Of a stretch of DNA of 64,000 bases, positions 1 through 64,000 are shown piece by piece. The DNA is from Styela clava. Taxonomy: Eukaryota. The notes beneath the pieces are model-generated. The model saw only the letters and a program-made list of their open reading frames with translations, was not told the DNA's origin and did no database searches. Made by a program: the position numbers and the translations under genes. Position 1 is the first letter of the stretch. Every line of letters starts with the position of its first letter. The stretch is from the NCBI RefSeq assembly GCF_964204865.1, contig NC_135254.1, forward strand, positions 15,438,001 through 15,502,000, given 5' to 3'.

Positions 1-1693
1 ATATTACTCATCTTCATGCGGTGTAAATTGTCTATGCAAGATTTACATATGAATTTAAAAAGTAATCGTTCTTTCAACAAAAATAACTCAGTGATTGTTG
101 AGCGGAGAATTTTTTGTTTTCGTATATGATTGAAAAAATGCTAGATTGAATCTCGAGCAAGTAAGCTTACAGACGTTTCCGCATAAACACAAACCGCATT
201 ATAACCTGTACTTATGAGCAAAGATTTTGCCTATAATTTTATTACAGAGATTAAACTATGAAATGGTAAACAGCAGGATTGGAATGAAGAGCAGAATTTG
301 AAGCTTTGAGAAGAGATTTTTGAGCTTTGTTTCGCGTAACGCTTAACTAGTCATAGCGTAAAAGAGAGTTCATTAAAGGTTCTTGTAGAGAACGTGATAA
401 TCGTTTGGATGGCAAATTTGTTGACCTGTATTTACTCTATTAAAGTGGATGATGAGCATATATAACTTTCCCTATCTACCGAAATATGCTTTCCGGAAAT
501 GCCGAGCGATGAGTCTTTTGTGGGAAAAACAGTTGCCACTAAAGTTCAATCAATATCGGTAAAACATCCCATCATTGACCTAATTTTCACCCAAGATCAA
601 ATACTGTGCATCTATAACACCAAGGTGAATATACCAAGGTTGTAAGGCATTATGCCGCATTTTGTGCCGCGATCTAACCTTCTTAACCTTATATTACTAG
701 TATAATATGCCGCTTTAATAGCACTAGCTATTGTTCGGCACGGTCGGAAGTGCCCCATCATTATTTTGCAAATAAGACTCAAATTCGCCATTAGAGATCA
801 CTATTAACGATCGGAAACTTTCGTCCATGTTTGGTCCAAATAGCGAATCGGACATTATTATCCACCATGCCAAGAACAGTGATATTCAACAGATACCTGA
901 CGACAACAATTTTCCAAACAAAAACGATCTTTTTTTTATGTATAGATCATAGACTACCTACCAAGTAGTGAGGTATTATCACTGAGCCATAGTAGATTGA
1001 TGATAAAATGATCGGTATAAATTATGCCCCGTCATATCATTTTTTCATTAAAATTATGACTCTTTATATGTCCGGGTTGGAATATAGCAATCTCCCAATA
1101 GGTCTGTATATATTTAAACAATGAGTCGCAAAAATATAATGAAAAGAGTGTGGAGGACTTGAGGGGACTGGGACTTGAGGAAGACCCATTTGATATACAG
1201 GCTAGACTTCATAATTCAGAAAAAGAAAATGTATATTTCAAATTTAAAATGAAAATAGCGAAGATTATGAGAATAAGTGAACATAACTATATAAAATATA
1301 CAGAGAACGCTCAAAGTAGGAATAATATTTTACATGGTAGCACGGATAGTTAAGTACATGACAATTGCATAATACTGTGACTGTGACAACGATGAAATAA
1401 ACTATACTAGTTTCAGATAACACTGCGTCTTAGTTATCTTGATAACATCATTCATAAGTAATATGATTCAAGAGACATATATCATAATTTTAATGAAGCA
1501 AAATTTTATTCACCGTGATAGATTACGATGAAGTGTTACTTGTAACTGAAAATTATTATGAAATATTGCGGACGTTGATGAAGTAATAGCATAGGTTAAT
1601 TAGGATATGATCAATTGCATTTGTCAAATCTTGTAGAATATTGATCTCATCTGTCTCATAATCTAATGATATAAAGACGAGTCTCAAGGTATC

Positions 1694-1796
1694 ATGACTT
1701 CAGTTAGAAAAGGGGCTTACGTGCCGTCCAAATCGTTTTCATTTTTGCTGCCGTTAACAGAAGACGAAGCCCTCGAAGAACAGAACGACGACCAAG
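1694..1796 (+). CDS. PLA2G4A: Candidate first coding exon of the cPLA2 gene (N-terminal extension MTSVRKGAYVPSKSFSFLLPLTEDEALEEQNDDQ)
   Basis: The exon at 3054 has no in-frame ATG and needs a phase-1 upstream exon. ATG at 1694 gives 34 codons +1 nt ending CAAG|GTTTGA, which is the right phase; the donor is weak. Confidence 0.5.
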
Positions 1797-2482
1797 GTTT
1801 GAATATTTTCAAATCAAGAGTGATTTCATGGATCTTGATTGGGCACATCTTGTTTTAAATGTTGCCGATGGACCCGGTAAATTATTTAGCTTTTGGAATA
1901 TGTGGAATTTTTGGAAAATTTTCAACGGGAACCATCAATTTACCGAAAATTCCTAAACTATATTGAACTATATCCATTGATATATTATATCGATAAGTTG
2001 CTATTGGGTAAATTTCATTCAATCTCTTAAAATATTATTAGATTTTAGGCGAGGCGGTGCGTATGTGATCTGCGTCAGTTACCATATCCGGTAATACGAC
2101 AGGAAAAAATAGGAAATATAAAGGCATTGTCATCTATTTGATGTTGATGTATTTTTTATTTGAGAGTACGCCAATATCTTGTTGGTTTTATTAAAAAAAC
2201 ATTTCATACATTTGCTTTTAACAAGGCTCTAAATGAGCAGTCATTGATGTGCTGTGAATTGTGAGATACCGTGCATGAAGTACAAAGATGTTTCTAGCTT
2301 GGCATACAACCTAATTTGGTACACATGGTTTGTTACTAATACGGTTATTATTCCGCACGGCTTGTTATAGTTTAACTCGTGTGCAACTAAAGTTGATCGC
2401 ATGCAATTTGAGAGTAAACCCGTGTCGAACCCGGACGTACACGCTGGAATTCGACGTGACAATTATTTTGAGCCCAAAATAG

Positions 2483-2553
2483 TTCATAAAGTGATGATTC
2501 TGATTAAAATAGCAGATTTCATAAAGTGATGATTCTGATTAAAAAGCAGATTT
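2483..2553 (+). repeat. ~35-bp tandem duplication
   Basis: ttcataaagtgatgattctgattaaaa(t)agcagat repeated twice. Confidence 0.85.
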
Positions 2554-3053
2554 TAAACAAAAGTGCGAACGCGAAAACGAAATGAAATTTTTGATTTTCG
2601 TTGCGTCCCGTTGCGTGTTTATATCGAATGCTTTTACAGCAATTTAAACGCAGTGTCTTTGTATACAAATAAGTCTATGTTTGTACAAAAATAAAACTAT
2701 TCAGACAAACCTTTCTAACATTCTAATCTGTGAATATTCAAAGCACTGCTGTAAATAAAAAAAAAACGAGAAAAGTGGATTAGTCGTGAATTCACTTTAG
2801 GCTCATTTTGTATTCATCTTGTTTTTGTGATCTAATCTCTTATGTATTTCTTCAAATGAATATTTCTCATTCATAAGCTTTATTTCCGTTAACTGACTTA
2901 AACTCTTAAGTTTTAAAATATTTCTAGGGGAATTTCATGCACGAAATGTGTCGCCGAATTCCTCGTAAACCCATTGTTGTTCGTCCGTTCTACATTTCTA
3001 CTCCAAAACAACAAGTATTTCAATTATGAATAAAAATGTTTTTCTTATTTCAG

Positions 3054-6000
3054 TTCGTGGAAATGGAGGGAAGACAGATCCGTTTCAATTCTTCGAGGTG
3101 AGTTACATTTTAACAAAAGGATTATAATTCAACTTACGTGTTGTCGCGAAGAAATTTTTATTTTTTTTGCAAAGCTCTGAAAATATTTGAAATGATTACA
3201 ACATTGATTTGTTCTCTTGTAGGTTTGATAAACAAAAATACAATTCTGATTTCCACGCCTTTACGAAGTATTTCGCCTTTTCGCTTTGTACAATCTACAC
3301 GAAGACCCAAAGGAATGAATATTTTCAACTTACCGTAGATTATCTTGCTAAAAGTATAATAATGGCCCATTTGACGTTGTTGGCGTAAAGAGCGTTTAAA
3401 CATGCCAACAACCACCAGACAAAGACGCCATTAATCATTTTTATGAATTAGACATTAGATATTAAAAATTATCCGATCATTTATATTTTTATATAGGTTG
3501 AACATGAGCCTTGCAATATGCTGCGAGTTCGAATCACGCGAGGAAGAGAAATAACAAAGGGAAGATTCGGGGATTTGAGTAAGCATATCAATCTACTCGT
3601 ATATATTACAAGTTACATTACTCGCTATATTTCCTGTGATCTATATATTCCCCTGCTTTATTTGGAATATTGGATCATAGGAAAGGGGGGGGGGGGGGGG
3701 GGGGGGTCCGTCCTATGATCTAGCCCGGGTGAGGATCTTCATGTGATCCGTAATATGAAGTAAACTTATGCTAAACTACATAATGTTTTGAGTTTTGGAT
3801 GAGGTATTTCAAAACTTGAAAGCGAAAGGGTCTGGGCATGCGGGTACCATTACGTAGGAGACCATGTGATTAATGATAACCTAACCTGATTTGAAAATAC
3901 GACAAGATCTACGAATTCTGGGGTTCTTTCCCCTAGCTATATTTGACTGAAAATGAAAATCATATTGGGAGCACATATATGAGTTATATATTTATTTCAC
4001 CAATTATTCGATTTATTTCAGAAAACGTTATTATTTTGACCTGATTTTCTGACCTGACAAGAATTGTTCAAAAATTGACAGCCATTCATGATTCATCCAC
4101 TTATTTGTGGAAGATGTAGGAAATACGCTTGAATGATTATGAAAACTAAATTTTTTCGATTTCACGAGTAAAAATTAATGTTTTTTTAGTGGATGTTCCC
4201 GATCCGTATGTGATTGTACACGTACCGGAAGCGCCTGATGGTCGAAAACAAACGCAAACAATTGATAATGATTGCAATCCAGAATGGAATGAAGAACTTC
4301 TTTTTTATCTCAAACCACAAACAGAAGAAAAACGGAAAATTATAGCACATGTAAAATTATAAATTTACTATCTATATAAGTCACCATTTTTACACAATAA
4401 CGTGAAAACACAATTTATATATTCTTGTGATAAAAGAGTGTACGATTTTGAACGCATTGCATCGGTTACTTATTGTCTGATTGTGACAATACTTTGATCA
4501 TTAATGACTTTTAACCCTGAGATAATGGTCATTTTAAGACTTATAGAACAGCCTTTGTTATGTGCTTAAAATGCGCTTGATAATCTTTTGCATACAATCT
4601 AATACAAAATGTCTTAATTTTATTCAACATCCCGCTTGGAAATATTTTTTAATATCGTGATTTTTAATGGCATTTTATCATACCCAATGTATCTTCTGTG
4701 TTGACTTTTAGTAATCCAAAAATTTCTAGTCAATTCAGGAAAATCTATACAATTTATTTTGCGTGATTTGGTTTTTGTCTAACGAGGCGAGACGAAGTAA
4801 CCTATTATCAGTGTAATTATTTGACCGCTGTTACGCATGACAAGCCTTAAGACCTCGGGGATAAGCGACCAAAATGCTAAACTATCTTATAATTCGAGTT
4901 ACCCATACTTAAGAAAATTGGAATAAATGAAATAGCATTATGATAGAATTGTATTTTCGTTGTCTATTTGAAGTAATTGGAATCGAATTTGATTTATTGC
5001 ATATGTTATTGAAAAATTTTTACTACATTTTTCATTATTTTGCAGATAACTCTCATGGATTCTAACTACGCTTTAGATGAAACAATTGGTGCGGTTGAGT
5101 TCGACCTATCAAAAGTACCAATGGATGAAACTTTGAAAAAAACATTTAATTTTTTTGAGGTAAAATTTAATTTTTATTCTTTTACTGTGTCTGACAAGAT
5201 TTTTTTAATTCAATCAAAATCAGCGATGTGTTGAAATATTCAGCCGAGGTATGTCTCTTTGGTGTGCCACGCTTGAAAATAATTGGAGAAATAGGATAAC
5301 ACACCTGTATAATTAAATTCTTAGTTGGCAGAATAGCCAGCCTCCTTGTCTTAAGACATTTTTTATTATTTAATATTCATTTCGTGCAATATATATATCG
5401 GAACCATTGCCAAGAACTGATGTAAATCAAGAGAACGTGAAAAAATCTGACATTGATAGATCCAAAAATGATCTGTATATTATTCAAATATTTTATGACA
5501 TATATATATATTATTTTTTATTGTAGACATCTGAAGTCGATATAGAATTCACGATGCAGTCAGTGTAAGTAAATTTTTTATTCAAAGTGTAACAGGGCCA
5601 TTGATTTGTTGTGCACGCCGTTGATGTCCTATATTGTCAGACATTATATTGCTGTAGACGCTACGTTTATATATATGCATAGAATATTCATATTTATATA
5701 CGGTACAATCAGCCATTGTGTTTTAAAACCAAGCTGTTTTTACAAATATCAGCTATTCTAGAAATATTTGAACATTATTTATACCTGTAATACCCGTCCA
5801 TTGCGTCGGTTTCAGACGATATGTTATAAAATATATTGAAACCAACCGTCTCCAATTATACTCGACCACTCTAAGGTTATTAAGGTAGCTTACTTTTTAA
5901 ATGACTGGCTATATAGCCTACGTGATGTATTGCGGAAGAATCAATCACGATCAGCCTATACTGTATAATATGCAAATTACCATCACGACAATTAACCTCT

Positions 6001-9000
6001 GCTGTCTAGGATATTCGGTGTGTGAGACATGGTGACACAATATAGTTTAATAATAATAACAAGGTGTCGTACATGCTAACGTGACTTTTTGGACAAGAAA
6101 TGGACCTATGAATCGTTTTGTTATTTGAATCGCTTTTTTTTATTAATTACAGGACCAATTGCTTTGAAATTTTCAGTGGTTAAAAATTGTTGTTGTCGCT
6201 AGAAGGCTATTACTTTTATTCATTTCAAAAATATCTGTGGCCTCTATGGGATTCGTTTTTCACTTCAAAGTTTGTGTGTTGACGTCATCAAAATCAAAAA
6301 TTGCGTGTCGTGGTTCAGTGGTCACATTTCAGTGATCTGGTGGTCAGACTACTGGTTTTGTGCAAATTTGATACGATTTCGTTTCGGCCTTCGTGACCAT
6401 ATATTTGATCACTGTTCTCTTGTTTTATCGTGGCCTTCCCTTTTTAGGTACAATTCAGATATAAGATGCAGTCTAGCACTTTGCGACGAAGAGAAACGAT
6501 TTCGCACAATGCGAAAAAAAGTTGTCTTAGAAGCAATGAGGCGTTCGATTCCTGCAAATGGGCCCAGAACTCTGCGAGAGGTATATTCTCAAACATTATC
6601 ATGCTACCAGTAATATATAGAACAGGATGGTTCAAGATTGTCAGCTCCGCGGGCCACAAAATTACTTTTGCATTGTTCGCGGGCCACAATAGTGCTAAGA
6701 ATTCGCTCATTCAACTTCGCTGGTTGCCTCAGCAAGCCATAACACTAGTCAATTCAATGACATTTGTGATGGGACAAAATATAACAGATTTTTTTTGGTC
6801 AATTTTGTGACGATGACAACACGAAATGCGATTTTTTGATTCCTCTCCGAATGCGACGCGGGCCACATGTGGCCCGCGGGCCTAGGTTTGGACCACCCTG
6901 ATCTAGAATATTTGCTACTCAGTAACCAGAAAGCATAGTTTTACTTATACCTTATTAAATGGAAAAGCTTTACCATACCTCTTCCAAAAATATTTTTTGG
7001 ACACGTTTAGTGGACATAACGATCGTTTCAATATTATGTTGTTATTGTTGTTATTATTATTATTTGTCTCCATCATTTTCAAAAAATCGCCTTTCTCTTC
7101 GAATACTGGACCAATTGCTTTGAAATTTTCAGTGAGTAAAGATTGTTTTTTTTTTGCCAGAAGGCTATTACTTTTATTTATTTCTAAATTTCGCATGAAA
7201 TCTGATATTTCGTCTAAAATTTCGCTGTATTATTTTATCCATGGAAACACTGGCTGTCCGGTTTGATTCTGTAAATTATTCCTACGCGAAACTCGGAATT
7301 TTTTGTGGGTACCGGTGGCGTCAAAGGTAAATACTGCTTCGCTCTGGTTAACGTGTCCATATATTTAAGCACAGCTTTCTTGTTTCTTATACACTTTTGA
7401 TTGATTTATTTAAAATATTTTTGATAAATAAAACAATTTATATATCGTCACGCTAATAACCGAATTGCGTAAGTCATTTTTGGCGATTTTGAGTTTTCTA
7501 TAAAATAGGTATTCATGTAATGCTGCGCACCTGTCTGTTAACTCAGATTTTATTTTAGGAATTCCAAAACCCATAAAAATGGAGATTTAGTATGACATGC
7601 ACATTTGTGCAATTGTTTCGTCATAATGGATTATCCTTGTTACCGCAGTACTATTGTGACGTCACAAAGGCAAAATAACCTCGGCGAAGTATTTTCGAGT
7701 TTTTGCATCTCGGATTCTAGCTTAGCGCGTATTAATTTGAATTTTTACTACAGTATAGGAAGACGTACACTTGTGATATTCACTGTCCGAGTCAAATTTA
7801 CTTTGGTTGGATTTTATATTGGGTACATTGCTGATTTATTCTTTATATTTAATTTTAGTCCTATTTCGGTGGGTGTGCAGAACGTGTTATATTGGTGAAA
7901 TATATATTTTTAAACATAAAAAATGATTTAATTGAAACTGATTAGCTATTTTGGGGATTAGACATTGTAGATACTGAGAATTACATTCGTTTTTGGAATG
8001 TTTAGTTTTCAGGACTGGTGCATATAGTGAAGTTGCAAATTGCGTATGTCACCAAGTCATAGACACATTTCTGCCTAAGTCACAGTGCGCCATTATGACG
8101 TCACTTAACTGCGTCATACAAATTAACTTAAATCCGGCTACGAGCAAAAAATTGAACCATGGCAAATTATTGACTCTCAATTGCATAACAAAATCATTAG
8201 GAAGTTTTTTACGTTTTTCTCAAAACTGCTAAAAATGACTTACGCAATTCGGTTATTAGCGTGACGATATTATTCAATATATATTTATATTAGACGCCAA
8301 CGGTTGCAATTCTTGGATCCGGTGGTGGATTTCGTGCTATGACCGGATATGCCGGAGCAATGAAAGCTCTTTACGACTCTGGAATTTTGAATTGTGCAAC
8401 ATACATCGGAGGGTTGTCTGGATCTTCATGGTATATAGAAAAACTTTCAGAATATATTTAAACATCGTGACCTTTGTTTGAATAAAACTTTCCAAATAAT
8501 GCAGTGCGTATTTCAAAAAGCTGTAGAAGGTGTAATATGTTTTAGGGAAGTAAAATGACATTACTGTAGTAATCTAACGTTGGAAGATTAATTTCAAATT
8601 GTTATTCTTTACTCAGTTACCTCAGTACCCAATATCCTCATGATGATTTGCCGCGACTTGGTTTATTGCCTATGATTTACACATGGGCCAATGACTTACC
8701 TAATTGCAACCGACTTACTTATTTGCCATCGACTTACTTAATCGCCAACGACTATTTCATGAACTTACCTAATCGCCACAGACTTACTCAATCACCATCA
8801 ATCATTGATTTAAAACCTTTACCTTTTATTCAGGTACCTCAGTACCCTCTATTCTCATGATGATTTCCCGCGACTTGGTCCATCAGTAGTAAGTCAAGAA
8901 ATTCGAAGTAGTATTGAAACAAGTTGGTTATGGTTTCTTGGTCCTGAAGGTTTGATGAGATACAGCAGTAGATTGAGACAAAAGCGAAAACAGGGCCAGC

Positions 9001-12000
9001 CTGTCACATTCACGGACTTTTTTGGAATGTTAATCGGACAAATGCTACTTGGAAAAGAGGTAATACTAACATGAAATGATGATATGAAAAATTTGCATAC
9101 TTGATGAAGGTGACTTCAGTTCTAGAATAATATTGTGACGTCACCATACTTTCTTTCTAATGGTCCCTCATACGTCGAGATTATATTTAAAGGTAATCGC
9201 GGTAATCTATATTTTACATGGTGAACCCAAACAACGCAAGGCTTCACGAAAATGAAGTAAATTTTCCAACACTTGAACTCATGTTTGTGTATAATTGTAC
9301 CCAAAAATTCCAATAATTTAGAACGATTCGGACAAAAGTTTTGTTCCAAATGACGCTGTATATCAAATTGTGTTCCCTTTCTGCTAATATTAGCTTTCTT
9401 TTCTCTCGTGTACTCTATAAATATATGAAATTTATCTGATTATTCATTATAGAAAATGGAAAATCGTAAATTGTCGGATATGCAACTTAAACTCAAGGAT
9501 GCATCTCTACCAATGCCTATATTCACCTGCCTGCATGTGAGATCAAATATGTCAGCCATGACATTCCATGGTAAAACATCATTACAGTTTGCGTTATTTC
9601 ATCACGTTAGGTATATTATTGGATCTTCCTTTAAACTCGTTATGTATACAGATTGGGTCGAGTTCACTCCATATGAAATTGGAATCGCAAAATACGGAAC
9701 GTTTCTCAAAACAGAATATTTTGGAAGCAAATTTTTCATGGGCGTTCTTGTTAAAAAATACGACGAAAGTCCGCTACACTTTTTACAAGTGAGTTTTGAT
9801 ATGGTTATGGCTACTTTTTGTTGATCAATTTTTCATTGGAAATTGGAAATTGAGATATTTCAAGACAAATTTGAATATTTTTTAGGGAGTGTGGGGAAGC
9901 GCATTTTCGATTTTATTTAATCGATTGATCGAAAAGTCTAATAAAGATGGAAATAACGATTCAAACTCAAAACATGAAGATGAAAGAGAAGCCTTAAGCA
10001 AAGAAATGGGTATGTTTTCAATTAGACAAGATTTGCAGAGTTAACTTTTAGGGTTAGAATAAACAGTTTTAAAGCAATGCACAAATGGTGAATAAATATT
10101 AAAAACTTTGAGTATATACTCTCTATAAAAAAAAACTCTTCTAGAGTATTTTACTCACGACCTTTTTTGATATTGTATGCAGAATATTTATGTCTACATC
10201 TAATTTGCTTATAAAAAACTTATTCCACCTCAACACAAAAGTAATGTTGCCAAATCTTTAAGCTGGTATCCAGGCCAGCGGAGGTAAGAATCCTGACGAG
10301 GAAGATTCTGAGGAGGAAGATGCTGATGAAGAGGACGAAGATGAAGATTTCGTGGACGCACATGAAAATTTGGAGCATATCAAAGCTGCACAAGAGTAAG
10401 CAGATTCTATTGCCTCATGAAATGGTGTATGAAATATTGTCATTTTCACATAACAGTGTAAAATGAATGCCAGTTGTTAAATCGCATGTACAGTTACTAG
10501 AAAAGCATTTTGAAAAGGATTGTATGGACAATATGTTTAATTGTGTAAACCATATGACCACTCATATAATAATTTTGAGCATCTGTTTGTGCTATAACAT
10601 CTAACACATTACTAACATTTTGACATACAGCAATGCTCAATGCAGCACTTTGGTGACTTCACTTTTATCTAAAAGATTGTTTTAATAGGCAGTTTCATGA
10701 TTAATATTGTGTGTGGTGGCATATTCCAGGAAAAACTTTCTTATTTGACTGAAGATGCTTTGTTCAGCAATGTGAATGTATTGCAACTAGGGTGCATAAA
10801 TACATGTATAAAGAAAACTCCGCATGATGTATAAATAATTTTATATAACGACCAGTTATCACAGCGTGTGTACCAGAATACTACAATACCGATTGCTATA
10901 TATAATTCATCAGAAAATTGCATTAAAACAAAGTTATTTCCGTGTCATTTCAAAGTGAGCATCCAGCGATCAATTGCTGACCAGTTTTGCTTTCATCATT
11001 ACATAAGAATGAATGCATGGCGTTTGATGTGTTCACGTAACAAATTTTTAATAATGAATATATCATTAATCATGTCATATTCATTTCACTATGTCACCTC
11101 ATCATGCACCATTTATGTCAATTTCAATGTATAATTCACAGTACATTAACTAACAAAAATCATGCTTTATTTGGAAATATTCGAATTAGAACATTCTGAT
11201 TTGAAATTCGATACAAAAATGAAATTTTCGAAATTTACATCCATACTCATTTCTGAAGCGCTAATCGTGAAAACAATTTGACAAAATTATGTATCATAGT
11301 TCATAATGATTCAGCACTATCCATCCTGCCTATTTATTTAATAGCTTCACGTTAAATTCATTTTACGTTATTCATTTCGTTTACACTAACACAGACAAGG
11401 ACGTCGCCATACATGGTTTACAGGAATCACACGGTCACCGGCAATACGCGAAAGACCAAGGTATAAAACATTCAGCAAGTTATATTTATTTTTGATTGTT
11501 TGCATGTACATAAATGGCATCAGCTTTATAATTTCTGTCATTTTATTTTGAATGTTTTTTTGTGAATTAAATTCAAAACTAGATTTTGATAGAACGTCTG
11601 AAATGATTCACAACAATGCATAAACTTAATAAAAGTGCTTGAATAATTTTTTTTCTTTAAAACCAAGTTACAGATTTATCTATGTTAATTTGCCTTGATA
11701 TTTATCACACAACGAAATACGTTCTTTGTAGAGTTTCAAACTTTCAGTCATTTCCCATAGGTAGAACGTTGTCATGTAACAAACACGTGAAAAAATATGT
11801 AATATTATCAATAAAAACCAAATCATTAGGGTAAGCTATTATCGCATATCGTGATTGAAATGGACTACTATATTAAAACTTACATGAAGTAATATATACA
11901 TACACATCAGTACAGTATACAGTAAATAGGGTATGAACTGATGTCTTTTTTTAAATATTGATAAAGTCAAAACAATATTGTTTTTATCGAAAATAATATT

Positions 12001-15000
12001 GGTTGCTTCTGCTTTTGTTAATTAGACTTTGGGCAGCGTTGGAAGCTGCTTTTCCGACTATCTTTTCTTATATTTTAATATTTTCAAATCTGTAATTCAA
12101 TTTTTCCTCAAATTATTTTTTACTTATCTGTTGTATTCTGACAACTTCTGTTGGTTGCATTTTTGTTTTATAAATTATTAGTTTGATGAACGTTATTCTC
12201 AACGTTTGTTACTACCTCTTTCTACTTTCCACCCAAGTCTTCTTATATATGTATGTCTTCCATGATATACACATGTATACTATATATATATTTGTATATA
12301 GTATGCAGTATATTTACATATATATAACATTAAGCAATAGATGAACAAAATATTGTTTCTCGTAATATCGAATTTTGTGAAACAAGATTTTGCTTTGTTA
12401 GACTATTGTGGCATTTTAGGTCCCACGGGCCGCATGAGCCCGCCCAAGCATTTAGTGCGACCCCCCTCCCTTCCACCCCTGCTCTTGAATAAAGTTGTAA
12501 AAATTCATTTTGTGAGCATTAATTGGTGTTGAGTTATTTTCCTTTGTCAACCAAATTTGAGTCAGATGATGTTTTCTCTATGTCATATATATTTCTTCAA
12601 AAGCATTTAATTCAAGATATTTTACATGTAAATTTTAACTGTGAGTAACTTGTAGCCTACTTCTCTTAAAGTGCTTAAACTCTTTGCATAAAAGATTTTA
12701 TGAATGCAGCCCTTGGAATGAACTTCGTCAACCACTGAACTATTATCTTCATCTTGTATAGGCCGTGGCGTGATCCACATTACATGAGGGTAAAATATAA
12801 AATTGGAACGAAGTATAGTCGCACAACCACTTAAAATATTTTTTGTATCCAATTTTGAATTACTAACTGGATTATTGTTTTGGCAGCATTGATAAGAAAC
12901 GGGGAAGCATGTTTTCACTTGGAAACCTGTTTTCTTGGGGATCTCCGGTAAAAAAACTTTCACCAAAACAACAAAGAAGCGCTTCGGCTGCTCCACAACC
13001 AAAACAATCCATGTTGAATAGCTTTGTTTCCAACATGTTCAACTCTTATGCTATAATGCAGGTAATGATTACGTCAATATTTGCAACACGTTAGACATTC
13101 CAAGATTCAATTTAGCCAATTGTGGTTTGCTCGCGTACATTATCATTACCCACAAGGCCATATTTTGCTATCAATCACCTGGGAAAGTTGATGGTAATTC
13201 TTAAGCTGTGTAAACAGGAGTTGTTCTCATTTTTCATGTCCGAACCAATTGGTTTGCAGGATTAACCGGATCTCAGGCTGTCGTGTTTTACCGATCTATT
13301 AAATTTAGAACCGATAGGGATCCAAAGGTAATTTTGTTTAATGAAACAAATCATATAATTTTTGACGGATGTGGTAATTGTATGCTATCAGCGCACTGAA
13401 TATAGGTCAGACTGTAGTAGTTCTATATTCAAAAATTGATACTTCCGTAGTGTGTGTACCAGGTTAGAGCCATAACTTTATTCCGATTTTCCTTATTTTA
13501 GTTCTATTATATACGAGTTCGGGGACCGTCTGTGTTAGCCAAGTGAATATACCCCCTCGTACCCCTGCCCATAGGTTTCAGTCCCTTCGAACAACTTGAT
13601 GTAAAGTACGCGAACAAAATTAGTTATTATCCCTTCCAAGCGGTGTAAATAACAAAAGGTCTATTTTTCCAGACGAGAGAATTTCGTGCTGGTAAGATAT
13701 TGAACTACATGAGAGGATTGTCGCTGAGTAACACTTATCCAATCTCTCCTTTTGCTGGCGCCGATCATATCGCTGAAGGTAAGAGTCGCGGTGACCGTAC
13801 ATTTGAACCCACGTACATTTGAACCCATGTGTATATCCGCGGGTTCAATATATATGCGGGTGCTAAAACCCATTAGGGTTAGTATGGGTTCAAATATCCG
13901 TAAAATAAAAAAAAATTGCATAGATGCAATAGTATGCAGGTGCAATTGTCGTGGGTTCAAATGTACGTGGATTCAAATGTAATGGAAACAAGAGTCGCAA
14001 TTCTTTTCATATCTGGATTACCTTATTTAAAATTTGGACACGAAATGGACCTATGGATTGTGTTGTTATTATTATGTTGTTGTTCTTGTTGTTGTTAATC
14101 TTCTTCTTGTGAAAAATTACTTATTAAAATTACTGGATCAATTGCTTTGACCAATGCTAAAAGATTGTATTTTCCACTAGAAGGCTATAACTTTTATTTA
14201 ATTCAAGAATTTCTGTGGACTGTATGGGATTCGTTTTGGATGTGCTATGACGCTAACCAAATTAAAAATGGCACACCTTGTGGAGGTTCCGCTTTCGCGT
14301 AATTTGATCTGGTGATCAGGCGAAGTGGTGAATACCGGTAGTCAACTATGGCGGATTTCATACCGGTATTACTGTGTTTTGGTCTTCTTGTACATACATT
14401 TGAGCATCACTCTATTGTTCAATCATCATATCCTTGTAAAACTAAAGAAACTTGAATAAATATTCAGTACAACCTGTTGCAATTTAGTTTTTTAACCAGA
14501 TATTGTAATTATTTTCAAATTTTTAATTTTTGAATAGTGGATGAATTCAAACATGTTACCGAAGCCATGGAATGCTTCCGTAAAAAAGTACATTTAGTTG
14601 ACTCCGGACTGACATTCAATACTCCATACCCTCCTATACTCAGACCACAGAGGGGAGTGGATTTGATCATCTCGTTCGATTTTAGTGCACGACCATCTGA
14701 CAATCACCAGCCTTTCAAGGTAAGGAATATGTCAGTAGTGAAATAGGTAATCGTCCGTAACGTGTCAAATCATGTTTAAATGTCCCCAATATACATATAT
14801 ATAACAGGATAACCACCATTTGTATTCTTTATTTGAAGGAAATTCTTCTAGCAGAAAAATGGGCACGTTTGCATGGAATTGCCTTTCCAAAAATTGACGT
14901 TTCGGTTTACGATCCAGAAAATATGAAAGAATGTTATGTCTTCCAAGATACGGGCAACGAGCGAGCTCCAATAATTATTCATTTTGTACTTTGCAACGAA

Positions 15001-16138
15001 CAATTCAAGAAATTTTCCAAGCCAGGTAAGAGAGTTATATATATATATACCGAATGAATGCTATGTATATATTAGATCTGTTGGTCTACAGTTTGGTTCA
15101 GGTTTGCAGTCCGCTGTCTTTCGTTTTAGACTAAAGTTTTTGGGTTCAAGCCTCCAAACAAACAATTGAACATTTCAGAACAAATTTAAAAATTCGGAAT
15201 GTTTCTCCAATGTTACCTGTGTCAATACATTTGGCATACGTAAAGCTAATATTTAAGTCAGAATTTGAATTTATATATATTGAATATTCTGAGCTCAACT
15301 TCTCTCCTAGGTAATCCTCGCACATTGCGAGATGCAAACTTAATATTAAATGTTTTTGTCGTATGTTTGAGAACATGTTACTTGTAACCTTGTTCTTGAA
15401 CGCTTCTTTACTTTTTTTCTATCTTAGGTGTTCCACGAGAGGCAGGTGACACCAGAGCAGATTTTAGTATCTTTGACAATCCCAAAACTCCTTACTCAAC
15501 TTTCAATTTCCAATATTCTCATCAAGCTTTTGATGATTTGCACGATTTAATGGAATTTAACACGCTACTAAACATCGAGGTAAAGTTATAGAAATTGCTT
15601 TTTATCGGGCTAAAATTTTGGTTCACTTCGTTCATGTTCAATTGTCATAAAAATGTTATTTTAAGTACCTGAACTGTAAAATATTAAGAACAAATGAGAT
15701 TCAACGCCAAAATCATTCTTTCTCAATCCAATCAAAAGTAAATTTTCAGTCAGTAACTTTAAAAAAGCTAAATTCTGTTAAATTTGATCTTATCAATCCG
15801 AATCCAAATTCTTTAAGTTTAAAAATTACAACAACCGACGTCTAAGTTTAAATAAAATGTTTTTTTTTAATTTCAGAAGATATTTTTTAAATCTTCCAAT
15901 ACTTTTTTGAAATAAATTAATTTCGCAACATTAAATAAATATATATATAAATAATTTATACTATTTTACACAGACAATAAAAGAGCAAATCCAGCACTGT
16001 GTTCAGTTGCGACGTCGCTCGAAATCGAGATGCTCAATCACCCTAAACGACATTAGAAAATCACGACACTTGACCAAAAAAGGAAGAAATATTCTGGAGA
16101 AAGTTCTACATAACAAAGATGCTTTGTTTCTTGATTAG
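3054..16138 (+). CDS. PLA2G4A: Cytosolic phospholipase A2 group IV (cPLA2-alpha-like), multi-exon
   Basis: Phase-consistent GT-AG exons: 3054-3097, 3497-3578, 4190-4350, 5046-5159, 5527-5564, 6448-6580, 8294-8430, 8834-9059, 9453-9570, 9652-9788, 9886-10009, 10263-10395, 11395-11460 (possible cassette), 12887-13061, 13673-13778, 14538-14719, 14839-15025, 15428-15579, 15974-16138 (TAG 16136-16138). Translation shows DPFQFFE-VEHEP, C2 Ca-loops (GDLMDVPDPY, DNDCNP, LMDSNYALDETIG), GSGGGFRAM, GGLSGSSW nucleophile, DWVEFTPYEIG, GVWGSAFSILFNR, YPISP, VDSGLTFN (catalytic Asp), SRCSIT. Confidence 0.95.
3685..3706 (+). repeat. Poly-G tract (~22 G)
   Basis: Homopolymer in a cPLA2 intron. Confidence 0.9.
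6090..6400 (+). repeat. Abundant dispersed repeat family (other copies ~7000-7350, 14035-14400, 18690-19020 reverse, 54250-54380)
   Basis: Recurrent blocks aaatggacctatg, ggaccaattgctttgaaattttcagtg, agaaggctattacttttatt. Confidence 0.8.
6623..6900. mobile_element. hAT-type MITE in cPLA2 intron
   Basis: Imperfect TIRs CAGGATGGTTCAA / TTGGACCACCCTG, near-identical 8-bp flanks ATATAGAA / ATCTAGAA, internal gcgggccac repeats. Confidence 0.8.
7445..8267. mobile_element. MITE with ~48-bp TIRs and TA flanks (Tc1/mariner-like)
   Basis: TCGTCACGCTAATAACCGAATTGCGTAAGTCATTTTT at 7445 is the exact reverse complement of the sequence ending 8267; TA on both sides. Confidence 0.85.
8294..8430 (+). CDS. 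PLA2G4A: cPLA2 catalytic exon (oxyanion hole GGG-R and GLSGS serine nucleophile)
   Basis: Translates TPTVAILGSGGGFRAMTGYAGAMKALYDSGILNCATYIGGLSGSS(W), bounded by tag| and |gtatat. Confidence 0.97.
13790..13988. mobile_element. Small foldback/MITE-like element with subterminal tandem-inverted repeats
   Basis: (tacatttgaaccca) x2 on the left and (gg[g/a]ttcaaatgta) x2 on the right; central ttagggttag. Confidence 0.7.
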
Positions 16139-16473
16139 ACTATTCACTTTATAATAATTATAATATACTCATATTGCACGTAACACCATTGGAGTAAACA
16201 TTTCCGGCTGTTTAAACTTGGTCCGTTGATGAACTTTAAAATCATATTATGTAGCTTTTTTTGTTTTCTGGCAGTAGCTTCATTTAAAGTCTATAAGGTG
16301 AAAGAATTGATAACCAAAATATGACTGACGAGAGAAGTATTTCTTACGAAATATGATTTTACTTGATTGTAAACATTATTGTTGCAACAATTTTTATTCT
16401 TGCACATTTTATGCCTTATTTTCTTGTTTTTTTTATTGGTTAGTTTTCACTTTTTTCAGTTATTTTGTACATA

Positions 16474-16479
16474 AATAAA
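16474..16479 (+). terminator. Putative polyadenylation signal of the cPLA2 gene
   Basis: AATAAA ~340 nt after the stop codon, following a U-rich 3'UTR. Confidence 0.45.
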
Positions 16480-19400
16480 ACACTAATAAGAATATAACAA
16501 CTATTTGTAGACTATGTTGATTAAGCCATTTTCTAGAATGTTGAGCTTTTACCTACGCAGATAATAGAAAAATAATAAAAGGAAAGACATACTTTTTGGA
16601 GATTTATGGAATCAGATGCAAACCATGAAATGATGGTGAACGCTTTAACAAAATTCATACTTAAAGTTCGATACTAATAGACTTGAACCATATCATATGT
16701 CACGCGTATTGTTCAACCAATACAAATTTTTCGAAATTATGTTTTCAGTATTCATACATTCAACTGTAATCATCGCTGTCATCTCCAGTATAGATTGCAT
16801 CAAAACACCTATAATGCTACCTATTTTATGTTTGCTTCATATAGATACGATAGCTGATAACTCATAATTGGAATGTTAGAGAAGGGCTGTTTAGGCAATT
16901 CCTCTGTGGTGAATAGGAAATTAATTTGAATAGTAGGCCTAATCCTATATGGGAATATCCTTTCTTTCGACCTAACACGGCAGCAGGCAGCAGACGACTC
17001 GTATGTAGTGGTAGAATTCAGGGGACTTGAGCTAACCCCTGCTCGAATTATCGCGATAAGTAGAAAACCCGTTGTTGTCTAGAGTTAGATCTTACGCGAC
17101 TGCAGCAATTGGGTAACGCGCACCGTAGCAGAAGACTAGTTATATTTAGCAGTTATGTATTATTTTTAAGTAAAGCGTGTCGCGTTAATTAAGGTTGCTT
17201 TCATAAGGGCATACATAATTTTTTGAAATGAGGGAATTTGTTGTTAGTAAGTTCGATACAAAAAAGAGCCTGTTTTTCAATTTTTGAAGCACACCTCATT
17301 TTGAATCACGCCCGTAACAAACCACATAGTTCAATATCAGTCACATGTATGTTCGTATATAACATTTGTTTTAAAAACATATAAGATTTTTTTAAATGAA
17401 TCAGCCAAATTTGAGACTGTCTGAGATTCATATTTGCATCTCAATCACGCTGGCATGGTGGGCACGCTTCCATCCTGGCCTTGCTGAGAGAGAGATAAAG
17501 AGGGAGAGAGATATCTATTGTTTCGTCAAATAGAAAACAAGCAATGGTGATATATATACAAGTTAATTTTGGGGACTAGACTTGGGGAAGCGATGCGACC
17601 ATAAGGTCATCAGAGTCATCTCATTTCCCTCCAAGTTCAATATTAAGATTCACAGTTAATGTATATAAACAATGTATATATAAAAGATATACTTGTTGGA
17701 GAGTTGACTAAAGACTAAATCCTTTACAGAATTTTTTTTGGTTTTAGCAACAAAATGGTACGACTTCCACGAGTTCAGAATTCTCGAGTAAAATAGTTAC
17801 GCTAAGTTAATCGTATTAAATGCAACACAGTCATTACCAAAGACTGCTCGGGCTGTAAAAGCCTCTGATTTTCCTTTTTTTTTATACTGTAGTAGTATTG
17901 TCACGCAAAATGTGAGAAACTTCTGATATATATATATAAAGTATTTACATTCTACAGTCTTGCATTGTTACAGCTGTTCTCAACGCTATTCAGACCTAGA
18001 AGTTTTACTCAGAGATTAGGCCACGTCATGTGCTTGGCTTTGTTGTGACGGTATATCACGTAGTCGATATCGAATTGCTGGCGATATTTCTTCCTCAGCG
18101 AACGTGCTGTCAGATCAGGAATATCATCATAATTTCCATAACGCAACCTTGGATTTCGCCTTAATTTTTTCCTGGAATAAATAGAACTTGTAGGTACGAC
18201 TTGTAGATGAATTGCATTTAAGTACTTGCAATATTCATATACATATATATATCCTAATATTTATTAAAATAATCTTTTCACATAGATACTGCAAAAATTG
18301 TCAAAATAATCGTAGACAAATGTGCTAATTAAAACCAATTTCCAAACCCGATACGAGTGCCAAAATAGCTCGATTATTTGTGCTGCAAACACGATTTACC
18401 AACTTGGGAAATGTAATTTGATTTTGCGCTGTACAGTTCTCATAACAAAGCTATTTTATCTGCGTGTTTTCTTAGTTAGACCATTCCGATATCTTGTTAT
18501 AGCTGTAACAATGGGATGAAGTACAAATATGAGCATGCATGGAATATTTTGAAAAATAAAACAGAAATGAGCGATTATGAGCTTAGTTCATAGACTTCTC
18601 ATAAGCATATAACACAAGAGAGTGGCGCTCAAATATATGGACACGAAAGTCAAAACAAAGTAGTGTGAGAATGCAATATGTCACAGTCGAATACCGCTAC
18701 CGTAGTGTTCATTACTTCGCCTGACCACCTGCTCGCGAATCTGGAATCGCCACAGGGTGTGCATATTTTAATTTCGATGACGTTGTCGCACACAAAAACG
18801 GACACTTAGTCTAGAGCTCGCAAAAATCTTTGAAATAAATAAAAGTAATAACCTTCTAGCGAAAAACACAAAACTCAACCACTGAAAATTTAGAGGCAAT
18901 TGGTCCTGCAGTTAATGAGAAAACAACAAGAATAACGTAACAACAAGGATGATAATTAGAAAAAAGAATTCTAAGAACAACATAAAAAACAAAACGATCC
19001 TTATGTACATTTCGTGTCCTATAATCTAAAGAGAAATCGTTCAGAAGTTGCGATAATCCCCATTTTACGCAAAATGAAGCTTCAGGTATTAAAATCTAAA
19101 ATGTCCCTACCCATACCCAAGCAATCTTCTGTATTCAATTTGAAAAAAATTAATGTTTTACTATTTTATCAGACCTTAACATTTCGTTTTCTTTTCCAGT
19201 AGTTTCTATTGCCGTCTCGCATTTACCGCAATGCTTGTGAATAAGAGACAAAAATATCCTTGTGGCTCTAAAAGTATGTTCATAATTCAATATAAAAAAA
19301 AAAAAATTTGTTTGTAAAGAGTTACATTAAAATACATTGAGATATTTTTTGCATTTGTGTGTAATATTTTATTTGGTATGTAAGAAGGAAGTAATGAAAC

Positions 19401-22179
19401 CAAGCACGCTTACACTTAGGAGTCACAATTGAACCTAAAAACAGAAAACCTTAGTAGTTTGTTAGGAGAGATAATTTTAGATTCTATAAACCAAATATGC
19501 TCCGTGTCCGCCTTGATGGATTATAATGGTAGCGGTGTTGGGTCACGCAATTGGAATATGTCTTCCCATAACAGGACATAGCATACACCCATGCTAACAT
19601 CCAGTTCATATATATATACGAGATATTATTATCATTTACACATTGAACATACATTTTATAATAACACGTTAGAAAAGACAAAATATGTCCAAATCGGAAT
19701 TCGACCTGAAAAGCATTACAATAAGGTCAGCCATCAGTCAATAACAACAGAAGACCACTAAAGCAGTAAATATCTATTCCTAGCAATTGAGGAAATAGAC
19801 ATTTGTTAATTCCTAACGTCTGGAAGCGTTTTTTCTCTTGATTGTCTGTTTTATAGTTTTTTAAGTGAGGGTAGGCAGTGCCCTTCAAAGACCTAGCACC
19901 AAAATAAAATTTGCGAAAGAGTCATTGAAACCTATGCTTTTTAACCGATTTACCGTAAATCCTTACCTATTACTTCGACTCAATTTTAGAATAGCTTCAT
20001 TTATTCAAGTGTCATTTACACACAAAAAAATCTGAAATCAAGGAAAAAGTTTCCCTATTAACGTATGAGAACAGAACCTGATGATTGTTTCAATGGGACG
20101 CGAATGGGAAATCAATGGTCGGTTGTACGTTTTTAGATTATTTGAAAAAACCCCTAACCATATTCACCTGATTTCACTTTCCACGTAAATCATGTTCGAT
20201 TTCTTTGTGATGTCAATATTCCTTAATTCCTGTTCCATCAAGCAATTCAATCGAAGAGCTCTATTTCTTGTATTTTTGTAATTCGATTTTGATGAATTAC
20301 CGTCGATACTCATTTTCAATATAATGTGTTATAAAAATATTCGCTATTTACATTTATTTTACGAAAATAGCTTTCTATCCTTCTTTGTACTGTATATTCA
20401 AGTCGTATTTTACGCGATGTGGATGACTGCCCACAAAGTCAGTTATAGATAAACCTACGCTCCTCGATGAAAAATAAATTAATATTTTCAATAAATTTAG
20501 ACAGACCTTCCAGGTAATGTATTCCCTTCTACAAAATCTGAAACTACAGCGTGCATCTGTATCAATGAAATACATTCTGTCAAACAAATGGACATCAAAT
20601 ATATTGTCCTGCACAGAGATTTTTTTTTGAGTGAAGCGATTCTAACGAATGAAGTTAGTAACTGAGATACGTTGTAACTCAACTCAAATTAGCCATAAAT
20701 ATAAATGGTGATTCTTAGCGTAAAAGAAAACAAGAAACACTACACCTGTGCGACAGATCTGTCTAACTTCCAATCTCTAAGTTGCTAAAACCGACAGCTC
20801 GTTTTTCCAAGTAGCCTACTTTGGCTGTCGTAAATACCTAGATCAGAAAGGGCCAATCCGCACTTTCACATAGGTTTGATTGTTCAAAATGTCCACATAC
20901 ACAACAATTCTCCGGTGCGCGCCTACTCATATGTATAAATAATACTCTTTCAGGTTTGCTTTCATTAAAAACATTAAAACTGTTCAGTCAGTCTCATGAA
21001 AATAATATTTAGGTGTCAACATTATAACAGCGCTGAAATTAAATTGACGCAGTTCAGGGTACTTTTGTATTTGTTCTTTTACTTGTTTGGTTATTTGCGC
21101 TAAGCTGGCCTATAAATTAAGCATATATACATATAAATCCACAGGTTTAATAAAGATTTGAGTAACATCTTCAATACTATAAACCGATTTAAAGTAATGA
21201 ACCTATGATGATGATCAACTGTTAAGGCTAAGAAATATACAAGGTCAAACTTTTTTAATTGGACAAACTTCTTAAATGCAACTTGTTATATATATATACA
21301 TGTATATATGAAGTGTGTCATGGAAAATCATTTATGCCATTTTATATGTTTCTTTTTTATGCAGTCTATATTTATCTAGCATTCACCGGGTGCTAAATGC
21401 TCATGTCTTACACATTGTGGTTGTTTTCATACATTTGCGAAATACTCTCAGTCAGAGATTCACCAGAAAAATAAATCTGTCATGCGAGTTTAGAGTCAAT
21501 CCTCGATGTACGGAAATACTTCTACAATTATATATATACAATACTATTCAATGGGGAACTGCTGACTCTCGGGTCACAAAGCATGACCCATCATGTTTTT
21601 ACGAATTAATGCAAAAAACATACTGGACTTAAAATTTCAACAGTAAGCTGAGTATAGTAGGCTACATCGTTACCAACTGCCAACAGTGCCTTCACAAATC
21701 TTATAGCATACAATGGATCTGATAACTTTTGTAACTTTCACAAATTGGCATGGTTTTGAGGAGATTGTTTCTGTTTATTACAGCAGTTACATTTTAGAGG
21801 TGCAATGGTTCTGGAAGTATCCGAGAGCCATACTCATGTTCCTTTGCCGTTCATTCTTCTTTGGCATTCAGTGTCGTTTGGAAAACATAATTTTGTTGAC
21901 TTGAATTAGAAATCTGAAATGAAGATGGAGCGGGATGGTGGTGACTTTACTTCGGTTGAGAGTAGATCGAAGACGATAGTAGAATTTTCTTTCAAACTCT
22001 TTCGAATGTAGGAGAAGTTTTTACCCAGCATTGTTTACGTCTTTGTTTATACTTATACACGCGAACCCGTGTTTTCACACACTAACATAAGTTGCATAAA
22101 ATCGAGTATCTGTAATCGTCACAGTCCTGAAAAAAGTGCTGTTTGTGTAAAGATCAAAACTGCGCACTATCTATGAGCA

Positions 22180-22532
22180 AATGACGCAAATTCCCCTTTT
22201 TTCTAATTAAAAAGTTCGTAATTTAAATCCTTGCTATGGATGTTTCCCCGATCATCGATTGCCTTGTTTATTTCTGTAACAATGACCAATCAGCAAAAAA
22301 GTAAACGATGACGTAACAATGGTAATTTTTTTACAGACGCCCTGTTCGGTTGTAAACATTACCTCGTTTTCGTGGTTTTGCGTGTTATTTGTCAGATTTC
22401 AGTTGTGTTTCTAAAAATTAGTTGTAAATGAAGTAATTTAATTGTCAATATGTCTCCCGATGAGCTTTAGTTTAGTTGCAGTAATCAAAAATCAGTCCCA
22501 GAAAAGCTGCGATAGACTATGCTCAAAGTAAA
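22180..22532 (+). promoter_or_regulatory. Candidate Notch promoter / non-coding 5' exon
   Basis: TGACGCAA (~22182), CCAATCAG (~22286), TGACGTAA (~22309), then an acceptor-like tttttttacag| at 22336 and a donor aa|gtaagc at 22533 that could splice to ttttacag| at 25387. Confidence 0.3.
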
Positions 22533-24109
22533 GTAAGCTATCAGTACCTCTTAGCGGCAACTGGTTGTATATTTTGAAAAAAATATGATGGTTTTTGATC
22601 ATGTAACTAAGTTTGTAAGTGCCAACTTTTCAATAAGCAACCAAAATGTTGCAATAGCAAAGTATGGGGAGAATTTTTCTGGGGTCACGGGTCGGGGAAA
22701 CATCCTATATATAGATATTACGATTTCAGTTGATTGTAAAACATTGAGTAATGTCAGTGGTATATCAATACGACAAACACTGGACACATATTGTTGTGGA
22801 ATCTGCGACAGTAGCATAAAAAGTTGATAAAATAGATGGATTGAATTATGCCCACCACTCGTTTCGTGCACTACTGCCGCTATGTCAGTCGCTGGTCTCT
22901 CTATGTGCTTGTGCATCCAGCGACTGTTTCGAACCTATTGGCCGATCTAAAAAATATTCATGAATAGCGATCTACATGTAGTTCTTAGTGTCGTTGATTA
23001 TTGCAAATTTTTAGCAGTAAATTATAGAAAAAAAATATTCGTTTTTCATTCGAGGTGAGGAAATATGATTATCGAATTGATAAATTAATAAACCAGTTCT
23101 TTCCGTTCACTTTGCGCTTACCTGTCAAGATGCATACATAGCATTTGGTGTTGCACGAAGCAGACACTGACCAATGACTATCCAAATCACCATGCGCCCA
23201 AGTAATAATTATTAGTTGAGCCAACTCATAATATTCAATAAAATCTGCTAACTATCAGATAAAAATGTTTTGATTAATTGATGTTAACATTCTACTCATT
23301 CATATTCAAAAATGTATGAGATTATTACTCCATGCACCATTGGCGACTGTCGCTGCTGGACTGGAGCTTGCCTGTCGTGATTTCCTGCAGACTGTCGTAA
23401 ATCTGTAAATAAAGAAACCCAGACGCGACGGGAACTTGATAGCTGTTTTCTATCTATTGCAAGGAAGTACTAGCCAAGCAACCAGCGGGATATTTGTCGC
23501 AAATATGCAATTGTCAATGCAGCGATATTCCAGTATTTGCTTACACACGACAAGTTTAAGTGATAGGCTCAAAACTAGGAGGTACCCAGGTACCGGCAGA
23601 CCGGTACCGTAATTCAGTACAGCAGTACGGTAATGCAGTTTCTAGGGAACCGGTTTTAGACAGGATTAATAATACCTCTTTGTCAGCGTGTCAGTTAATA
23701 AGCTGAATATCTTTAACTGTTGTTAATCATATGCAAAATTCTGAAATATAATTTTCTGAATCTGAAATTTTCACGATCACCATAAGACAGTAAGAAGGAA
23801 AGTAGAGACCAAATAATAGTCTTATGTCTGTTCTGGTACCGGTACCGGTATGTTGTATTGACTGACTGTACTTTTTGTCATTTACGACAACATACATAAG
23901 ACATTATTTTAGAGTTTGAGTACCATACTATAAATCTGTATGCTGGTATGCGAGTATTTCAAACTACTGTTATAAACGTCTATAGTCTGATAGTAGTCTT
24001 TGTACCGTATAATTCTAGTGAAGTAGTATAGAACAAACTAAAATTTTTGTCTAATTTCAAACTTTTTTGTATGGTATTTTCTGTATATTTACCAAAAATC
24101 TTTTAGCAA

Positions 24110-24463
24110 GGCGGCGGTGTGGCTCAACGGGCTAAGCGTTAGGAATACGCTCGCCACCGCACCTCTAATTACTCTGCGTGGGTTCGCAGGTTCGAATCCC
24201 ATGTAGGGATGGTTATGTGCGAGAGGATTGCTGGACTCCTCGCCGTCGTTGGGTGGTTCACGTAACCGCTGGTCGGTTACGGCTTCCTCCACCACCAAGT
24301 CCATGCTTCCGAAGACAAACAATACAGTAAAAACTAATCCCATACCCGACTTGGAATGGTAACCGGACGAGAGGCCGTGGTTCGCCATATGGATAAGCCG
24401 TCTTATCGGCTTTCCTCTCCCCCGGGATAAATATGTAAATCCTATCCTATCCTATCCTATCCT
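24110..24463 (+). mobile_element. tRNA-derived SINE, apparently full length
   Basis: GC-rich island with pol III A-box (TGGCTCAACGG) and B-box (GGTTCGAATCC), ending in an (ATCCT)n tail; a degenerate second copy lies at ~44680-44950. Confidence 0.85.
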
Positions 24464-25549
24464 TAAAAGCATGCAGTCAGTGAATACTGAAATAAGCTTA
24501 CTCATAAATAATTAAAAATTTCAAAATATTAAATTAATAATTAGATGAAAAATACTAACCATTGTACTGTTGTAAGCAGTGTAGTAAAGAACTAAGGAAT
24601 TTCTATTGTGTCTATTGGAGTTGGATGTATTACTGCATTATTAAGAATTTAAACAAGAAGATGTTAATTTTGAATTGAACACCTCCAAATAAATAAAAAA
24701 AAAAACTAAAATACCTTATCAAAATATTTAATTATGGATATTCTCAAATAAAGTAAACAATAATATGATTTTTATATCTTCGGATTAACAGCTCAACCAA
24801 ATTCATCTCTTCATTTTGGAGCCCCACAAGGGAGAAAATCTCACACTCAATACTACTTGATTCATGTATTGATTTTTAGGTTAATCTCTTATTAATCTTA
24901 TGGATGCAATAATGTCACTGAAAGATTAGTGCCATAACTGTATAATAATATATTATAGAATGTGGGAACTGTTTTAATAATCATTATGCTTTTAAACTGC
25001 TAGCTTGATATTTCTAGTTAAGCATTTTGAGCTATAGAAGCAAGACAGATTAGTCTGAGTTACAACACTGCCATATTTCCCAACTTGGGAGGGATTCCTT
25101 ACCAAGGAGAAATATTGTCACTCGAGGAGGAATTTTGCTTTATATATGCTGTAGTCTTACAAGTATTGTTTAGTTCTTTATCCTTACTGTAGCACTTCTC
25201 TTGTGCATAACACTAGCTAAAAATCGATATATGAATACAGTTTTTTTATGTGTAGGGAGAGAGGAACATAGAGTTCCAAATAAGTTGAAGAAAGAAATTG
25301 AACGAAAAATATTGGGAAGCACTGGTTTATTTGAACGTCTTGGGGGTAGTAGGCTGTTTTTGATATAATGTATTCAATATTTTACAGATGATAGTTCAGT
25401 TAATTCCTTATCCACTGAAATAAAAGAAGGAATGTAATCAGCAATAAAGAGATCAAGTTAATTTATTTAATAAGGTTTTATCATATTTTACTCTTGTGAC
25501 ATACATATTGTATCGTATGTCGAGGAAGTGGATTTAACTTCAACAAAAA

Positions 25550-25616
25550 ATGGATTTACCTCAATTTCGGATTATTTTTCAAGCGGCAATTTTTCTTCCA
25601 TTTTTATTTGTTTACG
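25550..25616 (+). CDS. NOTCH: Notch exon 1, signal peptide [22 protein letters not shown]
   Basis: aaaaATGG start, hydrophobic stretch, G|gtatgt donor in the phase needed by the 25923 exon. Confidence 0.8.
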
Positions 25617-28600
25617 GTATGTTATTTATTCTATTGTTTCATACAGTGTTGTAGATTGTTTTAGTCAGATATTTATCTAAAAAAGTCAATTGTGGAATGA
25701 AAATTCTCACATGAGTACAGTTGAGCTGTATAGGAGCATTCTTCACAATATTTCACCGAAATAAAATAGGAGATTAAATATTGCTTGATATATGTGATTT
25801 CTTCCTTGGTCATATTTTTGAGAAAATTTATGTGTATTGACGCTGTTTTATATTTTAGCGAGAATAATGAAGTTAAATAAAAATGTGCTTGGAATATGTT
25901 AATTATATGTTTCATTTTTTAGCATCTGGTTGTTCATCTAATGCGGATTGCACAAGTGGCCAAATATGTATAAGTTCAGTTTGCAGGTAATGTTTGCTAC
26001 GTTCATTTTCATCTATTTATTGCATTGAGTTTTGTGGGAAAAATTTCGTATGTGCTATTGTGTTCAAACATAATTATGGGAAATTTTTCGTCTCTGTTTA
26101 TTTGAAGAAATCAACAATTTGTATCCGTATGTTTCAAATACATAAAATAGCTGGTTTTCATTTAAATGATTATCACGTTATTGTATATCTATTAATGTTG
26201 AATATCAATTTTATGTTAACAGGATATGTATAGACCATTTAATTACATCCTGATTGCGTCTAGTTATAGGTTGTGCATGTATTACACCAATTAATTTGCA
26301 ATATTCAGTTTTATATTTATTCTGAATATGCCTAATTTATACTATTTATCCGACTTTGTATTTTTTATAAAACAATTAACGGTACAAATAAAATTGTTTT
26401 CGAAACTTCTATTTTAAGAATTTATAGTATATTTTGAAAAAGACCCTGAACTTTGAGGATTTTACTCATTTTTAGGCATTTAGGCTGATTTTATTTTTTT
26501 CTTAAATTATTTAATATGAATGAATTTTATTCATAAAACTATCACATTATTTCTTTTATAGTGTATCTCCATGTGCTTCATCACCTTGTGATAATAGCGG
26601 AACGTGTGGCGTAGTAGCAACATCTTCCACTGACTATACATGGCAATGTTCTTGCCCATCTACATATATGGGTAAGCATATTTGAGAGTTTTGAAAGATT
26701 TAAAGTTATTACCACTTTATTGATGTGCCATCAAAATTTACCGTATTCATTTTTTTCACATCAGTCGGTCATGATTTTCTAATCTGAACTATTTTAAGGC
26801 ATCTATTAGAGTGTGCCAGTTCCTTATATGGAACATTATTATTTACTGATTGTTTGTAATCATTTCTGGCGAATTCTATAATGAAATTTATTCTGTGTTT
26901 TCTTTAGGGACCACATGCAGTGATTACAATTACTGTCATTCAAACCCATGCAATCACGGAACTTGTACTGTCGTGTCAAACAGTTTTGAATGCACTTGCA
27001 CGGATGGCTATTATGGTGACACGTGTGCCAATGATAAAGATGAATGTTCTGACAATCCTAACCTATGTGCGGTATGCCGATTCATTATATTACTCAATAA
27101 TAGACATTGTTAATTCTATCTTTGTACCTTGGATACTAAGGCTGTTATCATAATTTTCCATATAGCTTACACTATGAAAAATCCAGCAATGTAACCATCG
27201 GAGGCAGTAATTCACAGTTTATTTACAGAAATAAAATTTCCGTTCACCTGGAAATTATATTTTTCGATACTGAGTCAATGATGCACACTATATCATATCC
27301 CTACATGTATGATGCAGTGACCGTTTTTTTACTAGTAATAGGGGTGATGCATACTGTGTCACTTATGTAAGCAAGAGTTTAAATGTACAGTGGTTAAACT
27401 GGGGTAATATGAGCATCAAAAACTAAAATTAGATTGTGTACTATACTATTAAATTGTTTAGCAGCTTAAAGCTTTTGATTTTATCAAGCTGGTGAAACTT
27501 GGTACGAAGTCTTCAACTAGTTCGTTCGTTGTTTAAAAAAAATAATGATATTTAAAAAACCCTGATTTTCATGAATCAGGATAGTAGCATCATCAACATG
27601 AGTTATGGCACATATCTTAAAGAAATCATATTCTAGAATATTTTCATCATTATGTGACAGCTCACCCTCATAAATTCCGACAATACCATGCCAATATTTG
27701 ATTGATTATTGATAGGATTATTTAAAAAACTATATTTTTAATTTGTAATAGACTGTTTATCCGCAAAATGAACAGTATTTTAAACAAAGTTTAAGACATA
27801 TATGGACACCAGACATATATAGACATTTGTGAAACGTAGCTCCCGCTTACGAAACTCTTTATTGTTCGAATCAACTGATTTGCGCTTGTTTTGCTTCAAC
27901 TTCCGTGATCATTCAATTAAATGTAATTATCAAATTACTTCGGGTACTTAATTATATGATACTTCAGGAATTTTTAATCGCCAGAAGCAAAAGTCTTTAA
28001 CATAAAATAAAATATCTAAGTATAATGGTGTTACGTTGGGGAACAAGTAGACAATTGTATTTTAATTGACCAACAAGGTGAATTCCTTCAGCTTCTATTA
28101 TGTATAACTCTTAACCTAAATTGCTTAGTCAAGCGGAACATTTTATTAATTTGTAATGATGAATTTATTACTTTATAAATTTTATGTAATTTGTTTATTG
28201 TCTCCCCCTCATGCAAAATTATTGTTACTCTTTTTATGAGCGCATCATCTTTCGCTTGTGAGAATTTAACGACTATAGTTCCAAGTGCCACTTATAATTT
28301 GTGCCTCGTTATCGTTTATTGTTATTTAAAATTAAGAGTAGGTGTCTTTTATCATTGTTCCTTTCAAGGATGACTGACTTAATGTATTATAGATTTTCAG
28401 TTTCAAACTTTGATTTTCATCTACTCCATACAGGCAAAATTATTGATGTACTGGGTGACTCAAAAAAAACTGAACCCACAAATTTCTTGATCACTTTTGA
28501 AGGAAATACATTTAACTCATAAACTTATGTTTGTATATGATTGTATCCAAAAGTTTCAGTAACACTTAGCACAAAAGTTAAGTTCTCTCTAGAATATATT

Positions 28601-31600
28601 CCAAATGACATGGGTTCTCTTTTGACGTCACCCTGTACCATTCTCCTGGGTAACTTATGTAGTTATGTAGTAAAAGATAACCTATAATCCTATATCACTA
28701 TTTTTTTGGAAAATTTATTAGAAAATAATAGATTCAAACATCATTGGTTTTGTTTGTTCTTTGTTCATGCTTGTAAATTGAACTACCTGCCGCAACTGTG
28801 TAATTCAGTAGACATTTGGTCAATATTAGCTTTATAATAATAGGTGATTTTATATGAGAACTTAGTATTGTTTATTTTTACACACTATTATTCATTGTAA
28901 AACAAATTTAGTCGGCAAAAGATTGATTTATCATAATAGTCATTGTTATTCTGAAATATTTGTTATTCACATGCACTTTTCATCTGTACATAATGGAGTT
29001 TGGTTGTTCTATTATAACAAATTTAGTTTCGAAATTTCTAACTTGGTGTATCAGTCAAATCATTTTCCCACATATCTCATGTAAAAAGTACTTCATATAC
29101 ATTTCATACAGACATGTGTGTATTGTTACATAGCTTACTAACAGGGTATATTTCACTTTGATATGATGATTTATTTGATCCCGCCCGCATGAGAACCAAT
29201 AATTGATACGCCACGCTTATTATCTTCATCATATTTAAATACGTTGAGTTTATTTGTTGAATTACGCATAAGGGTTCGTATATTTACCGAATCACAATCG
29301 TCGGAGTAAAATTACATTTTCAACTTTTCGGCTACTGGACCCCATTGTGATTTCACAAAAGCGTACGCTGTGCCATCTTGTTTTAAAGCAACCCTATTTT
29401 TATGTCGGCGCCTCTAGCCGTTTTCCTTTTTTGCTTCCAAACACATTTCTTGGTTTATCGTTGGATACTTAATCTTGTTCGTTACGCTTCACTAGCGTGG
29501 GAAAGGATTTCGATGAAAGTTCGCGCGCGCCTGAGGAGAGACGTTACCCTGTTTCTTTATTTATCACTCCACGACAAAAAGAGATAAACGAACGCCGTCG
29601 GGTCGCACTCCGCATACAATACAATATGTCGAAATAAAGCAACCTAGCGGCTCAGCTTGCGGTCTATGATAACATTATTTACGATATGCATAAATCCGAT
29701 ATACATCTTTACCGCGTCCTAGACGTAATTTTACCGATCTTACAAAACATTAAATGTCGATTAGAATTTCTCGTCACAGAAGTTTATATTTTATAATGTC
29801 AAATTGCCTGCGATAATGGTGTATAATTACCAATAATTGTACCGTCTATCCAAATATTAACCGTGAATTTGAAAGTTTTTAATTTTAAAAATTAGAGCGA
29901 AAATGAATCAAATATTTTCGTTCTTTTTTTTCTTGAATTATTATTATTAATTTTCTTAAGAATAGACGTTTGACTATAGCCTTTACTAATATGACTATTA
30001 CTTTTTATTATTTTCTAATATCAATTTTCACGGATTAAATTGTAAAACAAACAATGACATACGGATTTCGTCTTGTCGACGAATTCTTTAGGCAAAAATA
30101 TCAACTTAGCTTGTCATCGTGTTTCGTTAGGACAAGTCGTCGGCCTGCTGCTGAAAGGCAGGTGCGAAGCGGCGACGACCATCGCGACCTAAGCTTTAAT
30201 TTTCAATCGCTTGATCGTTTTATAATTCTTCATAAATAATGCGCAATTCGTGTCGCTATCTCTATAATTTTGTTCCTCAATTTGCCATCCACGATTCGCA
30301 GATCGGTTTCACACTTGTATGATAAAGCCTAGCCCAGAGAAAAGATTTTCCTGGAATTCGTCGCCCATACACGATTTATTATTTCAAAAAAAAAATGAAC
30401 TTGTATTGTTTTAAACAAAACAAGTTATTTTTACATTTTAAAGTACCCTCGTGAAATAGAAAACTGAGGAGCATTGTGGAGAGCGGGGGTTGATCTTTAA
30501 GTCAAATACCCGTTACACGGCAGATGAAATTTTAATGCCCACTTGTGACGTCACGTGTCCCTGGTTTTCTGTAATTACAGTATATGCGGATAAAGATCAA
30601 GTACTTATCGCCTCCACACAAGAGCGCTTTCTGAATTTAATTATTGTGTTATTTTGCTTTGACAATCCACATAGAATTTGTGAAATAAATGGCGACTCTA
30701 ACCGGTGTGAAAGCATCTATTTCGAATATTTTTTCGACTATTCTTTTTACCAAATGTGTTGTAAAAACTTAATTGGTGCAGCGTGTTCCTAATTACTGCT
30801 TCTTTTTCTGTCCTTTGCGTTTGAAACAATGAGATGAATATTCATGACAATACCAATAATTTCAAACATGACCAACTAGATAAACATATATAATTTGCAA
30901 GCATCTAACTACAATTAGTTTTGGGGAAATAATTGGCTTTTACGTTTCTATTTTTGATATTATATTCGAATACGTTCTCGAAATTTCAAGTTTGTAAAAA
31001 CTTAATACCTACTTAGGTATAAGCTTGCCCGATATTGTATATTGTGTGATCTTGTGCGTCATTGCAATGCCTTATTTCAAAGTAGCTAAAGTATAGTATA
31101 CAAATAAGACTGGGTCGTTTTAATATTGATCACATTTGAATATCTGAGTCTGACTACAGAAATTAATTTTTTTTCTTATCGCCGTATCAACAGCATACAC
31201 CTGCGTGTCAGATTGTAGACTAAACATGGTGTTTAATTTCTCCTGGAAGATAATATTTACCAAAATTCGAATTGTAAGCCGTGGGTATGCAGCACCAACT
31301 TTGCATAGTATGTAGGCGATTTACAAAAATTGCGTTGTCGTAAATTTTCACAATAATGCTGTTATGCAATGATCGCCTATATTTTCTGCCATATAGAACT
31401 TCTCTTCCGAACAATTTGCAAGACGCGCTCAAGGCTTGATTCAATGTTAACCTTTTGCCAACAAGCGACGACATTTAGGAGACTTAATTACTCGGTACAT
31501 TATGAGTTAATATACCGCACTTTGCCTTATGTTTCATTCAAAAATATTTATTATATCTGATCGACGTTTTGGGATTAACTGACGCCATATGTGTGCCAAT

Positions 31601-34600
31601 TGTTTCCTAATTTACTTTCGAGGACCCTCACAATGATTAGTCACTACTTCCTGCCTCGATGTCTTTTCTGGCTGAGTGATTTTCTCCAAGGGAAATTATT
31701 CTGCACCAATCATGATACGAGAATAAAATTTGTTTCAGTTACATTTCTTACGTGTTTCATTGCAAAGAAATTCAGCTTCCGATTGATCTTTGACTCGAGT
31801 TGCAGGACACGTAGTGACTCATACGTTCATGCACTATTCAGAAGTTTAATTTGTATTTAAAAATAATTAAAACGTTTTAAATTAAATGCCGATTTTTTCA
31901 GCCATTTTTTTTGCGTCAATGGATATGCGACTTTCATACATCTCTAGAAATATCATTGTCAAGTTACACCAACAAAATTATTTTTTTCACGGTCGGATTT
32001 TTGTCTTTTGGCACACAATATAAGGTCATAGATAGTTCATTTTTTACATTGTGCAACACCTACTATTTCGTTTTTTACTGAACGCCGTTTTTTTTCAGTT
32101 GATTACTATTATTGATATTAATTATTCGCTTTAAACCGTTGAAAAAATTGGTATTTAATACGTGTTATAATTTTCAATACGCCATATTACTATCATAATT
32201 GTATACTGTATTTTTCATTGTGGTACGATTTCAAAGGATAAACAAGGCACACAGGCTGCGTTTTCATTCAATTTTTCATTTCAAATCAATTATCGTTTTG
32301 TGCGTTTGTAGTTTAAAAAGATATTGTCTAGTTATGTTGCTACGATTCCAGTTTATTTATTGAAACTAAGTTTCGGCGATGAATATCCAACAACGTTTTG
32401 ATACGGAAAATCATCGATTGGATATGGACAACGTATAAAACGCTTCTCAAATAATTTGTGATGTATGAGGACGGTCCAATTTCGCTCGAAATCATTCTGT
32501 TAATGTTGTTGAAGTACCAGAACTTTCGTTGAATTTAACACAGAGAAAACAACGGCCTTTATATTTATGTCTTTTTAGATATGATCATTATGAAGGTTAT
32601 AGTGATTTATATCATTTTCCTGATGGACTTGCCCCCAGTTTAGAATGTATTGATATTCCTCATTCAAAAATATTTTTTCAGAATGTATTTCAAATAGTAA
32701 AATTGGTTTGGGCCCCAGATTTTAGTTTTAACTTCAGTCAGTATTAAAAAAGATTTGTGCAATTTATTATACGTGTAATACGTTTCTGTCTCGTTTGTAA
32801 GTGTAATTATGTTGCAGTGTTTTTCTGATACCGCTCATTGTGTATCATTGTAACAATTCTCAGGGGCCGTGTTACGCGCCTACGAACTATCGAATTTCGT
32901 TTTCAACCGTATTGTGAAATATACTGTTGTATTCGTTTCCGCTAAAAGTGCGCATCCGTGTCGGGCGACTGCTTGGTAAATTCCAATTGTCGCTATATAT
33001 CCAACTGTGATATTCTCATTTGGGGGATGTCTACACCCGAATATTTTGCCGTAATTAAATTCTACCTCAAATTTGGTCTATTTCGAATAATTTAAATGGA
33101 CTGATACATTTTGTTGAATATTGGGATGTTTGGTAACTCTTACATTGAAAATGGAAAATTAAATTATACATAAAGCAGTAATATTTATTGTGTAAATTCA
33201 AATATACCGATGAAAAATGTTGGAAATTGTGATGTTTGGTAACTTTTACACTGAAAATGGCAAATTATACATTAATTAAGCGGTAATATTTATTGTGTAA
33301 ATCATTACAAAACATATTATATTATTTTAAAACTTTTGTTTAATTCTCGCCGCTTGTCTAAACACCTTTTCGGAGTGTAAGTGGGAAAATGCATCTTGAA
33401 AATTCTTTAGACTTTTGAAGTATCTCCCGTCTTCATATTTATTAATTTGAAACCTTTAGGAACAGAACTGGAGATTCATGATTCCTTGTTTTGTCGGTAA
33501 ATTCGATAGACACTGTCATATATTTAATTGTGGATTTGTTTTCTTATTTCATCTTAATTTAGAAATTTTTAAAAAACATTCTCGAACATGGTTTGTTCGT
33601 TTTCTACCCAGTATTAAAACTTGCTTTACTTTTTTATATACTTAATGTGAAACAATTTGAATATAACAGAATCACAATTAAACTATATGGGTATTGGTAT
33701 TTTATTCCAACATCATTATAAAGCTACCACGGCGATATTTTTGTTCGTTAATTTATCGTGGGGTACTCGATGGAATAATTTATTCAAATTAATATCCCCC
33801 CTAAATACCTTATTATTATTCAAAATAATACAAATAATGACATCCCCCGTTGACTTTTCGGACAACATTTTGAGGTCACGCGATATAACTGACCAATTCA
33901 CCATCTGTTGTCAGTCTTTTGTTATTTTAATGATTTCCTTGCGTTGTTAATTGCGTTGACAAAAAAAAATCAAAAATTGACTTTTTCGGGCGTTGCACCA
34001 TAATAGATTGAGAGTTTTTGAATGGATCTAATCACTCAAATTCGATTTTGAGAAATACTAAAACGAATGGTATAAATTATATATTCTTTCTGTATATACA
34101 AATAACCTTTATTTATTATTCGATAAATACGGTGTTCGACGGTCGAAATATAACGTTATGAAAATTGAACACAAATTTTGCGTTAGGATAATAAAAGTTT
34201 TTTTTTGCGAATTAAATATTTGTATTAATTGTTTTATTAATTATATATCAAAATATAAGTAACCTTGTGAAAATTTCATTTTTCCGATCTTATTCGTCAT
34301 GATATTTTATTTCATTTTCCATATTGTAACAACGATTATCATATTGTATTTTAATTTATGTCCGATAATATTAACTCGTCTTTCGGTATTTACTAATATA
34401 GATTTTTTAATTACCGGTTTGCGTAATTCATAATGTTCATTCATGCAGTTATAATCATAACACATTTACATTTATAATTCGAATTCGATAGACGCAGTAT
34501 GTCTTCCGCGAAAGCGCAAATGAGCACTTACGAAAAAGCCGATTTATTACTCACTGTAGAAATATTATCTGATTTATCCACGGTGGAGAATAGATCTTCT

Positions 34601-37600
34601 CTGGTCTACGATTGGACAAGGATAACAAGCGCACATATCTCTAACGGCGATAAATACTAGTCTCGGGACGGAAGCCGCGATAATTCCCGATTTAAGTACA
34701 AGTCAATCCCGCAGAAGTCTATTTTAATTTTTGTTTGTTCTTAGCGACAATTAATCTTTCGTTTTAACAAAAAGAAACAGAAAGTATGAAAACTTGAGAG
34801 GTGTACAATAGAAATTCCTATCAGCCCCTAACAAAACAAAAAAGCCGAGACCCCTTTTCTGAATACACGTACCTTTTTGTTAAGTCAACATTAGGTACAC
34901 TGTTAATCGTAACACCATACGGAAAGCGTTGCGTCATATCTTTTTTGTCTGATCACACGCGGACGACTGTTTTTATTTTTTAAACCACTTTTTTAAACGT
35001 AACAATTTAATATAAGTTATGGGCGCTATGACGTCATACGAGAAATGATATATTCTGACAACACCTGCTTGATGTTTCGATTCAGATATTGTGGCTGTAA
35101 CATGCTAGGGAATACCATATCGATGAACGCTATTTATCGAATTTGTGCAAAAAATGTGCATTTTAATTTTGCAGGCTTTAGCGTAAGTAGATCTCCTCAA
35201 ATAACATTGAATTGACTCATTTTATGCTACGCATGCCATGCGTAAAATATGCGATAAAGTACATTTATTTTGTGCTCGTAAGGTCTGGGGCGTTCGTCGT
35301 TTTATTTTATTTCAAATCTAGTTTAAAGAAATGATCCCCACGCATTATTGTAAATGATGATTCATACATAGGATGGATGATTTATGTCCCCATACTCTCT
35401 TTTATAAGCGACTACCAATCATATATTCATTGAATATACTTAAACTAAAATGTTGTCAGTCAACACCATTAGAGTAGAAAATATGATATGGTGGTATTTC
35501 AGCATGCTTCGATGAATGGCCCACCTGCATTTGTGGTAATTGTGATATTTTATGACCCTTTTTGAAATTTGTTGATTTTGATGCCAATTAGCACAAACTT
35601 CGTGTGGTGTTTTGATACTCCCCAAGAGCGCGATATGATTTATTGTTTACAACTGATGAATTGATACTCCCATGGGACCTTTGGGCGTTAGAGAGGTTTC
35701 TGGCTCAACACCAATTCTATTATTCATATTATATAAAAAAGACATGTGATCAACAAATTTTTTTGACAGTCAAATTTCAGTTGGATTTATTTTGCGTGAT
35801 TGACCAGTTATATAAGATGTCCATAAAGTCTTAAAATTGTTTACATTTGCAAAGGGAATTTATCGATACCATATATTGTTTTGGCCCTCACATATGTATT
35901 AATTACATAAAGTAAAAATACTTAGACAGTTGGGCACTGATCAAAAAGCCTGGTTAAGATATATTGAGAACTGACTTTATAACAAAATTGAGATTGTAAA
36001 GAGACTTTAGGTCTTAGGAGTTAGGACATTCCGTATTATTACATGTCAAAAATTTTCTCTCCGTATTATTACATGGTCAAAAATTTTCTCTGTCTGGCCT
36101 TTTACTCACACCTTTTCTAGGTATTCTTATATTTGTGTACTTACTGTACAGCAGCTGTTGCTATTGTGTTTATATTTTTTGAAAGGAATATATATATACC
36201 ACCCCACAATAGAACCAGATTAGCTAATAGTTTATGTCAAATTTCAAGGTTTTGTGAAAATCTGATTTTACTAACAGTTTGGTTCTAACAGCAAAAACTA
36301 AAACATATTTTTATTTTGAAACAGACCAGAATATGTCCCCTGGCCCATAATGATAGATTAAAAAAAAAATCCATTAAAAAAAAATGTGACATGAACATCT
36401 TTCACAGCGGAAGATAGTGATTGGTGAAACAGGAAAGCTTTATTGCTGTTGTCATTTAAATATCTTTTCGTTTTTTATTTTAGAATGGCGGAAATTGCAT
36501 TAATGTTGATGGCTCTTACTCATGTGATTGTCTGACAGGTATGGTATTCCTTTTAGTTGTGGAATAATTATATATTTACTATGAAAACTTCTGAGTGAGT
36601 CTGTGGGACCTTCCTTTAAGCCAATTTTCTAAAAACAAGTTGAAAAAATTGGAGAAAAGTGTTTCAAACTGTTATACCTTTCGATCTTTTTAATAGACCC
36701 TAAAATTAATATCAAATATAGTGTTGATTATCATATTATATTATCCTACCAATAAATTTATTCTTGCTTTACTAGGGTTTGAAGGAACTCATTGTGAAGA
36801 CAACACAGATGATTGTATCGGTAATGAATGTGCTGCGGGATCAACTTGTGTTGATGAATTGAATGATTATTTCTGCGTTTGTGCCGAGGGTTGGACCGGT
36901 AAGAGTTATCTATTTTTGCCTTTACACATTTACACCTAACAAACATATCCGACTAACTTGTGAAAGAAACAAAATACTCCTGGTTTCGAAATATGATATA
37001 TGTAATGTTTAGAAACGGAATGCTATATATCTCAATAGTTATTAAATATTTCACAAACAAATCATTTCTAATATCTCACAAATGAAATAGTTTTAATCAT
37101 CTGAATTTGTGAATTTATTTTTAATATTTTTGATTTTGATACTTTTTGTGGTTTTCAAAATTTTTCTGATTTTTTATTGTTTTTTTTAGGTACTCATTGC
37201 AAGGAAGACATGGACGAATGTAACGATGGTACAACAAGATGTATGAATGGAGGAACATGCATCAATACAGAAGGTATACAATTTGTTAGAGTACTCACAC
37301 TTACACTACACACACTCACACAGAGTACATTTAAAAAATGATTGGCTCATTATTTGTGTTGTGTTGTGCTAAACAATACAGTATACCATTTAGCATTCTC
37401 AGAATTTTAAGTAATGAATTTATAACGATGAATTTGGTTACAGTTTATTTTTAACATTTTAACTAACTAATTTATATAATTTATTCATGGTCACACAGGA
37501 TACAGCTTCAAGAAATAGACTTCAACTGGAATATTTTTGTGAATTTTATAATTTTGATGATGTTTCTTCAACTTGTTTTAATTTCATTTTGGTTACAGGT

Positions 37601-40600
37601 TATTTTCAATGTAAATTTTTCCAAATTTTAACTAACTAACACAGGATACAGCTTTAAAAAAGGCTTTATCTGGACTTCTAACATTTTTTTTGTAAATTTT
37701 TTAAATTTAATGAAGTTTTCTTTTCCCTTGTTTTATTTTCAATTTGGTTTAAGTTTATTTTCAACCTAATTTATACAGTGCCCCTGTGACAGTTGTGATA
37801 TTTTATTGGTTAATCAGAATTACTATTTGAATTTACTAATAATTTTTAATAGGCTCGTTCTCTTGCAACTGTGTGAATGGTTGGTCCGGAGATGACTGTA
37901 GTGAAAACATTGACGATTGTAGTTCTGCTGCTTGTTTTCACAATGCAACTTGTATCGACAAAGTTGGAACATTCGTTTGTGTGTGCGTTCCTGGGAAAAC
38001 TGGTACTTTTAATTTCATCACATTTTCAATTTTCAACTTTTTCTGAATTTATATTACATTTACTTTTTTTTCAGAAGTATTTACTATATAAAGGAAAGTG
38101 TGAAATAATCTATTTAATCCACTTTGAATCTGTGAATTCCATCATGTCCAGTACCAAGCCCGGGATGTAATAAAATTTGTAGGCTTGAAAAAAAAAAAGA
38201 TTTTAATTTAAAATTCCTAAGACTCTGGGCAAAAGGGTTGCTTACCTGAAGCCTTATTTAGAGCAATGATGTAAAAACCGCATGAAAAATATTTTGTAGT
38301 CTCAGCAGCTATATGTTCTTCTTAACTGATTTTGTCTCGAAAATGCTGAGAGGCAAAACCCAATTTCAACTTTAAATGCAACAGAGCGTAACTGTTTGTG
38401 TAATATAATTCTTATATTTTCGCTCCAATGCTTTTTGTAGCACGTCAGGAAATTGCTACTTCTTTTCTACCTGTGCTGAAGTAATTGTAATCCGTAACTC
38501 AAATTAAGTTTATTTTATTGAAATTTTCTCAATTTTAAGTAATTTATGAATTCTTAAGATGGTTTATATCTTTCCATACTATTCTTTATATAAAAAATGA
38601 CATAAAAATTTTGTACTATTACTTGTACAAAAATTTATTTAACACCTAAACTTCTGTTTGCTTATGATTGTACTCAGGTTTCGGTATTCTAGGACGCTTC
38701 AGTTGAAAATTATGTTCTCTCTGGAATTTGTTCCAAATTGGGTCAACCTTCTGTATTACAACATAGATTCTCACATTATTTTGTGTGATTTCAACTATTT
38801 TTTTTATATTTCTCAGGTATCCTTTGTCATTTGGATGATGCTTGTATCTCTAATCCATGTGCCAACGGATCAACTTGCGACACCAACCCCATTACAGGTC
38901 ACTGGATGTGTTCCTGTCCTGACGGTTACACGTCAAAAAGTTGTGATGTCAACATCAACGAATGTGAAATAGGTAGGAATTACGTAATAGGCTTAATTTA
39001 CGATGTCTACCGCATGTTTGTTTTTATATAAATATCAAGTATTGAAAACTTGATAAACAAAGATAAAATGATTTGAAATGGCAGGTGGAATCGCTTTGAA
39101 CATAATTTGGATATATTGTGGTTTTGCGTTAAACTGGATAGCTTAGAAAATGAATTTATTTATATTGATTTTTAGTTAGTATTATTTATGAGTGTCTCAA
39201 TTCTTAAATATTGGCTATTGCAAATTTTCTAAGACAGGATTATGTTGTTATTCGTATACCTATATTTTTTTTTATGTCTGTGCATATTTCATGATACTAC
39301 TTTGTTTAGGTTTTTATAATGAAAGACTTTCATATCAAAATGTATTTCCCACATAACATAGAAATAAACAATGTTATTTAGTAGCCACCAGCATATAGTA
39401 TAGTCCTTTGTCTGGGCTAGAGCTGAGGTTATCATAATCATTTATTCTTGGAGTCTTTTTGACTGAAATGAGTGAGATCTGGATAAAGTTTGTTGCTCAG
39501 ATAAATCAAGACTTCACGACGTTTTTATCGACGTATTAAAAGCGAGTGTGATTGTTTTTTTCATTCCTTCTGCGCTCTTTGCTTTTTTCTTCACCTTGAA
39601 ATGTTGTTCCGTTTTTTAGCATCTCAGTTTAGGATATAATATCTACGTTGTGTAATTTAAGTAACATGAAAAATAAACTGCTTTTTACATATCAGGCATA
39701 TTTTTAGATTGTTGCGAGTTCACAACTAATTTTAATAATCTATCCTATTTCAGGTGAAAATCCATGTGAACACGACGGCCAATGCATTGACACAGAAGGA
39801 TCATTCGAATGTGATTGTGCAGATGGATACACAGGACCTAGATGTGAAACCAACATAAATGAGTGTGAAAGCTCGCCATGTCAAAATGACGCAACCTGTC
39901 TTGACATGGTTGGAAAGTTTCAATGTGTTTGCATGCCAGGTAAATTTTTATACAACTTTTATTTACGACTTTTGCTCTGAACATGGGTGTATACAAGCAG
40001 CCACTGATACCTAACGATATGTGAGAAATTACCATTATTTAGAAGGATCGAATTCTTTGCCGATGCAGCATTGCCTACCCAGTTTATTACATCCTGAGTG
40101 AGGTAGGGCCGTAGGGGGTAGTTTTAGAATGGATCAAATGACTGACTGACCTCCTGACTGCTTCAATTTCAGCTGGGGGTTACACAAGGCTGCCCAGACA
40201 GTTCTCTATCCCTATCACTGTATTATTTCTTGAAGTGCAGTCATCCACTTTTAGTTTGTGGATGAGATGTGTGTCACCGTTTAATTATTAAGGTGGTTTC
40301 AGTGAGCCGTAAGATTTCTGAATAACCCGAAGTGGGCACATTTGCATTTTTTTAGATCTAAATTTGTCAGGGCCTGTATGATGAAACTTAAATTTTTGAA
40401 TATTACTTTTTGCAGGCTACACTGGACTATTGTGTGATATTGACATCATTGAATGTTCAAGCAACCCTTGTATGAATGGTGGAACATGTATCGATGAAAT
40501 CAATGGCTACACATGCAATTGTGCTTCGGGTAAGAGAATTTATTCTAACATGCGTGTAAATGAGGGCTGGGGGCGATGATGACATAACAGCCCAGTTCCT

Positions 40601-43600
40601 TACAAATTGGGTATGCTATGCCGAACCAGAAATAATCTTCTTATCAAATATCTGTCGCAGTTTTATTTGGAGTATCCTTTTTTCATTCGTGACACTTGAT
40701 TGTGGACATATTTCATATAGTAGAACATAGACATAATAATTTATTTACTTTGCTAGTTTATTATTTTTTTAACCAATAATACGGCTTTTTACAGGATTCA
40801 CCGGTTCTGATTGCAGTTTTAATATTGACGAGTGTTCATCCATTCCATGTCAAAATAAAGGAACATGTGTCGACAAGGCAAATAGTTATGAATGCGAATG
40901 CGCTGATGGTAAGATGACTCTGTATTATTGATTGTTTTGGTTTCAGAAGTATGCTGAATATATAGGTTGAAAAGATCTCAGAAAATACTATTCTATACTA
41001 AATGGTTCAAATGAAAAATATAGGATAGCATCATTTTTCCAAAAGTACTTTTTGTTAAAATATGCACACAAAAGAGAATGTTGGGTAGAAGATTTCAAAA
41101 GCTTGAGTTAATATTTATTAAAATACTATGAATACCGTTTTCTGGATCTGATTATTGTTATCAAATATTTCATTGGGTGCAAATTATGTAAATTTTGAAT
41201 ACAAATAAAATTTTTGCCAACATTTCATTATTTTTACTACTATTTTTCAGGATATGCCGGGATCCATTGTGAAACTGATATAGATGATTGTCAAACTAAT
41301 CCTTGTCACCATGGAACATGTGAAGATGGCGTGAACCAGTAAGAACTAAATTTTAGTACCTATCATAATTCACTAGATCTGAAAAAGTGTTTTTTTTTAA
41401 TGCGACAATTAGAATCCTTAACCATGGCTTGAAATGTGATATCCTTGCTCTTACAAAACAGACTATTGTTTAGATACATCTGCAATTGCAATGCGGGATA
41501 TACGGGAACAATTTGTCAAACTGAGATAAACGAATGTGAATCAAGTCCATGTGAAAATGGAGGAACGTGCACCGATAACGTCGGCTATTTTTCATGTAGT
41601 TGTCCCGTTGGAACGAGCGGCACAAGGTAATTTATAACATATAAACCTAATATAATTTAGGTTTAAGTAGACTATACATGCTTTTTTCGACGTGCTGATA
41701 ACTATGTTTAATATACTGCCAAAATCAATCCAAATTCAGAATAGTGAGTTATTAAGTATTATCCATCATTATGCTCCATTGTATAATATATGATTAATGC
41801 TAGCTTTGTTTGAAGGGACAATTTATAATACGATAATCATCACTTTTTCTGATCGAAATTACGTATTTTAGGTGTGAAAATAATCCAGATGATTGTGTTT
41901 CTAATCCATGTGGTGTTCATGGTACTTGTGTGGATAAAGTGAATGAATATGAATGCAATTGTGATCCAGGATACACAGGTATTAATTTGAATGTGTCTTC
42001 CAAAAATTTTACGTTATGTGTAAACTGTTGATTGTGGGTTATACCCGACTATGTTAGGGTAATATCAAATGTTTTACACTTATGATCAGCAATTTAATAT
42101 GGAACTATCAGTTGGGGTTATGCAAGACCAGCTAGATTTGCTTGCTCTGTGCCTTTGTGGAAGTGGATCCATACATGTGTTACGCAAGGATGCTGTGGCA
42201 AGAATAAAGATGACTATACTCTTGAATCAAATGATTCAAAATGGATACAAAAATGTTCAATCATTTGGCTATATTTGAGCACAAATTCACAAAAAGTATA
42301 GAAAGCTATATTTTTGTTCCGCACCTTTTATGGGTTTGTAGTAATTTCATTTTGGGTTGGCTTTGACTAGATGTACTTTGTTTGACCCATTTGTATAAAA
42401 ATTTACTCGGCTATCGTCATCCAACCCAGTTGTACCAATTCTGTTTTGATGAATTCCTCAAACAGTAAATTTCTTTCTTGGTGAGGAAATCATTCCCAAT
42501 TAGTGGACACTGATCTAATACAACACATTATAGAAGCTAGAAGATGATCTTCACATGTCAATGTTCATCATATTTATGCTGCGTTTGGTTGTATTAATAT
42601 GATGCAAGCCTAAAATGAAATTTCAATTTTTATTTCTTTTCAAAGGAACGCATTGTACAGATGAAATTAACGAGTGTGAATCAAACCCATGTCTAAATGG
42701 AGCCACATGTGTTGACGGTATTAACACATACACATGTAATTGTTTGCCAGGTATATATGTGTGTTTTTACTTAAAATAAGATAATAACCTACTGTGTTGT
42801 AATGTTTGCATTTCTGTTTCTATTTGAGTGATTACTTCAATTTATTTGACTGATTCTGATATTTATTATTGAGAGTTTTCGAAACATGGAATGATTGAAT
42901 AATCAAATACATAAGAAAATAGTTATTTTTTGATTTTAAAGATTTGGAATATTTTTGTATTCAACTTTATAAAAATACGAAAAGACATTAGTCTCAACTA
43001 TTATGCGTCACTATATTTTGGCATGATTCCATATCTGAAACAATAAAAATGATAAAATCAATGATGGAAAAATATAGAACAATTTTTTTTGTTTTTCTTT
43101 TATATGGTCTCGGTCAAGCCTTGTGCTTTTTTGAAATGTTTGATTAAAAAGTTTTTTTAAAATTAATTTATATCACAGGATACCATGGTTCGCGATGTTC
43201 CTCTGATATTGAAGAATGCAGTAGCAATCCTTGTATTAATGGATTGTGCCAAGAAGATGTCAACCAGTGAGTTTGATTTTAATTACAAATTTTGAGTATT
43301 TATCTCAAAGTATTTGAGTATTTACCAATCACGTACTGTTTCAAAATAATACATGGAATATACTGTAGATCTTGAAAATTTTGGTCATTTTTTTTGCCGT
43401 AATTTTTGAACAATGATTAATAATATTACATGAATGATAAATTCTAGAATATCAGTCGTTGCGTACAAGTATCTGTGAGTTGTATTTTGAATAATTTTGT
43501 TATTTTCTATGCAACATTGTGTAGCATGTCCTTATGTTATTTACTGTTAACTAGTTTTCATATACATTTTCATTTTCCTTACAGATACATATGTGTATGC

Positions 43601-46600
43601 AATTCTGGATACACAGGGGTAAATTGCGAAGTAGAAATCAACGAATGCGAATCTAACCCTTGTGAACACGGGTCATGTCAAAATGAAATCGGCAGATTCG
43701 TGTGTGTTTGTACGCCTGGGTACACCGGAGTCAAATGTGAAACGGACATAGACGAATGTGCGACTGCTCCTTGTCAAAACGGGGGTATATGCACAAGTGG
43801 GGTCAATGTGTATTCGTGTAACTGCCCCGCAAGATACACAGGAACAAATTGTGAGACGGAGCTTACCCCATGTAACCCGAATCCATGTAATGGTGGAGAG
43901 TGTACCCCATCCGCTGATTACTTGACTTACACTTGCACATGTATACAAGGATATGAAGGTAAAAGCATATGATGTTATCTTGAACATAGAGCGTACCATA
44001 GTGTTCATAATTAATTATTTGATTAATTTTGTAATTAAACAGAAATCAGGATTTTTTTTGTTAGAATTCTAATTTGCCAAATTTATCTATTTTTTTTAAT
44101 TCATAATTTCAAGGAAAAATTTATTAGTTCTATTTTGCAGGTGTCACATTTTTTCGCATGATAAATAATTAATTAAAACCTTTAATTAATTACAATTTTT
44201 CATGATTATTATATCAATTTTGTTTAAACCATTTATTTTGAAATTTTTTTTTCATTATTGGCTTTTCTCAGCTATTTTCAATTTTTGAAAACAAACCTTC
44301 ATAAAATATTACTAAAATCTAACATTTTTTATATAATTTTTTATCAAGATCAATATACTTCTCATTTCTTCAATCTAAATAATATTTTTATTTTCAGGAG
44401 TCACTTGTCAACATGATATTAATGAATGTCTGTCTTCACCATGTTTGAACGGAGGAACTTGTACTAATTTATCACCTGATTATAAATGTGCTTGCGCGAA
44501 TGGCTTCACAGGAACTAACTGCGAAACGAATATAGATGATTGTTCACCAGGTATATCTTTTGTTGCAATGGTCATTTTTTCTGGATAATGAAAAAATAAA
44601 TCTCTCTCTCTCTATCTACTGATTTCATGTCTGAGAAAACTTAATCACATAGGCACACATACAATTCACATGTTGAATGGTTGGCGTATCGTGCCAAGCT
44701 CATATAACACGCTTGCCATCATCGCACCTCTGATTTCCTTGTGTGGGTTCGCAGGTTGAAGATAATTATGTGTGATAGGAATTATGTACTCTCGTCGCCG
44801 TAGGATAGTTCATGTAGGCTCTGATCAGCTATGGCTTCCTCCACCATCAAGTTTATGCATCTGAAACGATTAACAGGTTAACTGTTTCCATATCCGATAT
44901 GACAGCCCATAGTTCGCTATATGTTTGAACTGTCTTACTGTCTTTCCTTTCATTAAATTCCTGAAAATTCTATGGGAAATTCTAGAAATCACATGAAAAT
45001 ATAATCTTATGTGTCAACAATAAACTATGCTTTGGTCAGATCATCAAGTATGACTGACTAATTATTTTCTTTATTTTCTCAGATCCATGTATGAACGCTG
45101 GAAAATGTATCGATGATGTTGGAACATATAAATGCCTATGTAAACCCGGTTATAACGGATTCGATTGTCAATTTGAAATTGACGAATGCGCAAGTAACCC
45201 ATGTCAGAATGGTGGGGAATGCCAAGATTACGTCAACAGCTTTGTTTGCTCATGCCCTGTAAGTTGCTGTCGAGTTACTGAATTATCGTAAATTGTTGGT
45301 TCGATAAAGATTTGTTGTATATATATTGATTTTGTGTTAAATCTTCTAATTGCCAATAATCGACCGGCTCAGAAATGTTTGGCTTTGTGTTCGGAGCTTT
45401 GAATGATTAATTGGCTTGCTCTCATCTGTTTATATTTCATGCTGTATATATTTGCATGACGCTTGTTCATGTCTTTCGTTCTAAACAAGGCTCTTTTTCA
45501 AGCAGCCTCTGATGGGAGCTACTATTTTTTGGGAGGGCCGGCATTGCCTACTCTGTTTATTACACTCTGGGTGAGGTGGGGGTATGGGTGTTAACCTGAT
45601 ATTTGTAATAACCTGCGATACCAACAAAGTTAAGTCTATGGCCTACTCAAGTTCATTACACTCTCGGCGAGGTGGGGTATGGAGTTTAACCTGCGATGCC
45701 AACACAGTTAGGTCTATTGCCCACCCAAATTTGTTAACCCTGGGTGAGGTGGGGGCATGGGGTTGTAAAATGTGTAACCTACGATCCCAAGACAGTTAAG
45801 TCCAACACTTTAACTGCTAAAACTGTGACCATGTAAGAAACAATCTGATATGATCACAATTTATAATTTTTCAAGCTTGGTAAATCGTAGTTTCATTAGT
45901 TCACTGCTAATATTCATTTTATATTTATATTTTCAGACTGGATATACTTCTTTAACCTGCTCGAGAAATCCAGACGATTGTACATCAAGTTCTTGTCTTA
46001 ATGGTGGGACATGTGTGGATGGTGATAATACTTTTACATGTGAATGTCCAAGCGGCTACACAGGTATTTACTTCGTTTTCCCTACAAATTCAAGTCTTAG
46101 ATACAGAAGTTTAAAGATCAATGACTACAGTGGTGTACGTAATATGGTGAATTTTTTTATAGTGTAGAATTGGTAAATATTTTTAAATTACGGAATTTCA
46201 CTTTGAAATAAGAATTGATGTTGAAACAGGAATACCGAATATGCGAAAGATATAAAATAAACCCCCCCAAAAACATCCTAGAATACAAAAACTTAAGCTA
46301 TACTATTATATTAGTCGATTGTGAGTAGGAGCATAAGCAATGCTGAGTCTAGGTAACCTGATGAGAAAAGTAGTTCTCAATTTGTGATCTTGTGAATAAA
46401 CATGATTTAGATATTTTTCTCTTTATTTAGGTGATAAGTGCCAGAATGAGATAAGTGCTTGTTTATCCGTATCTTGTCTCAATGGTGGAACATGCTATGT
46501 GGACTCGGGAACGGCGAGATGTGCTTGTGGTATTGCTTATGAGGGAACTTATTGTGGGGTGAGTAGTTTTTTTTATCTCAGTATTTGTATTAAAACTGTA

Positions 46601-49600
46601 ACTGCTGTAGTGACGCAGCTGGTAGGGTTCCGTGGTTGAACCTTCCCTTTGGAGTTTCTAAGAGATTAAATAAGGATTGAATTTTGTTAAATTCGCTGAT
46701 TGTTTTGGTTTGCACGGGCACGGTGTGGTTATTAAGGCCGTGAACATTTTTATATGCCATAACATTTTGAAGGTTAGTATTGTTCTTGAGTTGAATATTT
46801 TTTGATGGAAAAATTATTATATGTATAAAAGTCTGTGCTTTTATTGAGTGGCGTAATTGCCGCGCTGTTTCAGCATGAGTATTTCCCTGGTACTGAATGT
46901 GTATTTTTGAATCTCCGTTACTCTTTTGAGGAAGCCAACTGAGCCGTTGAAGGTCGTTCTAATTTTGAATTTTTTTTTATCAAGAATCTAATTGACTTGT
47001 GTGCCGATGCCAGTTTATGTAAAAACAGAGCAACATGCAGCCAGAATGGAGCAGATTTTACATGCTCCTGCGTTACTGGTTATACTGGCGTTTACTGTGA
47101 TATGGAAGAAGTTACGTGTGAACAGGCTGCTACAAATAGAGGTAAGTTTGAAGAAGAATTTTTTTTATTTGTGAAATTTAATTACAACGATTGTATGGAA
47201 TCATTTAATAATTTCATACATGTTTTATTATGATTATTCTGTTTTCTATATTGAGCCCCAAAATGCTTTTATTAGAATAGTTTGCAAAATTGCAAAAAAT
47301 AGATGGAATATTGTATTATTTTTTGTAATAATTAGGAATAGGAATAATAGTAGCTAGGAATTTTTTAAAAGGGAGGGGGTTGGAATTTTCAATATCCAAG
47401 TTGGATCATAACAGCAAAATGTGGTTTTTCAAGACTCTTCAGGATCTAAGAAGCGTTTCATGCTTCAAAAAATTTCGACTCCTTGGCCACGTCCCCGAAT
47501 TCAAACGAAATGGAAAGCTCTTTTCTACAATGTGATTGCATTTTTTTCCAATTCATTAGGGGTTGCTGTTTCTGCATTATGCTCAAACCACGGAGATTGT
47601 CGTGACACAACAACTGCTCATGAATGTACATGTGATCCAGGATACGCAGGTTCATATTGTAACATTGACATCAACGAATGTGCTCTTCAACCTTGCTTGA
47701 ATGGAGCTACGTGCATTGATCTGATCAACAGGTATGGTTACGTCTTTCGTGGAACTTTCGTGTTTTTGAAATTTGGATTTGGTATTTGAAAAGTAATGGG
47801 AATGTCAATTTTTTGTATTTTTTCATATTCTAACTTGTTTTTCTTTATGCTTCGATGTTTGCGTCTACGCATTTTCACCATGAAAATGTCAAATTTTGCA
47901 AAAAACAACTATAATCTCAAGCGTCTGCACTAATCAACTGCTTTTAATACTGGTAGCTTGATTTTTGAATTTTGGCTAATATTTTGGATATACCATTCTT
48001 ATTTAACGAGTCACGTATTATAATTAGGGCCCGACCGATACTGCCTTTTTGAACCGATACCGATACTGCTAGTTTTCTAAAACTAGGCCGATAAGCCGAT
48101 AACGATACCGATGTTTCTTCACATATATTTGTCGCAGCATTTCTGTTCTGAAATACTTCTCAGTCTTTAGGGCGTAGCGAGGTTCAATGGTTTCTATTAG
48201 CCTGCGGAATCCATCATCTTGCACTATTGCAAATGGCCTGTTGTCAGTGGCTATCATCTCCATTATTATTTTATCAAGTGATTTCGTTCTTGCGTCATTT
48301 CCATGCCATTTATTAAATTTATCCATTATGTGTTCCCATGAAGGTTGCCGATTAAACTGGGAAGCTTCAGCTGGCCTTTTTCGCGTTAACTGCGTCTGCG
48401 AAATCTCATCATACTTGCTCTTGTGTTTCGATCTGAGATGACTCCACAAATTACTGGTGTTTTTCTTTTTGGAATCGGCGGAACCTTGACTTAACAATGA
48501 TGAGCATATTTTACAAAGTACACCATCACTGTGGCATACAAAGTTTTCCCATACTTTGCTCTTACCGCTAGAACCAGCCATCTATAACATACCAATACAA
48601 GAAGTTAAATAATACCTTCAACGACTAAAGCGCAAGGGAAATCAAGCGCCGTGTAAACTACGCGAAAATTCTCTATCTAGCGTATATTATTTGACACAAA
48701 TAAGCCGTTCACGTGTTCTATAGCTTCGATTTGTAAGCCACCACGCTGCAAACTTGCTTGCAAAGTGTGCAATCCCGTGTCGCAATCGTCCGTGAAACCG
48801 CTTTTGATAAGAGAGAAATAGAAATAGTGAAGAAAAATAGTTTCACGCAGAACCGCTCTCGAATTAAACAAGCGATAAAACTGCTTTCCCGGCAACCTTC
48901 AACAACTAAAGCGCAAGGGAAATCAAGCGCCGTGTAAACTACGCGAAAATTCTCTATTTAATCTAGCGTATATTATTTGACACAAATAAGCCGTTCACGT
49001 GTTCTATCGCTTCGATTTGTAAGCCACCACGCTGCAAACTTGCTTGCAAAGTGTGAAATCGCTTTTGATAAGAGAGAAATAGAAATAGTGAAGAAAAAGA
49101 GTTTCACGCAGAACCGCTCTCGAATTAAACAAGCGATAAAACTTCTTTCCCGGCGCAATTTTGACACTTTGGCAGTCACGTGATCAGCCGATAACTATCG
49201 GTAAAATTAGCCGATACCGATAGTTCAAAATTTGTGAAAAACAAGGCCGATATATCGGCCGGCCGATATATCGGTCGGGCCCTAATTATAATACGCGGTC
49301 CAGTCGGAAAACGATGAGGTTCAACAATTGGGCTTGTACTCATTTCGCTTAAGTTAGCCCTCTTCTGCCGTGCCACTGGACTTGCTATTCAGAATTTTTT
49401 TAATCAGATATTTCACATAAATTGTAAGAATTGCGAATATTTTTACCATCTATCTGGGATAATTCTACAATCTTGTATCAATCTTTTGTCATTCAGTTAC
49501 TCTTGCACTTGTGATGCGGGATACACTGGCGAAAACTGTGAGCAGAACATTGACGAGTGTGCTTCATCCCCATGCAAGAATGGTGGTACTTGTGTCGATA

Positions 49601-52600
49601 TGGTTAATGCGGTCCACTGTTCCTGTCTCGCCGGCACTGCAGGTAAGTGTTTCCTCAAAAAAACTCAAATAGTTCCACTGTCATCTTCTGTAATGAACAA
49701 CAACATTCAGGTTGTGAGTCCTTATTCTCAGATATTCGACAACGGAACTGTTATTTTAGTAATGCTTTGATGATAATCAATATTATTTGTTTTTTTCCTC
49801 CAGTATACACAGAAGTGACCGTTTTTTTGTAGAATATCAATTGAATGTAGAATATGCTTTATGTTGCATTTTAGCGACAGCAAATGGAATTTAAATGCCG
49901 ACGTCCTTTTTAAAATTGTTTTTATTTTTAACTTGGAAGGAAGATGCGAACTCATGAAAGTCGCACTCCAGCTCAAAAATCGATTTCAACCGTATAACAT
50001 TTTATTCATCACATTTTAGGTATATTCTGTGAGGTCAATGTTGATGATTGCACTGATGACTCCTGTTATCATGGGGGACAATGCATCGATGGAATCAATG
50101 GTTTCACTTGTAATTGCTTATCTGGATATGTAGGATCAAGGTGGGTAAACAACATATTATTTTATGACTTGCAACCTAATTACATTCTTACATCGAAAAA
50201 CTCATAGTCATGAATTCATCTGTGTGATGCTCTTTTTTTTTAATCAGTAAGAACATTGCAGTAGATCAGTTCAAATGGAAATTAAAATTCGGTTTCATTA
50301 GCTTCACAAAATGGTGAAAAAATCCAAAAACAGCTCTCTGCAACTCGTTAAATTAATGCAAAAATTTTGCAGACTGACCATGGAATTAGCGGACTTTTTC
50401 CCTATTTCACTTTCAGCTGGATTAGGTCCAGAAGTAAAGCCAATGCAATGATTCAGATAGATTGATTTGACAATGCCTATTTGACCCTTCAAAATTCTTT
50501 TGCATTTAGAAGTGCTTTTTAAATTCCGCCAAGTTCAAATTATATATATCATTATACAAAAGTATAATAACCAACTTTGGGAAAAAAAAACTAAATTAAT
50601 ATCATATTTAACCACATTTATGTGGCTCAATTGTTACATCCTTAATAATGCTGTTTTAACTATTTTATATCTTTACTGCTACTTATCAGGTGTGAAGGTG
50701 ATGTGAATGAATGCTTGTCCAATCCTTGTAATGCAGCAGGTACTACTGAATGCATCGAGGGAGAAAACAGTTTTACATGTGTATGCTCTGTGGTAAGTCT
50801 TGTCTTTTCATCTAGAATGTTTATTTATTGTTCAACACTTTTAATACTTTGTCACCTTCGTTTTAGTTTCACAAAGAAATTTTTCCAACTATTTGCTTTT
50901 ATTCAGGATTATGCTGGAACACTCTGTGATGTGAAACTAGGAAGTTGCGCAATCAATCCTTGTGAAAATGGTGGAACTTGCACTGATAACAGCTACGATC
51001 CTAAAGGATATTTCTGCTCTTGTTCATCTGTAAGATATGGATTAGTTTCATGATTTCATCTATCAAAAAGTAAATGTCTTGGAAAACCCCAAAAACAGAA
51101 CCCATTACAAAAAAGTAACAGTATTTCTAAATCTAGAATATGTTCCTAATGACCTGGGTTCTATTTTTTGGGGTCACCCTTGTATTTAAACTATACTAAA
51201 AGCGATCCCATGTTCTTGTAAACAGAACGTCTTACTATTACGATGGTTAAGCATGATTTTTATCATGAATATTATATTCAGGGTTACTATGGCATCAATT
51301 GTCAACATCAATATTCATCGTGTGGAGATTCACACATTTGTTACAACAACGGAGTATGTGTGAATGACGCATGTGAATGCACTTCAAATTATTACGGGGA
51401 TTATTGTGAAAAAGCTAGAGTAGAAGGTAACGTAGTTTTTATCGTTTGAGAACCTTTTAGCTTAAAACACTATTTGATATGAATTATATAAATTTTCCAT
51501 GACTATTTTACTTGTTTCATTTTTCTGCGTTCGTTGTTTTAAAATTTACAGAAAAGCGTAAACGTTTTCGCATATTCACTTTGTACAATTTTCCGCACGA
51601 GTGGCTAATGATACATACCGGAAGTTTAATTGTTCCTCATTGCCTATTTAATTTTATCCACTCTGGGTGGGAATGTTTTGACTAAATTTATCGAAATTAT
51701 ATGCAAATTCAATCTGAATATTTTACTAATATTTTATTGATCTTGTTTTGACATAATAGGAAAATGAAACAATAATTTTTTTTACTGTTGCCAGATAAAA
51801 CCTGTTCGAATCCAAACTGCGCTCAAGTGAAGAATAATGGAGTCTGCAATGTAAGTTTTTTTGTTATCTTTTTTATGTAATAATGTTGTTTTGTAAAATA
51901 AGACTAAAAAATAGTAATGTCAGAATTTTTTTTCTCTGAAATGAATTTAAAGAAAATGAAATTATTTTGAACCTCTTTTCTTTATAAACATAGCATAAAA
52001 TTTCATTCTGATCTTGAAATTTTCAATTGTCTGAAATATGCTAAAATATTTTCAAATTTTATCATACACAATTTATTACGCTAGAATTAAAATTTCAGAG
52101 CAACATGAACTGTACCACACATGAATGTGATTACGACGGCACCGATTGTACTTTCGGTAACGCCAATCCGTGGGAATTATGTTCGCCTGAGTATGAATGC
52201 TGGAATCTACACAAGAACGGACATTGCGACGAACACTGCAATACTCAAGAATGCCTTCTGGATGGAATGGATTGTAGCACTCCTATAGGAGATTGCAAGT
52301 AAGAACATAGTATTATTTGCTACAAGGTTGTAAGACATCAGTTTATAGCGAACATTTTAATTTGTTTAAAACCACTCATTCACTATTATCACTTTTTCTA
52401 TTTTTTTAATTTCTGTTATGAATATCTTTAGTCCGAAATATGAAGTCTACTGTACTGACAATTTCAACAACAGTTATTGTGACGAAGGATGTAATAATGC
52501 TGATTGTGGATGGGATGGTGACGATTGTAATCAATATCCTGAACAATACGCCCTCGGAATCCTTGTGGTATGTGGACTTATTATGCTGCCTCATTTTTTG

Positions 52601-55600
52601 GACGTTTTATGATCAAATTCTTTTCGGAGTACTATCCATGTTTTTAGTCAATATGAACTTTGAAGAAAATTTAATTGGCGAGCTCATACTGCTGGGTTAA
52701 GATTTGGATTTGCTGTTAATTCCGATGCAACATTGTGGTTTTGGTCATTGTATAAATATAGGGCTTTGCAACGCTTCGTCTTGATTTTAAACTTTTATGA
52801 CTAGAGAAATCGGTAAATGTAATGTATGTAAAACATTTTCACCTAACAATTTCACCATCTAGCCATCCTTCCCATTAAAAAAGTAGTGTACAGTCCTAGT
52901 AGTCCTCTGCACTTCAGTGGTCATCAATAAGAGGACAATCTCCTATATTTCCGAGTGAATTTGAGTAACCTTGCTTTGGGCAAATTATTTATAAAAAAGT
53001 AGTAAAATTACTATTATAAACAAGTAATTATCATTCCTAAATTGTCAGATTCAAGTTGGCAACATGACTCCTGCTGATGTATGGACCAGAAAAGAAGAAC
53101 TTTCAATTGAATTCGGCAAAATTTTACACACTCAAATGAAGATGATAGCTGTGAATATTGTAACGGTGAGTTAGAATAATGCCAAAACTGAATATAAAAC
53201 TTTTTTTACTTTGAAGAATACACTCTGAATGATGGGATGATATTGAATATTCTAACTCCATATATTCATAATGAAACTATGATGAATGCCAAATTTTACA
53301 AAGTAAATTGAGAAATATCAAAAATATGGAGTTATAACTGAAAAATTTGGTTGTATGCTTTTCCTTTTTTTTTTCAAATTCAGTGTGCCTGGTACGGATT
53401 AGGTAGTGTTTCATGCTTTATTGTCTACAAGCAAAAAAACGCTGCGCTTTATAGCACAATGCGCCTTATATATGAATAAAAAGTCAATATAAGCAATTTA
53501 TCGACAGTGCTCTTTGAAGGTTCGTAAAATACATTATTTGTATTCATTTCCACTAATTTCCTATAAATTTTTTGGGAATGCTGTGTAGCAATTCATTCAG
53601 TTTTTAAAAATTCTAATCGCTCTTCTAAATTTAACAGACAAATTTTATATATGACAAATTTCACTAAAAAAAGTTAATGGTATCATTAAAATTATTTCTA
53701 GAATTAATTAATTAGAATTAATTACAATTAAGGTAATTTCTAATATATATAATCTCCACCTTGATAAGAGTTTTACACTTTAAAACAAAGTTATTTATGG
53801 AATTACAGGTCGAAATTTCACGCAAGAAAAGATCTTTATTTGATGAAGCATATGACTCGATGACAAGTATATTCAGCAGAACAAAACGTGCAACCTCGGA
53901 TGGGGAATCGTCACAGGTATGATATATTCTTGTTAATCCTGTCATTTAGTGGTCGTTTTTTTTAAGCCTTGCCCCATTTTTAGATTTGTCAAGTCTCGTG
54001 TCCCACCTTAAAAATAACTAGCTAACAATAGGCTACATAATAGTATGACAAAAGTGATGTTTTATAAAAAAAATGTTGAAAATATGAGGATGGAACGTAA
54101 ATATCCAAAATAAAGAAATGTAAATATCCAAAATAAGACGGGCAAGATCAATCTAACAAATGTTTTTATTTTTGCATAGCTTCACACTCCCTCAAAAATT
54201 CTCTACTTCCCCTTTGTGGGGTGCGCCCCACCACTTGAAATCTACCGGTCTAGCGAGATATCAATCCATGTTTTTTTTCTTATTATTCTTCTTCTCGTAA
54301 AATCGCTTTTCTCATTAACTACCAAACCAATTGCTTTGAAATTTCCTGTGGTTAAAATTTTATTTTTTGCTTTGTTCGTGAAATTTCGTCTTAGAATATC
54401 AAAATTTTGTTTAACAGATGGAATTCAGAATGGATAACAGCAAATGTTATATATCATCTGGTGCATGCTTTGAAACTGCCTCAGGAGCTTCATCTTTTCT
54501 CGCTGCTGCAAGACTCACCCAAACACTCGAAGTATCAGTCGATATTGAAACTACCGGCAGTATTGATGAACCAACAAGCGAAGGATCACAACACATAGTT
54601 ACTTTTGCTGTATCTGGAGCAGGTTTGTTCAATTTTATTTCAGTTTCATTGAAAACGAAGTGGATTTATGAATCGATTCGCTTAATTATTATCGTTTTTG
54701 TCGATTTGTTGTTGTGAGAAAATGTTTTTTTCCAGTTGATAGATCAATCAATTTCAAATTTTCATCATCTATTATCTGTAATAAAATTTTATTATGAATC
54801 GAACAAGGCCTGTTTTTTTTGTTCTAAATTTCGCTAGTCATTATAATTTATAGACATATATTCATATTACATTTGCTACATTTTTATCTTACATTTGGTA
54901 CAATTCCTTTGATATTTGGTTGGAATTTTGGAGATTTGAAACAATGAAACAAAATATTTGCCAGGAAATTTATTTATGAAATATATATATAAACATAATT
55001 AATTCTGGGAAACACTCAAAATTGAGAAAAATAGGATAAGCTTGACTCTTTTTTTTTGGTGTCCCATTTTTGTTGCATAAAAATTCGTTTTTTTTTTTCA
55101 CGCCAAGGAAAAACAACAAAAATCTTTTTGTAAAAAATAGACACTTTCACGTTAATAAGTAGAATGAAAATTACCATCATCATCATTCATTGATACTAAT
55201 TTAACTATGCTGACACAAATGAACTAAATTTATTAATTACTCCAGCAATTTTTGATATATTGGTGGCCCACCTGAAAATGTTTATGTGGCCCACCTGAAA
55301 ATGTTTTTGTGGCCCACCTGAAAATGTTTTTGTGGCCCGCCTGAAAATGTTTTTGTGGCCCATCTGAAAATGTTTTTGTGGCCCACCTGAAAATGTTTTT
55401 GTGGCCCACCTGAAAATGTTTTGTGGCCCACCTGAAAATGTTTTTGTGGCCCACCTGAAAATGTTTTTGTAGCCCACCTGAAAATTTTTTTGTGGCCCAC
55501 CTGAAAATGTTTTTGTGGCCCACCTAAAAATGTTTTTGTGGCCCACCTGAAAATGTTTTTGTGGCCCACCTGAAAATGTTTTTGTGGCCCACCTGAAAAT

Positions 55601-58600
55601 GTTTTTGTGGCCCACCTGAAAATGTTTTTGTGGCCCACCTGAAAATGTTTTTGTGGCCCACCTGAAAATTTTTTTGTGGCCCACCTGAAAATGTTTTTGT
55701 GGGCCACCTGAAAATGTTTTTGTGGCCCACCTGAAAATGTTTTTGTGGCCCACCTGAAAATGTTTTTGTGGCCCACCTGGAAATGTTTTGTGGCCCACCT
55801 GAAAATGTTTTGTGGCCCACCTGAAAATGTTTTTGTGACCCACCTGAAAATGTTTTGTGGCCCACCTGAAAATGTTTTTGTGGCCCACCTGAAAATGTTT
55901 TGTGGCCCACCTGAAAATGTTTTTGTGGCCCACCTGAAAATGGTATTGTGGCCCACCTGAAAATGTTTTTGTGGCCCACCTGAAAATGTTTTTGTGGCCC
56001 ACCTGAAAATGTTTTTGTGACCCACCTGAAAATGTTTTGTGGCCCACCTGAAAATGTTTTTGTGGCCCACCTGAAAATGTTTTTGTGGCCCACCTGAAAA
56101 TGTTTTTGTGGCCCACCTGAAAATGTTTTTGTGGCCCACCTGAAAATGTTTTTGTGGCCCACCTGAAAATGTTTTTGTGGCCCACCTGAAAATGTTTTTG
56201 TGGCCCAGCAGTCCAGACACTAGCTGATTGGGTAAAATATAGGAATCGGATATGGCAACGTGGAGAATGGTTTTTGAAAACCCTTTGTTTTGTTTTAATG
56301 GATTGCTCACAATCTTTTCTCAGTTAGAAATCAGATACCTTATGGTCATTCATTTATTCTGAACTCGTCTTTTTATGCTGAAAACATGTCCAAACCTGCC
56401 CTGATTAGTCTGTGTATAATTGTAAGAGACAATAAGATGTGATGTCATACTTTAAATTTCCAGTCAATCCTTTTTACTAACATGGAAAGGAGCAATTCTA
56501 TACTATATGGAATATCGTTGGTGACTTTAAGCATTTAAATTGTCATCGCAACTTTGATCAAAAATCATTTTCGAACATTTCTGAGTGAGAGTACTTCACC
56601 TTGCTTTGAGAAAAATTTCCTGCTGTAATTCCGCTTAAAAACAATTTCCCATTTTTCTGAGTACATTTATGTAACATTGCTTCAAGCAAATTTTCGGCAT
56701 TTCAGTGATTGCCTTACCTTTGCTTGCAAATTAATTTCTCATATTTCTGAGTGAGTGCTTGTGACTATGTTTTGAGGAATCTTTCCGACACTTTATTGGT
56801 CGGCGAAACTTCGCTTTGAGATCAATCTCCTATTATTTTCATGTGTGTGTGTGATCTTCTCTTGAAAATATTTTGTAAATAAAATAAATAAAACAAAATG
56901 TATCTGATATTGTAGAGGTGATACTGTAACGATGATAATGTCTGTATATTCTAGAATTCATATTTATTCATTCCTCCAATTCAACACATTAAGCATAGAT
57001 TTTGGTTGCTAAACGATGGTGTTTGAACAAGTAATATTTAGCATAAATTATAAATTTTTACAAAATGATAAATTTTACACAAACACAGTAATTTAAAAAA
57101 CTTTTAATAAGGAACATTTATTCTGAATTTATAGTTGGAAATGAATGTGCCGGCTTGTACTGATTTGGGCTATAAAGGAGCTTAAAATGGAATTTTTATC
57201 TGAATTGCAAAACTTGTTTCACTTGTTTCTATTGTTCCATCTAGTTCAGGAGTGTGCAACCTTCAAAACAGGAGGGCCAGATACAAATAACTAGTGAAAC
57301 CGCGGGCCGCATCTTTATTCAGCATAAACTTCCTAGTAGTTGCAGCCTTGCAGGCACAGAAATTTTGGTGATTAATCTTATGACATGCCTTGTTCGCTCC
57401 TCACAAGCTAGCTGTTACGGCATTGTAACGTCATAGGCGTAGATAATAAATTGGACTCTGGTATAAGCTTTGTAACGTAAAGGGATTGAAATTACTCGCA
57501 CATACCAGTTTAAACTGAAACTAAAAACTAATTTCTCGGGCCGTACATCGTTCAAAATTGACACTCCTACGCGGGCCGCACAATTTTTCCTTGTGGGCCG
57601 CATTTAGCCCGCGGGCCGCAGGTTGCACACCCCTGATCTAGTTTATTTGTGTAAAAATATTTCATTCAAATTTTTTTCAGCTCTTTTTGCCTTTGTGGTC
57701 GTCATTTTTGGGGTACTACTTAAACGAAAAAGAGAAACTGGTCAGCTCTGGCGACCAGAAGGCTTCCTCCTACACAAGAAACAAAGAAGAGAACCAATAG
57801 GACAAGCTGATTTAAATCTTAAGGTGTGTATGTTATACCAAGTGTTGATGTTATGTTGAATGGTTTTCTAAACTTTCAGTTAGCTGTTATTTACAACACA
57901 TTCTGAAGTGAGTCTAATTTTCGTACCAAGTGTCCTAGTTTGCTGAAACTTTTGGGTATAATCAAACACAAACAGAAGTTCAAGTGCTAAATAAATTTTC
58001 TTCATTTCCATAGAATAAATTCATGGGTTCTTTTTCTTTGGTCACCTAGTATTTTGGCATTCTTTGACCCGAATTTCCGTAATTTTAAAGGATAATTATT
58101 ATTTAAGATTGTCTAACCTTTTACGATTCCAAATGTTTTTGATTTTCAGAAATTGAACAAATCTCCATCTCCAGACAATGACACGAACACTCCTTTCATT
58201 CAAAGCTTCCACGATAACGGGACAAACAATCATCATAAAAAGTGAGTATACAAAATAAGTGGAATTTTTGAAACCAGCTGTCGTGCTTGTACTGTACTTC
58301 ATGCGTAAATTTAAAAATAACAATCTCTTTCTGTGAAAGAGCAAGTATATTAGTGATCTTTCGTTAGTCACAGTCTTAACTTTTTCAGTCAAAAGAAGAT
58401 ATAATTTATCAAACAGCGAAGTTATACTATGATCTAATGAAAGCTCACTAATATATGGTACTCGCTATTTCATGCAAAGAAATCATGTTATTTATCCTTT
58501 CAATATCTCTTACAAATATCCTTTTAACAACTGACATAGAAAGTAGACAAAGAAAAAGGATCTGTTTTTTGAAATGCAATATTCTAGTCCTAGTATCAGA

Positions 58601-61600
58601 GATATTTTTAGTTAGAATTTGTAAATCCCAAAAAACATTATTCATGCCGTAATTCAAGTTTGAAATTGTATCAGTCAATCATGTAAGTTTTTTTCCTATT
58701 CATCTCACTTGTACATTTTTATTCAGATATTTGGCAAGCCGTCAAGAAAATGAACCCTTGCATGGTGTACAAACAGAAAACAGGAAGAAGACACCTGAAT
58801 GTGAAGTTCAGTCTGACAGCAGAAAATGGACTCCACAACATATTGAAGCTGCCAGAGCATCAAGCAGAGAAGTTTCTTCTCCATTATTAGAAGATAATAA
58901 TGATGAGATTGATGCTCGTGGGCCTGGTAAAAAATTTTTTTTGATTTTTTTCTAACTTTCGATTGAAATTGTTTGCGACTTTCCTCAAAGCAAATAAATC
59001 GTAGTCCACTTCTTTTTGAGCAGTTGAATTGAAAATTTAAAAATTATTGATGTATAGACTGCGTTGATTTGTTTTGGTTATATTCAATTAGTTTGGTATG
59101 GGCCATTATGTTCTATTCAGCACTCCAAAGTAGCAGAAATCCCTTAAAATTTAAATGTTATATCTTTAGACGGCCTCACACCTTTGATGATTGCTTCTAC
59201 TCGAGGAGGTGGAATCGAAGTTATTGTAGATGAGGAATCCGGTGAAGGAAACGAGGGAGAAGGCAGTGAAAACATGATCGCGAGTCTTTTATTACAGGGT
59301 GCATCACTCACTGCACAAACAGATAGAACAGGTAAATTTGTAAATTTTTTATCTTTACTTTTTACTCTTGAAGCAGGATATTTAATACAGTGGTTTTCCA
59401 CCTTTTTATTCCGTGCCCCCTTTTTTAGAAGTTTTGCGGCTCACCTCAAAAATAACTAGCTAACACGTTGAAAATACGTGTATGGAACGTAAAAAATGGA
59501 ATAAATGAAAAGTTATGAAATGTAAATATTCAAAATAAGGCGGGCAATATCAAATCCCACAAATATTTTTATTTTTTATAAAAAATTGTCTACGCCCCCC
59601 CATAGTTTGAAAACCATAGCTTTAGATATTTTAAATTTATACTTTAACTAAACTGAATCGGTTAATTGGGTTGTTTCAGATTTGTCAGTGCTCTTCAGGT
59701 AACACTGGAATGTAAGCTTAGTATCTATAAAAAATTTCCTATTGTTACTGCTTTTATGCGCCATTTTATTAAAGTTTTTTTTTCTTTAATTCTCAAACAC
59801 ATCAATATTTATGTACCAATTTTGGATAATGTTGAACAATTACTTAGTACCAATTTTCTTCATTATAATTACCAGGTGAAACTCCACTTCACTTAGCAGC
59901 GAGATATGCCCGAGCAGATGCTGCAAAAAGACTTCTCGATGCAGGTGCCGACGCTAACATGAAAGAGCAAACAGGTCGCACGCCATTGCATGTGGCTGTT
60001 GCTGCTGATGCGCAAGGTGTCTTCCAAATATTATTGAGAAACAGAGCAACGGACTTAGATGCCAAGTAAGTTTGACACAGACCTGTGGGTTAAAATTGAG
60101 TAAGCGATGTCGGACTGGAAATATCCCGGTCTTTCTAAAAATAGTAGTTCTAAAGTAGTAGCTGCATTCAGTGAGCAATTTTTGGAGCGAAGGTGTTTGA
60201 TTTTGAATATCTCAAAAACTTTAACAATTGTGCTAAAATAATGTCCAAAAAAATGGGAATTTATCTCAACTTGACTTTCCTCTCTTGAGAAGGAGTGAGA
60301 ATAATTTTTTACTTCTGTCATATGAATAAATCTCCATTGATTACTCATAGAACCAACGATGGAACAACTCCGCTCATCCTTGCTGCAAGACTTGCTGTAG
60401 AAGGCATGGTTGAAGAACTCATTGGTGCTCATGCTGATGTAGACGCAGTAGATAACCATGGGAAAACAGCAATGCATTGGGCAGCTGCCGTAAACAACAT
60501 TGAAGCTCTGTCCGCTCTTCTTGCTGCCGGTGCAAAACGTGATGCTCAAACAGAAAGAGAAGAAACTCCACTGTTTTTAGCGGCACGAGAAGGAAGCTAT
60601 GAAGCGGTCAGGTTATTACTTGACCACTTGGCAAATAGAGATATCACTGACCATATGGACAGGTATGTTAAAAATGTAGTGGTCAAAAAACCTTCATGCA
60701 GCAAAATTTTTTATTTAAGATATTTAAGTAGATCAAAATATTTTTCTCTAATAACTGAATCAGAAGATCAAACAGTGGAACTTTAAAGTGTCTCATAAGC
60801 TAGCTGTTAGGGCATTGTAAGTAACGTCATAGGCATAGGTAATAATTTGGACTCAGGTGTACGATTTGCAACGCAAAGGGATTGGAATTACTAATACATA
60901 ACAAATAAAACTAGATTAAAAACTCAAAATTGGCACTTCTCCGTAGCCTGCACAATTTCTCTTTGTGGGCCCTTGGGCCTGGTTGCACAGCCCTTGTTTT
61001 ATATAGAATGGGGAATTTGTGGATTAGAAGAGGAAAAAAGAGTCATGTTGTTAGTGAGTCCGATGCCAAAGAGAACCCATTCTTAGAATATTAAATTTCA
61101 TCACTTGAAAAAACTCCTAATATATATCTATCTTTTCATCATAGGTTACCAAGAGATATTGCGCAGGAAAGGCTGCATACAGATATTATTCAACTACTCG
61201 ACGAATACAATTTGGTACGAAGTCCTATGGGTCACATGGATAACTCTCCTCTGATGCATAACAACGCAGCTTACATTGCTCATATTACGAAAGGTAAGGA
61301 ATTTTTTTCTTTTCCGAATATCATTTTTGAGAAAAAAGTATATTGGGAACATAGTGAACAAAAATTGTCGACGTGGCATAATTTTTGTCATGAAAAGGAT
61401 AAAATATTCATTTTCTTTAGATTTTTTTGAAATTGCTACTAGATTACAAACATTATCAAAATTGCGATTGTGTGCTGCATAATTTTTTTTACACAACGCT
61501 TATTTTTACCTTTTGGTCCAAACAAGCTCATAGCCTCAAATACCGCACGATATAGCTACAATTTGAGAGTAGATGTGAGTATTCACTTGTCACATCAAAG

Positions 61601-63458
61601 TAGTTAGAATGATATTTGATAAATTTTAAATTTAGGTTATCAAATATACTTTGAAATATAATAAATGACATCAAAACTATTATTCAAGTTCATATCTCTC
61701 ATTCTAAGATTCTTCCAAAAAATTAAACACATTGTAATCGACTTTAAATTTAGGTAAAAAGCAGAGGAGATCGAATGGTAAACCAGATGGTAAAGCTGCT
61801 CGCAGAACAAAGAAAAAATCCAGTACTGATAATAACATAGAATCACCTAACGGCATCAATCCAAATCTAAATCCTCATCATATGTACAATTCGGTCTTGT
61901 TATCGGACGGTCAGTCACCCGGCAGCAATTCTATGTCTTCGCCTTCCACATACAGCGACTCTACACATTCACCACCGATTTCAAATGCGGGAAACTTACC
62001 ACCTAATGCGTATTACCCAAGGGTAATGCAAGGAAGGTATGTATAGTCAAAAGAATACTTCTAAATTTGCATTGGATTAATAGTGTTAAATTTTTTAACG
62101 AAGGTATTGAATGAAAATTTGAGTTGGGTGATAAGCAATTGATGACTACCATGATCTTGGCAAATAATAATACTTTTTTGTGACATCACAATCTATACAA
62201 GATGGTAATGTCACAAGAGAACATGTACATCTTGCCTTATGCTTATTTTGTAGCTAAAACATACACTAACACGGCCACAGTTTTCATCTTCAAAGGCTGC
62301 AGGTATAATTTCTACAATATAGAAAATTGACAATATTTTTTATTTTTTTTCTAGTCACTCTGGTGGTATGGACAACCATCTTCCTCTTGGCCCTCACCCA
62401 TCACAACTCAGTGGGAGAATGATTCAACACCCAAGAGCGCAACCCCATCTTTCGGGTTCCAATACAGGATTGGGGCTGAATTTGGGGCAACTTCAGGTGA
62501 GATATCAATTTATATGATATAATTTTCTAATCTTTATTTTTATTTTTTTGTTTGAAAGTATTTTTGTTTTGTGTCAATAGGAAATGTTGTAAAACAATAG
62601 TTTGAAGAATAATTATTGTATGCAGGTGTTTCCAATTGTTTTACTTTTAATGTATTAGCTCCTTTATTTGCTTCTTGTGTGAAACCTTATTGATGTGTTT
62701 TGTGTAACATTTAAAAAAAAAGTGTTACTTTTTCCAGAATTAATTGCAGATAACTCAAAATAATAAAATTCAAATATTTTCAATTTTTTTTTGGTGCGCC
62801 TACCTTTTTCTGTACCAGACATAGACTGGTAACCGGATTATGTTGTCTTATCCCCTTTTCCTTAAAATATATATAAATATGCTTTTCACTTCTTTCAAGG
62901 TTCATTTTGAATATTGCAGCTGAAAGCTAGGATTCCTAATATTATTAACATAACACACTTTTACAGATGCGTTATAACGACCCTGAATTGCAACAACAAC
63001 ATTTAGCAAGAATGGCACATTACCGTGCACAAGCTCAAGTTCCTTATCAACAAATCATAAATCCTCATCCACATAGTGCCAATTCAGGAGGTTATCCAAG
63101 GTATGGCTGTAAAATTTTTAAATTATTTTAGATTCTGTTTGTTTTTCTGTATTTGATGATTTGTTTTAAAACGTATACAATATTGATGCAATATTTAAAC
63201 TACGGCGAAATGATTATAAACTTTGCTCTCTTTAAAAATAATTCTTTTAATTCTCTGCAACAATCCGATTAAAATATACTTTCATATTATTGTTTTCTTC
63301 TTCATAGGTCTTCCCAAGGAATGGCTTTTAGTGAAATGATACCAAATCTTCCACAACAACAACTATATCACATGGATGCTCCATCTTACACTCAACAGTT
63401 GGCAATGAACCAAAGACAACAACAAAATTTTGTTCACCAATCAAAAGGAATGCCAAGG
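25550..63458 (+). CDS. NOTCH: Notch receptor (3' end truncated by window), 46 coding exons
   Basis: Exons: 25550-25616, 25923-25986, 26562-26671, 26908-27071, 36484-36538, 36776-36898, 37190-37273, 37853-38002, 38817-38972, 39754-39939, 40416-40529, 40795-40908, 41251-41338, 41474-41626, 41872-41978, 42646-42750, 43179-43266, 43585-43958, 44398-44550, 45083-45258, 45937-46063, 46431-46558, 46985-47141, 47560-47731, 49497-49642, 50020-50140, 50690-50792, 50907-51029, 51282-51426, 51795-51850, 52099-52298, 52432-52567, 53049-53165, 53809-53916, 54418-54622, 57681-57823, 58150-58241, 58727-58926, 59170-59331, 59876-60065, 60351-60662, 61145-61293, 61754-62036, 62355-62496, 62967-63100, 63308-63458. 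Domain order SP-EGF-LNR-NOD-NODP-TM-RAM-ANK-Q-rich tail is diagnostic. Confidence 0.97.
39754..39939 (+). CDS. NOTCH: Notch ligand-binding EGF11-12-equivalent exon
   Basis: [62 protein letters not shown]; closely matches canonical EGF11-12 including O-fucose (CQNDATC) and O-glucose (CESSPC) consensus. Confidence 0.95.
44680..44950 (+). mobile_element. Degenerate copy of the 24110 SINE family
   Basis: Shares cgcacctct..gtgggttcgcaggtt, ggcttcctccacca.caagt and gttcgc.atatg blocks in the same order. Confidence 0.75.
45540..45805. repeat. Three degenerate ~80-95-bp tandem units with a ctgggtgaggtgggg core; related unit at ~40068-40115
   Basis: Repeated ctc/ctgggtgaggtgggg..atgg and taacctgcgat.ccaacacagtta motifs. 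Confidence 0.7.
48025..49284 (-). mobile_element. Internally deleted hAT DNA transposon in a Notch intron
   Basis: Perfect 16-bp TIRs TAGGGCCCGACCGATA, exact 8-bp TSD ATTATAAT (48017-48024 / 49285-49292), subterminal ccgata repeats, BED-finger ORF, internal ~270-bp direct duplication (48614-48893 / 48895-49153). Confidence 0.93.
48069..48581 (-). pseudogene. Truncated hAT transposase (ZBED-like): BED zinc finger plus following helical region, no DDE catalytic domain
   Basis: [27 protein letters not shown] finger; [26 protein letters not shown] typical of hAT transposases; the ORF runs into the subterminal repeats and stops. Confidence 0.85.
51795..54622 (+). CDS. NOTCH: Notch negative regulatory region exons (LNR-A/B/C, NOD, S1 loop, NODP)
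   Basis: LNR motifs [24 protein letters not shown]; furin sites RKKR and RTKR; NODP MDNSKC...CF..A..A..FLAA. Confidence 0.92.
55263..56207. repeat. 23-bp minisatellite GTGGCCCACCTGAAAATGTTTTT, ~41 copies
   Basis: Near-perfect tandem units (some 22 bp, scattered substitutions) with no spacers; lies in the Notch intron 54623-57680. Confidence 0.97.
57247..57635. mobile_element. hAT (Charlie-like) MITE
   Basis: TIRs CAGGAGTGTGCAACC / GGTTGCACACCCCTG, exact 8-bp TSD ATCTAGTT, internal gcgggccgca repeats. Confidence 0.9.
57681..57823 (+). CDS. NOTCH: Notch TM C-terminal half, stop-transfer and RAM exon
   Basis: [28 protein letters not shown]...[10 protein letters not shown]; G|VL gamma-secretase S3-like site. 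Confidence 0.93.
58727..61293 (+). CDS. NOTCH: Notch ankyrin repeat exons
   Basis: [94 protein letters not shown]. Confidence 0.98.
59388..59620. mobile_element. hAT-like MITE; related copy at ~53948-54250
   Basis: CAGTGGTTTTC..GAAAACCATAG ends; both copies share aaaaataactagctaaca, atggaacgtaaa, aaaataag.cgggcaa.atcaa. Confidence 0.65.
60790..60995. mobile_element. Degenerate partial copy of the 57247 MITE
   Basis: Shares aagctagctgtta.ggcattgtaa, cgtcataggc, aaagggatt.gaa.ttact and ggttgcaca.ccct blocks. Confidence 0.75.
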
Positions 63459-64000
63459 GTAAGTTTGTGTCTTCTTGGTAGAAAGAAAATGATTGTTTTT
63501 TAATACCTTGTTTCCCAGAAAATATGACTTGGCCTGACTTTGAAAAAGATTTTAATATAAACCCTCCTCTAAAATAAAACCTAGTCGATATCGTGAAACT
63601 TTTTTTTTGATCTATTCGATAGTAAGAACGTTTTAAATGAGTGGTCATTTTCAAAATCTATGTTATTTTAAATAAAAATGTGTTATTTATAAGTAAATGG
63701 ATACCGGTTTTCATATTTTGTATATTTGAAAATCTCGTAATTCTCTACTTTGTAATTTTGTTTTTGATAAATGAAATTCAAAGACATCTCCAAAAGTAAG
63801 CCCTAGTGTTATTTTTCGAAAGAAAACTGAAATAAGACACTGTCTTTTATTCTGGGAAACACGGAAGCTATACATTTTATATTAATTTACTATACTTAAC
63901 GCATAATTCAATAGCAACTTAATTGTAGCAATTACATTGGAATATAGAAACAAGCAAAAAAAATGATATTTATAGTTACGAAAAATGTCTGGATTACAGT

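What the first reader, a model, noticed from the sequence alone, without database searches (positions are those of the whole stretch)
10295..10366. FFAT-like ER-targeting (VAP-binding) motif inserted in a cPLA2
Seen: exon 10263-10395 encodes DEEDSEEEDADEEDEDE-DFVDAHE, a long acidic tract directly followed by a near-consensus FFAT core (consensus EFFDAxE) with F at position 2, D4, A5 and E7. Known: FFAT motifs bind the MSP domain of VAP-A/B and place lipid-handling proteins (OSBP, CERT, Nir2) at ER contact sites; mammalian cPLA2-alpha reaches membranes through its Ca2+/C2 domain and, to my knowledge, has no FFAT in this disordered region. Inference: this enzyme may be constitutively ER-tethered or bridge ER (FFAT) and a second membrane (C2), acting as a contact-site phospholipase.
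Basis: partly seen in the sequence, partly recalled or inferred. Interest (0 to 1): 0.75.

Follow-up and report, generated by a model that had tools for sequence, protein, structure and literature searches.

The report
ER-docking motif in sea-squirt cPLA2
A sea-squirt copy of the lipid-signalling enzyme cPLA2 carries, in a floppy acidic loop, a short expressed and conserved peptide that looks like the tag other lipid proteins use to dock on the endoplasmic reticulum, and the vertebrate enzyme lacks this tag.

Summary
Window 10295-10366 (+) encodes DEEDSEEEDADEEDEDE-DFVDAHE inside exon 10263-10395 of a cPLA2-alpha orthologue. The gene matches RefSeq 'cytosolic phospholipase A2-like' of Styela clava, where the motif is residues 539-545.

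- **Expression:** the exon is spliced into contigs of 3 of 3 RNA-type runs from 3 studies, and is present in 11 of 11 RefSeq isoform entries.
- **Conservation:** in the homologous loop of four other ascidians (Ciona intestinalis, C. savignyi, Phallusia, Clavelina), the aromatic at position 2, D4 and A5 are kept behind an acidic tract. Positions 1, 3 and 6 vary. VAP pockets hold positions 2 and 5.
- **Receptor:** the same genome encodes a VAP whose named pocket residues are identical to the mammalian ones.
- **Score:** on a scale back-derived from Mikitova & Levine 2012 the motif scores 1.0, and 0 of 500 loop shuffles reach that.
- **Wider pattern:** FFAT-like motifs recur in cPLA2-like proteins of spiders, malacostracan crustaceans, dragonflies and molluscs. 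25 of 92 non-vertebrates score 2.5 or better against 0.9 expected, versus 0 of 40 vertebrates.

VAP binding and ER tethering remain inferred. The motif is a change within an existing acidic loop, not an insertion. Three full-text searches found no report of it.

The parts
10263..10395 (+). Motif exon (133 nt, reading frame from 10265). It encodes the acidic tract and the FFAT-like core.
   Evidence: Spliced joints 10009>10263 and 10395>11395/12887 in X1, X3, X9. Matches P0277 residues about 512-555.
10295..10345 (+). Acidic tract DEEDSEEEDADEEDEDE. The six residues before the core are all D or E. It holds one Ser in a CK2-like context.
   Evidence: Flank penalty 0.
10346..10366 (+). FFAT-like core D1 F2 V3 D4 A5 H6 E7.
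   Evidence: Score 1.0. D4 and A5 are invariant and position 2 is F/Y in 5 of 5 ascidian orthologues.
9886..10009 (+). Upstream exon (GVWGSAFSILFNRLIEKS...SKEM). It ends the conserved catalytic N-half and starts the loop.
   Evidence: I place the true junction at 9788|9886 (GT..AG), from P0277 reading HFLQGVW.
11395..11460 (+). Alternative in-frame 66-nt cassette exon, a basic 22 residues (QGRRHTWFTGITRSPAIRERP), directly after the motif exon.
   Evidence: Joints 10395>11395 (X1, X9) and 11460>12887 (X1, X3, X9). Skip joint 10395>12887 in X9 only. 9 of 11 RefSeq entries include it and 2 skip it.
12887..13061 (+). Loop exon (IDKKRGS...NSYAIMQ).
13673..13778 (+). Exon TREFRAGKILNYMRGLSLSNTYPISPF, where the conserved catalytic domain resumes.
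14538..14719 (+). Exon with HLVDSGLTFN (the Asp of the catalytic dyad) and SFDFSARPSD.
14839..15027 (+). Catalytic-domain exon EILLAEKWARLHG...KPG.
8294..8446 (+). Exon with GSGGGFRAM and GGLSGS (the lipase nucleophile motif). Bounds are taken from the tblastn match only.
4186..5231 (+). Two C2-domain exons (about 4186-4359 and 5034-5231). Bounds are taken from tblastn only.
   Evidence: Pfam C2 on P0277 residues 95-202.
15415..16135 (+). The last two coding exons (about 15415-15582 and 15971-16135). Bounds are taken from tblastn only.
   Evidence: The loose end after 15027 reads into GVPREAGD.

Best explanation
The exon encodes a genuine FFAT-like short linear motif in the disordered acidic loop of the catalytic domain of the Styela clava cPLA2-alpha orthologue.

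Proposed mechanism (inferred):
- F540 then enters the pocket that holds FFAT position 2, and A543 enters the small pocket that holds position 5. D542 pairs with the lysines.
[quoted passage not shown] The Ca2+-dependent C2 domain is intact, so it could engage the same membrane or an apposed one.
- Phosphorylation of Ser in the tract, and inclusion of the adjacent basic cassette exon, could tune the affinity.

Shown: sequence, expression, position-specific conservation, presence of the receptor, and recurrence in other phyla.
Inferred: binding, localisation and regulation.
For: 1. **Expression.** The exon is in spliced contigs of 3 of 3 RNA-type runs from 3 studies. The motif is in 11 of 11 RefSeq isoform entries of the gene.
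2. **Gene identity.** The protein has C2 and PLA2_B domains. It matches 1CJY at E 9.5e-226 with GGGFRAM, GLSGS and VDSGL conserved. Tunicates are sister to vertebrate cPLA2-alpha in a quick tree.
[quoted passage not shown] Its nearest tested relatives are the AKAP220 second motif DFVTA-E and AKAP110-T4D DFLDA-E. The latter targeted the ER with TSR 1.32 despite a weaker flank. A scale back-derived from their Table 1 reproduces 10 of 10 rows and gives this motif 1.0. 0 of 500 shuffles reach that score.
4. **Position-specific conservation.** In 61 ungapped loop columns of five ascidian orthologues from three orders, only 4 are invariant. Two of these are D4 and A5, and position 2 is F/Y/Y/Y/Y. 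Positions 1, 3 and 6 vary. F2 and A5 are the pocket-bound residues (PMC7610837 passages).
5. **Receptor.** Styela VAP exons read CFKVKTTAPRRYCVRPNSG and KHKFMVQT. These stretches are identical to mammalian VAP-A/B over the pocket residues named in the review.
6. **Recurrence.** 25 of 92 non-vertebrate cPLA2-like proteins score 2.5 or better in the loop or C-tail, against 0.91 expected from shuffles. Vertebrates give 0 of 40. 8 of 8 spiders carry [IVMT][FY][FY]DAE[ED] in the same loop. 13 of 15 crustaceans carry a C-tail motif scoring 3.5 or better, 11 of them of the form [DE][FY]xDAL[EDQ], and Macrobrachium carries the canonical EFFDAEE.
7. **Disorder.** The loop lies on the disordered side of the charge-hydropathy boundary and the catalytic halves do not.
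Against: - No binding or localisation data exist for this protein.
- On my scale C. intestinalis (KYWDAAE) and Phallusia (EYSDAAQ) score only 3.5, with shuffles reaching that in 7% and 16% of trials. In the 2012 yeast assay, motifs lacking 2.5-3 or more elements did not target the ER. However, the validated ACBD5 core VYCDSME would also score 3.5.
- Position 3 is not aromatic in Styela, Phallusia or Clavelina.
- Seven unnamed tunicate-like sequences from marine metatranscriptomes keep the acidic tract but have no aromatic residue.
- Clavelina paralogue P0171 has a degenerate version, and six other Clavelina paralogues have none.
- Amphioxus (0 of 3) and vertebrates lack the motif.
- FFAT-like matches are common in acidic disordered sequence. 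2,079 of 20,373 human proteins score below 3 for the phospho-FFAT form.
- My scale is a back-derivation, not the published matrix, which sits in supplements I could not see.
- Related sequences are not independent, so the shuffle counts overstate significance.
Confidence: 0.6

Rival explanations
1. Neutral resemblance. An acidic disordered linker holds one aromatic residue followed by D-A, inherited from the ascidian ancestor without being a binding site.
For: Acid-rich loops make FFAT-like matches easy. Scores of 3.5 in C. intestinalis and Phallusia are reached by 7-16% of shuffles. The motif is lost in the unnamed tunicate-like sequences and in paralogues.
Against: Only 4 of 61 ungapped loop columns are invariant across three ascidian orders, and two of them are D4 and A5, next to a kept aromatic. 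Independent clades (spiders, malacostracans, molluscs, dragonflies) hold FFAT-like motifs 27 times more often than shuffles predict. Macrobrachium has a perfect EFFDAEE.
Confidence: 0.17
2. A real short linear motif read by a different partner. Candidates are another MSP protein (MOSPD2), an adaptor that reads acidic-aromatic peptides, or a protease cutting after D in x-x-x-D|A.
For: The conserved elements (acidic run, aromatic, D-A) are shared with other acidic-aromatic motif classes. A second MSP-domain locus exists in the genome (C18, 35 bits). From recall, human cPLA2-alpha is cut by caspase-3 at a D-x-x-D|A site elsewhere in the protein.
Against: - The residue three places after the aromatic is an invariant Ala, not the L/I/V that LC3-interacting motifs need (motif definition recalled).
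- The P4 residue before the D|A is D, K, E, E, E, so an executioner-caspase site is not kept.
- The pattern of conserved versus free positions is the one expected for the VAP groove.
Confidence: 0.15
3. An intramolecular regulatory loop. The acidic, phosphorylatable segment folds back on basic surfaces of the C2 or catalytic domain, or on the basic cassette exon, to gate activity, with no outside partner.
For: From recall, the homologous vertebrate loop carries phosphorylation sites. A basic 22-residue cassette exon lies immediately downstream and is alternatively spliced.
Against: This does not explain why the aromatic, D and A specifically are kept while the charge pattern drifts. It also does not explain why other phyla place FFAT-like motifs in the C-terminal tail instead.
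Confidence: 0.05

Closest known systems
Human cytosolic phospholipase A2 alpha (PLA2G4A; PDB 1CJY)
   Same: C2 plus PLA2_B architecture, with GGGFRAM, GLSGS and VDSGL motifs. E 9.5e-226. Both have an acidic Ser/Asp/Glu-rich loop with one aromatic residue at the homologous place.
   Different: The vertebrate loop ends ...EDAGSDYQSD, with no D4-A5. The best FFAT-type score in 40 vertebrates is 5.5. The Styela loop is longer (169 versus about 90 residues in my loop windows). Vertebrate targeting is known to go through Ca2+/C2 (established knowledge).
FFAT-like motifs of AKAP220 (DFVTA-E) and AKAP110 (DFLTA-E; T4D variant DFLDA-E), Mikitova & Levine 2012
   Same: Same D1, F2, aliphatic position 3, A5 and E7. 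The T4D variant, which has D4 like Styela, targeted the yeast ER with TSR 1.32.
   Different: The Styela flank is fully acidic (6 of 6), against lSSiEE. The AKAP motifs are predicted to be helical and need phospho-mimicry at position 4. The host proteins are unrelated.
Canonical FFAT clients: OSBP/ORPs, CERT, Nir2/rdgB (EFFDA-E)
   Same: An acidic tract plus a core in an unstructured region of a lipid-handling protein that also has a second membrane-binding module.
   Different: Those are lipid transfer proteins with F at position 3. This is a lipid hydrolase with V at position 3, and binding is untested.
ACBD5 FFAT-like motif (VYCDSME), a validated VAPB tether
   Same: A sub-optimal core that still binds, helped by a phosphorylatable acidic tract. 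It is comparable to the Y-type cores of Ciona, Phallusia and Clavelina.
   Different: ACBD5 is a tail-anchored peroxisomal protein. Position 5 is Ser, which can switch binding off. The ascidian motifs have Ala there.

Membership tests
Group IVA-type cytosolic phospholipase A2 | N-terminal C2 domain | tested here: met
   Pfam PF00168 on P0277 residues 95-202, E 2.3e-13. C2 exons at window about 4186-5231. Residues aligned with the human Ca2+-loop residues are conserved (the identity of the ligands is recalled).
Group IVA-type cytosolic phospholipase A2 | PLA2_B lipase domain with the GXSGS nucleophile, the Asp of the dyad and the GGGFR arginine | tested here: met
   PF01735, E 6.4e-80. GSGGGFRAM, GGLSGS and HLVDSGL align with 1CJY.
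Group IVA-type cytosolic phospholipase A2 | Orthology to vertebrate PLA2G4A rather than to lineage-specific paralogues | tested here: inconclusive
   In a quick ML tree the tunicate clade has SH-aLRT 99 and is sister to vertebrates at 98. Styela groups with Ciona and Phallusia on short branches. The careful search did not finish, and vertebrate PLA2G4B-F were not included.
FFAT / FFAT-like VAP-binding motif | F or Y at position 2 | tested here: met
   F (10349-10351). F/Y in 5 of 5 ascidian orthologues.
FFAT / FFAT-like VAP-binding motif | Acidic (or phosphorylatable) residue at position 4 and a small residue (A/C/S/T) at position 5 | tested here: met
   D and A, both invariant in 5 of 5 orthologues. 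Requirement as given.
FFAT / FFAT-like VAP-binding motif | Acidic tract in the six residues upstream | tested here: met
   EDEDED..., 6 of 6 acidic.
FFAT / FFAT-like VAP-binding motif | Cytosolic, unstructured, non-helical context | tested here: inconclusive
   The enzyme is cytosolic by family. Mean hydropathy of the loop is 0.362 against a boundary of 0.437, and of the motif exon 0.314 against 0.56. The loop is rich in indels and poorly conserved. That the homologous human loop is invisible in 1CJY is recalled, not checked.
FFAT / FFAT-like VAP-binding motif | Critical residues conserved among orthologues more than their neighbours (criterion C of Mikitova & Levine) | tested here: met
   4 invariant of 61 ungapped loop columns, 2 of them D4 and A5. 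Position 2 is class-conserved.
FFAT / FFAT-like VAP-binding motif | Score within the range of motifs that target the ER | tested here: met
   1.0 on a scale back-derived from Table 1 of PMC3261905 (10 of 10 rows reproduced). The paper's cut-off for detectable targeting is 2 or less. The published matrices themselves were not seen.
FFAT / FFAT-like VAP-binding motif | Receptor present: VAP with an intact FFAT groove | tested here: met
   G000 C17 exons match VAP-A/B MSP at E 3.7e-21 and 1e-12. KVKTT, VRPN and KHKFM are identical to the mammalian sequence (residues named).
FFAT / FFAT-like VAP-binding motif | Physical binding to the MSP domain, lost on mutation of position 2 or 4 | not testable with these tools
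   Needs a pull-down, ITC or a recruitment assay.

The most novel reading that the evidence does not exclude
Docking on VAP through an FFAT motif is an old and widespread property of animal cPLA2-alpha-type enzymes. It is kept or repeatedly re-made in the loop (ascidians, spiders, venerid bivalves) or in the C-terminal tail (malacostracan crustaceans, dragonflies, gastropods, a nemertean). Vertebrates and amphioxus lost it and rely on Ca2+/C2 and phosphorylation alone. Invertebrate cPLA2 would then be an ER- or contact-site-resident phospholipase.
Probability: 0.35. Interest if true: 0.75.

Novelty: new member of a known kind. Interest (0 to 1): 0.62.

Why it matters
cPLA2-alpha releases arachidonic acid for eicosanoid synthesis. 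Where it sits in the cell decides which membranes it hydrolyses and which downstream enzymes receive the product. In mammals, placement is explained by the Ca2+-dependent C2 domain.

A conserved VAP-binding tag in the invertebrate enzymes would add a phospholipase to the list of VAP clients, which is dominated by lipid transfer proteins. It would give a Ca2+-independent route to the ER or to ER contact sites. It would also raise the question of why vertebrates gave it up.

The idea is directly testable with peptides, with human or ascidian VAP, and by electroporation in Ciona embryos.

Tried and rejected
**Alternative splice site.** I considered that the acidic stretch might be intronic, because a strong donor-like GTAAGA sits at 10286. 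I rejected this because contigs of 3 RNA-type runs carry the whole exon, and no listed joint uses that site.

**Finding close relatives.**
- The big representative search with exon 14540-14719 gave no hit above 72% identity, and most hits were genomic exon fragments.
- Word searches seeded with returned full-length proteins (P0067, then P0170) found the orthologues and finally the Styela clava RefSeq protein.

**Published FFAT matrices.**
- Slee & Levine 2019 and Murphy & Levine 2016 are not held.
- The matrices of Mikitova & Levine (Table S2A) and Di Mattia (Table EV4) are in supplements, which are closed and which I did not request.
- I therefore back-derived penalties from Table 1 of PMC3261905. 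The values for V, W, S and D at position 3 and Q and G at position 7 are my assumptions.
- Those unseen papers and supplements may already list cPLA2 homologues among predictions.

**Other checks.**
- Other motif classes (LC3-interacting, PP2A-B56, gamma-ear/AP-2, SUMO-interacting, caspase) were considered from recalled definitions and rejected, because the invariant Ala and the variable P4 do not fit them.
- Disorder of the human loop in 1CJY: two papers opened said nothing on it.
- Rfam on window 1-20000 gave no match.
- Earlier scan notes near this place: none.
- The careful tree search did not finish in 288 s, so only the quick tree is reported.
- My loop anchors failed on 4 spider proteins and on 2 others, so the 25 of 92 count is an undercount. 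Those four spiders were read by eye.
Full report
**What is there.** Window 10263-10395 (+) is an exon with AG before it and GTAAG after it. Read from 10265 it encodes GIQASGGKNPDEEDSEEEDADEEDEDEDFVDAHENLEHIKAAQ. The reported span 10295-10366 is the acidic tract (10295-10345) plus the core DFVDAHE (10346-10366). Open stretches on the + strand from about 4150 to 16135 carry C2 and cPLA2 lipase sequence.

**Expression.** I laid four coded runs from four studies on 9400-15399.
- X10 has flat depth and none of the GT..AG exon joints listed below, so it behaves as DNA.
- X1, X3 and X9 carry contigs that skip introns with GT..AG ends. The joints, with the tool's stated cut offsets applied, are 9570>9652, 10009>10263, 11460>12887, 13061>13673, 13778>14538 and 14719>14839.
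- The joint the tool printed as 9786>9884 I place at 9788|9886 (see parts).
- The 10009>10263 joint is present in all three runs.
- From 10395 the contigs go to 11395 (X1, X9) or straight to 12887 (X9 only). So a 66-nt in-frame cassette exon (11395-11460) follows the motif exon and is sometimes skipped.
- Contigs cannot give expression levels. The run labels are guesses, and it is the splicing that shows RNA.

**Identity.**
- A representative search with the exon at 14540-14719 gave only distant hits (349 at E up to 0.001, best identity 72%).
- One hit, P0067, is a Clavelina lepadiformis cPLA2-like protein.
- Searching with it and then with a Ciona orthologue returned P0277, 'cytosolic phospholipase A2-like isoform X2 [Styela clava]'.
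- The exons of P0277 match the window at 95-100% where the matches do not run into introns.
- The window is therefore Styela clava or a very near relative, and the gene is already annotated.
P0277 stands in for the spliced product, and the joined step was left out.
- The motif is P0277 residues 539-545. It is in 11 of 11 RefSeq isoform entries, and 2 of 11 lack the cassette.
- P0277 has C2 and PLA2_B domains. It aligns with human cPLA2-alpha (1CJY) at E 9.5e-226, with the catalytic motifs kept.
- In that alignment Styela 493-541 lies on human 411-457, which ends ...EDAGSDYQ. The loop is therefore homologous, not inserted. Vertebrates keep an acidic tract and a Tyr but not D4-A5.

**Motif quality.**
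- The published matrices were out of reach (supplements closed).
- From the Methods and Table 1 of Mikitova & Levine 2012 I back-derived penalties that reproduce 10 of 10 table rows.
- On that scale DFVDAHE with its flank scores 1.0. The paper's limit for detectable ER targeting is 2 or less, and only 76 human sequences met it.
- The nearest tested motifs are AKAP220 DFVTA-E and AKAP110-T4D DFLDA-E (TSR 1.32).
- 0 of 500 loop shuffles reach 1.0.
- It is the best of 80 candidate positions in the protein. The next best scores 3.0 and lies inside the C2 domain.

**Conservation in ascidians.** At the homologous loop position:

| Species | Flank and core | Score | Fraction of shuffles reaching it |
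|---|---|---|---|
| Styela | EDEDE-DFVDAHE | 1.0 | 0 |
| C. intestinalis | SDDED-KYWDAAE | 3.5 | 0.07 |
| C. savignyi | SDDEE-EYWDASE | 2.0 | 0.004 |
| Phallusia | SEDDE-EYSDAAQ | 3.5 | 0.156 |
| Clavelina X1 | DDTDS-EYDDAVE | 2.5 | 0.006 |

- Of 61 ungapped loop columns, 4 are invariant: D501, R503, D542 (position 4) and A543 (position 5). Position 2 is F/Y/Y/Y/Y and three tract columns stay acidic.
- Positions 1, 3 and 6 vary.
- A review states that F2 and A5 sit in VAP pockets and the acids contact the basic face.
- The validated ACBD5 core VYCDSME would score 3.5 on my scale, so the weak scores do not exclude function.

**Results against.**
- Clavelina paralogue P0171 reads DSDNDYAVEH, which is degenerate.
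- Six further Clavelina paralogues have nothing better than 3.5.
- Seven unnamed tunicate-like sequences from marine metatranscriptomes keep the tract but have no aromatic residue.
- Amphioxus reads DSDDD-EFCQQST.
- In a quick tree the motif-bearing proteins are the short-branch tunicate orthologues. The expansion and the unnamed group sit on long branches.

**Receptor.** The same genome has VAP exons on contig C17. They match VAP-A/B MSP domains at E 3.7e-21 and 1e-12. KVKTT, VRPN and KHKFM are identical to the mammalian sequence.

**Beyond tunicates.** I scanned 132 labelled cPLA2-like proteins. The 132 are the named proteins I chose, plus two unnamed tunicate-like proteins and 40 vertebrates. 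The remaining unnamed Logan/JGI rows and the other vertebrates were left out.
- A score of 2.5 or better in the loop or C-tail occurs in 25 of 92 non-vertebrates, against 0.91 expected from shuffles.
- It occurs in 0 of 40 vertebrates, where the best loop score is 5.5.
- 8 of 8 spiders have [IVMT][FY][FY]DAE[ED] in the loop. The scorpion and the horseshoe crabs do not.
- 13 of 15 crustaceans have a C-tail motif scoring 3.5 or better, 11 of them of the form [DE][FY]xDAL[EDQ]. Macrobrachium has EFFDAEE (score 0).
- Two damselflies and the dragonfly Ladona, several gastropods and bivalves, a nemertean and a flatworm also carry tail or loop motifs.
- Related sequences are not independent, so these are counts, not probabilities.

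**Literature.**
- Full-text searches for FFAT + cPLA2 (13 papers), cytosolic phospholipase A2 + VAPA/VAPB (12 listed) and FFAT + PLA2G4 (5 papers) showed no report of an FFAT in a cPLA2, judging by listing.
- I opened one of them (PMC11321999, passages). There FFAT refers to MIGA2.
- A VAP interactome review has no occurrence of cPLA2, PLA2G4 or phospholipase A2.

**Verdict.**
- The FFAT reading is the best-supported explanation (0.6), but it is computational only.
- The gene is known and the motif class is known. Their combination appears undescribed, so this is a new predicted member of the VAP-client class.

Noticed in passing
window 11395-11460: In-frame 66-nt cassette exon encoding a basic 22-residue segment directly after the FFAT-like exon. 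It is included in X1 and X9 contigs and skipped in one X9 contig. 2 of 11 RefSeq entries skip it. It could modulate the neighbouring acidic motif.
   Followed up: partly
window 13400-13670 and 13780-13990: Very high-copy repeats flank exon 13673-13778. Summed contig depth is 10^4-10^5 or more in all four runs, against about 45 for neighbouring DNA. They contain inverted GGGTTCAAAT/ATTTGAACCC units and look like small interspersed (MITE-like) elements. No Rfam match.
   Followed up: partly
L004 (G000 C9:8542302-8552301, minus strand), about 2490 on the reverse complement: A divergent Styela cPLA2 paralogue (37-41% identity) has, in the interval corresponding to the loop, a 103-codon open stretch reading ...SQSSDE-DFYDARM (my score 2.0). 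Six other paralogue loci had nothing at 2.5 or better.
   Followed up: partly
P0167 residue 85 and P0168 residue 187 (Ciona intestinalis long isoforms): Further FFAT-like candidates (EYQDCLS and GYADAGE behind acidic flanks) lie in the N-terminal extensions of Ciona isoforms. Styela's N-terminal extension has none.
   Followed up: no
window 9451-9788: The 81-nt intron 9571-9651 has no stop and is in frame, so 9453-9821 reads as one 123-codon open stretch. Retaining the intron would keep the frame.
   Followed up: no
window about 1670-1960: Alternative first exons: the N-termini of RefSeq isoforms (MTSVRKGAYVPSKSF..., MDLDWAHLVLNVADGP...) match open stretches upstream of the C2 exons.
   Followed up: no
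G000 contigs C9, C18, C3 (two), C17 (two), C1: At least seven further PLA2_B loci lie in the same genome, two of them as close pairs. Together with the Clavelina expansion this points to lineage-specific cPLA2 gene families in ascidians.
   Followed up: partly
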